From Spirochaetia bacterium (GTDB lineage: Bacteria; Spirochaetota; Spirochaetia; DSM-2461), in contig OY764216.1 in assembly GCA_963668315.1 (NCBI GenBank), positions 5,056,001 to 5,120,000 on the forward strand: a stretch of 64,000 nt of DNA, written 5' to 3'. The notes beneath the pieces are model-generated. The model was given only the letters and a program-made list of their open reading frames with translations. It was not told the origin of the DNA and searched no databases. Positions within the stretch are counted from its first letter, which is position 1, and each line of letters begins with the position of its first letter. Shown one piece after another: positions 1-64,000 of the stretch. The position numbers were made by a program, and so were the translations under genes.

Positions 1-640
1 CCTCTTTGATGAGCCCCTTTCCAACCTTGACGCTAAACTGAGAGTACAGATGAGAGCGGAAATTTCCGGTCTCCACGCCAAGCTCCAGGCTACCATGATC
101 TACGTTACCCATGACCAGGTTGAAGCTATGACCATGGGCGATAAAATCGTTGTTATGAAAAACGGTGTTATCCAGCAGATCGGTACCCCCCTGAAGCTCT
201 ACAACGAACCTATCAACAGATTCGTTGCCGGTTTTATCGGATCTCCTCCGATGAACATCCTCACCGCCAAGGTTGAGGAAGAAGGCGGAAACATCGTCAT
301 CAAAGGTGCCGGTGTAAGCGTTAATCCCGGTAAAGATTACGCAGAAGGACTCAAGCCTTATGTAGGTAAGGAAATTTTCTTCGGTGTTAGACCCGAAGAT
401 CTTGAGATAACCAAAAAATCCGATCCCACCAATAATATTACCGCTAATGTTGATGTTATTGAGCCCCTCGGTGCGGAAACTCACGTTTGGCTGAGTACTT
501 CCGAAAGTTCTCTCATAGCCAGAACAGCTCCTGATTCTGACTTCAAAGTGGGAGATGAGGTATCCTTCACATGCGATCTCAGCAAGGTTCACTTTTTTGA
601 AATGGAGAATGAAAGATCCATTTTCTTTAAAGAAGACTAA
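1..640 (+). CDS. Sugar ABC transporter ATP-binding protein (MalK/UgpC/MsmX family), 5'-truncated by the window edge
   Basis: Frame is open from the window start ([14 protein letters not shown]alker B/D-loop), followed by the [12 protein letters not shown]-loop, [12 protein letters not shown] and a C-terminal TOBE domain. Confidence 0.93.
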
Positions 641-658
641 GCGAGTACAGGGATAAAC

Positions 659-688
659 AAAAAAGGCTGCCATGGGCAGCCTTTTTTT
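659..688. terminator. Bidirectional intrinsic terminator
   Basis: AAAAAAGGCTGCC-ATG-GGCAGCCTTTTTTT between convergent genes. Confidence 0.9.
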
Positions 689-711
689 ATGGGGAAAATT
701 AAGAGAAAAAA

Positions 712-1305
712 TCAGTCAGCCAGGTTCTGACGGGCTCTCAGGGAGCGGGCCACACTCAGACGGTCGGCATATTCCATGTCTCCCCCGACGGGAAGTCCCG
801 TGGCAATTCTGGTGACCTTTACCGGTGTATCCTGAAAGAGACGGACCATATACAGGGCTGTGGAATCCCCTTCCAGAGTGGGGTTGGTCGCCATAATGAT
901 CTCCTTCGTTCCTTCCTTCCTGGTGCGTTCCATAAGCCGGTCCAGGCCCAGCTCCTCCGGCCCGATCCCGTCAAGGGGAGCCAGCACGCCGTTCAGGACA
1001 TGATAAAGCCCCTTGTATTCACCGGTGGCTTCTATGGTCATCACATCCTGAGGATGCTCCACTACACAGATCAGATCCCGGTCCCTGTCATAGGCCGTAC
1101 ATATGGGGCAGGGATCTTCCTCGGTATAGTTTCCGCAGACGGAGCAGGAAACGATTTTATCCTGAAGCTCGATAATCGCCTCGCCCAGGGCCCTGTTGAA
1201 AGAGTTGTCCCCGCGCAGAAGCCAGTAAGCCATACGGGTGGCGCTCTTCTTTCCCAGTCCGGGAAGACGGGAAAGGCTGTTCACAACCAGTTCCAGCTGA
1301 TTCAT
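712..1305 (-). CDS. recR: Recombination mediator RecR
   Basis: LPGLGKKSA HhH motif, C4 zinc finger (CSVC...CPIC), Toprim motifs ATNPTLEG and GLPVGGDMEYAD. Confidence 0.97.
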   Translation of the reverse strand: MNQLELVVNSLSRLPGLGKKSATRMAYWLLRGDNSFNRALGEAIIELQDKIVSCSVCGNYTEEDPCPICTAYDRDRDLICVVEHPQDVMTIEATGEYKGLYHVLNGVLAPLDGIGPEELGLDRLMERTRKEGTKEIIMATNPTLEGDSTALYMVRLFQDTPVKVTRIATGLPVGGDMEYADRLSVARSLRARQNLAD

Positions 1306-1619
1306 TGGCCGAGCCCGGAGAACATCTGCGACAGTGTATCGGTGGAGACCTCTTTCTGGATTTTCTCTTTGATGGACTGCGTCGCCCCTTCAATGGCCGA
1401 AAGAATCAGCTCTTCCAGCATGGCCACATCACGGGGATCCACGGCAATAGGATCGATCTTGATATCCTCCACCTCCATCTTCCCGTTCATGACGACCTTA
1501 ACCAGATCGCCTCCGGCGGCGCCTTCCGCCTTGACATCCTTAAGCTTCTCCTGCACATCTTTCATCTGCTCCTGCATCTGGGACAGATTTTTCATTAAAT
1601 CCATGGGATTAAAATTCAT
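1302..1619 (-). CDS. ybaB: Nucleoid-associated protein YbaB/EbfC
   Basis: AEGAAGGDLVKV and MLEELILSA motifs; dnaX-ybaB-recR synteny. Confidence 0.95.
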   Translation of the reverse strand: MNFNPMDLMKNLSQMQEQMKDVQEKLKDVKAEGAAGGDLVKVVMNGKMEVEDIKIDPIAVDPRDVAMLEELILSAIEGATQSIKEKIQKEVSTDTLSQMFSGLGQ

Positions 1620-3472
1620 TACTTGTCTCCCGTTCCGTTCTGAACGACCGTTCCGCCGAATATCCGTATAAAAAGGTCGACCTTCTCGTCCACTTCCTTT
1701 TTCTCTTCCCGCACCTTCGGCTTCTCAATGAGAATATTTAAATCATAAACCTTGCCCATAACCTGGGCCAGAATATCCTGTATATAGTTTTTCTCCCTCT
1801 CGATGGATTCCGCTATGTACTGAGAGGGAAAAACCAGTGTGATTCGGTCCGCTTCCAGCCGGGGTGTCCCCTTGCTCATGGAGCCCATCAGCACCACATT
1901 CCCGTCCTTCTTCATACGGTTCAGCAGATTTTCCCACCACTCCTCACCGGGCGGTACCGACTCGCCGGGAAGGGGTTCCGGTTCGGGATCGGGCTCCCGA
2001 TTCTCATTCGGGATAACCGGTTCCGGATCATCCGTATCATCCACTTCTCCCATCGGCTCATCGGGAATATGGTCGTCCGGGACATAGTCCGTTTCCGTAA
2101 TATCCTCTTCGCCGGAGGCGGCGGGGGGAGACGGTTCTCTCTTTCTATCGGAAAACATGGTAAAAAAGTCCCGTGCCGCATCGCCCGTATCCTCCGGAGA
2201 AGAGTCTTCCCCTGCGGGAGGCGTCATTACGGCCGGTCCGGAATTATTCAGGCTTTTTTTTTTATCCTCCCCCTCGGGAGTAGACGATTCCATCCCTTCC
2301 CCAGGAGAGGAATTTATCTTTATGGGTGATCCGGATATCTGATTTTTCAGATTCCTGATCTGCCCCAGCAGCTCTTCCATGCCGAAATAGCTGCGTAATT
2401 TGACCAGCCGGGACAGAAGCAGTTCCAGTTCGAATCTCTGATTAAGGGAGTAGCGCACATCCTTGTAAAGCTGAAAGATCATCCGGGAGCCTTCCAGGAG
2501 CTGATTTTCCGTGAAAGAGGCGATAACCTCCTTATCGAAGCTTTCGGCTGTGCTTCCCAGAAGCGATTCCTTTTCCACACCGCTTTTCAGAAGAAGAATA
2601 TTTCGGAAATACTCGGCCAGCTCCACAAGAAACTGCTCGATGGAAACACCGGTGGCGATAATTTGGTCGGCATTCTCGATAACGGGACCTATCTCTCCCT
2701 CGCCTATCAGACGGGCCAGTTCGTTTATCCTGTCCAGTCCCACAAGCCCCAGTTTCTCCCGGATTTTTTCCAGGGTGATATTACCGTCGGAAAAGGAGAC
2801 GACCTGGTCAAACAGGGTATAGGAGTCCCGCATGGAACCGGTTCCCTCTTTGGCTATCCACAAAAGGGCGTCGTCTTCATATTTGATGCCCAGATCGCCG
2901 CAGGCCAGAGCCAGCTGTTCCTTTACCGTATCCAGCGAAAAGAGACGAAAGTTGAACTGCTGGCAGCGGGAACGGATGGTGGCGGGCACCTTGTGGATTT
3001 CAGTGGTGGCGAAGATAAAAATGATGTAGGGTGGCGGCTCTTCTATCGTCTTCAGCAGGGCATTGAAAGCGCTGTTGGAGAGCATGTGCACCTCATCTAT
3101 GATATACACTTTATACCGGGAGTTGGTAGGGGCGAAAAGAACCTCGTCCTTGATCTCCCTTATGTCGTTTACTCCCGTATTGGACGCACCGTCTATCTCT
3201 ATGACATCCAGGGAGTTCCCCTTTGTCACTTCCAGACAGTTCTGACATTTCCCGCACGGTTCTGCGGTGGGCCCCTCCTGACAGTTTAGACTTTTCGCCA
3301 GAATCCTAGCCGAAGAGGTCTTTCCCGTTCCCCGTGGACCGGAAAAGAGGTAGGCATGGGCAATCTGCCCTTTAGAGATAGAGTTTTCTATGGTGGAGAC
3401 GACAAATTCCTGTCCCACCAGCTGCTTCAATGTCTGCGGCCTTCGCCTCGTTGCGGTAACTTCGTATGCCAT
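1619..3472 (-). CDS. dnaX: DNA polymerase III subunit gamma/tau
   Basis: HAYLFSGPRGTGKTS Walker A, zinc module, EIDGASN, IIDEVHML, TIRSRCQ. Confidence 0.97.
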   Translation of the reverse strand: MAYEVTATRRRPQTLKQLVGQEFVVSTIENSISKGQIAHAYLFSGPRGTGKTSSARILAKSLNCQEGPTAEPCGKCQNCLEVTKGNSLDVIEIDGASNTGVNDIREIKDEVLFAPTNSRYKVYIIDEVHMLSNSAFNALLKTIEEPPPYIIFIFATTEIHKVPATIRSRCQQFNFRLFSLDTVKEQLALACGDLGIKYEDDALLWIAKEGTGSMRDSYTLFDQVVSFSDGNITLEKIREKLGLVGLDRINELARLIGEGEIGPVIENADQIIATGVSIEQFLVELAEYFRNILLLKSGVEKESLLGSTAESFDKEVIASFTENQLLEGSRMIFQLYKDVRYSLNQRFELELLLSRLVKLRSYFGMEELLGQIRNLKNQISGSPIKINSSPGEGMESSTPEGEDKKKSLNNSGPAVMTPPAGEDSSPEDTGDAARDFFTMFSDRKREPSPPAASGEEDITETDYVPDDHIPDEPMGEVDDTDDPEPVIPNENREPDPEPEPLPGESVPPGEEWWENLLNRMKKDGNVVLMGSMSKGTPRLEADRITLVFPSQYIAESIEREKNYIQDILAQVMGKVYDLNILIEKPKVREEKKEVDEKVDLFIRIFGGTVVQNGTGDK

Positions 3473-3518
3473 TGCCAGACAGTTTACCGGAATCCGGTTC
3501 TTCTGTAAAGGATTTCCA

Positions 3519-3547
3519 TTGCTCCCCCCTCCCCTTTTTATTATATT
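3519..3547 (+). promoter_or_regulatory. Sigma70-type promoter for the small ORF at 3554
   Basis: TTGCTC-17 nt-TATATT, ending 6 nt before the ATG. Confidence 0.55.
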
Positions 3548-3553
3548 AGTTCT

Positions 3554-3721
3554 ATGAAGAATTATAAAGACGCCAAATTATGTAAATTGATAAAAAAGGA
3601 AGTACCCTCCACCGATCCGGACGGCTTCGCCGAACTGATAAGGGACGCCCAGTTTTTCTGCCGGAAATGCGGAGCCGTCTCCAAGGAGAAAAAGTGTCTG
3701 TGCAAGCCCTATAAGATTTGA
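3554..3721 (+). CDS. Small Cys/Lys-rich protein (55 aa), probably metal-binding; not in the ORF track
   Basis: My translation: MKNYKDAKLCKLIKKEVPSTDPDGFAELIRDAQFFCRKCGAVSKEKKCLCKPYKI; CxxCG and LCKP pattern; promoter immediately upstream. Confidence 0.8.
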   Translation: MKNYKDAKLCKLIKKEVPSTDPDGFAELIRDAQFFCRKCGAVSKEKKCLCKPYKI

Positions 3722-3738
3722 ACAGGCCCTTATCACCC

Positions 3739-3767
3739 TTGACCTTACCTTCTATCTTATCTATAAA
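3739..3767 (+). promoter_or_regulatory. Sigma70-type promoter for pfp
   Basis: TTGACC-17 nt-TATAAA. Confidence 0.6.
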
Positions 3768-3884
3768 TATTATCATGTACATACAAGGGATCGGACAGCC
3801 ACAATTCGCCGTTCCCCTGAAAATATCAATGCCGGTTCGGTTGCCCCGCAGCCGGTCCGCCAACGCAACTTAAGGAGAATATAA

Positions 3885-5579
3885 ATGACAATCTCGGAAC
3901 TCCAGAAAGCTCGGTATGCCTATCAGCCCAAGCTTCCCTCCGTCCTTCAGAAGGACGTGAAGAATATCGTCGTGAAACTGGGCGATCCCACCGAATCGGT
4001 CGCCGACCAGGAAGACGTAAAGAAGCTTTTCGCCAACACTTACGGTCAGCCCATCGCCCGTTTTGAAGAGGGCAGCAACGAAGCGGCCGGTAAACAGATC
4101 AACGTGGGCGTCATCCTTTCCGGAGGCCAGGCTCCCGGCGGACATAACGTCATTGCCGGTCTTTATGACGGGATCAAGAAGGGTAATGCCGCTTCCAAGC
4201 TCTACGGTTTCAAAGGCGGTCCCTCCGGCATCATCGAAGGGGACTATGTGGAGTTCACCGACGAGTTCATTGATGCCTACCGCAACACCGGAGGATTCGA
4301 CATCATCGGTTCGGGCAGAACCAAACTGGAAACGGAAGAGCAGTTCAAGAAATCCCTCGCCGTCTGCAAGAAGCTCGGCATAAACGCCGTTGTTGTCATC
4401 GGCGGTGACGACTCCAATACCAACGCCGCCATGCTCGGCGAGTGGTTCAAGGCACAGGGCGAGGCCATTCAGGTTATCGGCTGTCCCAAGACTATCGACG
4501 GCGACCTCAAGAACGAGCACATCGAGACCTCTTTCGGTTTCGACACGGCCACCAAAACCTTCGCAGAGCTTATCGGTAACATCGAGAAAGACTCCAACTC
4601 AGCCAAGAAATACTGGCACTTCATCAAACTGATGGGACGGAGCGCTTCCCATATCGCTCTTGAATGCGCCCTCCAGACACAGCCCAACTTCTGCATCATC
4701 TCCGAAGAGGTGGAAGAGAAGAAAATGACCCTGGCTCAGGTTGTGGAAGACATCGTCAAGATCATCGTCAAAAGAGCCGAGAAGGGCGACAATTTCGGTG
4801 TAGGCCTCATTCCCGAGGGACTTATCGAGTTCATCCCCGAAGTGGGAACCCTCATCGGCGAGCTTAACGACCTTCTGGCCCACGAAGCCGAATACTACGC
4901 CACCCTGAAATCCTTCGAAGACCAGGCCGAGTTCATCAATAAGAAACTCAGCAAGGACTCTTCCTATGTTTACTCCTCCCTTCCCGTGACCATCCAGAAA
5001 CAGCTGATCATGGACCGCGATCCCCACGGAAACGTGCAGGTATCCCGCATCGAAACGGAAAAACTCCTGATCGAGATGGTTGAGGAAAGACTCAACGAAA
5101 TGAAGGTTAAGGGCGAATTCAACGGTAAGTTCAGCGCTCTGGCCCACTTTTTCGGCTATGAAGGACGCTGTGCGTTCCCCTCCAACTTCGACTCAGACTA
5201 CTGCTATACCCTGGGCTTCAGCGCCTTCCTGCTGATGACCGCCGGTCTCACCGGTTATATCTCCAACGTGGCCGGCCTCGAATGCCCCGCCGGCGAATGG
5301 AAAGCCGGAGGCTGCCCCCTGACCATGATGATGAACATGGAGCAGAGACACGGCTCCATGAAACCGGTTATCAAAAAAGCCCTGGTGGAACTGGACGGCA
5401 AGCCCTTCAAGGCCTTCGCCGAACAGCGTGACGTGTGGGCCGTGGAAACGGCTTTCACCTTCCCCGGCGCCATTCAGTACTACGGTCCCGACGAAGTATG
5501 CAACCAGCCCACCAAGACCCTGAGTCTTGAAAAGGGCGGCTGCTGCGGAAGCGGAAACTCCGGCTGCTGCTGCGGCTGA
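3885..5579 (+). CDS. pfp: Pyrophosphate-dependent phosphofructokinase (long clade)
   Basis: [16 protein letters not shown] (Asp PPi signature), PKTIDGD, MGRSASH; AAGGAG RBS. Confidence 0.95.
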
Positions 5580-5649
5580 TGAAAAAGCGAAAGGGAACCT
5601 GATACAAGCGGCGGGATAAACCGCTTAACGGCTCCCCCGTTAAATCAAT

Positions 5650-5677
5650 AAGCCTCCCTCTGACGGGAGGCTTTTTC
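5650..5677 (+). terminator. Intrinsic terminator
   Basis: AAGCCTCCC-TCTGAC-GGGAGGCTTTTT. Confidence 0.88.
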
Positions 5678-5750
5678 ATGCCCCTAAGAGATTCCCGAAG
5701 TAAACAGTCTTCTTGACAGAGGCCGTGAAGAGAATTAGGCTTTATCTCAG

Positions 5751-6155
5751 ATGAAGACGGTTTGTATCTACGAAGCTTCGAGCCATTTCATGGCCCTCTC
5801 CGCCAAAGAACTCCTGGAAAGCGAGGGCATTATGGTAATCATGCCCACGGAATTTACCGGCGGCGTCTATCCCCAGTACTCCCTGATTTCCGGGGGAGAC
5901 CGTCTCCTGGTCAGCGAAAGCGAAGCCGACCGGGCCCGGGAGATACTCGCCGGCTTCGAAGGCCATGCCGAGCCTCTGGAAGAGCCTTTCTATACGGGGG
6001 AAAGGTCCTGCCCCCTCTGCGGCGGCTCCCGGTATACGGAATTCATCGAAAACCGGCCGGGACCGGCGGGATGGCTTCTCCTCCTTACGGGCGGCCTTCT
6101 TTCCCGGAAGAGACGCTATTTCCAGTGTCACAGATGCGGCCATATATGGAAATGA
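5751..6155 (+). CDS. DUF2007-like (putative signal-transducing) protein with a C-terminal zinc ribbon
   Basis: AKELLESEGI...RLLVSESEADRAREIL pattern; CPLCG ... CHRCG flanking a hydrophobic segment; TTGACA-17-TAGGCT upstream. Confidence 0.72.
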   Translation: MKTVCIYEASSHFMALSAKELLESEGIMVIMPTEFTGGVYPQYSLISGGDRLLVSESEADRAREILAGFEGHAEPLEEPFYTGERSCPLCGGSRYTEFIENRPGPAGWLLLLTGGLLSRKRRYFQCHRCGHIWK

Positions 6156-6187
6156 TCCCCGGCCCCTATCCCGACCTTTTAAAAAGT

Positions 6188-6230
6188 ATCATAGCCAATT
6201 CATATTTGGTTCATACCTTCGGTCCATATT
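6188..6230 (+). promoter_or_regulatory. Tandem direct repeats, candidate OmpR/PhoB-family regulator site
   Basis: TCATA at 6189, 6200 and 6211 (11-bp period), upstream of an operon encoding an OmpR-family regulator. Confidence 0.55.
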
Positions 6231-6261
6231 TACATTATCAAGAATAACACTGGAGGTTATC

Positions 6262-7131
6262 ATGAAGAAGACATTACTTTTTACCATGTTCATCACGGCA
6301 GCTGCCGGAGCGGCTATATTCGCAGGCGGCGCCAACGATCCGACCCTGCCCGGCAGAGGTTACGGGATGGGATTCATCGACAGCGACGGAGTGGAAATCA
6401 TCAGCCTTTCCGGTACGGTACAAACCGACTCCTACGGGAATCTGATGATAGACAAGGGAAAGACCAACTACCTGCTTGCAGCCGCCCCCACCCTGGGAGC
6501 CACCCTGAAAGAGGGCGATGTTGTTGATGGAGAGGGATTCGAGGGAAATACTCTCTATACAAAGGATGGGGAGAGTTATCAGAATTTCCATCTGACGAAG
6601 GCCAGCATCAACGGGAAGGATTACACAATCGACCTGAATAATTACTGCGCTCCCCTGGGAGGAGCCTACGGCGGTATGATGTACGGCGGAAGGAATTCCC
6701 GGGGCGGTATGATGGGATACGACAACTACGGCCGCGGCGGTATGATGGGTTATGGATGGAACGACCAGGCCGACACAAGGGACTGGGGCTACATGGGCCG
6801 CGGCGTCTCCCCTTACGTGAATGAGGGAGAAGAGACCACGGTTAAGGGCACTCTTTCCTTTCTTGACGGTTTTCACCCCTTCCTGCAGGCCGATGAGGGC
6901 AATTTTCTTATCAGAATGGGTCACTGGGTCATGGACGGCCTGACCGAAGGTACCGAAGTGGAAGCAACCGGTTATGCCGGACCTTCCCTTTACACGGAGA
7001 ATGGAGAGGACTATTATTCCTTTATCCCAACGTCCCTGACGGTAAACGGTGAGGAAGTCGATACCGGCTATAACAATATGCCCTACGGCGGCGGAATGGG
7101 ATTCGGCGGCGGAATGGGCCGCAGAAGATAG
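6262..7131 (+). CDS. Exported Gly/Met/Tyr-rich protein with two repeated beta domains
   Basis: GGAGG RBS before ATG 6262; signal peptide MKKTLLF...AIFAGG; GMMG/GMMY repeats; internal duplication. Confidence 0.8.
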   Translation: MKKTLLFTMFITAAAGAAIFAGGANDPTLPGRGYGMGFIDSDGVEIISLSGTVQTDSYGNLMIDKGKTNYLLAAAPTLGATLKEGDVVDGEGFEGNTLYTKDGESYQNFHLTKASINGKDYTIDLNNYCAPLGGAYGGMMYGGRNSRGGMMGYDNYGRGGMMGYGWNDQADTRDWGYMGRGVSPYVNEGEETTVKGTLSFLDGFHPFLQADEGNFLIRMGHWVMDGLTEGTEVEATGYAGPSLYTENGEDYYSFIPTSLTVNGEEVDTGYNNMPYGGGMGFGGGMGRRR

Positions 7132-7140
7132 GAGGACCCG

Positions 7141-7854
7141 ATGGATGAGCTGATTCTCGTGGCGGAAGATGAAAAAGAGATGAACCGGATGATCTGCGAC
7201 TACCTGGAAGCGGTGGGTTACAGAACCACATCCGCCCTGGACGGAAGTCAGGCTCTGGATCTTTTCCGAAGCGATGAACCGGCTCTTGTCCTTATGGATA
7301 TCATGATGCCCAAACTGGACGGCATAGATGTCACCAGGAGGATACGGTCCCAGTCCCATGTGCCCATCATCATGCTTACCGCCATGGCGGAAGAGGGGGA
7401 CAAGCTTCTGGGACTGGAGATCGGGGCGGATGACTACATTACCAAACCTTTCAGCATGAAGGAGCTGACCGCCCGGATAAGGGCGGTTCTGCGCAGGACG
7501 GTAGACTTTCAGAGGAAGTCGTCCGGTGAGGGAGATGAAGAGGACAAGCCCCCTCTTAAAGAGGGAGACCTGGTTCTTGACCGGTTGAAAATGACCCTCT
7601 ACAAAGGGGGTAATCCCGTTGAACTGACAGCCGTCCAGTACGCCATTCTGGAAAAAATGATGGCTTCCCCCGGTCGGGTATTCAACCGGATGGATCTTCT
7701 GAAGAGTTTTCAGGAAGATCCCTGGGAAGGTTATGAAAGAACCATTGACGTTCATATAAAGAATATCAGAAAACTGACCGAATCCGATCCGGCCCACCCG
7801 GAATACATCGAGACGGTATGGGGCGTGGGTTACCGCTTCAGGGAAATCACATGA
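7141..7854 (+). CDS. OmpR-family response regulator (BaeR-like)
   Basis: Receiver motifs (AEDE, MDIMMP, GADDYITKPF) plus winged helix (RTIDVHIKNIR, ETVWGVGY). Confidence 0.95.
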   Translation: MDELILVAEDEKEMNRMICDYLEAVGYRTTSALDGSQALDLFRSDEPALVLMDIMMPKLDGIDVTRRIRSQSHVPIIMLTAMAEEGDKLLGLEIGADDYITKPFSMKELTARIRAVLRRTVDFQRKSSGEGDEEDKPPLKEGDLVLDRLKMTLYKGGNPVELTAVQYAILEKMMASPGRVFNRMDLLKSFQEDPWEGYERTIDVHIKNIRKLTESDPAHPEYIETVWGVGYRFREIT

Positions 7855-9275
7855 AGTTCTATCAATCCCTCCGGTTCAAAATAACCCTGGCCTTTATCGC
7901 CCTTATGATAGCGGGAAACAGTATTTCCCTCTTTCTGGCGAACCGCAGCGTTACCGAAAGATACGCATTCTATGTGAATGAGTCGGACTGGCAGCGGGCT
8001 TCCATGGCCGCCCAGTTCATAGCGCGGAGCTGGGATAAGTGGCAGGAGGACTCGTCCGAGTTTCACGGCTACGGCGAAAGAAACACCAATCCCATGGGCG
8101 GTCGCGGCATGGGGCGCAATATGATGATGGACCGGTCGGAGCCGGTTCCCTATGCCGTAACCGATCTGAAGGGAAATGTACTTTTCTTTTCCGGTACCGA
8201 GAATCAGATATCCTCCCCCCTGCCCCACTGTGATCAGGGCGTACCCGTAGTGGTGGACGGGGAGCAGAAAGCCTATGTCCTGGCGGGAAGCATGATCAAC
8301 CAGCAGATGAGCGGCTTTGACAGCTCTCTGCTCAAGGGCATAAACCGCGTGCTTATCCTTACGAACATCATCTCCACTCTGGCCATTCTGGCTCTGGGGA
8401 TTCTTCTCCTGGGGCGCATGCTGGCCCCTTTGAAAAAAATAGACCGGGCCGCGGCGGAACTGGGCCGGGGCAATTATACGGTGCGGACGGATGTATCGGG
8501 GACGAATGAAATCGGCTCCCTGGGAATCCGTTTCGACGAGATGGCCCGTTCCCTGGAAGCTTCGGAAGAGTGGAAGCGGCGGATTATAGCCGACACGGCC
8601 CATGAGCTGAGGACCCCCGTATCCCTTGTACTGAGCCGTCTGGAAATGCTTAAGGAGGGGATCTACCCCTTTGAGGAGTCCCAGCTGGACACCCTTCACA
8701 GGGAAGTGCAGAACTTCTCCCGCCTGATCAGGGATATGCAGAAACTCGCCGGGATGGAGGGGGGAACGGCCTCGCTGGAAAAATCGAAAGGACCGGTGGG
8801 GGCTTTCTGCCTGAACCAGATAAAATCCTTTCTGCCCGAAAGCCGTAAAAAGAATCAGACCCTTCTCTGGAACGGAGCGGATGTGGAGGAGAAGACTGAT
8901 CCCTACGGGACGCAGGTGCCCGGGCCTCCCCTGGAAGCGGACTGGAACCGCCTGGAACAGGTCCTGAAAAACCTTCTTTCCAATGCCCTGCGGCACACTC
9001 CCGAATACGGCCGGATAGAAGTGACGGCCGAATATAACGGGGCACAGTGGAAGATCTCCGTCTCGGACAGCGGTCCGGGAATCCCCGAGGAGGAGAGGAC
9101 ACGTATTTTCGACCGCTTCTACCGCCTGGACAAATCACGAAACAGAGCCGAGGGGGGACACGGACTGGGCCTTGCCATTTCAAAAGCCATTGTGGAAGCC
9201 CACGGAGGTCTCCTTTCGGCGGAACAGGGCCGATGGGGTGGTGCCGAATTCCGGGTGGTTCTCCCCTGCCGTTGA
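7851..9275 (+). CDS. HAMP sensor histidine kinase (BaeS-like)
   Basis: Two TM segments, HAMP domain, AHELRTP H-box, NLLSNA, DSGPGI, GHGLGL; ATGA overlap with the regulator. Confidence 0.95.
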   Translation: MKFYQSLRFKITLAFIALMIAGNSISLFLANRSVTERYAFYVNESDWQRASMAAQFIARSWDKWQEDSSEFHGYGERNTNPMGGRGMGRNMMMDRSEPVPYAVTDLKGNVLFFSGTENQISSPLPHCDQGVPVVVDGEQKAYVLAGSMINQQMSGFDSSLLKGINRVLILTNIISTLAILALGILLLGRMLAPLKKIDRAAAELGRGNYTVRTDVSGTNEIGSLGIRFDEMARSLEASEEWKRRIIADTAHELRTPVSLVLSRLEMLKEGIYPFEESQLDTLHREVQNFSRLIRDMQKLAGMEGGTASLEKSKGPVGAFCLNQIKSFLPESRKKNQTLLWNGADVEEKTDPYGTQVPGPPLEADWNRLEQVLKNLLSNALRHTPEYGRIEVTAEYNGAQWKISVSDSGPGIPEEERTRIFDRFYRLDKSRNRAEGGHGLGLAISKAIVEAHGGLLSAEQGRWGGAEFRVVLPCR

Positions 9276-9346
9276 GTTTTTTCCCCGCTGCCGAATATCT
9301 TGCACGGAAGTTTTTTTTTCTATAACATAGCGGCAAGGAGCAAAAT

Positions 9347-9916
9347 ATGGATTTTTTCAGCCTTGTCAAAGAGACCCGTTCAATCAGACGATTCAAAGAA
9401 GCCCCCATCTCCCGGGAAACCCTGGAGCAGCTGGTGGATTATGCCCGCTACAGCCCGTCCGGAGCCAATGGGCAGCCCCTGAAATTCGGCCTTTTCAACA
9501 GCGCCGAGGATTGTGCGCGGATTTTTCCCCAGACAAAATGGGCCGGTGCTCTCCCCGACTGGGACGGACCGGAAGAGGGGCAGAGACCCTCGGCTTATAT
9601 TGTCATTTTTCTGGATAAGGACGTGTCCGGCGCTCCCGGCGTGGACCATGGAATCGCCGCCCAGAGCATGATGCTCGGGGCCCGTGCCATGGGTCTGGGA
9701 TGCTGTATGATAGGCGCCTTTGACAAACCGGGCCTCGTAAAAGAACTGGCCATTCCCGCAACCTTCTCCCCCCTGCTGATTCTGGCCCTGGGAGAACCGG
9801 GAGAAGATATATACATAGAAGATATGAAACCGGGCGATCCGGTGAAATATTACCGTGATTCCGAAGACCGCCATCACGTTCCCAAGCGGACACGGAAGGA
9901 ACTGATATGGAAGTAG
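9347..9916 (+). CDS. Nitroreductase family protein
   Basis: TRSIRRF, SPSGANGQP, DHGIAAQSMML, GLGCCMIG. Confidence 0.92.
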   Translation: MDFFSLVKETRSIRRFKEAPISRETLEQLVDYARYSPSGANGQPLKFGLFNSAEDCARIFPQTKWAGALPDWDGPEEGQRPSAYIVIFLDKDVSGAPGVDHGIAAQSMMLGARAMGLGCCMIGAFDKPGLVKELAIPATFSPLLILALGEPGEDIYIEDMKPGDPVKYYRDSEDRHHVPKRTRKELIWK

Positions 9917-10500
9917 TTCTGGCCACAGGAAACGCCCATAAAGCCCAGGAACTGGAGAAGATTCTCTCTCCCCACAAGGTTCTCATACCGGCCGATCTGG
10001 GACTGGACTTTGACTGTGAGGAAACGGGGACGACCTATCTGGACAACGCCCTTCTCAAAGCGCAGACCCTGGCCGCCATGACGGACAAGCCGGTAATAGC
10101 CGACGATTCGGGAATCTCCGTTCCCGCCCTGGGAGGAGCCCCCGGTATCTATTCGGCCCGTTACGGTTCGGAAGAAGCGGGAAGAATGCTCTCTTCGGAA
10201 GAAAGAAATGCCTTTTTGCTCAAGAACATGGAGGGCCGGGAGGACTGGAGCGCCTTCTTTGTCTGCTCCATGGTTCTCATGCTCAGTCCCTACCGGGTTT
10301 TCACCGTGCAGGAGACCATGGACGGGCGCCTGACAAAGGACGGCGCCGGTTCGGGCGGCTTCGGTTACGACCCGGTCTTCTACCTGGAAGAAAAGGGCTG
10401 CACCGTGGCCGAACTGAGCGAGGAAGAGAAGAACGAAGTTTCCCACCGGGGCAAGGCGGGAGCCAGGCTTAAACTGATTCTGGACAGCCTGGAACAATGA
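9907..10500 (+). CDS. rdgB: Non-canonical purine NTP pyrophosphatase (RdgB/HAM1)
   Basis: LATGNAHK, ADDSG, PGIYSAR, GFGYDPVF, KNEVSHRG. Confidence 0.95.
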   Translation: MEVVLATGNAHKAQELEKILSPHKVLIPADLGLDFDCEETGTTYLDNALLKAQTLAAMTDKPVIADDSGISVPALGGAPGIYSARYGSEEAGRMLSSEERNAFLLKNMEGREDWSAFFVCSMVLMLSPYRVFTVQETMDGRLTKDGAGSGGFGYDPVFYLEEKGCTVAELSEEEKNEVSHRGKAGARLKLILDSLEQ

Positions 10501-11375
10501 GCCCTTCCCTTTTTACTGTAATCGGCGGCGCCAACATGGATATCATCGCCGTACCGGAACGACGTATTCTGCCCGGCGACTCGGCACCGGGACGCATTCG
10601 TTTTATCCCCGGCGGCGTGGGACGCAACATAGCCCAGGCCCTGAAAATCACGGCCGGAGCGGGCAGCCGGGTCGAACTGATCACGGCGCTGGGTGATGAT
10701 GCAAGTTCCTCCCAGGTCCGAGAAATCACGGAAGAAATCGGTGTTTCCTTTGCGCACAGCCTGATTTTTCCCGGCCGGACCTGTCCGACCTACGCCGCCA
10801 TCATGGACGGCGGAGACCTTCTTTCCGCCGTAAACGATATGGGCCTTCTGAAGGAGATCACCCCGGAAAGGCTGAATTCCTGCCGGGAGATTCTCAATGA
10901 GGCCGATATGATCATTCTGGATGCGAACCTGGAAGAGGAGACGATCCTCTGGGTGGCGGAGACCTTTCCATCCAAGCCCCTCTTTGCCGAAACGGTTTCG
11001 GCCGTCAAATGCATCCGTTTTCTCCCCGTTCTTTCCCGCCTTTACGGGATAAAACCGAATAAACTGGAAGCGGAAAAACTGACCGGTATGACCATCCAAA
11101 ACGGCGATGATGCCCTGGAATGCGCGGCCCTCCTTCATAAGAAAGGAGTGGATAATGTCATAATTACCCTGGGAAGCGCCGGTTCGGTCTATTATTCATC
11201 GAAAGAATGGGGTATGATAAACGCTTCCCCTCTGGAAAATGTCCAGGATATCAACGGGGCGGGCGACTACTATCTGGCCGGAGTTCTTCCGGCTCTGAAG
11301 GAAGGGTTAAGCCTGGAGGAAGCCGCCCGATCGGGAAGCATGAACGCTTTGAGAAAACTCAAAGGAGAAGTGTAA
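10497..11375 (+). CDS. psuK: PfkB-family kinase, probable pseudouridine kinase
   Basis: GGANMD, GGVGRNIA, KPNKLEA, DINGAGD; adjacent to psuG. Confidence 0.8.
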   Translation: MSPSLFTVIGGANMDIIAVPERRILPGDSAPGRIRFIPGGVGRNIAQALKITAGAGSRVELITALGDDASSSQVREITEEIGVSFAHSLIFPGRTCPTYAAIMDGGDLLSAVNDMGLLKEITPERLNSCREILNEADMIILDANLEEETILWVAETFPSKPLFAETVSAVKCIRFLPVLSRLYGIKPNKLEAEKLTGMTIQNGDDALECAALLHKKGVDNVIITLGSAGSVYYSSKEWGMINASPLENVQDINGAGDYYLAGVLPALKEGLSLEEAARSGSMNALRKLKGEV

Positions 11376-12841
11376 TGGTGGAACTGAACGAAAAGGAAAT
11401 ACGCATCCTCGGCTGTCTGATGGAGAAGGAGAGGACGACTCCCGACGCCTATCCCCTGACGGAGAACAGCCTCTTAAACGCCTGTAATCAGAAAACCGGA
11501 AGAGATCCGGTCATGACTCTGGACAGTCAGGATGTGAAATCGGCTCTGGACGGGCTCGGCCGGAAAGGCCTCACCTCTCAAACCCAGGCCGATTCGGGTT
11601 ACGCCAAAAGATATCTGCATAATTTACACAGAGAATGGGAACTCTCCGATCGTCAGCAGGCGATCATGGCCGTTCTGATGCTCAGGGGAGCTCAGACCAT
11701 GGGAGAATTGAAGGCCCGCACTGCCAGGATTTACCATTTTTCCTCGGCGGCGGAACTGGAACAATCCCTGAACCATCTGTGCGAGCGGGCCGTCCCCCTG
11801 GCGCAGAAGCTGCCCCGCCGGCCGGGCCATAAAGAGAGCCGATACGATCATTTGCTTTACAGAATGGAGGAAAATAACGCAATGAAAAGACCCAATGTCA
11901 TAATACAGAAGAAATCCGATGTCCCCGGCGGACTGGTAAGTCTCTCCCCCGAGGTAAAGGAAGCCGTGGAATCGGGCAAGGGCGTGGTAGCCCTGGAATC
12001 GACGATTATTTCCCACGGCATGCCCTATCCCCAGAACGTGGAAACCGCCCTGGAAGTGGAGAAAATCATCCGCAACGAAGGGGCCATACCGGCGACGATC
12101 GCCCTGATGAACGGCCAGTTTAAAATCGGCCTGAGCCCCGACGAGATCGATCAGCTGGGAAAAACCGGACGGGATGTCATCAAGTGCAGCCGCCGTGACC
12201 TGCCCTTCGTACTGGCCCGGAAACTGCCCGGCGCCACCACCGTGGCAGCCACCATGATCGGCGCGGCCCTGGGCGGGGTCAAGATTTTCGCCACCGGAGG
12301 AATCGGCGGTGTCCACCGGGGCGCCCCGACCACCTTTGATATTTCCGCCGACCTGGACGAACTGGCCAAAACCGATGTGGCCGTCGTCTGCGCAGGAGCC
12401 AAGGCGATTCTGGACCTGCCCCTGACACAGGAGTACCTGGAGACCCGCGGCGTTCCCGTGGTCGGCTTCGGGACGGAAGAACTGCCCGCCTTCTACACCA
12501 GAACGAGCGGCCTTAAGGTTGATTACCGTATCGACAGCGAGAAAGAGCTGGCCCAGGCTCTGGATATCAAGTGGAAGCTGGGCCTTTCCGGCGGCGTAGT
12601 CGTGGCCAACCCCATTCCCGAAGAGTACTCCATGGACCCGGAACATATCAATGCCGTTATCGACCAGGCCCTGGAAGATATGGCCGGACAGGGAATCAAA
12701 GGCAAGGAATCCACCCCCTTCCTCCTGGCCCGCATCAGCGAGCTGACCGGAGGAGACAGCCTCAATTCCAATATCAAGCTGGTCTTCAACAACGCCGTTA
12801 TCGCTTCGCGGACGGCCTGCGAGCTGGCGAAGCTGCAGTAG
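11375..12841 (+). CDS. psuG: YceH (DUF480) domain fused in frame to pseudouridine-5'-phosphate glycosidase
   Basis: N-terminus RILGCLMEKERTTPDAYPLTENSLLNACNQK and LRGAQTMGEL (YceH); C-terminus VALESTIISHGMPYP, ATTVAAT, FATGGIGGVHRG (PsuG); internal GGAGG and ATG at 11882. Confidence 0.9.
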   Translation: MVELNEKEIRILGCLMEKERTTPDAYPLTENSLLNACNQKTGRDPVMTLDSQDVKSALDGLGRKGLTSQTQADSGYAKRYLHNLHREWELSDRQQAIMAVLMLRGAQTMGELKARTARIYHFSSAAELEQSLNHLCERAVPLAQKLPRRPGHKESRYDHLLYRMEENNAMKRPNVIIQKKSDVPGGLVSLSPEVKEAVESGKGVVALESTIISHGMPYPQNVETALEVEKIIRNEGAIPATIALMNGQFKIGLSPDEIDQLGKTGRDVIKCSRRDLPFVLARKLPGATTVAATMIGAALGGVKIFATGGIGGVHRGAPTTFDISADLDELAKTDVAVVCAGAKAILDLPLTQEYLETRGVPVVGFGTEELPAFYTRTSGLKVDYRIDSEKELAQALDIKWKLGLSGGVVVANPIPEEYSMDPEHINAVIDQALEDMAGQGIKGKESTPFLLARISELTGGDSLNSNIKLVFNNAVIASRTACELAKLQ

Positions 12842-13018
12842 GGACAGTAAGGATGCGGAGCAGACCGGCTCCGCCGGGCCGGAGGCGAAAGCCGAAGTCC
12901 TGAATGGCCCGGGCCCCGCGCCGCAGGTGCGGGGTACTGCCCCTTTTAATGAAACAATCCCCCCGGGATCAACAGCCGTAGATCAGAGACCGGGGAGCCC
13001 GCCCGCTTTTCACCCGAT

Positions 13019-13642
13019 TCAGGATTCCTCGTAGATACCCCGGCGCAGTACGGAGAGGTAGAAATCCCAGTTTTCCATGTAGGTGCGGCGGATGGTCTCT
13101 TCCCCCTCGCCCTTATGGAAATCGCGAAGAAAATCCAGCCGTGTCTTCTGGAGAATCCAGGAGGCCAGGTCGAAAAAACGATCCCTGTCACAGGCGTAGG
13201 ACGATGTATCCACATCGCAGAACAGTTTATCGAAATGTCTTTTGAAGATATCCCTTAGCTTCTCGACCTGGTCTCCGTCGTAGACGAAAGCCGCCTTGAC
13301 GATGAGACTGAGCGCTTCCGGTTTGGCCACGTAATAACCGACCGCCTCCTCCGCCGCCGTGTACAGCCTTTCGAGCATATCCGCGGGCAGAGTTTTCCCC
13401 TTGGACCGGGCTCCCTCGGCAATATGGTCGTAAAGCTCGGTATAGATATGGTCCAGGGTGTAAAGGTAAAGGTCTTCCTTCGACTCGATGTATTCGTAGA
13501 GACCGCCCTTGGAAATTCCGGCTATTTTGATGATCCGGTCGGTGGAGCCCTTCTCGAAACCGTACCGCCCGAATTCATGGACGGCCGCTCCGATGACCCG
13601 CTCTCTTTTTTCCTGGGGCAGATGGTCGAAGGTATCTTTCAT
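13019..13642 (-). CDS. TetR/AcrR family transcriptional regulator
   Basis: EFGRYGFEKGSTDRIIKIAGISKGGLYEY HTH. Confidence 0.92.
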   Translation of the reverse strand: MKDTFDHLPQEKRERVIGAAVHEFGRYGFEKGSTDRIIKIAGISKGGLYEYIESKEDLYLYTLDHIYTELYDHIAEGARSKGKTLPADMLERLYTAAEEAVGYYVAKPEALSLIVKAAFVYDGDQVEKLRDIFKRHFDKLFCDVDTSSYACDRDRFFDLASWILQKTRLDFLRDFHKGEGEETIRRTYMENWDFYLSVLRRGIYEES

Positions 13643-13687
13643 GGGGCCTCCCGGTCAGGTTCTTTGCGGCCGGAAGCGCCCCGGAAA

Positions 13688-15259
13688 TCAGGCGATGGCC
13701 TTCTCTACTGTAGCCTGATTCTCCACTTTCGTAAAGAGAGAAACGGTCACGGTCACCAGGGCCGAAAGGGGCAGAGCCACCACAAGGGGATCGATCACAG
13801 GCCACTTGCCCGTCCCCAGGGTGGGTTTTCCGAAGAGGGCGCTGCAGATGCCCAGCGCTTCGGCTTCCTTGCCGTGAACGAAGATGAAGAGCAGGCATGA
13901 GGCGATAAAACCGGAAAGGATTCCCCCAATCATCCCCCGGCGGGTCAGCTTTCTCCAATACAGGGCCATGGTATAGGGAGCCAGAAAGGCCGATGCCATG
14001 ATTCCGAAAAAGATGGCCGTGGCGCGGGCGATGATCCCCGGGGGGAACAGAATGCTCAGAAAAACCGATAGGAGGATGGTGAAAACGATTCCCAGACGGG
14101 TGATGAGCATGTCCTTCTCCTCGTTTTTCATGAAGGTGGAGAGGAAATCCCGGGAGATAGACGTTCCGATCGTATGGAACTGGGAACTGAGCGTACTCAG
14201 CCCGGCGGAAAGAATGACCAGGAGGAAGAGGTAGGAGAACCAGGGAGGCATGGCGTCGGCGATAAAGAGGGGGATGATCTTATCCGAATTGCCCTCGGCC
14301 GCCTGAATGGCCAGACCGCCGCTTTTCTGGAAAAAGTAAACGTTGGAGAGGCTGCCCACGATGAAGGCCGTTCCCGTACAGGCCAGAATGAAGATGGAGC
14401 CGATGCCGATGGCCCGGTTCAGTTCCTTGTCGCTTTTGACGCTCATGTAGCGGACGGCCAGCTGGGGCTGAGCCAGTACGCCGATTCCCACGCCCAGCAC
14501 GATGGAGGAGTAGATAACCCACCAGAGAACCGAGCCCGCCTCGGGAGACCGGGTCCAGCCCCTGTGCCCTATGGCCCTCAGATTTTCCGGGACCATGGAT
14601 TCCATTCCGGTCAGGGCCGAATGGGCTTTGACCACGCCCCCCAGTTTGGAATAGATGAAAATGAAGAGAAATACCATGCCGATAAACATGAGGGTTCCCT
14701 GCAGGGCATCGGTGTACATGACGCCCTTCAGACCGCCGAAGGTCACATAGGCCGCCACCAGGATGGAGAAGATGACCAGGGCGTACTCATAGGGGATGCC
14801 GATAAGCCCCTCGATAAGCCGGGAGGCGCCGATGAGCACCGCCGATGCATAAAGGGGCATGAAAAAGAAAATGACCAGTCCGGCAAAACGCTGGACGAAG
14901 AGGGAATCCACCCGCCGTCCCAGCAGCTCGGGAAAGGTATGGGCATCCAGGGCCAATCCCATTTTCCGAGTTTTCTTGCCGTAGAAGATAAAGGCGACGA
15001 CGATGCCCACTGCGATGTTGCAGAGGGTCAGCCAGAGTAGGCTCATGCCGTAGACAGCGGCCAGCCCCCCGAATCCGACAATGGCAGAGGTGGAGATAAA
15101 GGTGGCGCCGTAGGACATGGCCAGAACGTAGGGGTGGGCATTGCGCCCTCCCACCATATAATCCAGGGTATTGGAAGTTCTCTTGTATCCGAGCCAGCCC
15201 AGGTACCCGATAACACCCAGATAGATTACAACGATCGCAATCAGCCAGAACATATCCAT
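13688..15259 (-). CDS. Sodium:solute symporter (SSS family)
   Basis: DYMVGGR, MSYGATFISTSAIVG, GGLKGVMYTD, LAQPQLAVRYM, many TM helices; GGAG RBS before ATG 15259. Confidence 0.93.
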   Translation of the reverse strand: MDMFWLIAIVVIYLGVIGYLGWLGYKRTSNTLDYMVGGRNAHPYVLAMSYGATFISTSAIVGFGGLAAVYGMSLLWLTLCNIAVGIVVAFIFYGKKTRKMGLALDAHTFPELLGRRVDSLFVQRFAGLVIFFFMPLYASAVLIGASRLIEGLIGIPYEYALVIFSILVAAYVTFGGLKGVMYTDALQGTLMFIGMVFLFIFIYSKLGGVVKAHSALTGMESMVPENLRAIGHRGWTRSPEAGSVLWWVIYSSIVLGVGIGVLAQPQLAVRYMSVKSDKELNRAIGIGSIFILACTGTAFIVGSLSNVYFFQKSGGLAIQAAEGNSDKIIPLFIADAMPPWFSYLFLLVILSAGLSTLSSQFHTIGTSISRDFLSTFMKNEEKDMLITRLGIVFTILLSVFLSILFPPGIIARATAIFFGIMASAFLAPYTMALYWRKLTRRGMIGGILSGFIASCLLFIFVHGKEAEALGICSALFGKPTLGTGKWPVIDPLVVALPLSALVTVTVSLFTKVENQATVEKAIA

Positions 15260-15261
15260 GG

Positions 15262-15372
15262 TTATTCTCCCCTGTTCCAGTTTCTGATTCCGTAAAAAAG
15301 GCCGAATCCAGAACTGACGAAAAGGGCGATAAAACAGAAGGCGATTGTGGGGTCGGGCAGACCTAGTATCAT
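15262..15372 (-). CDS. Small single-TM symporter accessory protein (36 aa); not in the ORF track
   Basis: MILGLPDPTIAFCFIALFVSSGFGLFYGIRNWNRGE; AAGGAG RBS; the LG..DP...YG..NWN pattern of small ORFs that precede this SSS subfamily. Confidence 0.85.
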   Translation of the reverse strand: MILGLPDPTIAFCFIALFVSSGFGLFYGIRNWNRGE

Positions 15373-15389
15373 GGGGAACTCCTTGGCCG

Positions 15390-15403
15390 ACCGACTGGTC
15401 GGT
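15390..15403. promoter_or_regulatory. Candidate TetR operator
   Basis: Perfect inverted repeat ACCGAC-TG-GTCGGT just upstream of the small ORF-SSS-tetR operon. Confidence 0.65.
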
Positions 15404-15608
15404 TTTTAAATATTCATTCATTTTAAGAGGAGATTCAAGATCTGACAAGGGAAAAAACAGTTTTCCTCTCGGCAAGACCCGTTCTTGTACACCGGTACAA
15501 ATAGATACGCCCTCTTTCGTTCATTTTTTGTTCATGTAAACAGTGATTAAAGCTAGTATAACTGCAATAAATAGTTATTTAATTATTTATATTAGGGGTG
15601 AAACGGTT

Positions 15609-16174
15609 ATGACGGAAAGAAGGAAAATCAAATTGGTTCAGGCCGCCTATGATGCGGTATTATTAACACTGGGAATGCAGTCTATCGGAATACTGGGGTA
15701 CGGGGAGTAGAGTACATCTGGATGCTTTCTATACCGCTGCTGCTGTTCTTCGCCTTCGGCGCTGACTTCAAACTTGTCCCCTCCATATAGTATGATATCT
15801 GTGCGGTTTATTCTGGGCGATTATTAACGAAATTTTACCCGGGCTTCTGAGTTCCTTTCTCAATGCGGGACTTGTGAACATATTAACACCTGTCGTAGCC
15901 ATTTTCCTGCTGCTGACTGTGTATGAGAACTTTCTGGAAAAGACAATTTTCGGTAATCTGCCCGCCCTTTTCATGGGACTGGCGTCATCATTTTTTACCT
16001 TCTTGATCAAGCCGGCCAATGCGGCACCCATCACCCCGATTCACCTGGTCGTGTTTTTCGTATACGGGGTAATTCTGGCGCTCTTGCTGGCCGGAGGAGG
16101 GCTCATGTTCTGTTCCCTCTTTTTCGGGAAGCAAAAAGGCCATGGGAGCGTTAATTCCGGCTCAGGAAGAATAG
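15609..16174 (+). pseudogene. Frameshifted membrane-protein gene (DUF1097-like)
   Basis: Hydrophobic fragments spread over different frames: MTERRKIK...GYGE*, ...YIWMLSIPLLLFFAFGADFKLVPSI*, ...YLCGLFWAII...GNLPALFMGLASSF..., ...KAMGALIPAQEE*. Confidence 0.65.
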
Positions 16175-16231
16175 GCAGAATTACCTGTAAACCCTTGCCA
16201 TTCCCCCCGTTCTTGGGCATAGTTAGAAACT

Positions 16232-17491
16232 ATGAAGATAATCACCCCCATGACGAGAAAATCGGTCACCGTCACCGCCCCTCCCGCCAAGGCCTATACG
16301 CTTAGAGCCCTGGTACTGGCTTCCCTGGCAGAGGGAACCAGCCGCATAGGCAATCCCCTTCTGGGGCAGGACCAGCTCCACCTTATCGGCTGCCTGGAAA
16401 ATCTGGGGGCCCGGATAGCGCGTGAGGGAGGGGATCTTCTCGTCACGGGCTGTTCCGGCAGGTACCACCCTCAATCGGAAGAACTGAACGCCGGAGAATC
16501 GGGAGTGACCATGAACTTTCTCTCCTCCCTCTCCGCCCTGTGCGACAAAGAAGTGACACTGACCGGCAAAGAGGGCCTCCTGCGCCGCCCCATTGAGGAA
16601 GTAATCAAAGGGATGTCTCAACTGGGCGGCAGGGCGACTTATCTTGACAAGGAAGGTTTTCCCCCTGTCCGGATTCACCCCTCTCCCCTCAAAGGGGGCC
16701 GGACGGTTATGTCCGGAAGCAAGACATCCCAGTACTTCAGCTCCCTCGTCATCGCCGGAGCCCTGACCGAGGATGATACCACAATCATCTGCTCCGATGA
16801 GATGTCCGAGAGACCCTACTTTGATATAACCACCTCCATGATGGCCCTCTTCGGGGTAAGGACGGAAAATCGGGACTATAGGGAAATCCGTATTCCCTCC
16901 GGGCAGGGCTACCGGGCCTGCGATATGGAAGTGGAGGGAGACTACTCCAGCGCGACCTTTTTCTTCCTGGCCGCCGCCGTCTGCGGTAAAGAGGTCACCG
17001 TGACCGGGCTTAACAGGAACTCCGTACAGGGAGACAGGAAAATCCTGCCCCTGTTGGAAGAAATGGGGTGTTCCGTCCAATGGACCGGAGAAAGGGTAAC
17101 TGTAACCGGCGGTGCCCTGAAGCCCCTGAGAACGGACGGAACAGACATCCCCGACATGGTGCCCTCCCTGGCGGTGGCCGCCGCTTTCGCGGAAGGGGAA
17201 TCGGTCTTTACCGGTGTGGGACGACTGCGTTACAAGGAGTGCGACCGGCTGGAAGCGATAAAAGGGAATCTGGAAGCCATGGGAGGAAAAGTCCGCTACG
17301 ACGAGGATACCCTTTATATTACCGGAACACCTCTCAAGGGAGCCCAGATAGATTCCTTCAACGACCACCGCATAGCCATGGCTTTTGCCGTAGCCGGCCT
17401 GGCCGTGGCAGGACAGGAGATCGGCGACCCGGACTGCGTGGGTAAATCTTTTCCCGATTTCTGGGAGAGGCTGGCTCTCTTCCAGGAATAG
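16232..17491 (+). CDS. aroA: 3-phosphoshikimate 1-carboxyvinyltransferase
   Basis: NAGESG, SQYFSSL, EGDYSSA, LRYKECDR, NDHRIAMA, KSFPDFW. Confidence 0.95.
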   Translation: MKIITPMTRKSVTVTAPPAKAYTLRALVLASLAEGTSRIGNPLLGQDQLHLIGCLENLGARIAREGGDLLVTGCSGRYHPQSEELNAGESGVTMNFLSSLSALCDKEVTLTGKEGLLRRPIEEVIKGMSQLGGRATYLDKEGFPPVRIHPSPLKGGRTVMSGSKTSQYFSSLVIAGALTEDDTTIICSDEMSERPYFDITTSMMALFGVRTENRDYREIRIPSGQGYRACDMEVEGDYSSATFFFLAAAVCGKEVTVTGLNRNSVQGDRKILPLLEEMGCSVQWTGERVTVTGGALKPLRTDGTDIPDMVPSLAVAAAFAEGESVFTGVGRLRYKECDRLEAIKGNLEAMGGKVRYDEDTLYITGTPLKGAQIDSFNDHRIAMAFAVAGLAVAGQEIGDPDCVGKSFPDFWERLALFQE

Positions 17492-17697
17492 GTGTTCACA
17501 AAAAGCAAACAACTCTCACGAATAATAAACAAAGAAGTAATGAAAATCCGCCTGCCGAAAGTGACAGAGAGTCTTCCCGCCCAGATACAGAGTACTTAGC
17601 GCGAATCCGTCCTTATCTATTCCTAAAATCCGGCTCACGGGAATAATACCTATCCCTCCTATTTTTACTTTCATATCTCATAGAGGAGGGATTTCAA

Positions 17698-18750
17698 ATG
17701 ATTTCCAGAAAAACTCACAAACCATTTTTCACAGCGACCCTGTTAGGCCCGCTTGTTCTCACGGCTGGGCTGGCCTTGATAACAGGCTGCGACACAGGCA
17801 GTTCAACCCGGGGCGCTTCGGCTCTTTCCGCTCCCAACACGGAACTTACCCTCATAGCCCACCGGGGCGCTTCGGGCTATCTACCGGAACACACCCTGGA
17901 AGGCTACGAACTGGCCGTGGAGCTGGGGGCCGATTATATCGAGCCGGACCTTCAGTTTACCTCCGACGGAGAACTGGTGGCCATGCATGACAGCACCCTG
18001 GATAGGACAACCAACGTGAAAGTTCTCTTTCCCGATGCCGCCGATTACAATGTCTCGAGCTTTACCCTGGCGCAGATTAAAACCCTTACCGTGCAGCCCG
18101 TAAATAACGAATCGACAACCTACGCGGGCTTCACCTCAAAATACGGGGAGAATTTTACCGTTCCGACCTTCCAGGAAGTGATCACCCTCTCCCAGAAGAT
18201 GAGCCTGGAGAAGGGACGTTACATCGGCCTTTATCCCGAAGCCAAACAGGGAGATGAGGAGATGGGCAGGATGATTGTGGACACCCTGAAGAGCAACGGG
18301 CTTACCGGCGCAGAGGATTATGTCTATATCCAGTCATTCTCCAATACCATCCTCAAATACATAAAGACCTACCAGGAAAGCCTCGGAATGTCGATTCCTT
18401 TGATCGTTCTGGGGTACGCACTGCCCTCATCTGACGGCAGCGGCACCGTACTGGGAGTCGGGCAGGAGATGGAAGAATACAGTAAAACCGCAGAGTACGC
18501 CGATGGAATCGGATTCTATAAAGACGGTCTGACTTACGGAAGCATGACCATTCTCGAAGTGGACAAGGATATAGTCGACGAAGTACACAGCGAAGGGCTC
18601 CTGGTGCATATCTGGACATTCAGCCAGAGCGACGAAACCCTGGCCGCCGAGGAGTACGGAAAATTTTTCGAGACGGGTATAGACGGTTTCTTTACGAACT
18701 ACACCGATCTGGCCCTTACCGCCCGGGACAAGTTTCTGGCGGTAAAATAA
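17698..18750 (+). CDS. glpQ: Glycerophosphodiester phosphodiesterase, probable lipoprotein
   Basis: IAHRGASGYLPEHT, GADYIEPD, MHD motifs; lipobox-like ITGC. Confidence 0.9.
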   Translation: MISRKTHKPFFTATLLGPLVLTAGLALITGCDTGSSTRGASALSAPNTELTLIAHRGASGYLPEHTLEGYELAVELGADYIEPDLQFTSDGELVAMHDSTLDRTTNVKVLFPDAADYNVSSFTLAQIKTLTVQPVNNESTTYAGFTSKYGENFTVPTFQEVITLSQKMSLEKGRYIGLYPEAKQGDEEMGRMIVDTLKSNGLTGAEDYVYIQSFSNTILKYIKTYQESLGMSIPLIVLGYALPSSDGSGTVLGVGQEMEEYSKTAEYADGIGFYKDGLTYGSMTILEVDKDIVDEVHSEGLLVHIWTFSQSDETLAAEEYGKFFETGIDGFFTNYTDLALTARDKFLAVK

Positions 18751-18767
18751 CTCTCCGGCCCGGAGAT

Positions 18768-19862
18768 TCAGGACAACCGGCCCAGGGAAACCCCCAGGTG
18801 CTCCGCTGTTTTCACCAGGCCGTTGTCCTCGGTTATGAACTTTTTCCTGCCGACCACCTCTTCCAGGGGAACGGGGATAAACTCGTTATTCCTTACGGCG
18901 ATCATGACACCGAACTCCCCAGTGATGATCTGGGAGGCGGCTTTGGTACCCAGCCGGCTGGCCAGGATGCGGTCTCTCGCTGTTGGGACTCCTCCCCTCT
19001 GCAGATGGCCCAGAGTGGTAATGCGGGTTTCGATCCTCACCCGCTTTTCGATAATCCGGGCCAGGTTGTGGCTTAAGCTGTCGCAGTAATTCAGATCCCG
19101 CTCCTTAACCTCTTTCTTGTCCATCCCCTTTCTCAGCTCCGCTTCTTCGATGGAATGGGCGCCTTCGGCCACAACGACAATACTGAAACGCTTGCTGCGT
19201 CTTTCCCTTTCTATCAGAGCTTCCACCACCTTATCGATGGAAAAGGGAAATTCGGGTATCAGGATGACATCGGCCCCTCCGGCCAGACCGGCCCCCATGG
19301 CCAGCCATCCCGTATTATGGCCCATTACATCCACCAGCATACAGCGGTGATGGCTGGAAGCGGTCGTATGAAGCCTGTCAATTGCTTCACAGGCAATGGA
19401 CATTCCCGTATCGTACCCGAAAGTAACATCGGTGCCGAAAATATCGTTGTCGATAGTCTTGGGCAGGGTTATGATATTGGGTATGCCGTTCTGATAGAGG
19501 TGAAAGGCATTTTTCTGAGTCCCTCCCCCGCCTATGCAGACAAGAGCATCAAGACGGAGCCGCTTATAATTCTCAACGGCATCGTGGGTTCTGTCCACCT
19601 TGCTGCCGTCCCGGGTAAGGAACTTATGGGGTTTCAAACGGCTTGTCCCCAGAATGGTTCCCCCCTCTACGAGCAGGCCCGAAGTCTCTTTGGCCCCCAG
19701 AGGTATTGTCCTGTTCTCCACCAGGCCCCGGAAACCGTCCTGAATACCGATGATCTGAATTCCCCTCTCCAGAAGAGGTTTCGCCACACCGCGAATTGCC
19801 GCATTCAAGCCGGGACAGTCTCCCCCGGAAGTCAATATTCCTATTCTTCTGATGTCTGCCAT
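18768..19862 (-). CDS. pfkA: 6-phosphofructokinase (group III type, probably ATP-dependent)
   Basis: ILTSGGDCPGLNA, GGTILGTSR, GGGGT, PKTIDND, VMGH, LGHLQRGG. Confidence 0.9.
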   Translation of the reverse strand: MADIRRIGILTSGGDCPGLNAAIRGVAKPLLERGIQIIGIQDGFRGLVENRTIPLGAKETSGLLVEGGTILGTSRLKPHKFLTRDGSKVDRTHDAVENYKRLRLDALVCIGGGGTQKNAFHLYQNGIPNIITLPKTIDNDIFGTDVTFGYDTGMSIACEAIDRLHTTASSHHRCMLVDVMGHNTGWLAMGAGLAGGADVILIPEFPFSIDKVVEALIERERRSKRFSIVVVAEGAHSIEEAELRKGMDKKEVKERDLNYCDSLSHNLARIIEKRVRIETRITTLGHLQRGGVPTARDRILASRLGTKAASQIITGEFGVMIAVRNNEFIPVPLEEVVGRKKFITEDNGLVKTAEHLGVSLGRLS

Positions 19863-20038
19863 AGGTACAATACTAGTATAAACGGGAAACCGAAACAACA
19901 GGAGTACAGCAGTTTCTTCCAAAGGGACTCTTTTTTTTTCATACCCCTTGAATCTTAATCAAAGAATGACTATATTTCACCTTAGAATGGAGTAGATTAG
20001 CCTTATTGGACCGTTGATGACAGGAGCCGGCAAATCCC

Positions 20039-21571
20039 ATGCGGATCATCAAGAACGAAGAATTTAGAGACATCATACAAATGGATTTACGGGACTTCGT
20101 ATCCCTTACCATAGGAATTTCCCATATTACAGTTAAAGAGCTTAACAGGCCGATGCTGGGGCGACTTCTCATGGAAGCGGAAAAATGCGAAGAGCTGATT
20201 GACGCCTACGGGATCAAGCAGAATGCTTACTGGTATCCCCTCAGGAAGGCGATCGGCGTTATCCGTTCCTACTCACGGGTAGCCTACAATTTTCTCCATA
20301 TGCGCTATGCCGCTCCCTACTACAATCTGATAACTCTGGATCAGGACTTTTTCGGCGCCCTCGAGGAGAGCATTTCCTGCCTCTTCGAATCCTTTCTTCT
20401 GAGACTGAACCAGTTTTCCGAATTTCTTAAAAAAGTAGGCCTGACGGAAGATCTGCGAGCCCTGGACAGCTATCCCTTCTATGAAAACCTGGTGGAGTGC
20501 CGCCTGGAAGATACCCTGGAATGGGCCCCCCTGGACTCGGGAGCGGAAACCGCCGTATATCTGGCATCCAGTTTTCTGAATCTGGCCGAAGAGAGCCGCT
20601 TCATCAAGGAAGCCTGCCAGAAAAAAACCGATGACTACAGCTCCATCATACCCGATGTGGTTAACGAGGAAAGCCTGAGGCTCATGTCCAACAGCTTCCA
20701 TAACCTGCAGTCGAAATACGATACGATCCTGTTCCATTCGACCATAACCAGGGAAGACGAAAAACTTCCCGCCCTGAGAGGACAGATTTCCGTAGTCTAC
20801 CATCTACTGGAGACATCGACTCTTCTCATACACTATTTCCAGAGACACGAAATGCAGCTGGTCGATCCCACCGAGGAGATGCAGCAGCATTTTGACCAGC
20901 TCTTCCACATCATGGTGGATTTCTGCATGTATTTCGCGCAGAAATATATCTCCGCCGCCCAGGACCTGTGCAAAAATATTCTGAAAACCTATTCCGAGGA
21001 GAGCACCATAACCGTTCCCATTCCCAATTACCGGGGATTCCACGTGCGCCCCTCTACGCTGATAGCCAAGATCGTCATCCACTACGGCAGCGAAGTGGAA
21101 ATGAAACTGGGAAACCATACCTATAACGCCGCCATGCCCCTGGAACTTTTCCGCGCCAACGAGGAGATCAACCTATCCAAGCGCTGTGCCATAGCCAAGG
21201 GAATACTGGAGCATAAGCTGATAAAGGAAGAAGCCGACGCCATCTATGACGCCAAGCTGATGAAGAAAATCCTGCGAATGGTGTTCCTGGATCTGCTTGA
21301 ACAGCAGAAAATCATCATCTACGAGAACGATTTTTCCTTTGACAATCTGACACCCTTCGAAAGCGAAACCATCGCCGACTTTGCCAAACGGGGCATAGCC
21401 CTCTACCTGGCCCTGGGGAAAATCGATATCATCAGCGATACGAAGGTAGTCTTTACCGGAGACAAACGCGTTCTGCACGATATCCAGATACTGGCTGAAA
21501 ACGGTTACGGTGAAGACAAGTTCGGAAACAACATCGTCCTTCCCAAGGAACTCTCCTACCTGAAGCGCTAA
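20039..21571 (+). CDS. Large protein with a C-terminal HPr-family phosphocarrier domain
   Basis: ITVPIPNYRGFHVRPSTLIAKIV matches the HPr His15/Arg17 motif; about 320-aa helical N-terminus. Confidence 0.78.
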   Translation: MRIIKNEEFRDIIQMDLRDFVSLTIGISHITVKELNRPMLGRLLMEAEKCEELIDAYGIKQNAYWYPLRKAIGVIRSYSRVAYNFLHMRYAAPYYNLITLDQDFFGALEESISCLFESFLLRLNQFSEFLKKVGLTEDLRALDSYPFYENLVECRLEDTLEWAPLDSGAETAVYLASSFLNLAEESRFIKEACQKKTDDYSSIIPDVVNEESLRLMSNSFHNLQSKYDTILFHSTITREDEKLPALRGQISVVYHLLETSTLLIHYFQRHEMQLVDPTEEMQQHFDQLFHIMVDFCMYFAQKYISAAQDLCKNILKTYSEESTITVPIPNYRGFHVRPSTLIAKIVIHYGSEVEMKLGNHTYNAAMPLELFRANEEINLSKRCAIAKGILEHKLIKEEADAIYDAKLMKKILRMVFLDLLEQQKIIIYENDFSFDNLTPFESETIADFAKRGIALYLALGKIDIISDTKVVFTGDKRVLHDIQILAENGYGEDKFGNNIVLPKELSYLKR

Positions 21572-21701
21572 GCCTCCACCAAGCTTATATAAGCGGTATG
21601 CCTGCAAAGGCAGAAAGCCGCTTTCCATCCAGTTATTCAATGATTCACGTAGAAAATCCTGTATTAAACTGTTTTCAATATAACGCTTTCCGCTTTCCGC
21701 G

Positions 21702-22538
21702 TTAAAGCTGCTTCCCCTCGTTAATCTTGGCTTCAAACCGCATAAGATCCCGTCCGGTCAGACCGGTATCTTCACCGTTCATTTTCTTCCTGAGCGCTTC
21801 CAGCTCCGCCGCGGAGAAGGAGACCCCTCCCCTCTTATGCTGATTAAACGACTCAAAGGCCAGGGGACAGACTTTCGAAGCCAGATCATACATGGTATTG
21901 GCATAATCACGGATCTCTTTCTGGGCATGTCCGTCCATGCGAAGCCTCAGAAAATGAAAGAGGTTATGCAGATCGATCTGCCAGTACCACTCGGTATAAA
22001 GATTCAGGGGCAGATTAATGCGGGCCAGTTCCCGGGCGATGCCCTTCTCAATCAGTCCCTCATAGGCTCCGTAGGCCTCTTCACAGTTTCGGGTGATAAT
22101 ATCCAGAACTTCCTTCCTCAGCTCGGCGGGCACCTCTTCCGTTGACCGGCCCTGTTTATTGTCCTCACTCTGAAAGGAGATGTCCTCTGCGGCGGGAAGG
22201 TAAAACTCATTCTTCATTACGCTGTATCGCGCAGAGATCTCATTCAGACGAGCCGTTCTGTGCCGAACCCACTGACGGGCGATAAAGATAGGCATCTTAC
22301 AGTGAAAGGTAAATACGACCTGTTCAAAAGGAGAGGTGTGATCGTTCCTCAGAAGATAATCGATAAGACCCTTATCCTGACGGTAGCTCTTCGTTCCTTC
22401 CCCGTAAGAGACACGGGCGGACTGAACGATTCTGTCATCGCTGCCCATATAGTCGACTAAACGGACGAACCCCTTGTTAAGGACAGGGAACTCCTTATCC
22501 AGTATTTCTTCCGCTTCCGGGACGATGCAATGGGCCAT
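21702..22538 (-). CDS. thyX: FAD-dependent thymidylate synthase
   Basis: HTSPFE, RQWVRHRTARLNEISARY, NLFHFLRLR, HAQKEIR. Confidence 0.96.
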   Translation of the reverse strand: MAHCIVPEAEEILDKEFPVLNKGFVRLVDYMGSDDRIVQSARVSYGEGTKSYRQDKGLIDYLLRNDHTSPFEQVVFTFHCKMPIFIARQWVRHRTARLNEISARYSVMKNEFYLPAAEDISFQSEDNKQGRSTEEVPAELRKEVLDIITRNCEEAYGAYEGLIEKGIARELARINLPLNLYTEWYWQIDLHNLFHFLRLRMDGHAQKEIRDYANTMYDLASKVCPLAFESFNQHKRGGVSFSAAELEALRKKMNGEDTGLTGRDLMRFEAKINEGKQL

Positions 22539-22780
22539 AGCTTACCTCTTAATTTAAAAAAATGTGGAAAGAATCTTACCATGTTTTTTCCAAATCAACA
22601 AGGTACGATGGGCCTATCTCCCTTATTCTCTTATGTACAATGATTCATTTTTATACCAAAAGGAATGTTATTCCCGACCTTCTGATTCAGGCAGAAAAGA
22701 GGAAGAACAGCCTATCCTCTTTTATTGAAAATACTTACCTGTTTTTATTGTTAATCATCCATTTTTGGCACAGAAATTGT

Positions 22781-22846
22781 GTATAACGTTATATAACCAC
22801 ACTAAAAGGAGGTTTTATACAACGTTATATTACTTTATGTAACGTT
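22781..22846. promoter_or_regulatory. Clustered palindromes resembling ModE-type operators
   Basis: TATAACGTTATA (22782-22793) and AACGTTATAT-TACTTT-ATGTAACGTT (22821-22846). Confidence 0.6.
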
Positions 22847-22856
22847 TAATCATGTT

Positions 22857-23966
22857 ATGTACAACATCAGTCGAAGTGAATTAAGGGAATTCATCCCCTC
22901 TCATAAGAAATTATTCTCCCTTTCGCCACGAATAAAAAGCCTCAAAAAAGCCGGCAGAAAATTCCCCTTTATTGTCTTCCTTTACGTCATCCTTCCCTTT
23001 GCGGCTCTTCTTTTCTCTCTGTGCATGGGAAGATACGTCCTTCATCTTAAGGATGTCCTGTCCCTTCTTTTCCTGAAAGCCACCGGCGGTGATACAAGAG
23101 AACTGGCAGTTATCGACACCATTCTGTTCCGCGTGCGACTTCCCCGCATCATCGCCGCCATGCTCATCGGCAGTTCACTCTCCCTTTCCGGTACGGTCTA
23201 CCAGAGTACTTTCCGCAATCCCATGGTTTCCCCCGGAATTCTCGGGGTGGCAAACGGAGCCGGCTTCGGAGCAGCCCTGGGTATCCTTCTGTCCTTCTCT
23301 TTTATCGGGATTCAGCTGACCGCCTTTGCTTTCGGTATTGCGGCCGTCCTTATTACATTCGGGCTCAGTAAAATACTGACAAGAGAGGGAGACTCCCTGA
23401 TTGCCCTTGTTCTCACCGGTATGGTGATCAGCACTATCTTCTCCTCCCTCATCTCCCTGACCAAATACACAGCCGATCCCTACGACAAACTGCCGGCTAT
23501 AACCTTCTGGCTTATGGGCAGCCTGGCCTCGGTAACGAAAGATGACATCCTCTTTTCCCTTACTCCCATCATACTGGGCAGCATCCCCCTTATCCTGCTG
23601 CGCTGGAAGCTGAATCTGATGTCCTTCGGTGATAACGAAGCCCGCTCCATGGGAATAGATACGACAAAACTTCGAATTATCGTCATCCTATGCTCCACCA
23701 TCATTACAGCAGCCTCCATTGCCATAAGCGGTATTATCGGCTGGGTGGGACTCATCATTCCCCATCTCTGCCGATTCATCACCGGACCGGACCATAAAAA
23801 GCTCGTTCCCCTTTCTATGGTCATCGGTGCCGTTTACCTGACGCTGGTGGATGACTACGCCCGGACGCTGACCAATATCGAAATTCCCCTGGGAATCATC
23901 ACCTCCCTCATAGGAGCACCCTTTTTCATCTATCTCATGTTCAAAAAAAGGAAGAACTGGCAATGA
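22857..23966 (+). CDS. Type II ABC permease (FecCD/BtuC/MolB family)
   Basis: VRLPRI, FRNPMVSPGILG, EARSMGI, GIIGWVGLIIPH, EIPLGIITSLIGAPFF; start codon uncertain. Confidence 0.93.
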   Translation: MYNISRSELREFIPSHKKLFSLSPRIKSLKKAGRKFPFIVFLYVILPFAALLFSLCMGRYVLHLKDVLSLLFLKATGGDTRELAVIDTILFRVRLPRIIAAMLIGSSLSLSGTVYQSTFRNPMVSPGILGVANGAGFGAALGILLSFSFIGIQLTAFAFGIAAVLITFGLSKILTREGDSLIALVLTGMVISTIFSSLISLTKYTADPYDKLPAITFWLMGSLASVTKDDILFSLTPIILGSIPLILLRWKLNLMSFGDNEARSMGIDTTKLRIIVILCSTIITAASIAISGIIGWVGLIIPHLCRFITGPDHKKLVPLSMVIGAVYLTLVDDYARTLTNIEIPLGIITSLIGAPFFIYLMFKKRKNWQ

Positions 23967-24745
23967 AAATAGAAATACGAAACCTTACCTGCGGCTATGG
24001 CAAAAAAGAAGTGATCCGCAACATCTCCTTCGCAGTAGGCACAGGAGAGATCCTCTGTCTTCTGGGACCGAACGGTGTGGGGAAAACCACCTTCTTCAAA
24101 ACCCTTCTGGGGCTGCTTCCCCCTCTCGGCGGCGAGATATCCCTTAACGGACAAGCCATAAGCAGACTGAGCCGCAAAGAATACGCCCGGAAAGTGGCTT
24201 ACGTTCCCCAGTCCCAGTCGGTCCCCTTCCCCTACACCGTGGAAGAAGTGGTCATCATGGGCAGGAACGCTCACCTGTCCTCATTCTCCTCTCCCGGCCG
24301 CAGGGACAAGGAGATCGCCGCCGAAGCTCTGGAGGAACTGGGAATCACCCGGCTCGCGAAAAGGACCTTCACCCAGTTAAGCGGGGGTGAGCGGCAGATG
24401 GTACTGATAGCCCGGGCTCTGACACAGCAGACGGAAATCCTGTTTATGGACGAGCCGACTTCCAGCCTGGATTTCGGCAACCAGGTAAGAATACTGAATA
24501 GGATAAACAGATTACGGGATAAGGGAATCAGCGTCGTTCTGACCACCCATGCCCCGGACCATGTTTTTCTCTGCGGGAGCAAGGTCATCGTTTTCAATGA
24601 GGGCCAGTTTTCCCGTATGGGAGAGCCGGATCTGGTAGTCACGGAGGAACTTCTCCAGTCTGTCTACCATGTGGATGTAAAGATTCATCAGACGGGGATT
24701 CCCGGCGGGAAAGCGCCTGTGAAAGTCTGTGTACCCTGTTTGTAA
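23963..24745 (+). CDS. ABC transporter ATP-binding protein (FepC/BtuD/MolC family)
   Basis: GPNGVGKT, LSGGERQ, MDEPTSSLD. Confidence 0.95.
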   Translation: MKIEIRNLTCGYGKKEVIRNISFAVGTGEILCLLGPNGVGKTTFFKTLLGLLPPLGGEISLNGQAISRLSRKEYARKVAYVPQSQSVPFPYTVEEVVIMGRNAHLSSFSSPGRRDKEIAAEALEELGITRLAKRTFTQLSGGERQMVLIARALTQQTEILFMDEPTSSLDFGNQVRILNRINRLRDKGISVVLTTHAPDHVFLCGSKVIVFNEGQFSRMGEPDLVVTEELLQSVYHVDVKIHQTGIPGGKAPVKVCVPCL

Positions 24746-24757
24746 AGGAGAGAAATA

Positions 24758-25861
24758 ATGAAGAAAATGTTAACAGCGGCCCTGCTGCTCATCACCACCC
24801 TGCTCTGTGCCATGGGAACGCCTCTCTGGGAGACTCCGGCACCGTCGGGAGAAACACGAACCATCGTCGATATGGCGGGCAGAACCCTGACAATCCCGAC
24901 AAAAGTGGATACGATCCTGGCAAAGTGTATGATCGGCACGACCATTGCCTACAGTCTGGAGCCCTCTCTGGTGGCCGGTCTCAACTGGTACCCGACGGAG
25001 GCGGAAAAGGAGTTTCTCGATGAGGATTACCTGAAGCTTCCCATGCTTTCGGGATGGCATGCCGGAAACGAGGGTAACGTGGAAGAGATCATTAAAACCG
25101 GTCCTTCCCTGCTCGTCGCCGCCTCCTTCAATCCTCAGAAGGACCAGGCGTCCCGGGATCTGGCCGAAAAAATCGAGGAGCTTACCAATATCCCCGTGGT
25201 AATTTTTGACTTCAGGCTGGAAAATCTTCCCGAAACCTACCGTTTCTTCGGCGAACTGACCGGAAAAAGGGGGCGGGCCGAAGAACTGGCCCTCTATGCC
25301 GAAAACCGACTGGCCGAGATAAAAGGGATGACCGATCAGCTAAGTGACGACGATAAAATCAGCCTTTACTATGCCGAAGGAAAGGGCGGACTCCAGACCG
25401 ATCCCTCCGGATCCTTCCACACCCAGGTCATAGATTATGCGGGAGCAGTCAACGTGGCCCAGGTGGAGATGAAAGGCGGAATGGGCCGCAGCCAGATATC
25501 CCCGGAACAGCTCATGATCTGGAATCCCGATGTGATTATCTGCTGCCATGACCAGGGTTTTTCCCAGATAGACAATACCCTCTCGGGGATAAAAGAAGAT
25601 CCCCGCCTGTCGGAAGTCAAAGCCATCAGGGAAAACCGGGTCTACGAAGTCCCCTACAAACCGTTTAATTTCATGGACAGGCCTCCCTCCATCAACCGCC
25701 TCATCGGCCTTGTCTGGCTGACAGACCTGATATATCCCGACCTCAGTCCCTTTGACTTAAAGAACGAGATCCGGGACTTCTATACACTATTTTACCGCAT
25801 TGATCTATCGGAAGAACAGCTCGACGACATCCTGCTGAACTCATATCCGAAGGAGGATTGA
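24758..25861 (+). CDS. Helical-backbone metal-chelate binding protein 1 (Peripla_BP_2)
   Basis: Signal peptide, TIVDMAGRTLTIP, NVEEIIK, ISPEQLMIWNPD, MDRPPS. Confidence 0.9.
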   Translation: MKKMLTAALLLITTLLCAMGTPLWETPAPSGETRTIVDMAGRTLTIPTKVDTILAKCMIGTTIAYSLEPSLVAGLNWYPTEAEKEFLDEDYLKLPMLSGWHAGNEGNVEEIIKTGPSLLVAASFNPQKDQASRDLAEKIEELTNIPVVIFDFRLENLPETYRFFGELTGKRGRAEELALYAENRLAEIKGMTDQLSDDDKISLYYAEGKGGLQTDPSGSFHTQVIDYAGAVNVAQVEMKGGMGRSQISPEQLMIWNPDVIICCHDQGFSQIDNTLSGIKEDPRLSEVKAIRENRVYEVPYKPFNFMDRPPSINRLIGLVWLTDLIYPDLSPFDLKNEIRDFYTLFYRIDLSEEQLDDILLNSYPKED

Positions 25862-25865
25862 AATA

Positions 25866-26495
25866 ATGAAAGAACAGGAAATGGCTCAGAGGATGCTGGC
25901 TATGGCATCGGGAGTTCTTAAGGACGTATATCCCTGTATCGCTAAGGATATAAAAAAAGAATCGGGAAAGGACAAAGGAGTCTTTCTGGATATCGGCGGC
26001 GGCACCGGTCATTTGTGCCTGGCAATGGCGGAAGCGGCAGGATTTGAAAAGCTATACAACCTGGACCCCTCCGGGGAGATGCTCAGATGGGCCGATGAGA
26101 ACATAGGTAATGCTTCTGCAGAAAAAAGGATCACCAATCTTCAGGGTAAGGCCGAAAAGATTCCTCTGCCCGAAAAGAGTGTGGATCTGATCATGAGCCG
26201 GGGATCATCATTTTCATGGGAAGATCCGGCGGAGGCCTTCAAAGAGATACACCGGGTACTGAACAACCGGGGGGAAGCCTACATCAGCATCGGATGCATC
26301 TTCGGTACGGAAGAGTTGCGAAAATCCATTGTAAGCCGTTTCATGGAAAAGGATCCCCTCTGGGAAGCCGGTTCGGTGGAAAGAGAAAGCAAACTGACCA
26401 TGGATGACGTGGACAGCCTCTGTGAAACGGCCGGAGTCAGGAACTATAGAAAACTCATCAAAGATCACGATAAATGGCTAGTCATAGCCAAATAG
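25866..26495 (+). CDS. Class I SAM-dependent methyltransferase
   Basis: LDIGGGTG motif I, DLIMSRGS, FKEIHRVL. Confidence 0.9.
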   Translation: MKEQEMAQRMLAMASGVLKDVYPCIAKDIKKESGKDKGVFLDIGGGTGHLCLAMAEAAGFEKLYNLDPSGEMLRWADENIGNASAEKRITNLQGKAEKIPLPEKSVDLIMSRGSSFSWEDPAEAFKEIHRVLNNRGEAYISIGCIFGTEELRKSIVSRFMEKDPLWEAGSVERESKLTMDDVDSLCETAGVRNYRKLIKDHDKWLVIAK

Positions 26496-26505
26496 GAGGA
26501 CAAAA

Positions 26506-27852
26506 ATGAAACACATGATAATCGGCACAGCCATCACTCTCCTCGTCCTGCTGCCGGGCTGGACGACAGGCCATCCGGAAACCGTCGTCTCCGAAGAAAA
26601 AGAAACGGTTACCATCACTGATATGTTTGACAGAACGGTAACGATCCCCCGGACGGTCAACAAAGTGTATGCCCAGTCCCCCGTGGGAACCTACTTCCTG
26701 TACACTCTGAACTCAAGCAAGCTCACCGGACTGATGTGGGAACCGTCGGAAGAGGAAAAGCCCTTCTTCACCGAAGAGTACTGCCGCCTGCCCGTTCTGG
26801 GCGGCTGGTTCGGACAGGGCAATACGGGAAATTTAGAGGAGATAATCAAGGCTAAGCCGGACTTTATCATTTTCGACGAGATGTCTCCCATAGGAGATAG
26901 GGCGTACTCCCGGGAGCAGGCCGACCGGCTGCAGGAGACACTTCAGATTCCCGTGGTCATAATGGACTTCAGCTTCTACCGTCTGCCCGAAACCTATCGG
27001 TTCGCCGGTTTCCTGACGGGCGATGAAGAACGGGCCGAAGAACTGGCATCCTATACCGAAAAAGTCTACGCCGATATCCGCGAAAAAACATCTGACCTTA
27101 CCGAGGAAGAAAAGGTTCGCGTCTACTATGCCGAAGGTTCCGAAGGGCTCCAGACCGACCCGGAAGGTTCGGCCCATTCGGAGCTGATCAGTTTCGCCGG
27201 TGCGGTAAACGCGGCAGAAATCGACACAACACATGGCTACGGCCGAGCCCAGATATCTCCCGAACAGCTGGCTGTCTGGAATCCCGATCTGATAGTGGCC
27301 TGTCACGACGGAGGAGCTGCCGTATCCACCTGTTCGGCGCTCCTTTCCGATCCCCGGCTCCAATCGATCCCGGCCATCTCCGAAGGCCGCGTTTACGAGA
27401 TTCCCTACCGGCCGTTCAATGTAACCGACCGCCCCCCCTCGGTCTTCCGTATTTTCGGAGTCAAGTGGCTGGCGCAGCTCTTCTATCCCGATCTGTTCCC
27501 TTACGACATACAAAAGGAGATGCAGGATTTCTACCGCCTCTTCTGGAATATAGAAATCACCGACAGCCAGGCAGAAGCCTTTCTTACACCCGGGACCGGA
27601 ATCAACGAAACCTGCCGAGTTCTCCGTCCCGGAGGAGCCGCCTGCATCGGCGGAGGATTCGGAACGGAAGATCTTCTCAACAGAATTATAGAGATCAAGG
27701 CCGTGAAAAATCCGGGCTGGAACGAATGGAGAACACGGCGGACAGGCCTCCCTCAGGAGGAAAGATTTGACTTGCTACTCAAAAAATCAGCCGTACCCCG
27801 CTATCGGATAGAACATGAGGAGGCCGGAACATGGATAAAGTTCAGAAAATAG
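26506..27852 (+). CDS. Metal-chelate binding protein 2 carrying a C-terminal methyltransferase fragment
   Basis: Paralogue of 24758 (YYAEG..GLQTDP.GS.H; QISPEQL..WNPD); the tail CRVLRPGGAACIGGGFG resembles a methyltransferase C-half. Confidence 0.85.
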   Translation: MKHMIIGTAITLLVLLPGWTTGHPETVVSEEKETVTITDMFDRTVTIPRTVNKVYAQSPVGTYFLYTLNSSKLTGLMWEPSEEEKPFFTEEYCRLPVLGGWFGQGNTGNLEEIIKAKPDFIIFDEMSPIGDRAYSREQADRLQETLQIPVVIMDFSFYRLPETYRFAGFLTGDEERAEELASYTEKVYADIREKTSDLTEEEKVRVYYAEGSEGLQTDPEGSAHSELISFAGAVNAAEIDTTHGYGRAQISPEQLAVWNPDLIVACHDGGAAVSTCSALLSDPRLQSIPAISEGRVYEIPYRPFNVTDRPPSVFRIFGVKWLAQLFYPDLFPYDIQKEMQDFYRLFWNIEITDSQAEAFLTPGTGINETCRVLRPGGAACIGGGFGTEDLLNRIIEIKAVKNPGWNEWRTRRTGLPQEERFDLLLKKSAVPRYRIEHEEAGTWIKFRK

Positions 27853-29654
27853 TGACCTGCGATATATGCGCCCGGGGATGTCTCCTCAAGGAAGGGGAAA
27901 AAGGACTTTGTAAAAACTACCTTCTCAGAGACGGGGAAATCCGGGAAATTTTCCCCCGTAGTTATCTCCTGGTATGCCCCATTTCCATAGAGACGATGCC
28001 CATGCTCCATTACCACCCCCGGGGAAAATTTCTCCAGGTAACCACGGTGGGCTGCAATTTCAGCTGCCCCGGCTGTGTTTCCGCCTCTTTCGTCAAAGGA
28101 ATGACCGAATCGCGGAACATATTGAACCACCTTGATCCGGAGGAAATAATAGACCGAGCCCGTCAGGAAGAGTGCCTGGGAATAACCTTCATGATGAATG
28201 ATCCTCTGGCTTCTTACTTCACCTTTCTGGAACTGGCCATCAAGGCGAAATCGGCCGGACTTCTAGTGGGCTGTTCCACCAATGCCTACTTCACCGAAGA
28301 GAGGGCCAAGGAACTGGCTCCCTCCCTGGACTTCATGAATATCGGCATGAAAGGCTTCTCCGACAGGGATTACCAGTTCTGCGGCGTCTCCTCCCTTCTG
28401 CCGGTACTGAATAACGTCTGCTATTTCATAAAGGAAGGAATCCACGTGGAAATATCCTGCCTTTACCGCAAGGGCAAGGAGATGAGCCTTCTGGATCTGG
28501 CCCGCTGGATTGAATCGGTGGACAGCAAAATCCCCCTGCAGCTCATGCGGTACATCCCCCTGGAAGACGCCTCTCCCGAGTGGGAACCCTCTCCTTCGGA
28601 AGGGGAAACGCTTTGCGGAGAACTGCGCCGGCTGCTGCCCTACGTGTATCTGTTCAATACACCGGGGACCGAAAGCCTCCATACCCGCTGTTCCCGCTGC
28701 GGCAACATACTCATGGAAAGGGACTTCTACGGCCCTATGGGCGCGGTGGTCAGAAAGCAGAAGTACAGCGATTCGGGTAAATGCCTTTTCTGCGACGGGA
28801 AAACCGATTTGATTTCCCCGAAAAAACGCCCTCCCTTCAGAGAAGAAGGTTTTGCCGGTGGCTACCCCTTTACCCGGGCTCTCGAAATGCTGGAATCCAT
28901 GCTGATTGCCATGGGCGTGAGGAACAGGAAGAAGCTTCTGGATTGCTGGGAGACGATTCTTGAGGGAACGGGGCTCATCGATTTCCACAGGGAAATCCAA
29001 TCGCCCCGAAGCTATCTTTCAGCCCTGCTGAAATACGGGAAAATCGCCGGAGAGGAAGAAAACGCCCGCCGCCTCGTTAGCTATCTGGAAGACAAGATAG
29101 AAGAGGTCGAAAGAAGATCAGCGGAATCCCTCTCTCATCCCCGGGTGCTCTATATCATGGGAAAGCCCCTTTTTGTCCTCAAGGGAGAAAGATTTGAAAA
29201 CCAACTGGTAAAAATGGCGGGAGCCATTCCTCTGAACGATCTGATTTCCATAGAAGGAAGGCCGGGCATGACCGTACCGGAAGAAACCCTGTCCGTACTT
29301 AACCCCGAGGTCATTTTTGTTTCTTCTTTTCTGAGCAATACCGAAGAGGCCCTTTACAGGGAATATCTGGGCAGAAACATTAGAGCGGAAGCCGTGACCA
29401 ACAGAAGAATTTACACCCACCCTTACGCCAACATCGATTTCGGTAGTCCCCGATGGATACTGGGTCTTATGCATATGGCAAACATGCTCCACCCCGAGAC
29501 ATGCCGTTTTGACCTGGAGGATGAAGCGGAATACTTCTACAGAACATTCTATCAGAGCCCCTTCGATCCCTCACAGCTCAACAGATCATTCGGGAAGCCC
29601 CTCAGAACCTGGAAGTGGAAGAGCAAACCGGAAAGGGAGCCGGTTCCTATCTAG
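27831..29654 (+). CDS. Radical SAM enzyme (AmrS/PflA-like) fused to a C-terminal binding-protein-like domain
   Basis: CDICARGC N-terminal cluster, IETMPMLHYHP, GCNFSCPGC (CxxxCxxC), CSRC/CLFC; C-terminus LNPEVIF, AVTNRRIY, FGSPRWILGL..MANMLHP. Confidence 0.88.
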   Translation: MDKVQKIVTCDICARGCLLKEGEKGLCKNYLLRDGEIREIFPRSYLLVCPISIETMPMLHYHPRGKFLQVTTVGCNFSCPGCVSASFVKGMTESRNILNHLDPEEIIDRARQEECLGITFMMNDPLASYFTFLELAIKAKSAGLLVGCSTNAYFTEERAKELAPSLDFMNIGMKGFSDRDYQFCGVSSLLPVLNNVCYFIKEGIHVEISCLYRKGKEMSLLDLARWIESVDSKIPLQLMRYIPLEDASPEWEPSPSEGETLCGELRRLLPYVYLFNTPGTESLHTRCSRCGNILMERDFYGPMGAVVRKQKYSDSGKCLFCDGKTDLISPKKRPPFREEGFAGGYPFTRALEMLESMLIAMGVRNRKKLLDCWETILEGTGLIDFHREIQSPRSYLSALLKYGKIAGEEENARRLVSYLEDKIEEVERRSAESLSHPRVLYIMGKPLFVLKGERFENQLVKMAGAIPLNDLISIEGRPGMTVPEETLSVLNPEVIFVSSFLSNTEEALYREYLGRNIRAEAVTNRRIYTHPYANIDFGSPRWILGLMHMANMLHPETCRFDLEDEAEYFYRTFYQSPFDPSQLNRSFGKPLRTWKWKSKPEREPVPI

Positions 29655-30598
29655 GCAGGAAAAATCTGTTTCCCCATGTGGGAGATATCATATCCCCCCA
29701 GGCCCTCTATCTCCCTCTGGAATGCCTGATCCCTCAGGATTTCCAGAACGGCCCGGAAAGAGGGCTTTTCCATATCTCTATGATAGAAAATCATATCGTA
29801 GGACTCCTCCTTCATGGGAATGAATTCGATGGAGGCAACCTGCATGGCGGTTTTTTCGCATCCCAGAGCCACATCCGCCTCTCCCCGTCCGACACGGCTG
29901 GCGCAGGCCATGTGGGAAGAACTCTCCTCCTCATAGCCGATTATCCGTCCGGGTTCCCAGCCGCGGCTCTGCAGATATTCATCCAGAAGGATTCTTGTAC
30001 CGCTTCCCCGCTCTCGATTAATCAGTCGGATGTCCTCCCTGAGAAGGTCTTCCCATCCGCTTATTCCCTTGGGGTTTCCCCTCTTTACGTAAAATCCCTG
30101 ATATCTCTTGACCAGGTGGATAACCACCGTATCCATACCGGGAAGCATATTACGCACATAGGGGATATTATAGCTGTCGGTGCGGCTGTCCCACATATGG
30201 GCCGTGGCAATCTGAACCTCTCCGAGGTACAGTGAATGAAGGGCATTATAGCTCCCCATATGGGACCGGAAAACCCGAAATCCCCGGGGATCCTCCTCCA
30301 GCCGCTGTGCCAGGATATCAAGAATCACATCCTGACCGCAAATAATCAATTCATGACCGGAAGACTCCTTACCCCTCTCTCTGGGGGCTGAATTTTCCGT
30401 GGAAGAAGCGATCTCGGCAGCCGTATTATTCCGCCGCTTCTTTTTAAGCGCCTCAACGGCCTGACACTCCACACGAATCTTCTTTCCGACCCGGTATGCC
30501 TCCAGTTCTCCCCGCTTAATAAGTTCGTAAACCGTATTCTTGGCGATTTTCAGCTGATCGGCAACTTCCGCCGGAGTCAGTACTTCTTCCTCTTTCAT
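29651..30598 (-). CDS. Excisionase-type HTH fused to a molybdate-binding (PBP-like) domain; transcriptional regulator
   Basis: LTPAEVADQLKIAKNTVYELIKRGEL HTH; GSYNALHSL, GNPKGI, INRERGSGTR, EESYD, GYDIS. Confidence 0.88.
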   Translation of the reverse strand: MKEEEVLTPAEVADQLKIAKNTVYELIKRGELEAYRVGKKIRVECQAVEALKKKRRNNTAAEIASSTENSAPRERGKESSGHELIICGQDVILDILAQRLEEDPRGFRVFRSHMGSYNALHSLYLGEVQIATAHMWDSRTDSYNIPYVRNMLPGMDTVVIHLVKRYQGFYVKRGNPKGISGWEDLLREDIRLINRERGSGTRILLDEYLQSRGWEPGRIIGYEEESSSHMACASRVGRGEADVALGCEKTAMQVASIEFIPMKEESYDMIFYHRDMEKPSFRAVLEILRDQAFQREIEGLGGYDISHMGKQIFPA

Positions 30599-30604
30599 GG
30601 GGCT

Positions 30605-30633
30605 ATTATATCCGATTCCCCGATCTTTTGCAA
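30605..30633 (-). promoter_or_regulatory. Sigma70 promoter (leaderless-type) for the regulator
   Basis: TTGCAA-17 nt-TATAAT, 6 nt before ATG 30598. Confidence 0.7.
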
Positions 30634-30738
30634 AAGCAATGGCGAACAGAGCCTCCCATATCGGCAGAAAATGCAATTTTTTTAAAAGAAAATTGATAAT
30701 ATTCAATTTATGTTATAAAGTATTTTGCAGAGGCTCCG

Positions 30739-31464
30739 ATGAACCGAGAATACGAACTGGATAAATCATTAATCGATGCGTATAACTACCACAGAAGCGA
30801 TATGTTTCAAGAAGCTCTTGAATGCTATATGGCGGCGGTGGAACTGGATCCCGACAATAACGAGATCTGGTTTGAAATGGGCAGCTGTCTTTATTCTCTG
30901 GGAAACTACCATAAGGCTCTGGAGTGCGGATTAACCTGTCTCAAAATAGATTCTTCCCATAAAAAAGCCTGGTTTAACTGCGGTTTAGCCTTGAGCATGA
31001 TGAATGAAGACGAAAGAGCTCTGGTTTTTTATTCGGAGGCTCTGAAGATAGATCCCGAATACGGGATAGCCTATTTTGCCAGGGGCAACGCGTCCTTTTT
31101 CCTTGAAGATTTTCCCGCCGCGATACAGGACTATACCCAGGCCCTGTCCTGTCTTCCCGATTTCTCCCCCGAGGAAGAGGAGAGCCACTACTACCGGGCA
31201 CTCTGTTACGAAAAAATCGGTTCCCTCGATTTCGCCCGGGTGGATTATAACTGGGTGCTGCGCCGTTCTCCCGACAGATATGATGTAATACGCAAGAGGG
31301 CCCTTCTTTCGTTCAGGGAAAAGAAGTACCAGTCCGCCCTTAAGGATATCCTTAAAGCACGGTCAATCTACCCCGACAGTAAAAGACTGACCCAGATCCA
31401 GAGGAAAATTGAGATACAGATTGAGAAATCATCCGGAAAAAACGAGGTTGTCTCTTTTCAATAG
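30739..31464 (+). CDS. Tetratricopeptide repeat protein
   Basis: Repeated W/YF..G....G.Y..A.....A...DP motifs. Confidence 0.88.
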   Translation: MNREYELDKSLIDAYNYHRSDMFQEALECYMAAVELDPDNNEIWFEMGSCLYSLGNYHKALECGLTCLKIDSSHKKAWFNCGLALSMMNEDERALVFYSEALKIDPEYGIAYFARGNASFFLEDFPAAIQDYTQALSCLPDFSPEEEESHYYRALCYEKIGSLDFARVDYNWVLRRSPDRYDVIRKRALLSFREKKYQSALKDILKARSIYPDSKRLTQIQRKIEIQIEKSSGKNEVVSFQ

Positions 31465-31568
31465 GAAAATTAATGTTTCTTCCCCCACTGCCGATATTTA
31501 ATAATAGGAATTTGTACAGCCTTGTCCCTACGGGCCATCGTTCCCGTAAATAGAGTTGGGAGTTATAG

Positions 31569-32684
31569 ATGAATGACGTTATGAAGCTTGCAGAAGAAAT
31601 ATCAGAACAGGAGAAAATATCAGGAAAAGATGTTCTCCGTTTCGAAAAAATAATCAGCCCCCTCCCCAAAGCCGAGATACACATCCATGCTGAGTCCCTT
31701 ATGGCTCCGGCGGATCTTTTAAAGCTGAATGCCAAATACGGACTCTATCCCGAATGCCGCACCGAGGAAGCCCTCAAGGAAGCCCTCGGCATTAAGAAAA
31801 TAGCCGATCTTTCCGAAATGATTCAGCAGTTCCTTAACATACAGTCCTTTATCAAGGAAGAAGAAGATTTCACCCTGATAGGTGATTCCATACTCCCCTA
31901 CATGGAGCGTAATAATATTGTCTACCTGGAAGGTCATCTGGCCGTAACCTCCTTTGTCAAACGGGGTCTTGATTTCAACAGAATGATGGTTTCCCTGGAT
32001 GAGAGTCTGGAGGATATCGCGAAAAAGGGCCGTGAGACCGCCATATTCATAGATGTTTCCCGCACTTTTGGTCCGGAAAATGCCATGAATAATCTGAATC
32101 TGCTCCTCGGCTACTTATCCACGGTGGAAAAAAGCCGCATCATCGGCATAGGCCTGGGCGGAGCGGAAAAATCGGGTGAGCCCAAGGAGTACGAAGAGGT
32201 TTTTACGAAAGCTCGGGAAGCAGGACTCCGCTGTGTGGCCCATGGGGGGGAAGAAACTCCCTATACACAGGTTTACGATACAATCAATTACCTGAAACCC
32301 GAAAGAATCGGCCACGGGATCAGTTCCTACCAGAACGAGACCCTGATGGATGAACTGGCGGAGTCACAGCTCCCCCTGGAAGTATGCCCCACAAGCAACC
32401 TCCTGACGAAGACCTTCGCCACGAAGATGGAAGAGCACCCCATTACCACTCTGTTCAGGAAGGGAATCATGGTAACCCTGAATACAGACGATCCCCTTCT
32501 CTTCGAAGTGGAACTGAACCGGGAGTACATCCAGGTCTACGAAAAGACAGACCTGACTTTTGCTGATATGATCACCCTTCTCCTGAACACGGTGAAGGCT
32601 TCGTTCATGGATGAATCAGAGAAAAATGCACTGCTGAAAAGAATCGAAACCGATCTCGAAAAAAACTTAAGTAATCTTAAATGA
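31569..32684 (+). CDS. add: Adenosine/adenine deaminase family protein
   Basis: PKAEIHIH, GLGGAE, AHGGE, RIGHG, LEVCPTSN, NTDDP. Confidence 0.9.
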   Translation: MNDVMKLAEEISEQEKISGKDVLRFEKIISPLPKAEIHIHAESLMAPADLLKLNAKYGLYPECRTEEALKEALGIKKIADLSEMIQQFLNIQSFIKEEEDFTLIGDSILPYMERNNIVYLEGHLAVTSFVKRGLDFNRMMVSLDESLEDIAKKGRETAIFIDVSRTFGPENAMNNLNLLLGYLSTVEKSRIIGIGLGGAEKSGEPKEYEEVFTKAREAGLRCVAHGGEETPYTQVYDTINYLKPERIGHGISSYQNETLMDELAESQLPLEVCPTSNLLTKTFATKMEEHPITTLFRKGIMVTLNTDDPLLFEVELNREYIQVYEKTDLTFADMITLLLNTVKASFMDESEKNALLKRIETDLEKNLSNLK

Positions 32685-33026
32685 ATCAAGCTGCTTGAGG
32701 ATGTTCTTACCCGTTTCATGGGAAAAGAGCTTATCCTCGGGTGTTTCTATCGTCTCACCGTCAAAGTCGAGACCTTCCCTGATTCCCCGGGCAAAGAGAG
32801 AATAGATTTCGGGAGAAAAGGCGATCTCACGTTCTTTGAGAATAATACAGTCAACCCCTTCCCTGACGGCATTCCAGCGAAGCTCTCTGGCATCGGGCAT
32901 GGAGAAAAACTCATCCGCCATAATCTCAAGAAGGGCTTTCTCCTCGGGCTGCCAATAGAAAGCTTCCAGAAGGGATTTCGCTCTTGCACCGTATTTCTCA
33001 CGTTTATTATGTTCGCTTCGTCTCAT
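32667..33026 (-). CDS. Hypothetical protein
   Basis: Start overlaps the trpS stop (translational coupling); no motif recognised. Confidence 0.6.
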   Translation of the reverse strand: MRRSEHNKREKYGARAKSLLEAFYWQPEEKALLEIMADEFFSMPDARELRWNAVREGVDCIILKEREIAFSPEIYSLFARGIREGLDFDGETIETPEDKLFSHETGKNILKQLDSFKIT

Positions 33027-34027
33027 TATCTATCTACTCCCATGGCTTTTCGAAGAGTGGCAATTTTCTGTGCCGCAAGAACCCGGGCTTTTTCGGCTCC
33101 CTTTGCCAGGGCGTCGTCAATAACGGATTTATCCGCCATCAGCTCGTCGTAGCGGTCTCTCATGGGCTTAATGACCTCATTCATAACCTCAAACAGTTCG
33201 GCTTTCGCATGGCCCCATCCCATCCCGCCGGCACGGTAGCGTGCCGCCAGAGCCTCCTGCTGCTCTCCGGTGGCAAAAAGCTTGTACAATGAGAAGACAT
33301 TACAGGTCTCGGGATCCTTAGGTTCCTCAACTTCCTGAGAATTGGTCACTATCTTATTAAGAAGTTTCTTCAGCTGCTTCTCGGGAAGAAAGAGGGGGAT
33401 CGTATTGTTATAGCTCTTGCTCATCTTGCGCCCGTCCATGCCGATGACCGTTTTCGTCGATTCGGACACATAGGCTTCGGGAATGGTCAGCAGGCTGGCG
33501 TTGTAATTCCGGTTCACCGCTTCGGCGATATCGGCAGCCATCTCTATGTGCTGAACCTGATCTTTACCCACGGGCACGTAATTCGTATCAAAAAGGAGAA
33601 TATCGGCGGCCATAAGAACCGGATAGGTATAGAGTCCCATATTAATGTTATGGTCATCCGGCTTTCCCTTCTCCCTGTTGAGGTCCAGCTGAGCCTTATA
33701 GGCATGGGCCCTGTTCATCAGCCCCTTGGGGGTAAACGCCATAATCATGGTGGTTAGTTCAAATGTCTCGGGCACATCGGATTGACGGTAAAACAGAACT
33801 TTTTCAGGATCCAGACCGGCGGCAAGCCAGCATGCGGCTATTTCATAGGTATAATGCCTCAATTCCTCGGGATCTTTAATCGTATTCAGAGAATGATAAT
33901 CGGCGATGAAAAATCGTGATTCGTATTTTTCACTCAACGCAAGAGCCGGCTTGATGGCTCCCAGATAATTGCCTATGTGAGGCATTCCGGTGGGTTTGAT
34001 TCCTGTCAGTACTATCTGCTTTTCCAT
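33026..34027 (-). CDS. trpS: Tryptophan--tRNA ligase
   Basis: TGIKPTG.PHIGNY, YPVLMAADIL, VPVGKDQ, KMSKS. Confidence 0.97.
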   Translation of the reverse strand: MEKQIVLTGIKPTGMPHIGNYLGAIKPALALSEKYESRFFIADYHSLNTIKDPEELRHYTYEIAACWLAAGLDPEKVLFYRQSDVPETFELTTMIMAFTPKGLMNRAHAYKAQLDLNREKGKPDDHNINMGLYTYPVLMAADILLFDTNYVPVGKDQVQHIEMAADIAEAVNRNYNASLLTIPEAYVSESTKTVIGMDGRKMSKSYNNTIPLFLPEKQLKKLLNKIVTNSQEVEEPKDPETCNVFSLYKLFATGEQQEALAARYRAGGMGWGHAKAELFEVMNEVIKPMRDRYDELMADKSVIDDALAKGAEKARVLAAQKIATLRKAMGVDR

Positions 34028-34048
34028 GGTGGAGCTATTTTACCACAA

Positions 34049-34558
34049 TCAATCATCTGGAGCAAGCCAGATACTGCGGAAGTACTCCTTCTCCCGGGCC
34101 AGCCTCTTCTTCAAATCGTCCGGTAGATCGTCATAGGACAGCTCCTCTCCTTCTCCATCGGGAAGTCGGCAGCCGGGACAGTCCTGATGGGGGGGAATGA
34201 AACCGTAAACTTCCGAGTCAGCCTCAAAATCAATTTCCCTGGTCAGAGGAGCCAGATGGCAGACTAAGGGTTTATAATGGGGATGAAGCCGGCACAGCCC
34301 CCTGAGGGAACCGTCATCCTCCAGCCGGTTTTCCAGAAAGGGGCAGAATTTTACTCCAGAAACACAGCGGAAAAGCAGTCGGGGCTGTCTGGTTCCGCTC
34401 TTTTCATCCCAGGTAAGAAGTTTAGCCGCGAATAGCTCATCAACCGATGACATACCGGTATACTCTTTTATCAGTTCCAGATCTTCAGGATTCAGAAATA
34501 CCTTCATCTCGCCGGAACAGCATTCGCCGCAGAGGCGGCAAGAAAACAGTTCACCCAT
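34049..34558 (-). CDS. YkgJ-family cysteine cluster protein
   Basis: CRLCGECC ... CPFL ... CRLH..KPLVC. Confidence 0.88.
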   Translation of the reverse strand: MGELFSCRLCGECCSGEMKVFLNPEDLELIKEYTGMSSVDELFAAKLLTWDEKSGTRQPRLLFRCVSGVKFCPFLENRLEDDGSLRGLCRLHPHYKPLVCHLAPLTREIDFEADSEVYGFIPPHQDCPGCRLPDGEGEELSYDDLPDDLKKRLAREKEYFRSIWLAPDD

Positions 34559-34626
34559 AGACCTCTAGATTATCAGATTCCCAAGCCTTTCACAATCCGT
34601 TTCCCCTGTGTATGGGCAGATGATAA

Positions 34627-34655
34627 TTGACCGGCTTCAGAGAAACTACTATAAT
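34627..34655 (+). promoter_or_regulatory. Sigma70 promoter
   Basis: TTGACC-17 nt-TATAAT. Confidence 0.75.
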
Positions 34656-34679
34656 CTAATAAAAAGAGAGGGGTCTGCA

Positions 34680-35432
34680 GTGTACGAAGGGAAAAAAGTA
34701 TTCTTTCTTCTTCCCCATGAAATTGTGAGAGAACATATTATCAAAATTCTCTCTGAAAGCGAATACGAAGTTTATATTATCAATGATCAGAGGAAACTGG
34801 ATTCCCTTGTCAATAAATACCCCGATTCCATAATTTATGTGAATATAGACGGAACTCTTTCGGAAAATGAATGGAAAACCTACCTGAAAGACTTAATGAG
34901 CAAATACCCCGGACTCCAGATCGGAATTCTTTCCGGACGCATAACCGATAAGGACATGATCAGTTCCTATGTACTGGAAGTGGGAATTAACTGCGGAGTT
35001 ATTCAGCTGCGTCAGGGTGTCAAAGAGTGCGCCCATAATATGCTCAAAGTCCTGGAGGCTAACGAAGCCAGAGGGCGAAGAAAGTATCTGCGTTACAGCT
35101 GCGGATTCAACGAAAACATTACCTTGAATTTCGAACAGTTCAACAGTAAATACAGGGGAAATATACTGGACATCAGCTCGGTAGGCTTTTCCTGTGTTTT
35201 TGACGAGAATCCCCAATTATCAAAAAATGAAGTGGTTTCCAGCGTTCAGCTCAAATTGAGCGGAATTCTGTTAACAACAGATTGCGTTTTCGTGGGGAGC
35301 CGTGATGACCGCGGTTCTCTTATTCATGTTTTTCTTTACAGGCTTTCGCCGGAAAAACATTCCCACCGGACGAAAATCCGCAGCTTCATACACAACTCCC
35401 TGCAGAAAAAGCTGGATAAAGAGATAGCCTAG
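34680..35432 (+). CDS. PilZ domain protein with a receiver-like N-terminus
   Basis: RRKYLR (RxxxR) and DISSVG (DxSxxG); GTG start chosen from the promoter and GAGG position. Confidence 0.85.
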   Translation: MYEGKKVFFLLPHEIVREHIIKILSESEYEVYIINDQRKLDSLVNKYPDSIIYVNIDGTLSENEWKTYLKDLMSKYPGLQIGILSGRITDKDMISSYVLEVGINCGVIQLRQGVKECAHNMLKVLEANEARGRRKYLRYSCGFNENITLNFEQFNSKYRGNILDISSVGFSCVFDENPQLSKNEVVSSVQLKLSGILLTTDCVFVGSRDDRGSLIHVFLYRLSPEKHSHRTKIRSFIHNSLQKKLDKEIA

Positions 35433-35533
35433 TCTCGCCCGGCATTTGTATCAGGACTGGAATCCCGACTCGAATTAAGCGGTCAGCTGTCCCGGAAAAA
35501 AGGAGACAGGCTGACCGCTCACAGGAATGACTT

Positions 35534-36862
35534 TTATGCGTTCTTCATGGAAAGGGGCTGACGCGTACTCTCCTGGACATCACGCCAGAGGGAGCTCTCA
35601 GGATTGACCTTCTTGCGGCCTCCCACGACCATATGTATGGGAAGATGAACAAAGTGTGTATTCATCAAGGTGACAAGGCACTTCGTCTTTCCCGCCATCG
35701 CCGCATGGACAGCGTTGGCTCCCAGACGGACGCAATAGAGAGAATCGGAGGGTAAGGCTTCCGAAGCCCGGATAATATAGCTGGGATCGATATATTTCAA
35801 AGCAAAGTCCATTCCCTTAGCCTCGAGAGCTTTTTTTATCTCGTCTGCCAGGTATTTACCGATATCTCCATAACGCTTATTACCCGACTTGTCCTCTCCT
35901 TCGGGAATCTCAACCAGTTTCTGGCCCGCACCTTCCGCAACGATGATCACGGCGTGCTGACGGGATCTCAGCCTCTCTTCAAGGTGTTCAAGCAGTCCGT
36001 TGGGGCCGTGAAGATCAAAGTCGACTTCCGGGATCAGGACAAAGTTGGCCTCGTTTGAAGAAAGAGCCGTACTGGCGGCAATAAATCCGGAATCCCGGCC
36101 CATCAGTTTAACCAGACCGATACCGTTGTTGGCGCTCTTCGCTTCGACATGGGCGGCTTCAACCGCATCGACGGCCTTGGCTACAGCCGTTTCGAAGCCG
36201 AAGGTTTTCTCCGTGAAAAGAAGATCGTTATCAATGGTTTTGGGTATGCCCACGACAGATATTTTCAGATTCCTCTTCAGAACCTCTTCACCGATATCAT
36301 TGCTGGCCCGCTGGGTCCCGTCCCCCCCGATAATGAAAAGCATATTGATATTCATCCTCTCGAGGGCGTCTACTATCTCTTCCACTCTCTTGCCGTTGCC
36401 CCGGGATGACCCCAGCATGGTTCCTCCCATCTTGTGGATATCATCAACGATATCAGGGGTTAATTCTACGGCGGGAATATTATATTCGGGCAGAAACCCG
36501 GTAAAACCATACTTAATACCGGTAATCCTTTTCACATTGTAACGGTACCAGAGGGTTCTCACTACGGCTCGGATAACATCGTTGAGACCGGGACAAAGTC
36601 CTCCGCAGGTAACGATGGCTGCATGGCTGTGCTGGGGATTGAAATAAATCTTCTCCCGGGGTCCCGCCTTTTCCATCAGTCCGGCGCTTTCCAGATCCTT
36701 GAGGGTTTTCCCTTCTGTCAGATCAATATCGTAAAGTATCCTTTCGCTCTCCATTACATAATTGGCAATAGAGTCGCCCAAGACTTTAGAATAGGGAATG
36801 GGGGAATCTATTTTTGGTTCTCCCAACCGTTCGATAGTAAAATCATACTTAGATTTGGCCAT
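35534..36862 (-). CDS. pfkA: ATP-dependent 6-phosphofructokinase (clade X type)
   Basis: AGPREKIYF, VTCGGLCPGLNDVIR, GGDGT, PKTIDND, MGRDSGFIA, YIDPSYIIR. Confidence 0.92.
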   Translation of the reverse strand: MAKSKYDFTIERLGEPKIDSPIPYSKVLGDSIANYVMESERILYDIDLTEGKTLKDLESAGLMEKAGPREKIYFNPQHSHAAIVTCGGLCPGLNDVIRAVVRTLWYRYNVKRITGIKYGFTGFLPEYNIPAVELTPDIVDDIHKMGGTMLGSSRGNGKRVEEIVDALERMNINMLFIIGGDGTQRASNDIGEEVLKRNLKISVVGIPKTIDNDLLFTEKTFGFETAVAKAVDAVEAAHVEAKSANNGIGLVKLMGRDSGFIAASTALSSNEANFVLIPEVDFDLHGPNGLLEHLEERLRSRQHAVIIVAEGAGQKLVEIPEGEDKSGNKRYGDIGKYLADEIKKALEAKGMDFALKYIDPSYIIRASEALPSDSLYCVRLGANAVHAAMAGKTKCLVTLMNTHFVHLPIHMVVGGRKKVNPESSLWRDVQESTRQPLSMKNA

Positions 36863-36881
36863 GTATGCTCCTCATTTTATC

Positions 36882-37955
36882 CTATATTTGCCCGTAGGCT
36901 TCTTTAAATCCCGGTTTTATCACATCATAAATCAGTTTTAATCGTTCGTCATAGTGAATAAAAGCCGATTTCATCGCATTTATTGTCAGCTTCTCCAAAT
37001 CTTTCAGCTCCAGATCAAAGGCTTCTACGGCAAGCATCATTTCCTTCGCAAGGGAAGTGTTGCTCATCAGAGTATTATCGGTGCAGAGCATGACCCGGAA
37101 GCTGTTTCTGTAAAACAGACCGAAGGGATGGGTTTTTACCGATGAAGCGGCACCTGTCTGAATATTGGAAGATAGGCAGACTTCCAGAGGAATACGCCTG
37201 TCGCGGACAAATTCGGCCAGGGTCCCCATTCTTTCGATTTTCCTGCCGTGATAGGCCAAATTTTCCGTCAGCCTGGTGGCATGTCCTATCCTGTGGGCTC
37301 CGCAAATCTGTATTGCCTGCCATATGGATTCCACCCCGAAGGCTTCTCCCGCATGAACAGTTATATTAAAATTTTTGCTACGGATATACTGAAAAGCATC
37401 AATATGACGTTTGGGAGGATGGCCGAACTCATCGCCGGCAATGTCAAATCCCACGACCCCCCTATTCCTGAAGGAAACGGCCAGTTCCGCCATCTCCATG
37501 GAAAGATCACCACTCTGATGGCGCATGGCGCACAGAATGAGACCAAACTCGACACCCGTCTTTCTCCTGCCCTCTTCCAGGCCGGAAAGGACGGCGAAAA
37601 CGATCTCTTCCAGGGTCAATCCCCTCTCCTGATGGAGAATTGGAGCAAAACGTATTTCGGCATATACAACCCCGTCATCTGACAGCTGCTCTATAGCTTC
37701 CCTCGCAATCCTTGAAAGAGCGGGGGCTGTCTGCATGACACCGCAGGTCAGGGAAAATCCTTCCAGGTAGAGACTAAGGCTTTTTCTGTCAGCTCCCCGG
37801 TGAAACCATTCGGCAAGCTTTTCCGGTTCTTTCTCCGGCAGTTCCAGACCCGTCTCTCCAGCGAGTTCAATAATCGTCTCCGGGCGAACTCCTCCGTCCA
37901 GGTGATAATGAAGTTCGACTTTGGGAAGGGATTTGATTTTTTCCTGATCCAACAT
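36882..37955 (-). CDS. add: Adenosine deaminase
   Basis: PKVELHYHLDGG, YAEIRFAP, GFDIAG, VHAGE, RIGH, TDN. Confidence 0.92.
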   Translation of the reverse strand: MLDQEKIKSLPKVELHYHLDGGVRPETIIELAGETGLELPEKEPEKLAEWFHRGADRKSLSLYLEGFSLTCGVMQTAPALSRIAREAIEQLSDDGVVYAEIRFAPILHQERGLTLEEIVFAVLSGLEEGRRKTGVEFGLILCAMRHQSGDLSMEMAELAVSFRNRGVVGFDIAGDEFGHPPKRHIDAFQYIRSKNFNITVHAGEAFGVESIWQAIQICGAHRIGHATRLTENLAYHGRKIERMGTLAEFVRDRRIPLEVCLSSNIQTGAASSVKTHPFGLFYRNSFRVMLCTDNTLMSNTSLAKEMMLAVEAFDLELKDLEKLTINAMKSAFIHYDERLKLIYDVIKPGFKEAYGQI

Positions 37956-37961
37956 GGGATA

Positions 37962-37990
37962 ATTCTAATCACTCTCGAGAGATTCATCAA
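37962..37990 (-). promoter_or_regulatory. Sigma70 promoter (leaderless-type)
   Basis: TTGATG-17 nt-TAGAAT, 6 nt before ATG 37955. Confidence 0.6.
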
Positions 37991-38097
37991 GCCGAATGGA
38001 TAAAAATGGGTCGTTTTTTCATTTTACCCCGAAAGAATTACTCCATATTGTTTTTAGCACATTTCTGTAGTATGATAGGGGGCATCGGGGAGACCAA

Positions 38098-39270
38098 ATG
38101 ATCTTAAACGAAAATTCCGAAAAAAAAATCATTCCCATTGCCGGGGGCAAAGGGGGCGTCGGTAAAAGCGTATTGTCCACAAACCTTTCCCTCCTTCTGG
38201 CTGTAAACGGAAAGAAGACGATTGTGGTTGACCTTGACCTGGGCGGTTCCAACCTCCATACCATGCTGGGACTTAAGAATACCAATAAGGGCATCGGAAA
38301 TTTTATTTCTGACAAATCGCTTACGATGGAAGAACTGATTGTTCCCACCGAATTCGATAATCTCTATTTAATCCCCGGAGATGTTCTTGTATACAGGCTC
38401 GGTGAAATCTCCTTTGAGGAGAAAAAAAGAATAGTGAAAGGCCTGGTTGAACTTGATGCCGATTACATAATCCTTGATCTGGGGGCCGGTTCGAGCCTGA
38501 ACGTCATTGACTTTTTCCTGATTTCCAATTCGGGAATTATCGTTACGACCCCCCATATGACTTCCATAATGAACGCCTTCGGTTTTTTAAAAAACGTCGC
38601 TTTCCGCTTTCTGCAGAGAGCCTTTGCAGAAAACCAGGTGTTCACCGATTACTTTGATCGGGCGTTTCAGGAGAGGAATCCCGGAGAACAGAAGTCTCTC
38701 AAAGAGATGCTGGAAGACCTGAGAGATCAGGAACCGGAGGCCGTGAGCAAAGCGGAACTGTTCCTGGAGATACTGCAGCCGAAAATTATAATGAATATGG
38801 CCGAGGATGCCTCAGAACTTTCCATAGCTGAGAGTCTGAGAGATCTGACAGGCCGCAGCCTATCCATCCATTCAGAGTGCCTTGGCCTGCTTTTCATGGA
38901 CAAGCAGGTAAGTGATGCACTGAAAGAGAGGGTTCCCTTTATCATGCAGTACCCCGAATCGGTAACTGCCGAGGGTATGGACCGAATGGCAAAGAAGATT
39001 ATCCTCTCAAAAAGATTCCCCGAAATGCCCCTGGAACTGGATTATTATAAAGACAGCTTCGAACTGACCCAGATAGAAGCGGAAAATGATCAGGAAGCGA
39101 TAGAGCAGACAAAAAACAACGGCTATTCAGCAGAAGAGATCGATAACCTCCTCCATCTTATAGAGGAACAGCAGAAAAGGATTCATGAACTGGAAACAGC
39201 CCTGGGACGTACGGCTATGGGCGGCGGACAGGGCGGTATTCTGGAAACATTAAATAGAATGTCTCTATAA
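38098..39270 (+). CDS. MinD/FlhG-like P-loop ATPase with a C-terminal extension
   Basis: GGKGGVGKS deviant Walker A, DLDLGGSNLH, LDLGAG. Confidence 0.88.
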   Translation: MILNENSEKKIIPIAGGKGGVGKSVLSTNLSLLLAVNGKKTIVVDLDLGGSNLHTMLGLKNTNKGIGNFISDKSLTMEELIVPTEFDNLYLIPGDVLVYRLGEISFEEKKRIVKGLVELDADYIILDLGAGSSLNVIDFFLISNSGIIVTTPHMTSIMNAFGFLKNVAFRFLQRAFAENQVFTDYFDRAFQERNPGEQKSLKEMLEDLRDQEPEAVSKAELFLEILQPKIIMNMAEDASELSIAESLRDLTGRSLSIHSECLGLLFMDKQVSDALKERVPFIMQYPESVTAEGMDRMAKKIILSKRFPEMPLELDYYKDSFELTQIEAENDQEAIEQTKNNGYSAEEIDNLLHLIEEQQKRIHELETALGRTAMGGGQGGILETLNRMSL

Positions 39271-39312
39271 CTTGCCGGGAGAAAAATCTCCCGGGGACTT
39301 TCGAATGTTTAT

Positions 39313-39876
39313 CTATGCTTTTCCATCAAAGCCGAAAGGCTGCATCCATACGGGAATGACCTTACTGAGAATATCAACTGCGCTCTGCGCATCATTTCTC
39401 GCAATTCTCATATTTTTCCAGAGTGTCATAAGCACAAAGTTCTCCACCATTTTTCCCGCATCGTCGCTCTGGTAGACAACGTAGGATTCATTGTATCCCG
39501 TCTCATTTAAAACAGTAAAGGCTGTGAATGTTTCCACCGGTTTCTTGGCGATGTAAATACGGTCCTGCCGCTTGGTCACATAACGCTCAAGTTCTTTAAA
39601 GCGATAGGGAATTCGATGGGTATCTGCACGATAACAGGGATCAATCCCTTTCTGAATATAAGATAGCGGCTCATACAGAACATACAGTTTCCGACCGTCT
39701 GCCTGAAAAGTCATTCCCTCGTCGGTCTGATATATATCCTTCACATTCCCGTAAGAAATTGCTTCAAATCGAGTATAATTTGAAGATTTATCAAAAAAAA
39801 CAGAAACGATATATCCCCCTTCCTGGGGCAAATCGCCTTCCATATATGCTTCAAAAAGATCTTTTATCTCAGCCAT
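39313..39876 (-). CDS. Hypothetical protein
   Basis: AGGAG RBS; upstream TTGACA-17-TAGACT promoter (39936-39964). Confidence 0.8.
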   Translation of the reverse strand: MAEIKDLFEAYMEGDLPQEGGYIVSVFFDKSSNYTRFEAISYGNVKDIYQTDEGMTFQADGRKLYVLYEPLSYIQKGIDPCYRADTHRIPYRFKELERYVTKRQDRIYIAKKPVETFTAFTVLNETGYNESYVVYQSDDAGKMVENFVLMTLWKNMRIARNDAQSAVDILSKVIPVWMQPFGFDGKA

Positions 39877-40031
39877 ATCTATCTCCTGTCAAGTAAAAAA
39901 TGTAAACAATCTTTCTTCTAAAGTAACTACTTAAAAGTCTAATTCAGGGTCCATTTATTGTCAATGACTAAAAATAATTTCATCACTCTTCTCTTGGTAT
40001 GAACGAAGGCTTAAATCTGGTATAATCAATT

Positions 40032-40838
40032 ATGGATTTATCTTCAGCTTTCTCTATCTACAATCTTCCCGATTCAAAGCTTTCACGCGAGGACATAGAT
40101 AGAAGCTTCAAAAAACTCGTAAAAAAATATCATCCCGACCGCAACCAAAAGTATGCGGACTGGTGTCATGAGCGAATGACAGAAATCAATGAAGCCTATG
40201 AAATTCTCATGGGGTATGTGGAAGCTGACCTGGGATCGGACCACAGAGGCAGTAATAGCAGCGGGGGTAACAGAAAAAATGAGTCCTCCCGCGAATCAGA
40301 TTATGGGAGCACGAACTTTTTCAGAAAAGCGGCGAAGCTGTTTTTCGAAGGTGTTCACACTTATTACGATTACGAACTGACAAAAAGATCCCTCCGGCAG
40401 GAAGGGGTCTGGAAATATCACTACCGCAGAGCGGTAAAGATGATGAATAAAGCTCTGGATGAATGGGAAAAAAGAATTACCGCCCATCCTGAGGACAGGG
40501 AAGAAGAAAAATTCCTCTATTTCGGCCGCCTTTTTCTCGCAGATATAGAGGCACAAGAACCTCAGATTCCCCGCTTGATGGGAGATGAAAAGACCCATAT
40601 CGCCTACAGGGAAGCTGTAAACAGCATAGATAAAGCATTTTCAGGTTTTTTCAGCGCCGAAAGGGGTGCAAGAGAAAAACATCTTGCCCCCCTGTATAGA
40701 GCTTCGCACCTGTTGATACTTCTCGTAGAAAATTATCCTCAGACCGAATGGTATAACCTGGCCCTGCAGAAACTGAACTTACTTGATTCATTTCTGGATC
40801 TGCAGGACCTTTTCAGGACGGGAAAAATTACTTTTTAA
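40032..40838 (+). CDS. J-domain protein
   Basis: KKYHPDRN ... EINEAYEIL. Confidence 0.88.
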   Translation: MDLSSAFSIYNLPDSKLSREDIDRSFKKLVKKYHPDRNQKYADWCHERMTEINEAYEILMGYVEADLGSDHRGSNSSGGNRKNESSRESDYGSTNFFRKAAKLFFEGVHTYYDYELTKRSLRQEGVWKYHYRRAVKMMNKALDEWEKRITAHPEDREEEKFLYFGRLFLADIEAQEPQIPRLMGDEKTHIAYREAVNSIDKAFSGFFSAERGAREKHLAPLYRASHLLILLVENYPQTEWYNLALQKLNLLDSFLDLQDLFRTGKITF

Positions 40839-43437
40839 GGTTATGCCGGGCAATCGCCAGTTTTGCAATGGGAATCCCATAGGGTGAGCAGGAAACATAA
40901 TTCAGTCCTACTTCCTTGAAGAAATCCACATTTTCCGGTTCAGCTCCGTGTTCTCCGCAAAGTCCCATCTTCAGATCAGGTCTGACCATGCGGCCCCTTT
41001 GACCGGCAATGCTGATAAGTTCCTTAACAGCCGTATTCAGCGAAGAGAAGGGATTCTTTTCCAGAAGGTCAAACTCGTTATAATCAGGGAAGAATGTATT
41101 AAAGTCATCCCTGGATAATCCCATGGTAGTCTGGGTCAGATCGTTCGTACCGAAACTGAAAAAATCGGCATATCGGGCTATCTGACCGGCGAGAATAGCC
41201 GCTGAGGGTAACTCGATCATCGTACCGACATGGTAGGGAAGAATATCCACTCCGAGCCTTTCCCGTACCTCTTCTTCAATAGTTTCTATACCCACGATCT
41301 CCTTGCCTTCGATCTTCTTGCCGTATCTGACAGCTTTAAGCTCGCTGGGACTCATGACGATAGGAATCATAATTTGCGGACTGGAGATAATATTATCTTC
41401 CTTGCGAAGCTTATAGGCCGCCTCAAAGATAGCAGTAACCTGCATTCTATATATTTCCGGTATGGAAATGGCCAGTCTAACGCCCCTGTGTCCAAGCATG
41501 GGATTCACTTCCCCGATGATGTCACAACGGTTCCGGATCTCTTCGGCGGTAACACTCGGGTGGGATTTCTGGAAGAAGGAAACGAACTCGTCCATTTTCT
41601 CTTTCGTATGGGGAAGAAATTCATGGAGGGGAGCATCGAGCAGTCTTATGGTAACAGGCATTCCATTCATGATCTTGAAGAGTTCATAGAAATCTGTCAT
41701 CTGCATTTTCTGCAGCTGTTTCAAAATCTTATCCCGGTCCTTGCTGTCATCGGTGATGATCATAGAACGGAAGATAGGAATACGTTTATCGTCAAAGAAC
41801 ATGTGCTCAGTCCGGCAGAGTCCGATTCCTTTAGCACCGAATTTTTTTGCCAATTCCGCTTCCCGAGGCTGATCGGCATTAACATAAACGTCGAAGTCCT
41901 CAATTTTTCTCTGAACGATTTCCATAAAGTCCAGCAATCCGCTCTCTTCTATGGATGGCTCTATCAGATCAACCTTACCGAAATAGATCGTAGGTTTATC
42001 ATAGGAAGGAACATCAAGAGAGAGATAATCCCCCTCATTTACCTGTATTCCGTTTATCTTCATTCCCTTATCGTTAAACTTGATATCGGGATTGATCATG
42101 GCAATCTTACCAAGGGAACGGGCTACTACCGGAGCATGGGATGCATATCCCCCGTCTCTGGCGATAACCCCGCGACTGACTTCAATAGCCTTTACATCTT
42201 CGGCATAGGTTGAGGGCATGGCCAGGATGAAGTGATCTTCCAAACCTCTCTGATGGGCGATCCTGGCTTCCTTGACAAGTCGTTCGGTGGAAAAGAAGAC
42301 ACGTCCCACGGCGGCACCGATAGCACCGGAGATTCCCCCTTTCACGGACTTGATCTTTGCCGCTGAAGCTTTGTTCAGAACGGGGTGAAGTATCTCGGCC
42401 AGACGGGGAGGACGGATATCATTCACCGCATAGGCATCGTCAATCAGCCCCTCCTTGTGAAGGCTCAGTAAAGTCTGAATTTCCGCCATGGCGGATTTGT
42501 TCGTAGCTTCATTCTGATCAATGATCCAAAGCTTTCCGTCTTCCACAGTAAACTTTATTCTGCGAATCTCTTTATAATGAGCCTCAAGGGTCTTTGCCAC
42601 CGGTATCAGCGCATCAAGATATTTACTATTCAGCTTGAGAATGTCCGCACCCGTGGAATCCATTTCATCAAAGGAGTCCTTGAAATACAAACCGGAAAGC
42701 TCATTTTTACCGGTTTCAATATCTCTGGTATAGAAAAATCCGGAATAGCTCTCTTTGCCGTAATTACCGAAAGTCATGGACTGGATAAGAAGAGCCGAAT
42801 CGTTCAGGACCTCACTCTTTTTGAATATCTCTTTATAGCGGGTTAGAACATAAAGGAGCTGAACATCGGCATTTTCAAACAAATCAGCAGGATAGAAAGT
42901 CTTGATTTTCTTCAGAAATTCCTTCGTCTCGGGAATTCCCTTGGCTGCGGAAGCTTCATCGATGAGAGCGGATATTTTTTTCAATATCTTCTCATCCTGT
43001 TCAAGTTCCTGATCAAGAAGGAGAATTCTTTTAAGCATTCCTCTGTATTCGTGATAGGCGAACTCCTCCCCCACCTTATCGGCGAATCCGCCCAGGGTAG
43101 TGTCGCAGAGACCTATATTGTGAATACTGAAAGTAGTATCAACCATATTTAAAGTCGTGCTGACAACAACTTTCACGAGGAGAGGGTTTTCACCGCTGTT
43201 ATACTGCTTTTCAACAATCGGTTCCATCGTACCAAGCTGCTCATTCAGCATGGTCAGAGTTTTTTCCCTATTCTCCTCTAAAGTCATAACTGTATCGTTT
43301 GTCAAAACGAAACCGGGAAGAATAGGAATATCCAGAGCAGCCAGCTCCATCATTCGCTGTCCGCGGACACCGCAGAGTTCCAATTCCTGGTCATTTTCTG
43401 CATACACGGTTTTACTGAAGGGAAATACGGCATTCAT
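40828..43437 (-). CDS. PPDK-like PEP-utilising phosphotransferase with a degenerate nucleotide-binding domain
   Basis: GGYASHAPVVAR phospho-His, GIGLCRTEHMFF, EVNPMLGHRG, FSFGTNDLTQ, GLCGEHG; N-terminal ATP-grasp motifs altered. Confidence 0.9.
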   Translation of the reverse strand: MNAVFPFSKTVYAENDQELELCGVRGQRMMELAALDIPILPGFVLTNDTVMTLEENREKTLTMLNEQLGTMEPIVEKQYNSGENPLLVKVVVSTTLNMVDTTFSIHNIGLCDTTLGGFADKVGEEFAYHEYRGMLKRILLLDQELEQDEKILKKISALIDEASAAKGIPETKEFLKKIKTFYPADLFENADVQLLYVLTRYKEIFKKSEVLNDSALLIQSMTFGNYGKESYSGFFYTRDIETGKNELSGLYFKDSFDEMDSTGADILKLNSKYLDALIPVAKTLEAHYKEIRRIKFTVEDGKLWIIDQNEATNKSAMAEIQTLLSLHKEGLIDDAYAVNDIRPPRLAEILHPVLNKASAAKIKSVKGGISGAIGAAVGRVFFSTERLVKEARIAHQRGLEDHFILAMPSTYAEDVKAIEVSRGVIARDGGYASHAPVVARSLGKIAMINPDIKFNDKGMKINGIQVNEGDYLSLDVPSYDKPTIYFGKVDLIEPSIEESGLLDFMEIVQRKIEDFDVYVNADQPREAELAKKFGAKGIGLCRTEHMFFDDKRIPIFRSMIITDDSKDRDKILKQLQKMQMTDFYELFKIMNGMPVTIRLLDAPLHEFLPHTKEKMDEFVSFFQKSHPSVTAEEIRNRCDIIGEVNPMLGHRGVRLAISIPEIYRMQVTAIFEAAYKLRKEDNIISSPQIMIPIVMSPSELKAVRYGKKIEGKEIVGIETIEEEVRERLGVDILPYHVGTMIELPSAAILAGQIARYADFFSFGTNDLTQTTMGLSRDDFNTFFPDYNEFDLLEKNPFSSLNTAVKELISIAGQRGRMVRPDLKMGLCGEHGAEPENVDFFKEVGLNYVSCSPYGIPIAKLAIARHNLKK

Positions 43438-43454
43438 AGACTTATCCTTACAAT

Positions 43455-44426
43455 TTAAAATAGATCAAGAACCGCTCCGACCGGTCCATCGAGAAAGGCT
43501 TCGAAACGGGAACTGGCACCTTCGAAAAGATACTTTTTCAGTTTGGCAACACCTTTGATATCCGCTCCGGCCACGCTGAACATGATAGGGTTACCCCTTT
43601 TCACCTTTCCCCACTTAAAAAGGGCATTAATATCGTTTATTCGTTCACCGTCATACCATATAAGAACATCGCAACCGGGATGGGCAACTTTGTAACTTTC
43701 AATGATTTTCTTCCATGCTTCAACATTACCGTTGTGAAAAAGCTCATTGGTTACGGTAATACCGTATTTTGTAGAAATACGCCGCGGGCCTCCCGGGGCG
43801 GCAGACAGTTCTGAAGGTTCCGCCTCGGAGATTTCGGGAGCGGCAGGAGCTGCCGGCTTTGCCTCCACGGGAATAGAAGCGGGAACCGATTTTCCATCGG
43901 AATAGGCTTTTTTGCCCTTAATATTCGCCCCATAAAGAAGTTTGTAAAAATCGTCGACACAATCATCAAGACTGCTTTTATCAATTCCACTGTCACCGGA
44001 TGGTCCGGCATAAAAAACGATCATTTCACCGTCGTAAAGAGGTAGGTCATTCCACTGGTCTTTGTCCGCAGGATTAATGACGCTCACTTTCCCGTCCGTA
44101 TCCCAGACAAGAAGAACGAGGTGGCATTTATTCCAACCGGCAAGAGTTTCGGCAATTTTATCAACTTTCCCCAGCTTCCCCTTTATATTATGGGAGCGGT
44201 AGGAAAATCCAAACTTATCAACAAGAAGAATATTAATGATGGGAAGTATCTGATATTCATCAATTTCCCGGTTTCCCAGCGACTCATTAATCGCGTCAGC
44301 GAGGTTATACCCCTCGCTGACGTCGTCTGAGAAACCAAGGGCCATTTTGAAATGGCCCAAAGCAAGGTTAAACCCCGCTCTACTAGATAATAGGTTTAAT
44401 TTATTATCCTGTATGGTTTCAGTCAT
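43455..44426 (-). CDS. Protein between cfpA and the PPDK-like gene, with a divergent HPr-like C-terminal domain
   Basis: Starts 3 nt after the cfpA stop; Pro/Ala linker followed by ITVTNELFHNGN...ALFKWGKVKRGNPIMFSVAGAD. Confidence 0.8.
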   Translation of the reverse strand: MTETIQDNKLNLLSSRAGFNLALGHFKMALGFSDDVSEGYNLADAINESLGNREIDEYQILPIINILLVDKFGFSYRSHNIKGKLGKVDKIAETLAGWNKCHLVLLVWDTDGKVSVINPADKDQWNDLPLYDGEMIVFYAGPSGDSGIDKSSLDDCVDDFYKLLYGANIKGKKAYSDGKSVPASIPVEAKPAAPAAPEISEAEPSELSAAPGGPRRISTKYGITVTNELFHNGNVEAWKKIIESYKVAHPGCDVLIWYDGERINDINALFKWGKVKRGNPIMFSVAGADIKGVAKLKKYLFEGASSRFEAFLDGPVGAVLDLF

Positions 44427-44428
44427 AT

Positions 44429-46390
44429 TTACATATCTCTCAGTTCATCAAGATTTACTTTCTTCCTTCTGGAAGGAGTTACATCGGCTTTTCCCTTGGG
44501 AGCGGCGTCTTCACTGGCAGGTGAAGCCAGTTTCTGCGCATACTCGGCTCTCGTGGGTTCTGTTTCTGCAGAAAAGCTCTGATTGATGTCGTCCCTGACA
44601 GTAGAACGTCTTCTCTTGAAGGAAGCAAATGCTGCATCCTGGAATCCTTTGGATATGCCGTTGAGGAACTCATTAAGCACATTGGCCATGGAATTCAGAG
44701 TGTACTTCTTTCTCTTGATGCTGGTGATATCAACATCAAGAAGCAAACCGGGCTGTACATGATAGGGATTGATCAGGTAATCAAAATCATTGAATTCCCT
44801 GTTCAGAAAGGCAATTCTTTCATCAATAACGACACGGGTCTTGGGATTCTGGTAACCGTAGATGAGGCTGACCTTCTCAGAGGTTTTCTTAAGCATTTTC
44901 TTAAGAAGATCTTTCTCGTAGAGATAAGTCTGGTTAAGCTTCTCTACATCCGTATCCTCTTCACGAATTCTCAGGATCTCGTTCCAGGTTTTTTCCTGCT
45001 CTTCATAGATGGGATCACCGGATACATCCTTGATGGTTTTCTTGATTCTGCTTCTGACCTTTTTAGCCAGATCATCAAAATCGTTAACAGCCATAGCCTT
45101 CTTGCTGCTCTGGTAAACAACTTCGACGACATCAAACACATGGGTGATTTCCTGCTGGAAAGCATTCATCTGTTTGTCATAGGCTTCACGCTGTTTGATC
45201 AGCTGAGAACTATCGTAATATTTGAGTCTCATGCTGTATCTTTCATCGGGGAGAAGATCTACATCGGTCTGCTCATACTCGCGAAGGACCAGTTCACGGG
45301 CTCCTTTAAGGTTCTCAACATACTGATACCCCATCTTGCTGGTATCCAGAATTGAGGTAAGGTTGTTGATGGATGTATTGAAACCGCGGTTTCTGATATT
45401 TTCCATATCAACGATCTTCTTGATGTTTTCACGGATGTTCAGAGGATCGAATTCCTCGGGATCAATCTCGGCTCTGAGACCTTCGATCTTATCGACAAGG
45501 TTCTTTGCCATGAAAGTATATCTCTTGGAATCTTCGCTTTCCGCATCATCGTCGGTGAATTCGGGAACACGCTTGATCTTCTCAAACATCATTTCCGTAT
45601 CGGAAAGTTCTTCCTTACCTTCGTCTACGAGCTCATCCTGGTAGATCTCGATTTCCTTGTCGATCATTTCTGTTACGGTTTTGGAAATCTGCTCTTTGAT
45701 GATGTACTCTACGGTTGCCTGGTACTGGAAAATCGGACTGATAAGCTCGGAATCAAGAATATTGATGGAGAGCTTTACGTCGGAAACGGTTTCCGGTTTA
45801 CTGGCGTTATCCTTAAATGAACACTTAACGATGGAGTAAGCATTTTCACCACGGATAAAAGCACCAACATCAGTTTTCTGGCGGAGAAGGGAGTTGGTCT
45901 CGTTTTCAAGATCATTCAGTCCTCTCTGTACATGTCCCTGAAGGTGACCGTACATGTTAACAATGGACTTCTCAATCTCACCGGTGTTGAACTTGTCGGC
46001 ACCGCCAATCTGATCAAGCATTTCGGCAATTTCTTTGGGAGTATAACGGGCCAGCTGTTTCTGCTCTTCCTTATCGATGAAACCTCTGATCTTTTTGACC
46101 ATTTCATCTTCGGAAGTAACCACGTAACGGTTGAACATGTTCTGATAGTTCTGGTTGACGTAGTTATAAAGCTTCTCCTTGAGACCGCCCATGACTTCCA
46201 ACTGCTGAAGCACTTCCTTGGGCAGTTTAGTCTGAACGACATTTAATACTTTATCCGCTTCTTCGTTTATTAGTCTTTCATACTCTTCTTTCTGGGATCT
46301 TCCTTCCTGGGCCAGAGAGTTTCTGGAACCTACGGCCGAAGGTTTAGTAGGATGAAATACATTCGGACTTCTGGGCAATTCACCTGCCAT
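44429..46390 (-). CDS. cfpA: Cytoplasmic filament protein A
   Basis: N-terminus [25 protein letters not shown] is characteristic of spirochaete CfpA; coiled-coil-rich; GAGGAG RBS favours ATG 46390. Confidence 0.93.
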
Positions 46391-46518
46391 AATCATCTCC
46401 TCTTTTACTGTTGTGGTGTAGGATTATCTAAAAACAATTATAAAACAGTATACTCCTTATTTCAAAAAAAACATAGAAAGTTTTTTTTTATGACCTGTAT
46501 ACAGCTTCTATAATACTT

Positions 46519-49248
46519 TTAGTGCCTATCTAGCCAGCTCTGCACTTCCTTCCTGAAGTTTTCGCAGTTACTGGTTTCAATCAACTCGTTCATCTCCTTA
46601 ATATAGGGAGAGACATCCAGCCCCTTCTCATAAGAGTCGGAGTATTCATTTTTCAACTTTTCAAATATATTTGTATGTTCAGCCAGTTCGCTCTCAAGGA
46701 GGCGAGCAGCGATATACCAGATATTGTCATCGGGCTTAACCTTATAGACGAGATCCCCCGGGATCTTCAGTACAAGCCCCGGCTCGATTATGGTGGGGTC
46801 GGCCCCGTCGACGACATGAAAACCAAGATCACGGTAACCGTTCATAACCGAAATGGCATTCGCCTTCAGATGGATATCAGCCATGGTGATTCGGATTCCC
46901 CCCACCGTGAAGTCATCAAGAAAATCATTGTCCATGACAAAGGGTTTCGTGACTATCGTGTCTGCCGTATCAATAAACTTGACTTCAGGACTATCCGTGC
47001 CGTTTTCCGCCGGAATAATCTCGGCATCTCCCCCGGAGAGAGGTGAAGAATCGGGAACATCCTCGCGACCGGTGAGAACACGTTCACCCGAAGCATTGGG
47101 ATCTCCTGCGTTACCGGACCTGCCTGCCGCGCTGTCTCCCGAACTTTCTCCCGTGGAGTATCGGTCATTACCATTTGTTACGGAATCACCGGTTCCTACG
47201 GCAGCGTTTTCACCGTCGACACGGCCTTCGGCTCCCTGTGCCGTATCTGACCCGGTTTGCATACCGGAGGCAGATGGATCAGGACTCTGATCCTGTGCAG
47301 GATGCCCCTGCGTCTGTGCTCCCGATTCCGTGACCGTTTCGTTGTCGCGGGAAGAAAAATTCCGGCGGACAAATGATCTATCGCCTCTACCGAAATAATC
47401 ATAGCCAAGAAAGCCGAGAAGAGCCAGCAAGAGAAGGAGCAGACCGATTATGGGCCATTTTCTCCCTTTGGAGGAAGAGGCTCCAGGCCTGCCTGTGGAT
47501 GGCCCTGAGAAACTCGCTGAGCCGGGTTGATTGAAAGAAGAAGCCGGTTTAGTGGTTGAGGATGAATCCGATGATGCAGCGGCGGAGGAGGCCGCTTTTT
47601 TCGCAACGCTTTTCTCCTCGGCAAGACTCTCTTCATATTTTTTCATATCCTCCCAGAGAGTGCCCTCATTCAAGGCGTTCAGTATGGCTTCCAGCCTCTT
47701 TCTCTCAGAGAAGAAAAAATCGACCTCTTTCTTATCGCACTGAAGCAATGCCTCATGCATATCGGCCGCTTTTTTGCGGTCACCCGCGGAAATATCAAGC
47801 TTATAAGGAAGATAGAAGCATCCATCCCCGTAACAGTTAGCCGAAAAGAGAAAATCGTCAGCCTGCTGACGGGGCGGGGGGAAGGTTTTACCGAGCAGTC
47901 CTGCCGCTTCTTCCGCTTTTTTAGCCAGGGGTCCTTCCTCCCGGGAGAGAAGGGAGAGAAAAACCACGCAGTTGCAGGCAAATATACCTACCCTTTCATC
48001 TCCCCCTTTCCCGGAATTCCGAAGAAGCCTTTTCATTTCGGCGAAGCTCTTTTCCTGGGGAGGGGAAAGCTGGTTCTTATTTTCTCTCAATCCATCGAAT
48101 AGTCCCGCTACAGCTGAAGCCGTCTCTTTTACAAAAAGAATATCATCGGCCTTCATCTCACTTCGCAGAAGAGCGCGGGAGGTTCTATCGATATAGAGCT
48201 TTTTCAGTTTTTCCCAATCGGGGCTGTCACTGTATATCCTGACCGGAACACCATCGGGAAGAAGACAGTCCTGTTCCACACCATTAAAATTGAGAAATAC
48301 CCCGCCTTTTTCATTAATTTTCGCTGAGATTTTATCGTCCAGATGAAATAGAAAGCTGTCTCCTTCCCATTCTCCGGCAGTTCCATTCCATTCGAATTTT
48401 CCCTTGGCGGAAATATCCTTGAATTGTATGGGGACATCTCTGGATTGCACGTATTCAAAGAGGGGCTCAATTTTCCCGGAAAAGCTCTTATCCCTGGAAA
48501 AGAAGGTCATGGGATTCTTTGCGGCTATGCCTCTTTTAATGAAGTTCATGACACCGGCAGACTTATCCCCTTCCATCTCATCAGGTTTGAGGTCAACCAG
48601 AATACCTTCCAGCCTGTCGGGATTCCATCCGGCACGGGCTAACTTTTTGAAATAGTTTTTATCCCATTTCAATCCCAAAAGTTTGCTGCCGTCAAAAAAG
48701 TAAAGATCCTCCCCGACGCGGAACAGCCCCTTCTCCCTGATACTACCCCCTTCCCAACGGAGAGGATTTTTTCTGAAGATAGTGAGGATTTCAGAGCAGT
48801 AGTAATTATAATGGCGGTCGGATTTTTCTCTCGCATAAAGATCAAAGAGCCTCTGCTCCCCGAAAGTCACGACAATATTGCCCGTATTGTAAAAGTAGAC
48901 ATGATCCTTCCCTTCCCTCTCTTCCTGCTCCCGATAGGAGATGACGTCAGGATCGGTTACATGGAAACGGTCAAAGAAACTTTTGATAACCTCAACAATC
49001 TTAGGCTCGCCCAGATAGCGCCCGCGGTATTTGTGAGTAAGACCCACTTCGCCGAAGGGATTACCTGTGAAAGATTCGGTGATCACAGTATGAGAAATTA
49101 CTTCCAAAACCTGTTCATTCAGCCAGGAACTGTTCCCGATACGAACAAAAGGTTTTATGTCAAGTTCATCTATTCCAAGAAAAAGCAGATAGCATTCACG
49201 GTCAATCCTGAACACTCTGTTCTCCCATGGAATTTGAGTAAAGCTCAT
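46519..49248 (-). CDS. Large single-pass membrane protein with a C-terminal LysM-like region
   Basis: About 600-aa N-terminal part, Ser-rich linker, TM helix WPIIGLLLLLLALLGFLGY, low-complexity spacer, DPTIIEPGLVLKIP / YKVKPDDNIWYIA. Confidence 0.75.
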   Translation of the reverse strand: MSFTQIPWENRVFRIDRECYLLFLGIDELDIKPFVRIGNSSWLNEQVLEVISHTVITESFTGNPFGEVGLTHKYRGRYLGEPKIVEVIKSFFDRFHVTDPDVISYREQEEREGKDHVYFYNTGNIVVTFGEQRLFDLYAREKSDRHYNYYCSEILTIFRKNPLRWEGGSIREKGLFRVGEDLYFFDGSKLLGLKWDKNYFKKLARAGWNPDRLEGILVDLKPDEMEGDKSAGVMNFIKRGIAAKNPMTFFSRDKSFSGKIEPLFEYVQSRDVPIQFKDISAKGKFEWNGTAGEWEGDSFLFHLDDKISAKINEKGGVFLNFNGVEQDCLLPDGVPVRIYSDSPDWEKLKKLYIDRTSRALLRSEMKADDILFVKETASAVAGLFDGLRENKNQLSPPQEKSFAEMKRLLRNSGKGGDERVGIFACNCVVFLSLLSREEGPLAKKAEEAAGLLGKTFPPPRQQADDFLFSANCYGDGCFYLPYKLDISAGDRKKAADMHEALLQCDKKEVDFFFSERKRLEAILNALNEGTLWEDMKKYEESLAEEKSVAKKAASSAAASSDSSSTTKPASSFNQPGSASFSGPSTGRPGASSSKGRKWPIIGLLLLLLALLGFLGYDYFGRGDRSFVRRNFSSRDNETVTESGAQTQGHPAQDQSPDPSASGMQTGSDTAQGAEGRVDGENAAVGTGDSVTNGNDRYSTGESSGDSAAGRSGNAGDPNASGERVLTGREDVPDSSPLSGGDAEIIPAENGTDSPEVKFIDTADTIVTKPFVMDNDFLDDFTVGGIRITMADIHLKANAISVMNGYRDLGFHVVDGADPTIIEPGLVLKIPGDLVYKVKPDDNIWYIAARLLESELAEHTNIFEKLKNEYSDSYEKGLDVSPYIKEMNELIETSNCENFRKEVQSWLDRH

Positions 49249-49418
49249 AGGGGGACTCCTAAGATCAGTATATTTATTATAAAATAATATACCCTTCCCC
49301 TGTAAAAATACAACAACATTTTTTTTTATTCATGCCGGGAGATAAGTATTTTTATCCTGTTCTCATGAAGAAAATGAAGATTATGAAGATATGGAAACCG
49401 GAATAAATTGTAAAAATG

Positions 49419-51029
49419 CTATTCCTTCTTGAATATCCGATAATCAAGATCGGGAAAGATATTATTCCTTTTTTCCAACCGGGTAAGCCATTCCGTTTTT
49501 ACACAATTACAGCAGAGGGTTTCATAGATATAGTTAAAATTGTTGATATGGTTTTTAACCCTCTTAATGGCGTAGGGAACCGTTGTTCCCGTCTTCATAA
49601 TAAACGGCCAGTCCGAAGCCTGAGCCAGAAGCACTTCCCTGGCGGCCTGATCAAGAGTCCTTTTTTTAAGGCCTGTCTCATTAGGATATCTCTCCACCAG
49701 TTCGCTCATGCGCTCAATAAGCTTATGGGAATGGCGGTATATCCAATCGTTGCTTCCGTCAAGCCAGACCTGTCCGTACCCCTGTTCACCCCAGCTCGAA
49801 TAGGCGGGAGTAGTTCTCTGGTTGATAGGATAGGCGGACAGGTAATCGGAGGGAGTGACAAGATTCAACTCGCCCTTTGTCCCATGGATGCCGCGGATAA
49901 CTTCCTCGAGAAAACGGGGCCCCTCGAACCACCAGTGGCCGAACAGTTCGACATCGAAGGGAGCCAGGATAAGAGGAGCCCTGTCCATAAGGCCCTCCAG
50001 GGTTTCCGCCTGGCGCAGTCTGTTTTCCACGAAGGTCTGGGCGTCTTTCTTCACCTGTTCCTCCGCCAGATCGGGATAGTACAGATGCTTGTTTTCAAGG
50101 CTTTTCTTTCCGGAAATAGCATAGTACTTAAAACCGGTATTCACGGCAAAAGAACCGTCTCCGACAAATCTGCCGATATAGTCAAGGGGCAGGTCAAAGC
50201 CGATATCCCTGTAAAAGTCACGGTAAACAGGATTTCCCGGAAACCCTTCTTCAGCGGACCAGATGGACTGGGAGGCTGCCCGGTCCCGACCGAAAACGGC
50301 GACACCGTTCTTGCACTCTATGGGGCTATATAAACCGTACTTGGGACGCTCATCGGCATAGAGAATGCCATGGGCCGATGAAATAAAATATTTAATACCC
50401 ATAGGCTCAAGATACTCTTCAAGGCCCGGTGAATAACCGCATTCGGGGAGCCAGAAACCGCTGGGTGTTTCGGAAAAGACCGATCGGTGAAAATCAATGG
50501 CCGTATTGATCTGAGCCCTCATATTCTGGGGGTATTCCTGATAATGGGGCAGGAAGCAGTGTGTTGCGGCGGTTGTAATGATCTCCAGGTAACCCTTCTG
50601 CTGCCATTCGGCGAGGGGGGTCAGAAGATCCCGGTTATACACACCTGTATATTCTTCGTAGCAAAGAGTATAGGCTTTATGATACATCTCGGCCAGACGG
50701 AATTCGTCGTAAACCGAAGCGGTACGTTTCTTCTCTTCCTCGGCCAGCTGAATAAGTTTCTCGAGCCGTTCGATATAGCGGTCGGATAGCAGCTTATCGT
50801 TCAGCATACTGCCCAGGGTAGGAGAAACACTCAGAGTGATACGGAAGGGGATCCCGTCTCTCTCCAGATTTTTAAAAAGGCGCAGTATGGGGAGATAGGT
50901 TTCGGACAGAGCCTCGAAAAACCAGTTTTCCTCAAGAAACCAATCGTACTCGGGATGCCTTACAAAGGGCAGGTGAGCATGGAGGACCAGGGCAATCCCC
51001 GCTTTTCCGTTCAGGCTGTTCCTTTTCAT
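49419..51029 (-). CDS. GH57 1,4-alpha-glucan branching enzyme (DUF1957)
   Basis: LHAHLPFVRHP, ETYLP, GFWLPEC, D.ELFGHWWFEG, AQASDW. Confidence 0.92.
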   Translation of the reverse strand: MKRNSLNGKAGIALVLHAHLPFVRHPEYDWFLEENWFFEALSETYLPILRLFKNLERDGIPFRITLSVSPTLGSMLNDKLLSDRYIERLEKLIQLAEEEKKRTASVYDEFRLAEMYHKAYTLCYEEYTGVYNRDLLTPLAEWQQKGYLEIITTAATHCFLPHYQEYPQNMRAQINTAIDFHRSVFSETPSGFWLPECGYSPGLEEYLEPMGIKYFISSAHGILYADERPKYGLYSPIECKNGVAVFGRDRAASQSIWSAEEGFPGNPVYRDFYRDIGFDLPLDYIGRFVGDGSFAVNTGFKYYAISGKKSLENKHLYYPDLAEEQVKKDAQTFVENRLRQAETLEGLMDRAPLILAPFDVELFGHWWFEGPRFLEEVIRGIHGTKGELNLVTPSDYLSAYPINQRTTPAYSSWGEQGYGQVWLDGSNDWIYRHSHKLIERMSELVERYPNETGLKKRTLDQAAREVLLAQASDWPFIMKTGTTVPYAIKRVKNHINNFNYIYETLCCNCVKTEWLTRLEKRNNIFPDLDYRIFKKE

Positions 51030-51766
51030 TCGCTCTCCTCCTCTTCAATGGAGAAGGGAAAGATTCTGTGGGGTATATTGATCTCCGCCTCTTTCCCGGG
51101 AAAACTGCCGAAGTCGGTGGAAAACCCTGACAACTGGATGAGAAGATCCCTGTTGTCCTGTGCTTCCCCCTTGCGGTCGACCACATGTTCTCTGGATGTC
51201 TTGATGCAGTTGGAGCGGACTATGACCGACTCCCTCTCACCGATAGTCACACGTAATTCCGCCCGGTACCAGGTATCGCAATCGGAAAGATTTATATACC
51301 TTCTCCTGTCTCCGAACTGAATGGGAATATCAAAATACTCCTGGGCTTCACCCATTTCATCCCGGGGGGATTCCAGTTGATAGATACGGATGTAAATGCT
51401 TTCGAAATCGTCTCGTTCCTCTATACTTTCACGGGTTTTTTCTTCCACGTCCCAATAGAGGAATCCCCAGGAGGGGTCACGGGGCATAAAGATCATTTTC
51501 GTCTCATTATACCTTTCGGGAAGAGTCAGATCTTCATCATAATCTATACAGAGTTCTTCCATAAGATAGGTGTTGAATTTCTGTGCTTCCATCTTCATGG
51601 CCATATTGTGGAGGGAATTTTTCTCTTCCTGATCCTCTTCCATGGCATCTAGGATCCACTCGATGAGCTGTTCCCTATCCGAATCGGGATAAAAGGATAC
51701 GTTTCCCTGTCTGGCTACTTCCTGCAGCTTATCAAGGGACAGGGTTCTGAGCCGTTCTTCTATCAT
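51026..51766 (-). CDS. DUF4912 domain protein
   Basis: LPERYNET....PRDP.W...YWD pattern; typical partner of GH57 branching enzymes; TTGACA-17-TAGGAT promoter at 51818-51846. Confidence 0.85.
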   Translation of the reverse strand: MIEERLRTLSLDKLQEVARQGNVSFYPDSDREQLIEWILDAMEEDQEEKNSLHNMAMKMEAQKFNTYLMEELCIDYDEDLTLPERYNETKMIFMPRDPSWGFLYWDVEEKTRESIEERDDFESIYIRIYQLESPRDEMGEAQEYFDIPIQFGDRRRYINLSDCDTWYRAELRVTIGERESVIVRSNCIKTSREHVVDRKGEAQDNRDLLIQLSGFSTDFGSFPGKEAEINIPHRIFPFSIEEEESE

Positions 51767-51878
51767 AAAATACGATACCCCTAAGATTCCAAAGGATCTC
51801 AATTTTTCATTAAAAATATCCTAGAGATTCCCACATCTATTGTCAAGGGGTAGCTAAAACCATCCCCTCTCCCAAAAG

Positions 51879-52748
51879 TTACAGAATTAACGGATCTCCG
51901 GACTTTATTTCCGGTTTATATACAAGAATCATCACGACATCGCCCCAGTTTCCCTTTTTGGCAGCCCGGTCCATTCCCCTTTTCAAAGGGGGGGGAAGTG
52001 AGCCGGCCGGAGCCCCTCCCCAGGTTTTCCAGGGCCCCGGGGAAAACCCTTCACTCTGAAACAGCTTTTTCAGGAGGGGAGCGGAAAAAAGGACCAGATG
52101 ATCGGCGATAGCAGACCGCCATGAGCCACCCCGGACAAGGGCCTGAAAGGAACGGGTATTGGGGGTCACACAGAGGAAAGCCCCTCCGGGAATAAGGAGA
52201 CGGTAAACCTCCCGGACAAAAGACCGGGGATCATTCAAATGCTCAATAACATGGGAAGCATGGATGAATGAGTAAGAGCCTTCAACGAGACCGGCGTCCT
52301 CCAGGGGGACCTGATGGACAATCAGTCCCCTCGAACGGGCCCTCTCCGCTGAGGCGGAACAGATTTCCAGACCTTCCGCCCGCCAGTTCCGTCCTGAAAG
52401 CCAGCCGATCAAAGCACCCGTGGCGCAGCCGATATCCAGGGCGGGGCCCTTACTCCTCAGACTGTCCTCCCACTGATCAAAACCGGCATCCTTAAGGCCC
52501 AGCTTCATCAGTTCCAGGAAGGATTCTTCATTATCCATTTCATAGCTGCAATACTCCCCGTCATACCTCAAATGAGCATGATGAGGAAGGATCTGAGGAT
52601 TTTGATAGATACATCCGCAACGGGAACAACGGACAAAACGAAAGGTACCGCAGTCCCATTTAGGACGAAATGATTTTTCACCGCAGAGAGGACAGGGAAT
52701 CAGCCTTGCCTCCTCACCTGCCCCAGGTTCAGATGAATAGGTTTTCAA
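51879..52748 (-). CDS. Class I SAM-dependent methyltransferase with an N-terminal zinc ribbon
   Basis: CPLC...CSRC, LDIGCATG, HVIEHLNDP, TPN; TTG start inferred. Confidence 0.88.
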   Translation of the reverse strand: MKTYSSEPGAGEEARLIPCPLCGEKSFRPKWDCGTFRFVRCSRCGCIYQNPQILPHHAHLRYDGEYCSYEMDNEESFLELMKLGLKDAGFDQWEDSLRSKGPALDIGCATGALIGWLSGRNWRAEGLEICSASAERARSRGLIVHQVPLEDAGLVEGSYSFIHASHVIEHLNDPRSFVREVYRLLIPGGAFLCVTPNTRSFQALVRGGSWRSAIADHLVLFSAPLLKKLFQSEGFSPGPWKTWGGAPAGSLPPPLKRGMDRAAKKGNWGDVVMILVYKPEIKSGDPLIL

Positions 52749-52749
52749 A

Positions 52750-53574
52750 TCAGTTCCTGTTGAGGGCAAAGGAGCGGAGGGTCCTGTTACTCTGATAATC
52801 GGAAAGCTCCACTTCAATGAGCCCCCGGCCCTGATTGATAACGATCTCCCCGCCGTCAAGATACCCTTCCTCCGTGAAGAAGCTATCGGCCGGACGTCTG
52901 TCATTACCAACGAAATAGATCTGCCCGTCCCGGCTGACCAGGGAATCCAGTGACAGGGAAAAGTGGACCTGTCCCAGGTAGCGGATTTTGACGCTATGGG
53001 GGAAAAAATCCACTCCGCTATTATCCATTCTGTCCGATATTTTCAAAAGCAGGTGATAGGAACCGGCCGCCAGGGACGTCGTGTCCGCAAGAGAAAAAAC
53101 CTGTCCGTTTTTTTCCAGGAGCACCTCTTCCACCACAGGTTTTATACGATCGTTTTCCACGGAAAACATAAAAAAAGGATTAACCCACTGATTAAGAGTG
53201 CTGTCTCTGACGGCGAATTCCAGTCCCTGGGGGGCGGTCCCCAGCTGATCGCCTTCCTTCAGATAAGAACGGTTCTCCAGATTATTTTCCGGAATAATTC
53301 CGCTGTAACAGGAGCGGAATCCCCCGTCATGCTGCAGTACAACCATCCCTTCCGATCCCGGAGGGCCGTAACCCTCGTCAGCCATAAAGATGAGTTCCCC
53401 GTCGTTATATGCCCCTACCCGGTCATTCTCTCCCTTCAGGCAGATACCATTCTCCACGACTTCATCTTCAATCTTGCCGAATCCATGGATTAGTTCGGGT
53501 TTACCCATGGGCCACTGAATAGAGAATAGTGAGAAGGGGCAGAGAATCAGGAGAAATAGAAACCATCTTGCCAT
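52750..53574 (-). CDS. Exported protein with a degenerate M23/LytM-like domain
   Basis: Signal peptide, QWP, VVLQHDGGFRSCY, KEGDQLG, WVNP; zinc-ligand His residues absent. Confidence 0.65.
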   Translation of the reverse strand: MARWFLFLLILCPFSLFSIQWPMGKPELIHGFGKIEDEVVENGICLKGENDRVGAYNDGELIFMADEGYGPPGSEGMVVLQHDGGFRSCYSGIIPENNLENRSYLKEGDQLGTAPQGLEFAVRDSTLNQWVNPFFMFSVENDRIKPVVEEVLLEKNGQVFSLADTTSLAAGSYHLLLKISDRMDNSGVDFFPHSVKIRYLGQVHFSLSLDSLVSRDGQIYFVGNDRRPADSFFTEEGYLDGGEIVINQGRGLIEVELSDYQSNRTLRSFALNRN

Positions 53575-54635
53575 CAGTAGAACTCCCTCCTTAGCACATA
53601 AGCACCCTCTTCCCCCGTAAGGAGGATCCTATCGCCCCGTACATCCAGTGAATAGGGCCGGTCGTTGTAACGGTTTACCAGAATCCTTTCTCCCTCCTTG
53701 GTATAAAGGGAGAGGACGCCGTGTCCGTCCGTTTCCGACTGAAACAGGAGAGTTCCGTCCCGGGGAATCGATCTCCCGTCGCGAAATTCACCCTGAAGGG
53801 AAAACTCAGTGAGCACCGGATTCCCCGGAGTGAAACAAAGCCCTTTGTCCCCCCCCTCTATTATCAGGTGTGAGGAGTCGTTAAAAATCAGCTTAAGGGG
53901 CTTACGAAAACTTCTGGCAAGATTTTCATGGTATACGGGGCGGAAACCGTTCTCTTTTCTTTCGATAAGAATGAACCTCTGGGGATCTATGCCGGAAACC
54001 ACGGCCAGGCGCTCTCCGGAAGGGGAAAGGGCAATTCCGTATATGGCATTGATCCGGCTGCCGCCGGGACTCCACCTGTAGAGCAGTTTTCCCTCCTCTC
54101 CCAGGAGAATAATCTCCCCGTTCAGTAATCCCGCGGCGGTAATCCCGCTCTGATTATCCAGACAGGTTATGACGGATGGCATGTAGTATTCCCATAACGT
54201 CCGGCCTGCCGTATCAATTTCCCGGATATACCCCAGGGAATAATCGGTGAGAAATATATGCTCCCCTGAAAAAACCGGAACAAGAGAACTGTCTATCTCT
54301 GTTGAAAAAACACCTGTTTTTGATACGAGGCGAAGTGCCTCGCCCCGGTCCTCTATGTAAAAACGTTCGGAGACCCTTGAACGACCGCCCCCCGGAAGCC
54401 GGTTAAAGGAGGCATTTTCTTCATCGTAATACCCCATCGCGCCGAAACTCCTGAACGGCCAGTTACCCGTAATCTCTTTATCGGGAACACTTTCCTCAAC
54501 CAGGGAGGCCCCTCTTTCGGGGACGAGAACATATTCCTCTTTAACGGTAAAGGGAAACAAGAAAAAGTAGAGAACAAAAAAAACTAACAGCACCGGCAAG
54601 AGATATCCGCTTTTACTCATAAAAAACTTTACCAA
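53574..54635 (-). CDS. Membrane-anchored beta-propeller-like hypothetical protein
   Basis: N-terminal TM; IYGIALSPSGERLAVVSG; start codon uncertain. Confidence 0.7.
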   Translation of the reverse strand: MVKFFMSKSGYLLPVLLVFFVLYFFLFPFTVKEEYVLVPERGASLVEESVPDKEITGNWPFRSFGAMGYYDEENASFNRLPGGGRSRVSERFYIEDRGEALRLVSKTGVFSTEIDSSLVPVFSGEHIFLTDYSLGYIREIDTAGRTLWEYYMPSVITCLDNQSGITAAGLLNGEIILLGEEGKLLYRWSPGGSRINAIYGIALSPSGERLAVVSGIDPQRFILIERKENGFRPVYHENLARSFRKPLKLIFNDSSHLIIEGGDKGLCFTPGNPVLTEFSLQGEFRDGRSIPRDGTLLFQSETDGHGVLSLYTKEGERILVNRYNDRPYSLDVRGDRILLTGEEGAYVLRREFY

Positions 54636-54701
54636 CCCTCATCTAAAGTGTATCCTATACGAACAGCCTCAAGAGGTCAAATGTTTTTTGGGAGAAGAGA
54701 T

Positions 54702-55100
54702 TTGGAACTTACCGAATTATTGAAAGAAGCGGAAAAAATCAGTAAACGCGCCTACGCCCCCTATTCGCATTTTCCCGTGGGAGCAGCTCTTCTTGGGGAA
54801 AACGGACAAATTTATTACGGGGTGAACGTGGAAAACCGTTCTTTCGGGCTGACCAACTGCGCCGAGAGGACAGCCCTCTTTTCCGCCTTGACCGACGGCA
54901 TAACCCGCTTCAGGGGAATTGCCATTTTTGCCCCCGCCGGGGAAAACCCCACCAGTCCCTGCGGCGCCTGCCGGCAGGTACTTTCGGAATTCGTATCTTC
55001 CGACTTTCCCGTCATATTCGGCAACAGGGAAGACAATTACATTATTACCACCATGGGGGAACTCCTGCCCCATGACGGACTGTACGAGCTGAAAAAATAA
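54702..55100 (+). CDS. cdd: Cytidine deaminase
   Basis: AYAPYSHFPVGAA, NVEN, CAER, PCGACRQ; TTG start after GGAG inferred. Confidence 0.95.
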   Translation: MELTELLKEAEKISKRAYAPYSHFPVGAALLGENGQIYYGVNVENRSFGLTNCAERTALFSALTDGITRFRGIAIFAPAGENPTSPCGACRQVLSEFVSSDFPVIFGNREDNYIITTMGELLPHDGLYELKK

Positions 55101-55117
55101 AAGGGGACGATTGTCCC

Positions 55118-55957
55118 CTATTTTTCTGTCTTGCGGGTTCCCAGCCGGGCCGCCCTGGCATCCTGTTCCACCCTCTTCATATCCTGATTCAGCTTCACCA
55201 GCCAGACATCGCGTTTCTTCTTCATGGCTTCCGCCTGCTCCGGCTTTCCGAGAAGGCTGTAAATTCTTCTGAGCGCCCCCAGATAGTCCAGAGCTTTTTT
55301 ATAATCATCCAGCCGCCGGGTGGAAAGTTCGTATTTTTTCCTGTACTCCTCCGCCGAACGCTGAAGCAGTTCATTGGTCATGTCCATGTGGAAGATCCGC
55401 TCCTTATAGCCTTCTACCCGGGGATCAAGACCGGCAACAAAATGCTTCATGTCCAGACAGTTCTTAGAGATGGTGGCCATCCGGCCCTCAAGTTCGACAA
55501 AAGACCATTTCCATTTGGAGTTGGCACCGAATCCCTCTTCGATGGAGTCGATGGCAAAGCCGAGTTTCCTTATGAGAGCGAACCTGTCCTTTTCCTGAAA
55601 GGCGGTGACTTCCGAAAGCTGCTCTTCATAATCACTGAAAGGCACATCCAGATAGGACGAAAATACCTCTTCCAGATAGATAATGGCTTTATAGCAGGCT
55701 TTACGGGCGTCATTGAGGGCATTCTCATTCTTCACGCCCAGAAGATTCTGGGACAGCTTATTAATAATGAGAAAATAGGAGACGATATCCAGATTCTCAT
55801 TGGCGAGGCGAATTCTCTTATAGGCGGCCCCTTTTTCGTCCGCCTTCATCAGGGCCAGAACTTTCTTCTCATTTTCAAGGAGGCGCTGAGTAATGCGTCT
55901 GTACTCTTTTATCCTTTCAAAGTATTTCTGTTTCGCCCGCTCATTTACTTTGGCCAC
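55118..55957 (-). CDS. Hypothetical helical protein
   Basis: Directly downstream of recN with a GGAG RBS; coding-like composition. Confidence 0.8.
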   Translation of the reverse strand: MAKVNERAKQKYFERIKEYRRITQRLLENEKKVLALMKADEKGAAYKRIRLANENLDIVSYFLIINKLSQNLLGVKNENALNDARKACYKAIIYLEEVFSSYLDVPFSDYEEQLSEVTAFQEKDRFALIRKLGFAIDSIEEGFGANSKWKWSFVELEGRMATISKNCLDMKHFVAGLDPRVEGYKERIFHMDMTNELLQRSAEEYRKKYELSTRRLDDYKKALDYLGALRRIYSLLGKPEQAEAMKKKRDVWLVKLNQDMKRVEQDARAARLGTRKTEK

Positions 55958-55959
55958 GG

Positions 55960-57657
55960 CTAAAAGACTCCTCCGGGAGAATTCTGGCGGAGTAATTCTT
56001 CCGCATGGGCCAGTGAGGTTTCCCGGCGGCTGTCACCGGCCAGCATTCTCGCCACTTCTTCCTTCCTTTTCTCGCCGGAGACCTGAGTCACCAGCGTCTG
56101 GGTTCTGTCTCCGGAGGATTTTTTCTCAATCCTGATATGATTATCGGCAAAAGAAGCGATGGAGGCAAGGTGAGTTATGGTGAAAATTTGCTTATCCTGG
56201 GCTAATTTCCGGAAATGGCGGCCGATGGAAAGGGCGACTTCACCTCCGATACCCGTATCGATTTCGTCAAAAACCAGCGTTTCGATAATATCCTGGGCGG
56301 CGAAAACCGATTTTAAAGCCAGCATGACCCTGCTGATTTCTCCCCCGGAGGCAACCGATTTCAAAGGTTTCAGAGATTCACCCCTGTTGGCCGAGAGGAG
56401 GAACTCTATGGAATCGATGCCGTAGGGCCCGCAGAGTGAAACGCCCCCTTCGGTCTGTTTCCTGTTCAGTTCAATAACAAAGCGTCCCGATTCCATTCCC
56501 AGCTCTCTCAGATTGGACTCGATTTTCATCTGCAGCTTCTCGGCTGTCACCCGTCTTTTTTCTGACAGCTGCCGGGCGAGAAGAGAGAGGTTCTTCTCCA
56601 TTTCGGTCTTTTTTTTGATCAGCGTCTCTTTACCGCCGTCTCCCCCGTCAAGAAGCTCCAGCTGTTCACGGCAGCTCTTCCCGTAGGCATTAATCTCTTC
56701 GATGGTCGAACCGTATTTCTTCTTGAGCTGATGGATCAGGAGCAGCCTCTCATCGGCCTGTTCCTGCTCCTCCGGGCTGAAGTCGATCCGATCCATTCCC
56801 TGCCGGAGAGTCTCGTAAATATCTTCCAGTTCCAGGGAGGCGCTTTCGAATCTCTCGAAAAGCCCGCGGCCCCCGTCCCCCAGAACAGGGGAGAGTTTCT
56901 CCACGGAGCGGAGAGCCTCTTCCAGGGAACCGATGACTCCGGCTCCTCCCGTCATAAGCCGGGTAAGCATTTCCCAGCTACGCATCAGCTCTTCCTGATG
57001 GGAAAGGAGTTCAACCCGGGCGTTCAGCTCCTCCTCCTCCCCTTCCCGGAGGTCGGCCGCTTCAATCTCATCGGCAGCATAGCGGGCGAATTCCGCCTCC
57101 TTCTCCCGTGTTTCTTTATCTTCGTCCAGTTTTTCCAGCCGTTCACGCAGTTCGGAGAGTTCCCGGAACCGGAGGGTAAGGGTGTCCGTTTCCTTTTCCA
57201 GATTCCCGTATCTGTCCAGCAGCTTGCGGTGATTTTCCAGTACAAAGAGAGACTGATGCTCATGCTGGCTGTGCATATCAAAAAGCATGGCTCCCAGCTC
57301 CTGGAGCGCGGATAGATTGATAGGCTGGGACTGAACGTAAATAGTTCCCCTTCCCGACCGCTTAATCGTACGGCGGATAAGCAGGGTCTGCTCCTCCGGC
57401 TCGATGCCGTAGCGCTCGTACCAGTCGGCCAGCTCGGGAATATCCCTTACGGGAAGTATCCCCGAAACACGGGCTTCCTCTTCGCCCTCACGTATCAGAT
57501 TTTTATCGGCGGGGGCTCCCAGGAGGAGAGAAAGGGAGCCGACCAGGATGGATTTTCCCGCACCGGTCTCTCCGGTCAGGACATTCAGTCCCTTGCCGAA
57601 GCGTATTTCCACTTTCTCTATGAGAGCCACATTCTCTATAACCAGTTCCTCAAGCAT
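55960..57657 (-). CDS. recN: DNA repair protein RecN
   Basis: TGETGAGKS, coiled coil, ASGGEISR, FDEIDTGIGG, ITHL. Confidence 0.96.
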   Translation of the reverse strand: MLEELVIENVALIEKVEIRFGKGLNVLTGETGAGKSILVGSLSLLLGAPADKNLIREGEEEARVSGILPVRDIPELADWYERYGIEPEEQTLLIRRTIKRSGRGTIYVQSQPINLSALQELGAMLFDMHSQHEHQSLFVLENHRKLLDRYGNLEKETDTLTLRFRELSELRERLEKLDEDKETREKEAEFARYAADEIEAADLREGEEEELNARVELLSHQEELMRSWEMLTRLMTGGAGVIGSLEEALRSVEKLSPVLGDGGRGLFERFESASLELEDIYETLRQGMDRIDFSPEEQEQADERLLLIHQLKKKYGSTIEEINAYGKSCREQLELLDGGDGGKETLIKKKTEMEKNLSLLARQLSEKRRVTAEKLQMKIESNLRELGMESGRFVIELNRKQTEGGVSLCGPYGIDSIEFLLSANRGESLKPLKSVASGGEISRVMLALKSVFAAQDIIETLVFDEIDTGIGGEVALSIGRHFRKLAQDKQIFTITHLASIASFADNHIRIEKKSSGDRTQTLVTQVSGEKRKEEVARMLAGDSRRETSLAHAEELLRQNSPGGVF

Positions 57658-58510
57658 CGGGACCTCCCGCCCAGCCCAGCTTTGTCTGGACCACATCAAG
57701 AAACGACCGTCTGCGCGACGTAATGACTGGAACAAATTTGTCCGTGGGGACGGAAACTATCCGGTCTCCCGGCTGCAGGGGAGTCACGACCTGGCCGTCT
57801 ATAGTCAAAAGCAGAGATTTCTGGCGGTTTTCCCCCACTTTTACGGCGATTTTTTCATTTTTGCCCAAAACGATGGGCCGGTAATTCAAAGAGAAAGGAC
57901 AGATGGGTGTCAGGATCATGGCTTCCATCTCAGGATGGAGGATGGGGCCCCCCGCAGCCATGGAGTAGGCTGTGGAGCCCGTCGGCGTGGCCAGGATAAG
58001 CCCGTCACCACGGAAATCGGCCAGGACACGGCCGTCCACTTCCAGAACAAGATGAATCATTCGGGAGATCATACCGCACGACACGACCGCATCATTGACA
58101 CCAATATGGCGGGCGACTTCCTCGTCATTTCTGTAAACGACGGCCTGAAGAACGGAACGGCGGCTGATTTTATAGTCCCCGTCAAGACAGCGGGGGAGAG
58201 CGGATGTCCACTCGTTTCCGGAAATTTCCGTGATATATCCGAAGGTACCCATATGTATGGGGAGGATGGGGACATTCAGTTCGAGGAGCAGCCGGGCCGT
58301 ATAAAGGAAAGTTCCGTCACCCCCCAGGGAAACGGCCAGATCCCATTTCAGGGTCCTGTCAAAATCGGCATCGCCGTAACAGAGTCTCCTGTTTTCCACC
58401 CCTCTGCTCTGCAGATAGGCTGAAACATCACGGGCCAGTTTCTCAGCCCTCTCGTCGTGGTTTTTATAGACAATAAGTACGCGGTTAACCGGATTGTGAT
58501 CGTTGGCCAT
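57650..58510 (-). CDS. nadK: NAD kinase
   Basis: LGGDGT, GTFGY, ND, GDGLILATPTGSTAYSMAAGGP. Confidence 0.95.
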   Translation of the reverse strand: MANDHNPVNRVLIVYKNHDERAEKLARDVSAYLQSRGVENRRLCYGDADFDRTLKWDLAVSLGGDGTFLYTARLLLELNVPILPIHMGTFGYITEISGNEWTSALPRCLDGDYKISRRSVLQAVVYRNDEEVARHIGVNDAVVSCGMISRMIHLVLEVDGRVLADFRGDGLILATPTGSTAYSMAAGGPILHPEMEAMILTPICPFSLNYRPIVLGKNEKIAVKVGENRQKSLLLTIDGQVVTPLQPGDRIVSVPTDKFVPVITSRRRSFLDVVQTKLGWAGGPDA

Positions 58511-58530
58511 GCAAGAGTAGAGTACCGTTC

Positions 58531-59553
58531 TCAGGGCAATGTGGTCAAGACCCTGCTGATAAGCTCGCCGTTCTTCTGCCCCATCATGGGATAGAGGGGA
58601 AACAGGAGAGTCCCCATGGCCAGACGGGAAGCAACAGGGCATTCAGAGCGGTCTTCAAGGAAATCGATACAGGTACCGGCGAAGGCCATGGCCGTCTCCA
58701 CACCCTTCTTACGGGCGTAGGCGCGGATATCCTTCATGCTGTCCTTCAGATAAAGGGGAAAGGAGTACCAGGCGGGATTCTCCCCGTCGGCGGATTTCAG
58801 GGGATGATGACGACCCCTTGATGCGGAGCGGATAAACAGCTCGGCCAGCTGCCTTCTCTTTTCCAGGAACCCCTCCAGCTGCGACCACTGTACAAGCCCC
58901 AGAGAACCGTTCATATCGGGCAGGAAGGATTCGGCGCAGAGGGATTCCTCATTCTCCTTCAAAAGAGCCAGTTCTTCATCGGAACGTGCCAGAAGAAGAG
59001 TTCCCCCCCCCGATGTGATGATATGGTGAAACTCCATCCCCAGAAGGACATACTTCCCCGTATTTCCGGCCAGGGTCTCGTCGCTCTGCGCTCCCAGGGA
59101 CTGGCTGATATCCTCCACCATGGGAAGACCGAATTCAGCCAGTTCTTCCATGGGCTGAAGAAATCCCATGGGATGAACGGCGAAAATAGCCTTGGGTTCC
59201 CTGTCCATCAGGGCGGCGACCCTTTTCGGATCCATGGTCCCCGATGCTTCATCCACATCGGCATAAAGGGGAACGATGCCCTTTTCATCAAAGACCCGGG
59301 CATAAACCTGGGGAGCCAGGGGAGAGATGATGATCCGGTCGCCCCGTTCCAGCCCCAGAACGTCCAGGAGGCAGGAGAGCGCGCGGGGAAATTCGCGGAG
59401 GGCGCAGCCCCCGGCGGTTCCCAGGCTTTCGGAGATTTGCCGGATAAGCTCATCCGCCAGGGCGGAGGGGCCTATCTGATCGGATACGAGGCATGTGAGC
59501 ACCGAATCCATATCTTTTCGTTTAATAGTCGGTTTAAAAAGAGGAATAGACAT
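58531..59553 (-). CDS. DegT/DnrJ/EryC1/StrS aminotransferase-like protein (degenerate)
   Basis: KAIFAVH, VEDISQSLG, ITSGGG, LFPLYP; PLP lysine appears absent. Confidence 0.78.
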   Translation of the reverse strand: MSIPLFKPTIKRKDMDSVLTCLVSDQIGPSALADELIRQISESLGTAGGCALREFPRALSCLLDVLGLERGDRIIISPLAPQVYARVFDEKGIVPLYADVDEASGTMDPKRVAALMDREPKAIFAVHPMGFLQPMEELAEFGLPMVEDISQSLGAQSDETLAGNTGKYVLLGMEFHHIITSGGGTLLLARSDEELALLKENEESLCAESFLPDMNGSLGLVQWSQLEGFLEKRRQLAELFIRSASRGRHHPLKSADGENPAWYSFPLYLKDSMKDIRAYARKKGVETAMAFAGTCIDFLEDRSECPVASRLAMGTLLFPLYPMMGQKNGELISRVLTTLP

Positions 59554-60035
59554 TATGTGAGAGAGGAGATCTGCCTTAATTCGTCCGGGTTAAAGAGCCG
59601 GTTGATATCCAGTAAAATCAGATAGCTGCCGTCCTCTTCCTGCTGCACTACACCGGTGATATACTCCGTACCTATACCGGAAACCATCTGCGGCGGGGGC
59701 TGGATGGCATCGGCTTCGATATTCATAACCCGGAGGACTTTATCAATGATGATGCCCACATGGGTTCCCTGTAGATTCAGGATGATGAAACCGGAGAGCA
59801 GTTTTTCCTCTTCGCTCAACTCGGCCCGGCTGATATGAAACCTCTTATGAAGATTAATGATGGGGATAATGTTACCCCTGAGGTTGAAAATACCTTCCAC
59901 ATATGAGGGGGCGTTGGGTATGGGACGGACGTCTTCTATTCCGTAGATCTCTTTAACGTCCATAATATTGATACCGTAACTTTCCTTGCCAAGCTGAAAA
60001 GTTACCATTTGAAGTCTCGTATCCAATTCACCCAT
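59553..60035 (-). CDS. cheW: Chemotaxis protein CheW
   Basis: VTFQLGKESYGI, VEGIFNLRGNIIPIINL, GIIIDKV. Confidence 0.94.
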   Translation of the reverse strand: MGELDTRLQMVTFQLGKESYGINIMDVKEIYGIEDVRPIPNAPSYVEGIFNLRGNIIPIINLHKRFHISRAELSEEEKLLSGFIILNLQGTHVGIIIDKVLRVMNIEADAIQPPPQMVSGIGTEYITGVVQQEEDGSYLILLDINRLFNPDELRQISSLT

Positions 60036-60155
60036 GAATTCCTCCTGTTGCCTTATCCGTAGGCCGTATTCGGCTGACTATAATTGTAGATGCATAAGAG
60101 AGTTTCTTCAACAACTCTTTCATCTTTTTCCAAAAAAAGAGCACCCTTAGCGCAC

Positions 60156-61460
60156 TCAGAACTTTCTTATCACATCCAGAGGCCTTATCCGGCCCGCCCG
60201 GGCGGCGGGAACGGCCGATGTCACCCATGAGAGCAGGGCCGCCGCAATCCCGACGGTCAGAATTCGCTCCCATTGAAGATCTACGGGGATTTCCTGAAGA
60301 TAATATCCGGCATTCAGAAGGGAGAATTCCTCTCCCCCTCCGCCAGAGAAGGGGGCCAGGATTTTCTGAACCAGCCGCCCCGCGCCGTTAATCAGCGCGA
60401 CAAGTTCATTCACATACCGGGAAATCAGTACGCCGGCCCCGCAGCCGAGGAACGCGCCGCCTATCCCCACGAAAAGGCCGGTTAAGCGGTAGATTCTCTG
60501 AATTCCCGAGGGGGAAGCCCCCAGACACTTGAGTATGCCGATGGACTGACGGTTTTCCACGATGAGCATGATGAGTGAAGATGATACATTGATGACAGCC
60601 ACCAGAACAAGCATGGCCATGATGACCACCAGCATGGATCGGGTCGTATTGTAGCTGTTCAGCTCAGACCGGTTCAGAGCCTCCCAGGTATAGGCTCTCC
60701 AGTTCGGGCCGGGAGACACCGTTCCTATGCGGTTGATCAGCTCTCTCAGATCACCGTGGGGATCATAGGTTTTTATGCCTAAAAGGGTGCGGGACGTTTC
60801 TTCGGAAAGGAGCCGCTCTCCCTGCTCATAGGGAATGAAAACCCATAGCCGGTCCAGGTCCTGATAACCGCTGGAAATGATGCCCGTAACCGTCAGAGGG
60901 GTTATCCGGGGGATATACCGTCCTCCGGGAAAAACCTTGCCGGTGAGAAGCTTGACGGAATCGCCCGGATGGACGCCCAGTTTCGAGGCGATGGCCTCTC
61001 CCAGGACGACGGAGCGGTCGCCGCTTAAATCAAAAGCTCCCTCCCGGACCTGTATATAACGCTGAAACTCTTCGTCCTTCTCCCATATATCCCGTTCCAC
61101 AGCCCGGACGGCGATACCTGTGCTGCCCTCATCGGAGTAGGCCATACCGGCTCCGGTTTTCTCCAGGAAGGCATATTTCACCTCGTCCAGGGTAAGCACG
61201 GCCTCCTTCTCTTCCCGGAACTCATCCTCGCTCTTATCGGTGTAGCTGAAGATCTGCAGGTGGTAGCTCTCGGTTTCCAGAAAACGGCTTACGATGCCCT
61301 CGATCATCCCTTCGGACACATTGATGACGACGATCAGGGGAATCAGGCTCAATGCCACCCCCGTCACGGCTCCCAGTATGGGCCGCGAGTGGTACTGTCC
61401 CTTCCTCCTGTTGCGGCGGAAGGAGCGGAAGGCGATAAAGGAGGCCGTATCCAGCTTCAT
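60156..61460 (-). CDS. LolC/E-family ABC permease
   Basis: TM, periplasmic domain and three TM segments; IGILKCLGA; ARAGRIRP. Confidence 0.88.
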   Translation of the reverse strand: MKLDTASFIAFRSFRRNRRKGQYHSRPILGAVTGVALSLIPLIVVINVSEGMIEGIVSRFLETESYHLQIFSYTDKSEDEFREEKEAVLTLDEVKYAFLEKTGAGMAYSDEGSTGIAVRAVERDIWEKDEEFQRYIQVREGAFDLSGDRSVVLGEAIASKLGVHPGDSVKLLTGKVFPGGRYIPRITPLTVTGIISSGYQDLDRLWVFIPYEQGERLLSEETSRTLLGIKTYDPHGDLRELINRIGTVSPGPNWRAYTWEALNRSELNSYNTTRSMLVVIMAMLVLVAVINVSSSLIMLIVENRQSIGILKCLGASPSGIQRIYRLTGLFVGIGGAFLGCGAGVLISRYVNELVALINGAGRLVQKILAPFSGGGGEEFSLLNAGYYLQEIPVDLQWERILTVGIAAALLSWVTSAVPAARAGRIRPLDVIRKF

Positions 61461-62149
61461 AATTCGACCACTCCCCCCTGGGTCAGATGCAGACGCCGCC
61501 TTCCCTTGGCGGCCAGGGCCGGATCGTGGGTCACGAGAAGCAGGGTTTTTTGAAAATCTTCGGTCAGCTGGAAGAGAATGTCCTCCACCACCCGGGAATT
61601 TTTCTCATCCAGATTGCCGGTGGGCTCGTCGGCCAGAATCAGCTGGGGATCATTCATCAGGGCCCGGGCCAGGGCCACTCTCTGCCGTTCACCCCCCGAT
61701 AGCTGGGAGGGGAAATGACCTTCCCTGTCGGATAGCCCCACGCGGGCGATAAGCCCGGATGCCCTTTCGGCGGCGGATGCCCTCTTCTCGCCCCCCATGA
61801 GGGCGGGCATCATGACGTTTTCCAGAGCATTGAAGTCCTTAAGGAGAAAATGGAACTGAAAGACAAATCCCAGGGATTCGTTTCGGTAGGAGGTCAGGTT
61901 CTTCTCCGTCATGCGTGAAACGGTATAACCGCAGGAGTAAACCACCCCTTCCGTAGGCTTGTCCAGTCCGCCGATCAGGTTTAGAAGGGTGCTTTTCCCG
62001 CAGCCGCTCTCCCCGGTGATAACCACCAGTTCCCCCTCCTCCACGCGAAGGGAGATATTTCTCAGGACTTCCAGCTCCCCCCTTCCGGAGGGATAGACCT
62101 TTCTAACCCCGCCCAGCTCAATCAGACTTTTTTTATCTTCATTACTCAA
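61457..62149 (-). CDS. lolD: LolD-like ABC ATPase
   Basis: [38 protein letters not shown]. Confidence 0.9.
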
Positions 62150-63422
62150 TATTCAAAACCTCCGCCGGTTTTATTTCGGCCACGGGCGCCGAAGCGAGCC
62201 ATGCCCCTCCCAGGGAAAAGAGCACCGCCGCGCCGCCGATGATGAGAAGATCCCAGGGCATGATGAGAACGGGAACATCCACCAGATAGTAGTTCATGCT
62301 GGAGTAGATGGAGATGCCCGAGGATCTGAAAAGCCCCATGATGCCGTTCACCACTCTTTCCACCAGAGAAAAGATCTCATTAATATTCAGAGCCGCTCCC
62401 GTTCCGAGGATCAGTCCCGAGAGAACTCCCGCCAGACTTATGTACAATCCTTCCAGAAGGAAAATACCCTGAACCTGAGCGGGGGCGGCTCCCAGGGATT
62501 TCAACAGGGCGATCTCTTCCATCCGTTCCGAGACGGAGCGCTTGAGGGAATGGAAAATATTCACCGCCACTACAAGGAAAACAAGGGAGACCACAAGAAA
62601 CATCATCACCTTCTCCATCCTCAGGGCATCAAAGAAGGCGACATTGTACTCCTTCCAGGTAGAAACGGCGACATTTTCCCTGCCGGAGAACAGCCCATTC
62701 AGTCTGCCAAGATACCTGTCTTCCCGGTTTATGCGGTCCGTCTTGATCCCGTAAACACGGTAGGTCTCCCCCATGATCCCCTCGGCTGAATCCAGGGAGA
62801 TGAACCCCAGAGAGCGGTCGTACTCCAGATAGCCGGTACGCACCGTTCCGGTCACGGAGAAGACCTCTTCCTGCAGAGAAAGGCGTGAAAGCCCCTTTCC
62901 GGCCAGGGAAAGAAGAGTGACCTGATCGCCGGGGAAAACGCCCTGATCCAGAGCCAGCTCCACCCCGAGAACAATGGAGCGGGGAGAGGCAAGGTCAAAT
63001 TCTCCTGCCTCTATGGTCAGATGTTCCGCCAGCAGGGGATCCTTATCCCGGGCATCGGGCGGAAGGCCGCGGATAAGGGCCACCGACGGTTCACTGAATT
63101 CACCCCGGACAGTTGTCTGAAAATCGACAAAGGGGATGACGGTCCTGATTCCGGACATCCCGGAAACCCGGGAAAGATCTTCCCCGGACAGAGTCCCCCC
63201 CCCGTTGTCTATACGCAGATGATAGGATATGACCTCATTTATATTGTCGATATAATTGTGCTGAAACCCGTTCATTACGGAGAGGACGATGACCAGCGTC
63301 ATGACTCCCACGGTTATTCCCAGAATGGACAGAAGTGCGGCCACATGCCCCTTCTCTTTTCTTTTGGTAAACAGGTAACGGAGGGCTGTCTGAAATATCC
63401 AGTTATGGCGCTTTTTCTTCAC
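62142..63422 (-). CDS. LolC/E-family ABC permease
   Basis: GVMTLVIVLSVMNGF, ALRMEK, EIALLKSLGA. Confidence 0.9.
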   Translation of the reverse strand: MKKKRHNWIFQTALRYLFTKRKEKGHVAALLSILGITVGVMTLVIVLSVMNGFQHNYIDNINEVISYHLRIDNGGGTLSGEDLSRVSGMSGIRTVIPFVDFQTTVRGEFSEPSVALIRGLPPDARDKDPLLAEHLTIEAGEFDLASPRSIVLGVELALDQGVFPGDQVTLLSLAGKGLSRLSLQEEVFSVTGTVRTGYLEYDRSLGFISLDSAEGIMGETYRVYGIKTDRINREDRYLGRLNGLFSGRENVAVSTWKEYNVAFFDALRMEKVMMFLVVSLVFLVVAVNIFHSLKRSVSERMEEIALLKSLGAAPAQVQGIFLLEGLYISLAGVLSGLILGTGAALNINEIFSLVERVVNGIMGLFRSSGISIYSSMNYYLVDVPVLIMPWDLLIIGGAAVLFSLGGAWLASAPVAEIKPAEVLNIE

Positions 63423-64000
63423 TTAAAATCTCCGTTCCTCTGTAGCGGATGGTCAAGGTCAAACGGCCTTTACTATAGATTTCTTCGGTTCTTTCTTCAC
63501 CTTCGTAAAGGATTTTTCTGGTCATGAACCCGTTTTTATATATCCGTTCTTCCGAGATTTCGCCGTCCGGTCCGTACTCAAAGGTTCTCTCCGTCGATAC
63601 GCCTTTGCCACGGCTCTCCTCGCGGACAAGCCGGTTGGCCTCATCGTAAGAGCGCCTGCTCTCTTCGGCCAGAAGCCCTTTTTTGTAGGACAGGATTTCT
63701 GAGGGAAGGCCGGTGGGGGTGTAACGGGTGACAACTCTCACCCCTTCCGTGGATCTTATGAGCTCGGATGAGACAGGAAAACCTTCGTCTCCATAGGAAA
63801 AGAACTCCTCTTCCCACTTCTCATCACCGCGATACATGACCCTTTCCCGTATTTCCCCGTCTCGGCCCAACAGACGGATTTCCTGGCTGTCATCCCCTCT
63901 GGTCCACTCAGTCCGGGCCGACAGCCCGGTTAAAACAGACTTATCGCCCTCGGTTTTCTCCATCAGCCTGACAGACCCGTCCTCCCTGAGATGAAGGATT
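63403..64000 (-). CDS. Hypothetical protein with YD/MORN-like short repeats, 5' end beyond the window
   Basis: Frame is open to the window edge; repeats such as SYGDEG, RYTPTG, SYDEAN, EYGPDG. Confidence 0.65.
   Translation of the reverse strand, partial: ILHLREDGSVRLMEKTEGDKSVLTGLSARTEWTRGDDSQEIRLLGRDGEIRERVMYRGDEKWEEEFFSYGDEGFPVSSELIRSTEGVRVVTRYTPTGLPSEILSYKKGLLAEESRRSYDEANRLVREESRGKGVSTERTFEYGPDGEISEERIYKNGFMTRKILYEGEERTEEIYSKGRLTLTIRYRGTEILSEEKAP

What the first reader, a model, noticed from the sequence alone, without database searches (positions are those of the whole stretch)
40828..46390. cfpA operon may encode a cryptic PEP-driven phosphorelay: ATP-dead PPDK acting like Enzyme I, plus an HPr-like partner
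Seen in sequence: cfpA, a 323-aa gene and a PPDK homologue are tightly packed on one strand. The PPDK homologue keeps the phospho-His motif (GGYASHAPVVAR) and all PEP/pyruvate-domain motifs (CRTEHMFF, NPMLGHRG, MIELP, FGTNDLTQ, CGEHG). Its ATP-grasp motifs are altered: GGKG reads GVRG, VSVRSG reads VKVVVS, NAQGEDVV is absent, and DIEF...LQTR reads RIKF...IDQN. The middle gene ends in an HPr-like domain. Established: Enzyme I shares the PEP and phospho-His domains with PPDK and passes phosphate to His15 of HPr. Inference: this is not a metabolic dikinase but a PEP -> His -> HPr-like relay co-expressed with, and possibly regulating, the spirochaete cytoplasmic filament.
Basis: partly seen in the sequence, partly recalled or inferred. 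Interest (0 to 1): 0.85.

Follow-up and report, generated by a model that had tools for sequence, protein, structure and literature searches.

The report
ATP-dead dikinase with HPr-like partner
Beside the spirochaete cytoskeletal-filament gene cfpA sit a look-alike of the metabolic enzyme pyruvate phosphate dikinase that has lost its ATP-handling residues but kept its PEP and histidine sites, and a protein predicted to fold like the phosphate carrier HPr; together they likely form an untested PEP-driven phosphate relay tied to the filament rather than a step of glycolysis.

Summary
The 869-aa PPDK homologue differs from C. symbiosum PPDK at K22, R92, D321, E323, Q335 and R337 but keeps His455 and the PEP site. 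In 94 orthologues, K22, R92, E323 and Q335 are never kept, while His455 and eight PEP-site residues always are; 19 canonical PPDKs keep all. The genome has a separate intact PPDK, pyruvate kinase, Enzyme I and HPr. The middle protein (TP0747 family) has two predicted HPr folds; the second carries a His kept in 101 of 101 but lacks HPr's Arg17, Pro18 and Ser46. All three genes co-occur in 102 of 301 phylum genomes (109 have any); 85 of 100 loci keep the order; the operon recurs in metagenome contigs, one labelled Deltaproteobacteria. Best reading (about 50%): PEP to His434 to His231, linked to CfpA. Transfer and target are untested; His-less homologues exist. The scan noted this before on other genomes. 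In print I found only an HPr-fold table row for TP0747.

The parts
46437..46465 (-). sigma-70-type promoter match (11 of 12) just upstream of cfpA
   Evidence: best of 9 sites in the region (shuffles give 14 weaker-or-equal-threshold sites, so position, not count, makes it plausible); not shown to be used
44429..46390 (-). cfpA, cytoplasmic filament protein A (likely start 46390 behind an AGGAG; ORF opens at 46396)
   Evidence: NF040882 1096 bits, cut-off 500; sequence
43455..44426 (-). TP0747-family protein, 323 aa: helical N-terminus, two predicted HPr-like folds joined by a low-confidence linker, conserved C-terminal LxLF
   Evidence: PF27497 on homologues, named TP_0747_N; model; LxLF end in 99 of 101 and 114 of 114
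43926..44207 (-). first HPr-like fold (residues 74-167), no conserved His at the His15 position
   Evidence: VIA-align Z 9.8, rmsd 2.2, 80 aligned to E. coli HPr; column census
43506..43775 (-). second HPr-like fold (residues 218-307) with the NELFHNGNVEAW motif
   Evidence: model pLDDT 92; top four matches HPr, Z 6.7-7.4
43734..43736 (-). His231, candidate phospho-acceptor, immediately before helix A
   Evidence: 101 of 101 and 114 of 114; helix starts at the next residue
40828..43437 (-). PPDK-like protein, 869 aa (TP0746/TDE0844 type by gene order)
   Evidence: TIGR01828 669.8 bits, below cut-off 843.45; full-length alignment to 1DIK
42403..43437 (-). remodelled ATP-grasp domain (residues 1-345): catalytic residues replaced, domain still conserved
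   Evidence: within-clade identity 44.5%, 24% to canonical
41953..42360 (-). swivelling His domain (residues 360-495); His434 codon at 42136-42138
   Evidence: PF00391; His kept in 94 of 94
40843..41916 (-). PEP/pyruvate TIM-barrel domain (residues 508-865), active site intact, with a clade-specific GKKIEG insertion
   Evidence: PF02896 243 bits; eight site residues 94 of 94

Best explanation
The PPDK look-alike has lost its ATP-site residues and kept its PEP and histidine sites, so it likely takes phosphate from PEP onto His434 and would then pass it to His231 of the neighbouring protein, which is predicted to have an HPr fold, making a dedicated relay that likely reports the PEP:pyruvate ratio to the CfpA filament. 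Shown: the residue pattern, the separate clade, the co-inheritance and gene order, and the invariance of both histidines in the operon-linked sets. Inferred: (1) the enzyme cannot run the ATP/PPi half-reaction (about 0.9); (2) PEP-dependent autophosphorylation of His434 as in PPDK and Enzyme I (about 0.85); (3) transfer to His231, with the former ATP-grasp domain serving as the docking platform that the helical domain provides in Enzyme I (about 0.55); (4) the output acts on filament assembly, anchoring or positioning (weakest step; no target identified).
For: ATP site: K22 is R in 93 and L in 1 of 94; R92 is V in 92 and I in 2; E323 is K/R in 87 and never E; Q335 is E/D in 93 (gapless register); D321 is kept in only 7. 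All 19 canonical PPDKs keep every one. K/R295 pairs with D/E307 in 87 of 94, which would put a salt bridge where Mg binds (inference). His455 and eight PEP-site residues are kept in 94 of 94. The His domain is as conserved inside the clade (63%) as in canonical PPDK (61%) but only 32% between them, as expected for a changed docking partner. The partner's second domain is predicted HPr-like with His231 just before helix A, and a published model of TP0747 also matches HPr (Z 8.3, supplement rows of PMC13749626). Co-occurrence: all three in 102 of 301 genomes, any in 109; 85 of 100 loci in this order. In family f44 the genes are scattered but all kept (5 of 5 checked). A divergent clade keeps order and both histidines while its ATP-grasp domain erodes further (K22 to Q in 6 of 6, loop deleted). 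This genome has an intact PPDK, pyruvate kinase, Enzyme I and HPr elsewhere. TDE0842-0844 are listed together as repressed in T. denticola co-culture (passages of PMC3914990).
Against: No sequence-level similarity to HPr; Foldseek E only 0.04 or worse with MoaE ranked first; Z 6.7-7.4 lies in the range the tool calls common, with unrelated aIF2-alpha at 6.2. HPr's Arg17/Pro18 read Gly/Asn in 101 of 101 and Ser46 reads Asp in 92; placing His231 on His15 needs a one-residue loop deletion (my reading ranges). Among 50%-identity representatives 4 of 79 two-domain members and 10 short stand-alone members lack the His yet keep the other motifs. R337 is kept as R in 30 and K in 23 of 94, and a basic set (R25, K89, R292, K/R295, K314) is conserved, so the old pocket may still bind an anion. 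G102 has neither pyruvate kinase nor a canonical PPDK by these searches. CfpA can stand without the pair: two extra copies in G005 and the copy in G278. No downstream acceptor is known.
Confidence: 0.5

Rival explanations
1. PEP:pyruvate sensor without transfer. The enzyme phosphorylates only itself; its phosphorylation state sets the position of the swivel domain and so its binding to the TP0747-family protein or CfpA. The HPr folds are binding modules and His231 is structural.
For: His-less homologues keep helix A, the KL..L.EGA helix and the LxLF end; the first HPr fold has no His; Arg17/Pro18 absent.
Against: His231 is kept in 101 of 101, 114 of 114 and 7 of 7 divergent operon copies. The His-less stand-alone copies sit between purH-like and ubiE-like genes with no PPDK-like neighbour in the loci seen, so His loss goes with loss of the linked enzyme there.
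Confidence: 0.2
2. Atypical small-molecule phosphotransferase. The remodelled N-terminal pocket still accepts a small substrate (phosphate, a nucleotide or another anion), so the enzyme turns PEP into pyruvate, perhaps making PPi or ATP beside the filament.
For: Conserved basic residues and 44.5% within-clade identity in the domain; R/K at the R337 position in 53 of 94; G102 has no other PPDK or pyruvate kinase; ppdK is among the most expressed T. pallidum genes (table rows of PMC8525777).
Against: Both acidic metal ligands are lost or charge-reversed; the divergent clade loses R25 and a whole loop yet keeps operon and histidines; G102 has a bypass, GTP-PEPCK plus oxaloacetate decarboxylase alpha over cut-off; 96 of 105 carriers have a second PPDK-type match.
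Confidence: 0.15
3. Reverse flow or structural role. The partner is phosphorylated by ordinary Enzyme I or HPr and the PPDK-like protein drains the phosphate to pyruvate; or both proteins are structural bridging or anchoring parts of the filament ribbon with catalysis secondary.
For: All PTS steps are reversible (passage of PMC8100219); this genome has five Enzyme I-like genes; a title in the reference list of PMC3398590 reports bridging and anchoring components of treponemal filaments (paper itself not read).
Against: A purely structural role does not explain 94 of 94 retention of nine catalytic residues; strict linkage to the PPDK-like gene rather than to pts genes.
Confidence: 0.15

Closest known systems
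Pyruvate, phosphate dikinase (EC 2.7.9.1; C. symbiosum 1DIK; TIGR01828)
   Same: Full three-domain layout, 869 aa aligned end to end, His455 and PEP site intact.
   Different: K22, R92, D321, E323, Q335, R337 all replaced here; regulatory Thr453 is Ala (Ser or Ala in 94 of 94); below the family cut-off; separate long-stem clade; clade-specific insertions.
PTS Enzyme I with HPr (and EI-Ntr with NPr)
   Same: Homologous PEP and phospho-His domains (passage of PMC5371819); proposed PEP to His to HPr-fold flow.
   Different: Docking domain is a former ATP-grasp fold, not the helical HPr-binding domain; far below TIGR01417 cut-off; partner is a 323-aa protein with two HPr-like folds and no Arg17/Pro18/Ser46; no EII or sugar gene in the operon.
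Treponema cfpA loci: TP0748-TP0747-TP0746 and TDE0842-TDE0843-TDE0844
   Same: Same order of cfpA, hypothetical and 'ppdK' by locus tags; middle gene is the TP_0747_N family.
   Different: Papers seen treat the third gene as a glycolytic PPDK (PMC10013896, PMC8525777 passages; PMC13749626 tables). Orthology of those named genes is inferred from order and family name; I did not align them under their own names.
Crh of Bacillus (recalled; structures among one search hits)
   Same: HPr fold without the phospho-His, like the first domain here and the stand-alone SAR324 homologues.
   Different: Crh keeps Ser46 and clear sequence similarity to HPr (recalled); these do not.

Membership tests
PPDK (EC 2.7.9.1) | ATP/PPi-site residues K22, R92, D321, E323, R337 | tested here: not met
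   R25, V91, R293, K295, N309 in this protein; census; residue list from PMC13147460
PPDK (EC 2.7.9.1) | His455 and PEP-site residues R561, R617, E745, D769 (plus C831) | tested here: met
   all kept, 94 of 94
PPDK (EC 2.7.9.1) | TIGR01828 score over cut-off | tested here: not met
   669.8 against 843.45
PPDK (EC 2.7.9.1) | AMP+PPi+PEP to ATP+Pi+pyruvate activity | not testable with these tools
   needs an assay
PTS Enzyme I | PEP-binding barrel and phospho-His swivel domain | tested here: met
   PF02896 243 bits, PF00391 33.5 bits
PTS Enzyme I | Helical HPr-binding N-terminal domain; TIGR01417 over cut-off | tested here: not met
   N-terminus aligns to the PPDK ATP-grasp domain; TIGR01417 109.9 against 341.7
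PTS Enzyme I | PEP-dependent phosphotransfer to an HPr-type protein | not testable with these tools
   needs a labelling assay
HPr / NPr | HPr fold | tested here: met
   predicted models: domain 1 Z 9.8, rmsd 2.2, 80 aligned; domain 2 Z 7.4, rmsd 2.3, 78 aligned, top four all HPr but only about 1 above unrelated folds
HPr / NPr | His at the start of helix A (His15) | tested here: inconclusive
   His231 directly precedes helix A and is invariant; residue-level superposition was not available and the ranges imply a one-residue offset
HPr / NPr | Arg17, Pro18 and Ser46 (positions recalled; read off this genome's HPr) | tested here: not met
   Gly233, Asn234 in 101 of 101; Asp265 in 92, Asn in 8
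HPr / NPr | PF00381 sequence match | tested here: not met
   no Pfam hit to E 0.1; genome search finds only the true HPr
CfpA | NF040882 over cut-off | tested here: met
   1096 bits against 500

The most novel reading that the evidence does not exclude
A pyruvate phosphate dikinase was converted, early in spirochaete evolution, into a second kind of Enzyme I: its ATP pocket was sealed and reused to dock a two-HPr-fold carrier, and the relay sets the assembly or anchoring of the CfpA cytoskeleton by the cell's PEP:pyruvate ratio. The module moved as a unit to Deltaproteobacteria. The 'glycolytic PPDK' of the syphilis and periodontitis treponemes is this signalling protein, so a reduced genome with no other PPDK or pyruvate kinase must reach pyruvate through PEPCK and oxaloacetate decarboxylase.
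Probability: 0.3. Interest if true: 0.88.

Novelty: new variant of a known kind. Interest (0 to 1): 0.68.

Why it matters
CfpA filaments are tied to cell division and chromosome condensation phenotypes and to infectivity in T. denticola (passages of PMC3398590), yet my searches found no described regulator. This gives two named candidates and two histidines to mutate. It would be a PTS-like relay built independently from a PPDK and wired to a cytoskeleton rather than to sugar uptake. Even if the relay is wrong, the firm part matters: the gene read in print as the glycolytic PPDK of T. pallidum (PMC10013896, PMC8525777) appears by gene order to belong to a clade lacking the dikinase residues, which would change the assumed last step of glycolysis there.

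Tried and rejected
Complex prediction of PPDK-like residues 1-497 with partner residues 213-323 gave no verdict (score 0.02, mark 0.32, controls not folded); it counts neither way, and the partner's first domain, CfpA and the PEP domain were not included. Profile comparison of the second domain with this genome's HPr and with the first domain found nothing. Sequence search of solved structures gave only unrelated hits for the partner and CfpA. The whole-protein VIA search did not rank HPr for the second domain; folding it alone did. ESM Atlas gave no hit at 0.9 or above and nothing for CfpA. No RNA holder listed. The T. pallidum two-hybrid table lists five low-score, promiscuous preys for TP0747, none TP0746 or TP0748, and TP0746 does not appear in it: uninformative. 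My first alignment placed a gap before Q335 and reported Q335 as kept and R337 as lost in nearly all; the HMMER alignment to 1DIK and a gapless recount show Q335 replaced and R337 variable, which I use. Pseudogene decay rejected: open frames and conserved clade-specific residues. Substitute for a missing Enzyme I rejected for this genome: five Enzyme I-like genes and an HPr are present. The original cfpA papers (PMC178068, PMC94139, PMC94976) and the C. symbiosum mutagenesis paper were not held, so what they say about the downstream genes is unseen. Not-in-print statements rest on nine searches of an open-access library; 3 of 15 supplements of PMC13749626 were not searched.

Full report
Anatomy. 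Three genes lie head to tail on the minus strand: cfpA (46390-44429), a 323-aa ORF (44426-43455) and an 869-aa ORF (43437-40828), with gaps of 2 and 17 nt. An 11-of-12 promoter match lies 50-75 nt upstream of cfpA. CfpA passes NF040882 (1096 bits, cut-off 500). The 869-aa protein matches TIGR01828 end to end but under cut-off (669.8 against 843.45), with strong PEP-domain and weak N-terminal Pfam hits; the middle protein has no hit in the local Pfam or NCBIfam. Its homologues carry PF27497, named TP_0747_N.

The ATP site. The residues used to verify PPDKs in PMC13147460 (table row seen) are K22, R92, D321, E323, R337, H455, R561, R617, D769 and E745 of 1DIK. Aligned to 1DIK, this protein has R25, V91, R293, K295 and N309 at the first five, D307 at Q335, and identity at the last five and at C831. 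To see whether this is a clade property I compared 94 orthologues (89 rows of alignment A3 plus 5) with 19 canonical PPDKs (this genome's and 18 fetched). All 19 keep every position. In the 94: K22 is R 93, L 1; R92 is V 92, I 2; D321 is kept in 7; E323 is K 58, R 29, other 7; T453 is S 71, A 23; His455 and eight PEP-site residues are kept in 94. In the gapless register that agrees with the 1DIK alignment, Q335 is E 70, D 23, S 1 and R337 is R 30, K 23, other 41. K/R295 occurs with D/E307 in 87 of 94; I infer a salt bridge filling the metal site. A larger set of 164, which adds 70 and may hold duplicates, gave no Arg at 92 and no Glu at 323. The domain is not decaying: within-clade identity is 44.5% (canonical 65.9%, cross 24.3%), with conserved clade-specific residues R25, K89, S93, H106, F256, R292, K314, S315. 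The His domain is 62.6% within, 60.9% in canonical, 32.4% across. A tree of 35 clade members, 2 fragments and 19 canonical enzymes puts the clade together with support 0.97 and a stem of 1.05.

It is not the cell's working PPDK. This genome has an intact PPDK elsewhere (33% identical), five Enzyme I-like genes, one HPr beside hprK, and pyruvate kinase. Of 105 genomes with a match above 600 bits (a gap I chose from the scores; canonical enzymes score 523 or less), 96 have a further match at E 1e-60, mostly canonical where listed, at least one a split piece. The hard case is G102, a complete 1.1-Mb genome: no pyruvate kinase, no canonical PPDK, only the clade member and an Enzyme I-like gene. 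It has GTP-PEPCK and oxaloacetate decarboxylase alpha over cut-off, a possible bypass. This is the best argument for residual catalysis and the most striking consequence if there is none.

The partner. AlphaFold2 on 114 sequences (pLDDT 83) gives a helical N-terminus, a domain at 74-167, a low-confidence linker and a domain at about 218-307. The first matches HPr at Z 9.8, rmsd 2.2, 80 aligned, with HPr or NPr in the top five and has no conserved His at the active position. The second, folded alone on 101 sequences (pLDDT 92), has four HPr chains on top at Z 6.7-7.4, rmsd 2.3-2.8, followed by aIF2-alpha at 6.2; Foldseek is weak and ranks MoaE first. His231 directly precedes helix A and is kept in 101 of 101 and 114 of 114. 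Arg17 and Pro18 read Gly and Asn, Ser46 reads Asp in 92 of 101. No sequence method links it to HPr. Supplement rows of PMC13749626 give TPANIC_0747 an HPr match (Z 8.3, 83 aligned) and still call TPANIC_0746 a PPDK; the main text mentions neither.

Co-inheritance. In 301 genomes of the phylum the partner was found in 106, cfpA in 107 and the clade enzyme in 105; all three in 102, any in 109. Of the seven partial cases, G048, G140 and G256 are at contig ends, G105 has a split gene, G261 and G168 are 82% and 71% complete, and G278 (93%) has cfpA only. G075 adds a C-terminal half at a contig edge with neither partner found. Kin are not independent, so no test is given. I fetched 100 of the 105 other partner loci: 85 read cfpA-partner-enzyme, 8 partner-enzyme, 7 partner alone. 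The 7 are family f44, where cfpA and the enzyme lie elsewhere (5 of 5 checked). Named carriers include Treponema putidum, Brucepastera parasyntrophica and Breznakiella homolactica.

Beyond spirochaetes. A profile search of 1.84 billion representatives gave 130 hits; 112 covered helix A. His was present in 75 of 79 two-domain members, 13 short and 8 other pieces; it was absent in 4 two-domain members, 10 short stand-alone proteins and 2 chance repeat hits. Named stand-alone members are SAR324 or Deltaproteobacteria; in 22 metagenome loci they follow a purH-like gene (19) and precede a ubiE-like gene (18), with no cfpA or PPDK-like gene listed (part of the output was cut). The other 7 of those 29 loci hold the full three-gene order; one is labelled Deltaproteobacteria bacterium, one only bacterium. 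There His231 is kept in 7 of 7, His434 and the PEP site in 5 of 5 complete enzymes, while K22 is Gln in 6 of 6 and the NAQGEDVV loop is deleted. The module therefore keeps its histidines while the ATP pocket erodes.

Mechanism. PPDK and Enzyme I share the PEP-to-His chemistry (passage of PMC5371819). With the ATP half gone, a phosphorylated His434 needs another acceptor, and the co-inherited neighbour offers an invariant His in an HPr-like position. I give the relay about 0.5. Rivals are a self-phosphorylating sensor with no transfer (0.2), an atypical small-molecule phosphotransferase (0.15) and reverse flow or a structural role (0.15). Nothing here shows transfer, binding or an effect on filaments, and CfpA copies without the pair exist.

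Prior knowledge. Papers seen treat TP0746 as glycolytic (passages of PMC10013896; PMC8525777); PMC3914990 lists TDE0842-0844 together as repressed (passages). Nine searches found no paper describing the lost ATP site or a relay; the original cfpA papers could not be read. PMC7512555, PMC2405797 and PMC8100219 were seen as passages only and added little. Five earlier notes of this scan reach a similar reading on other genomes; they are not independent support. A word search of the scan's notes for the non-spirochaete operon found none.

Verdict. A real, conserved module: a new variant of the PEP/phospho-His/HPr kind, not a member of PPDK, Enzyme I or HPr by the tests run. Interest 0.68.

Noticed in passing
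L285-L291: The full cfpA-partner-enzyme operon occurs in seven metagenome contigs of a divergent clade, one labelled Deltaproteobacteria, flanked by ccm and lon genes; sources name its CfpA 'cytochrome C oxidase subunit II', which conflicts with an NF040882 score over cut-off.
   Followed up: partly
L263-L284: Stand-alone 110-130-aa His-less homologues of the second HPr-like domain (SAR324, Deltaproteobacteria) sit between a purH-like and a ubiE-like gene and keep the LxLF end. Function unexplained.
   Followed up: partly
window 43458-43469: The partner ends in LxLF at the exact terminus in 99 of 101 and 114 of 114 sequences, suggesting the terminal residue is bound or buried.
   Followed up: no
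window 46519-49248 (-): 909-aa protein with one hydrophobic segment and a weak LysM hit upstream of cfpA; homologues lie upstream of cfpA in 15 and downstream of the enzyme in 3 of 100 loci. Possible membrane anchor.
   Followed up: partly
L292, L293 (G005): Two extra cfpA paralogues stand alone, with no partner or enzyme beside them.
   Followed up: partly
G000:C1:1667871-1669604 and 4491574-4493268: Two near-identical Enzyme I-like genes in a duplicated segment, one near an IS-like ORF; two more carry extra N-terminal regions.
   Followed up: no
L059, L067, L069, L080, L081, L083: Some clade enzymes carry an insertion of about 95 aa in the remodelled ATP-grasp domain (962-968 aa).
   Followed up: no
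L049 (G105): The enzyme gene is split into two ORFs and is unusually divergent (32-36%) in this genome.
   Followed up: no
window 44339-44358 (-): Terminator-like hairpin about 70 nt into the partner gene; could lower read-through after cfpA, but such sites are common by chance.
   Followed up: no
window 38098-40838 (+): A MinD/ParA-type ATPase and a DnaJ-domain gene converge on the operon; the latter overlaps the enzyme's stop by 11 nt.
   Followed up: no
G000 whole genome: No PPDK regulatory protein (PF03618) was found in this 97%-complete genome although it has a canonical PPDK.
   Followed up: no
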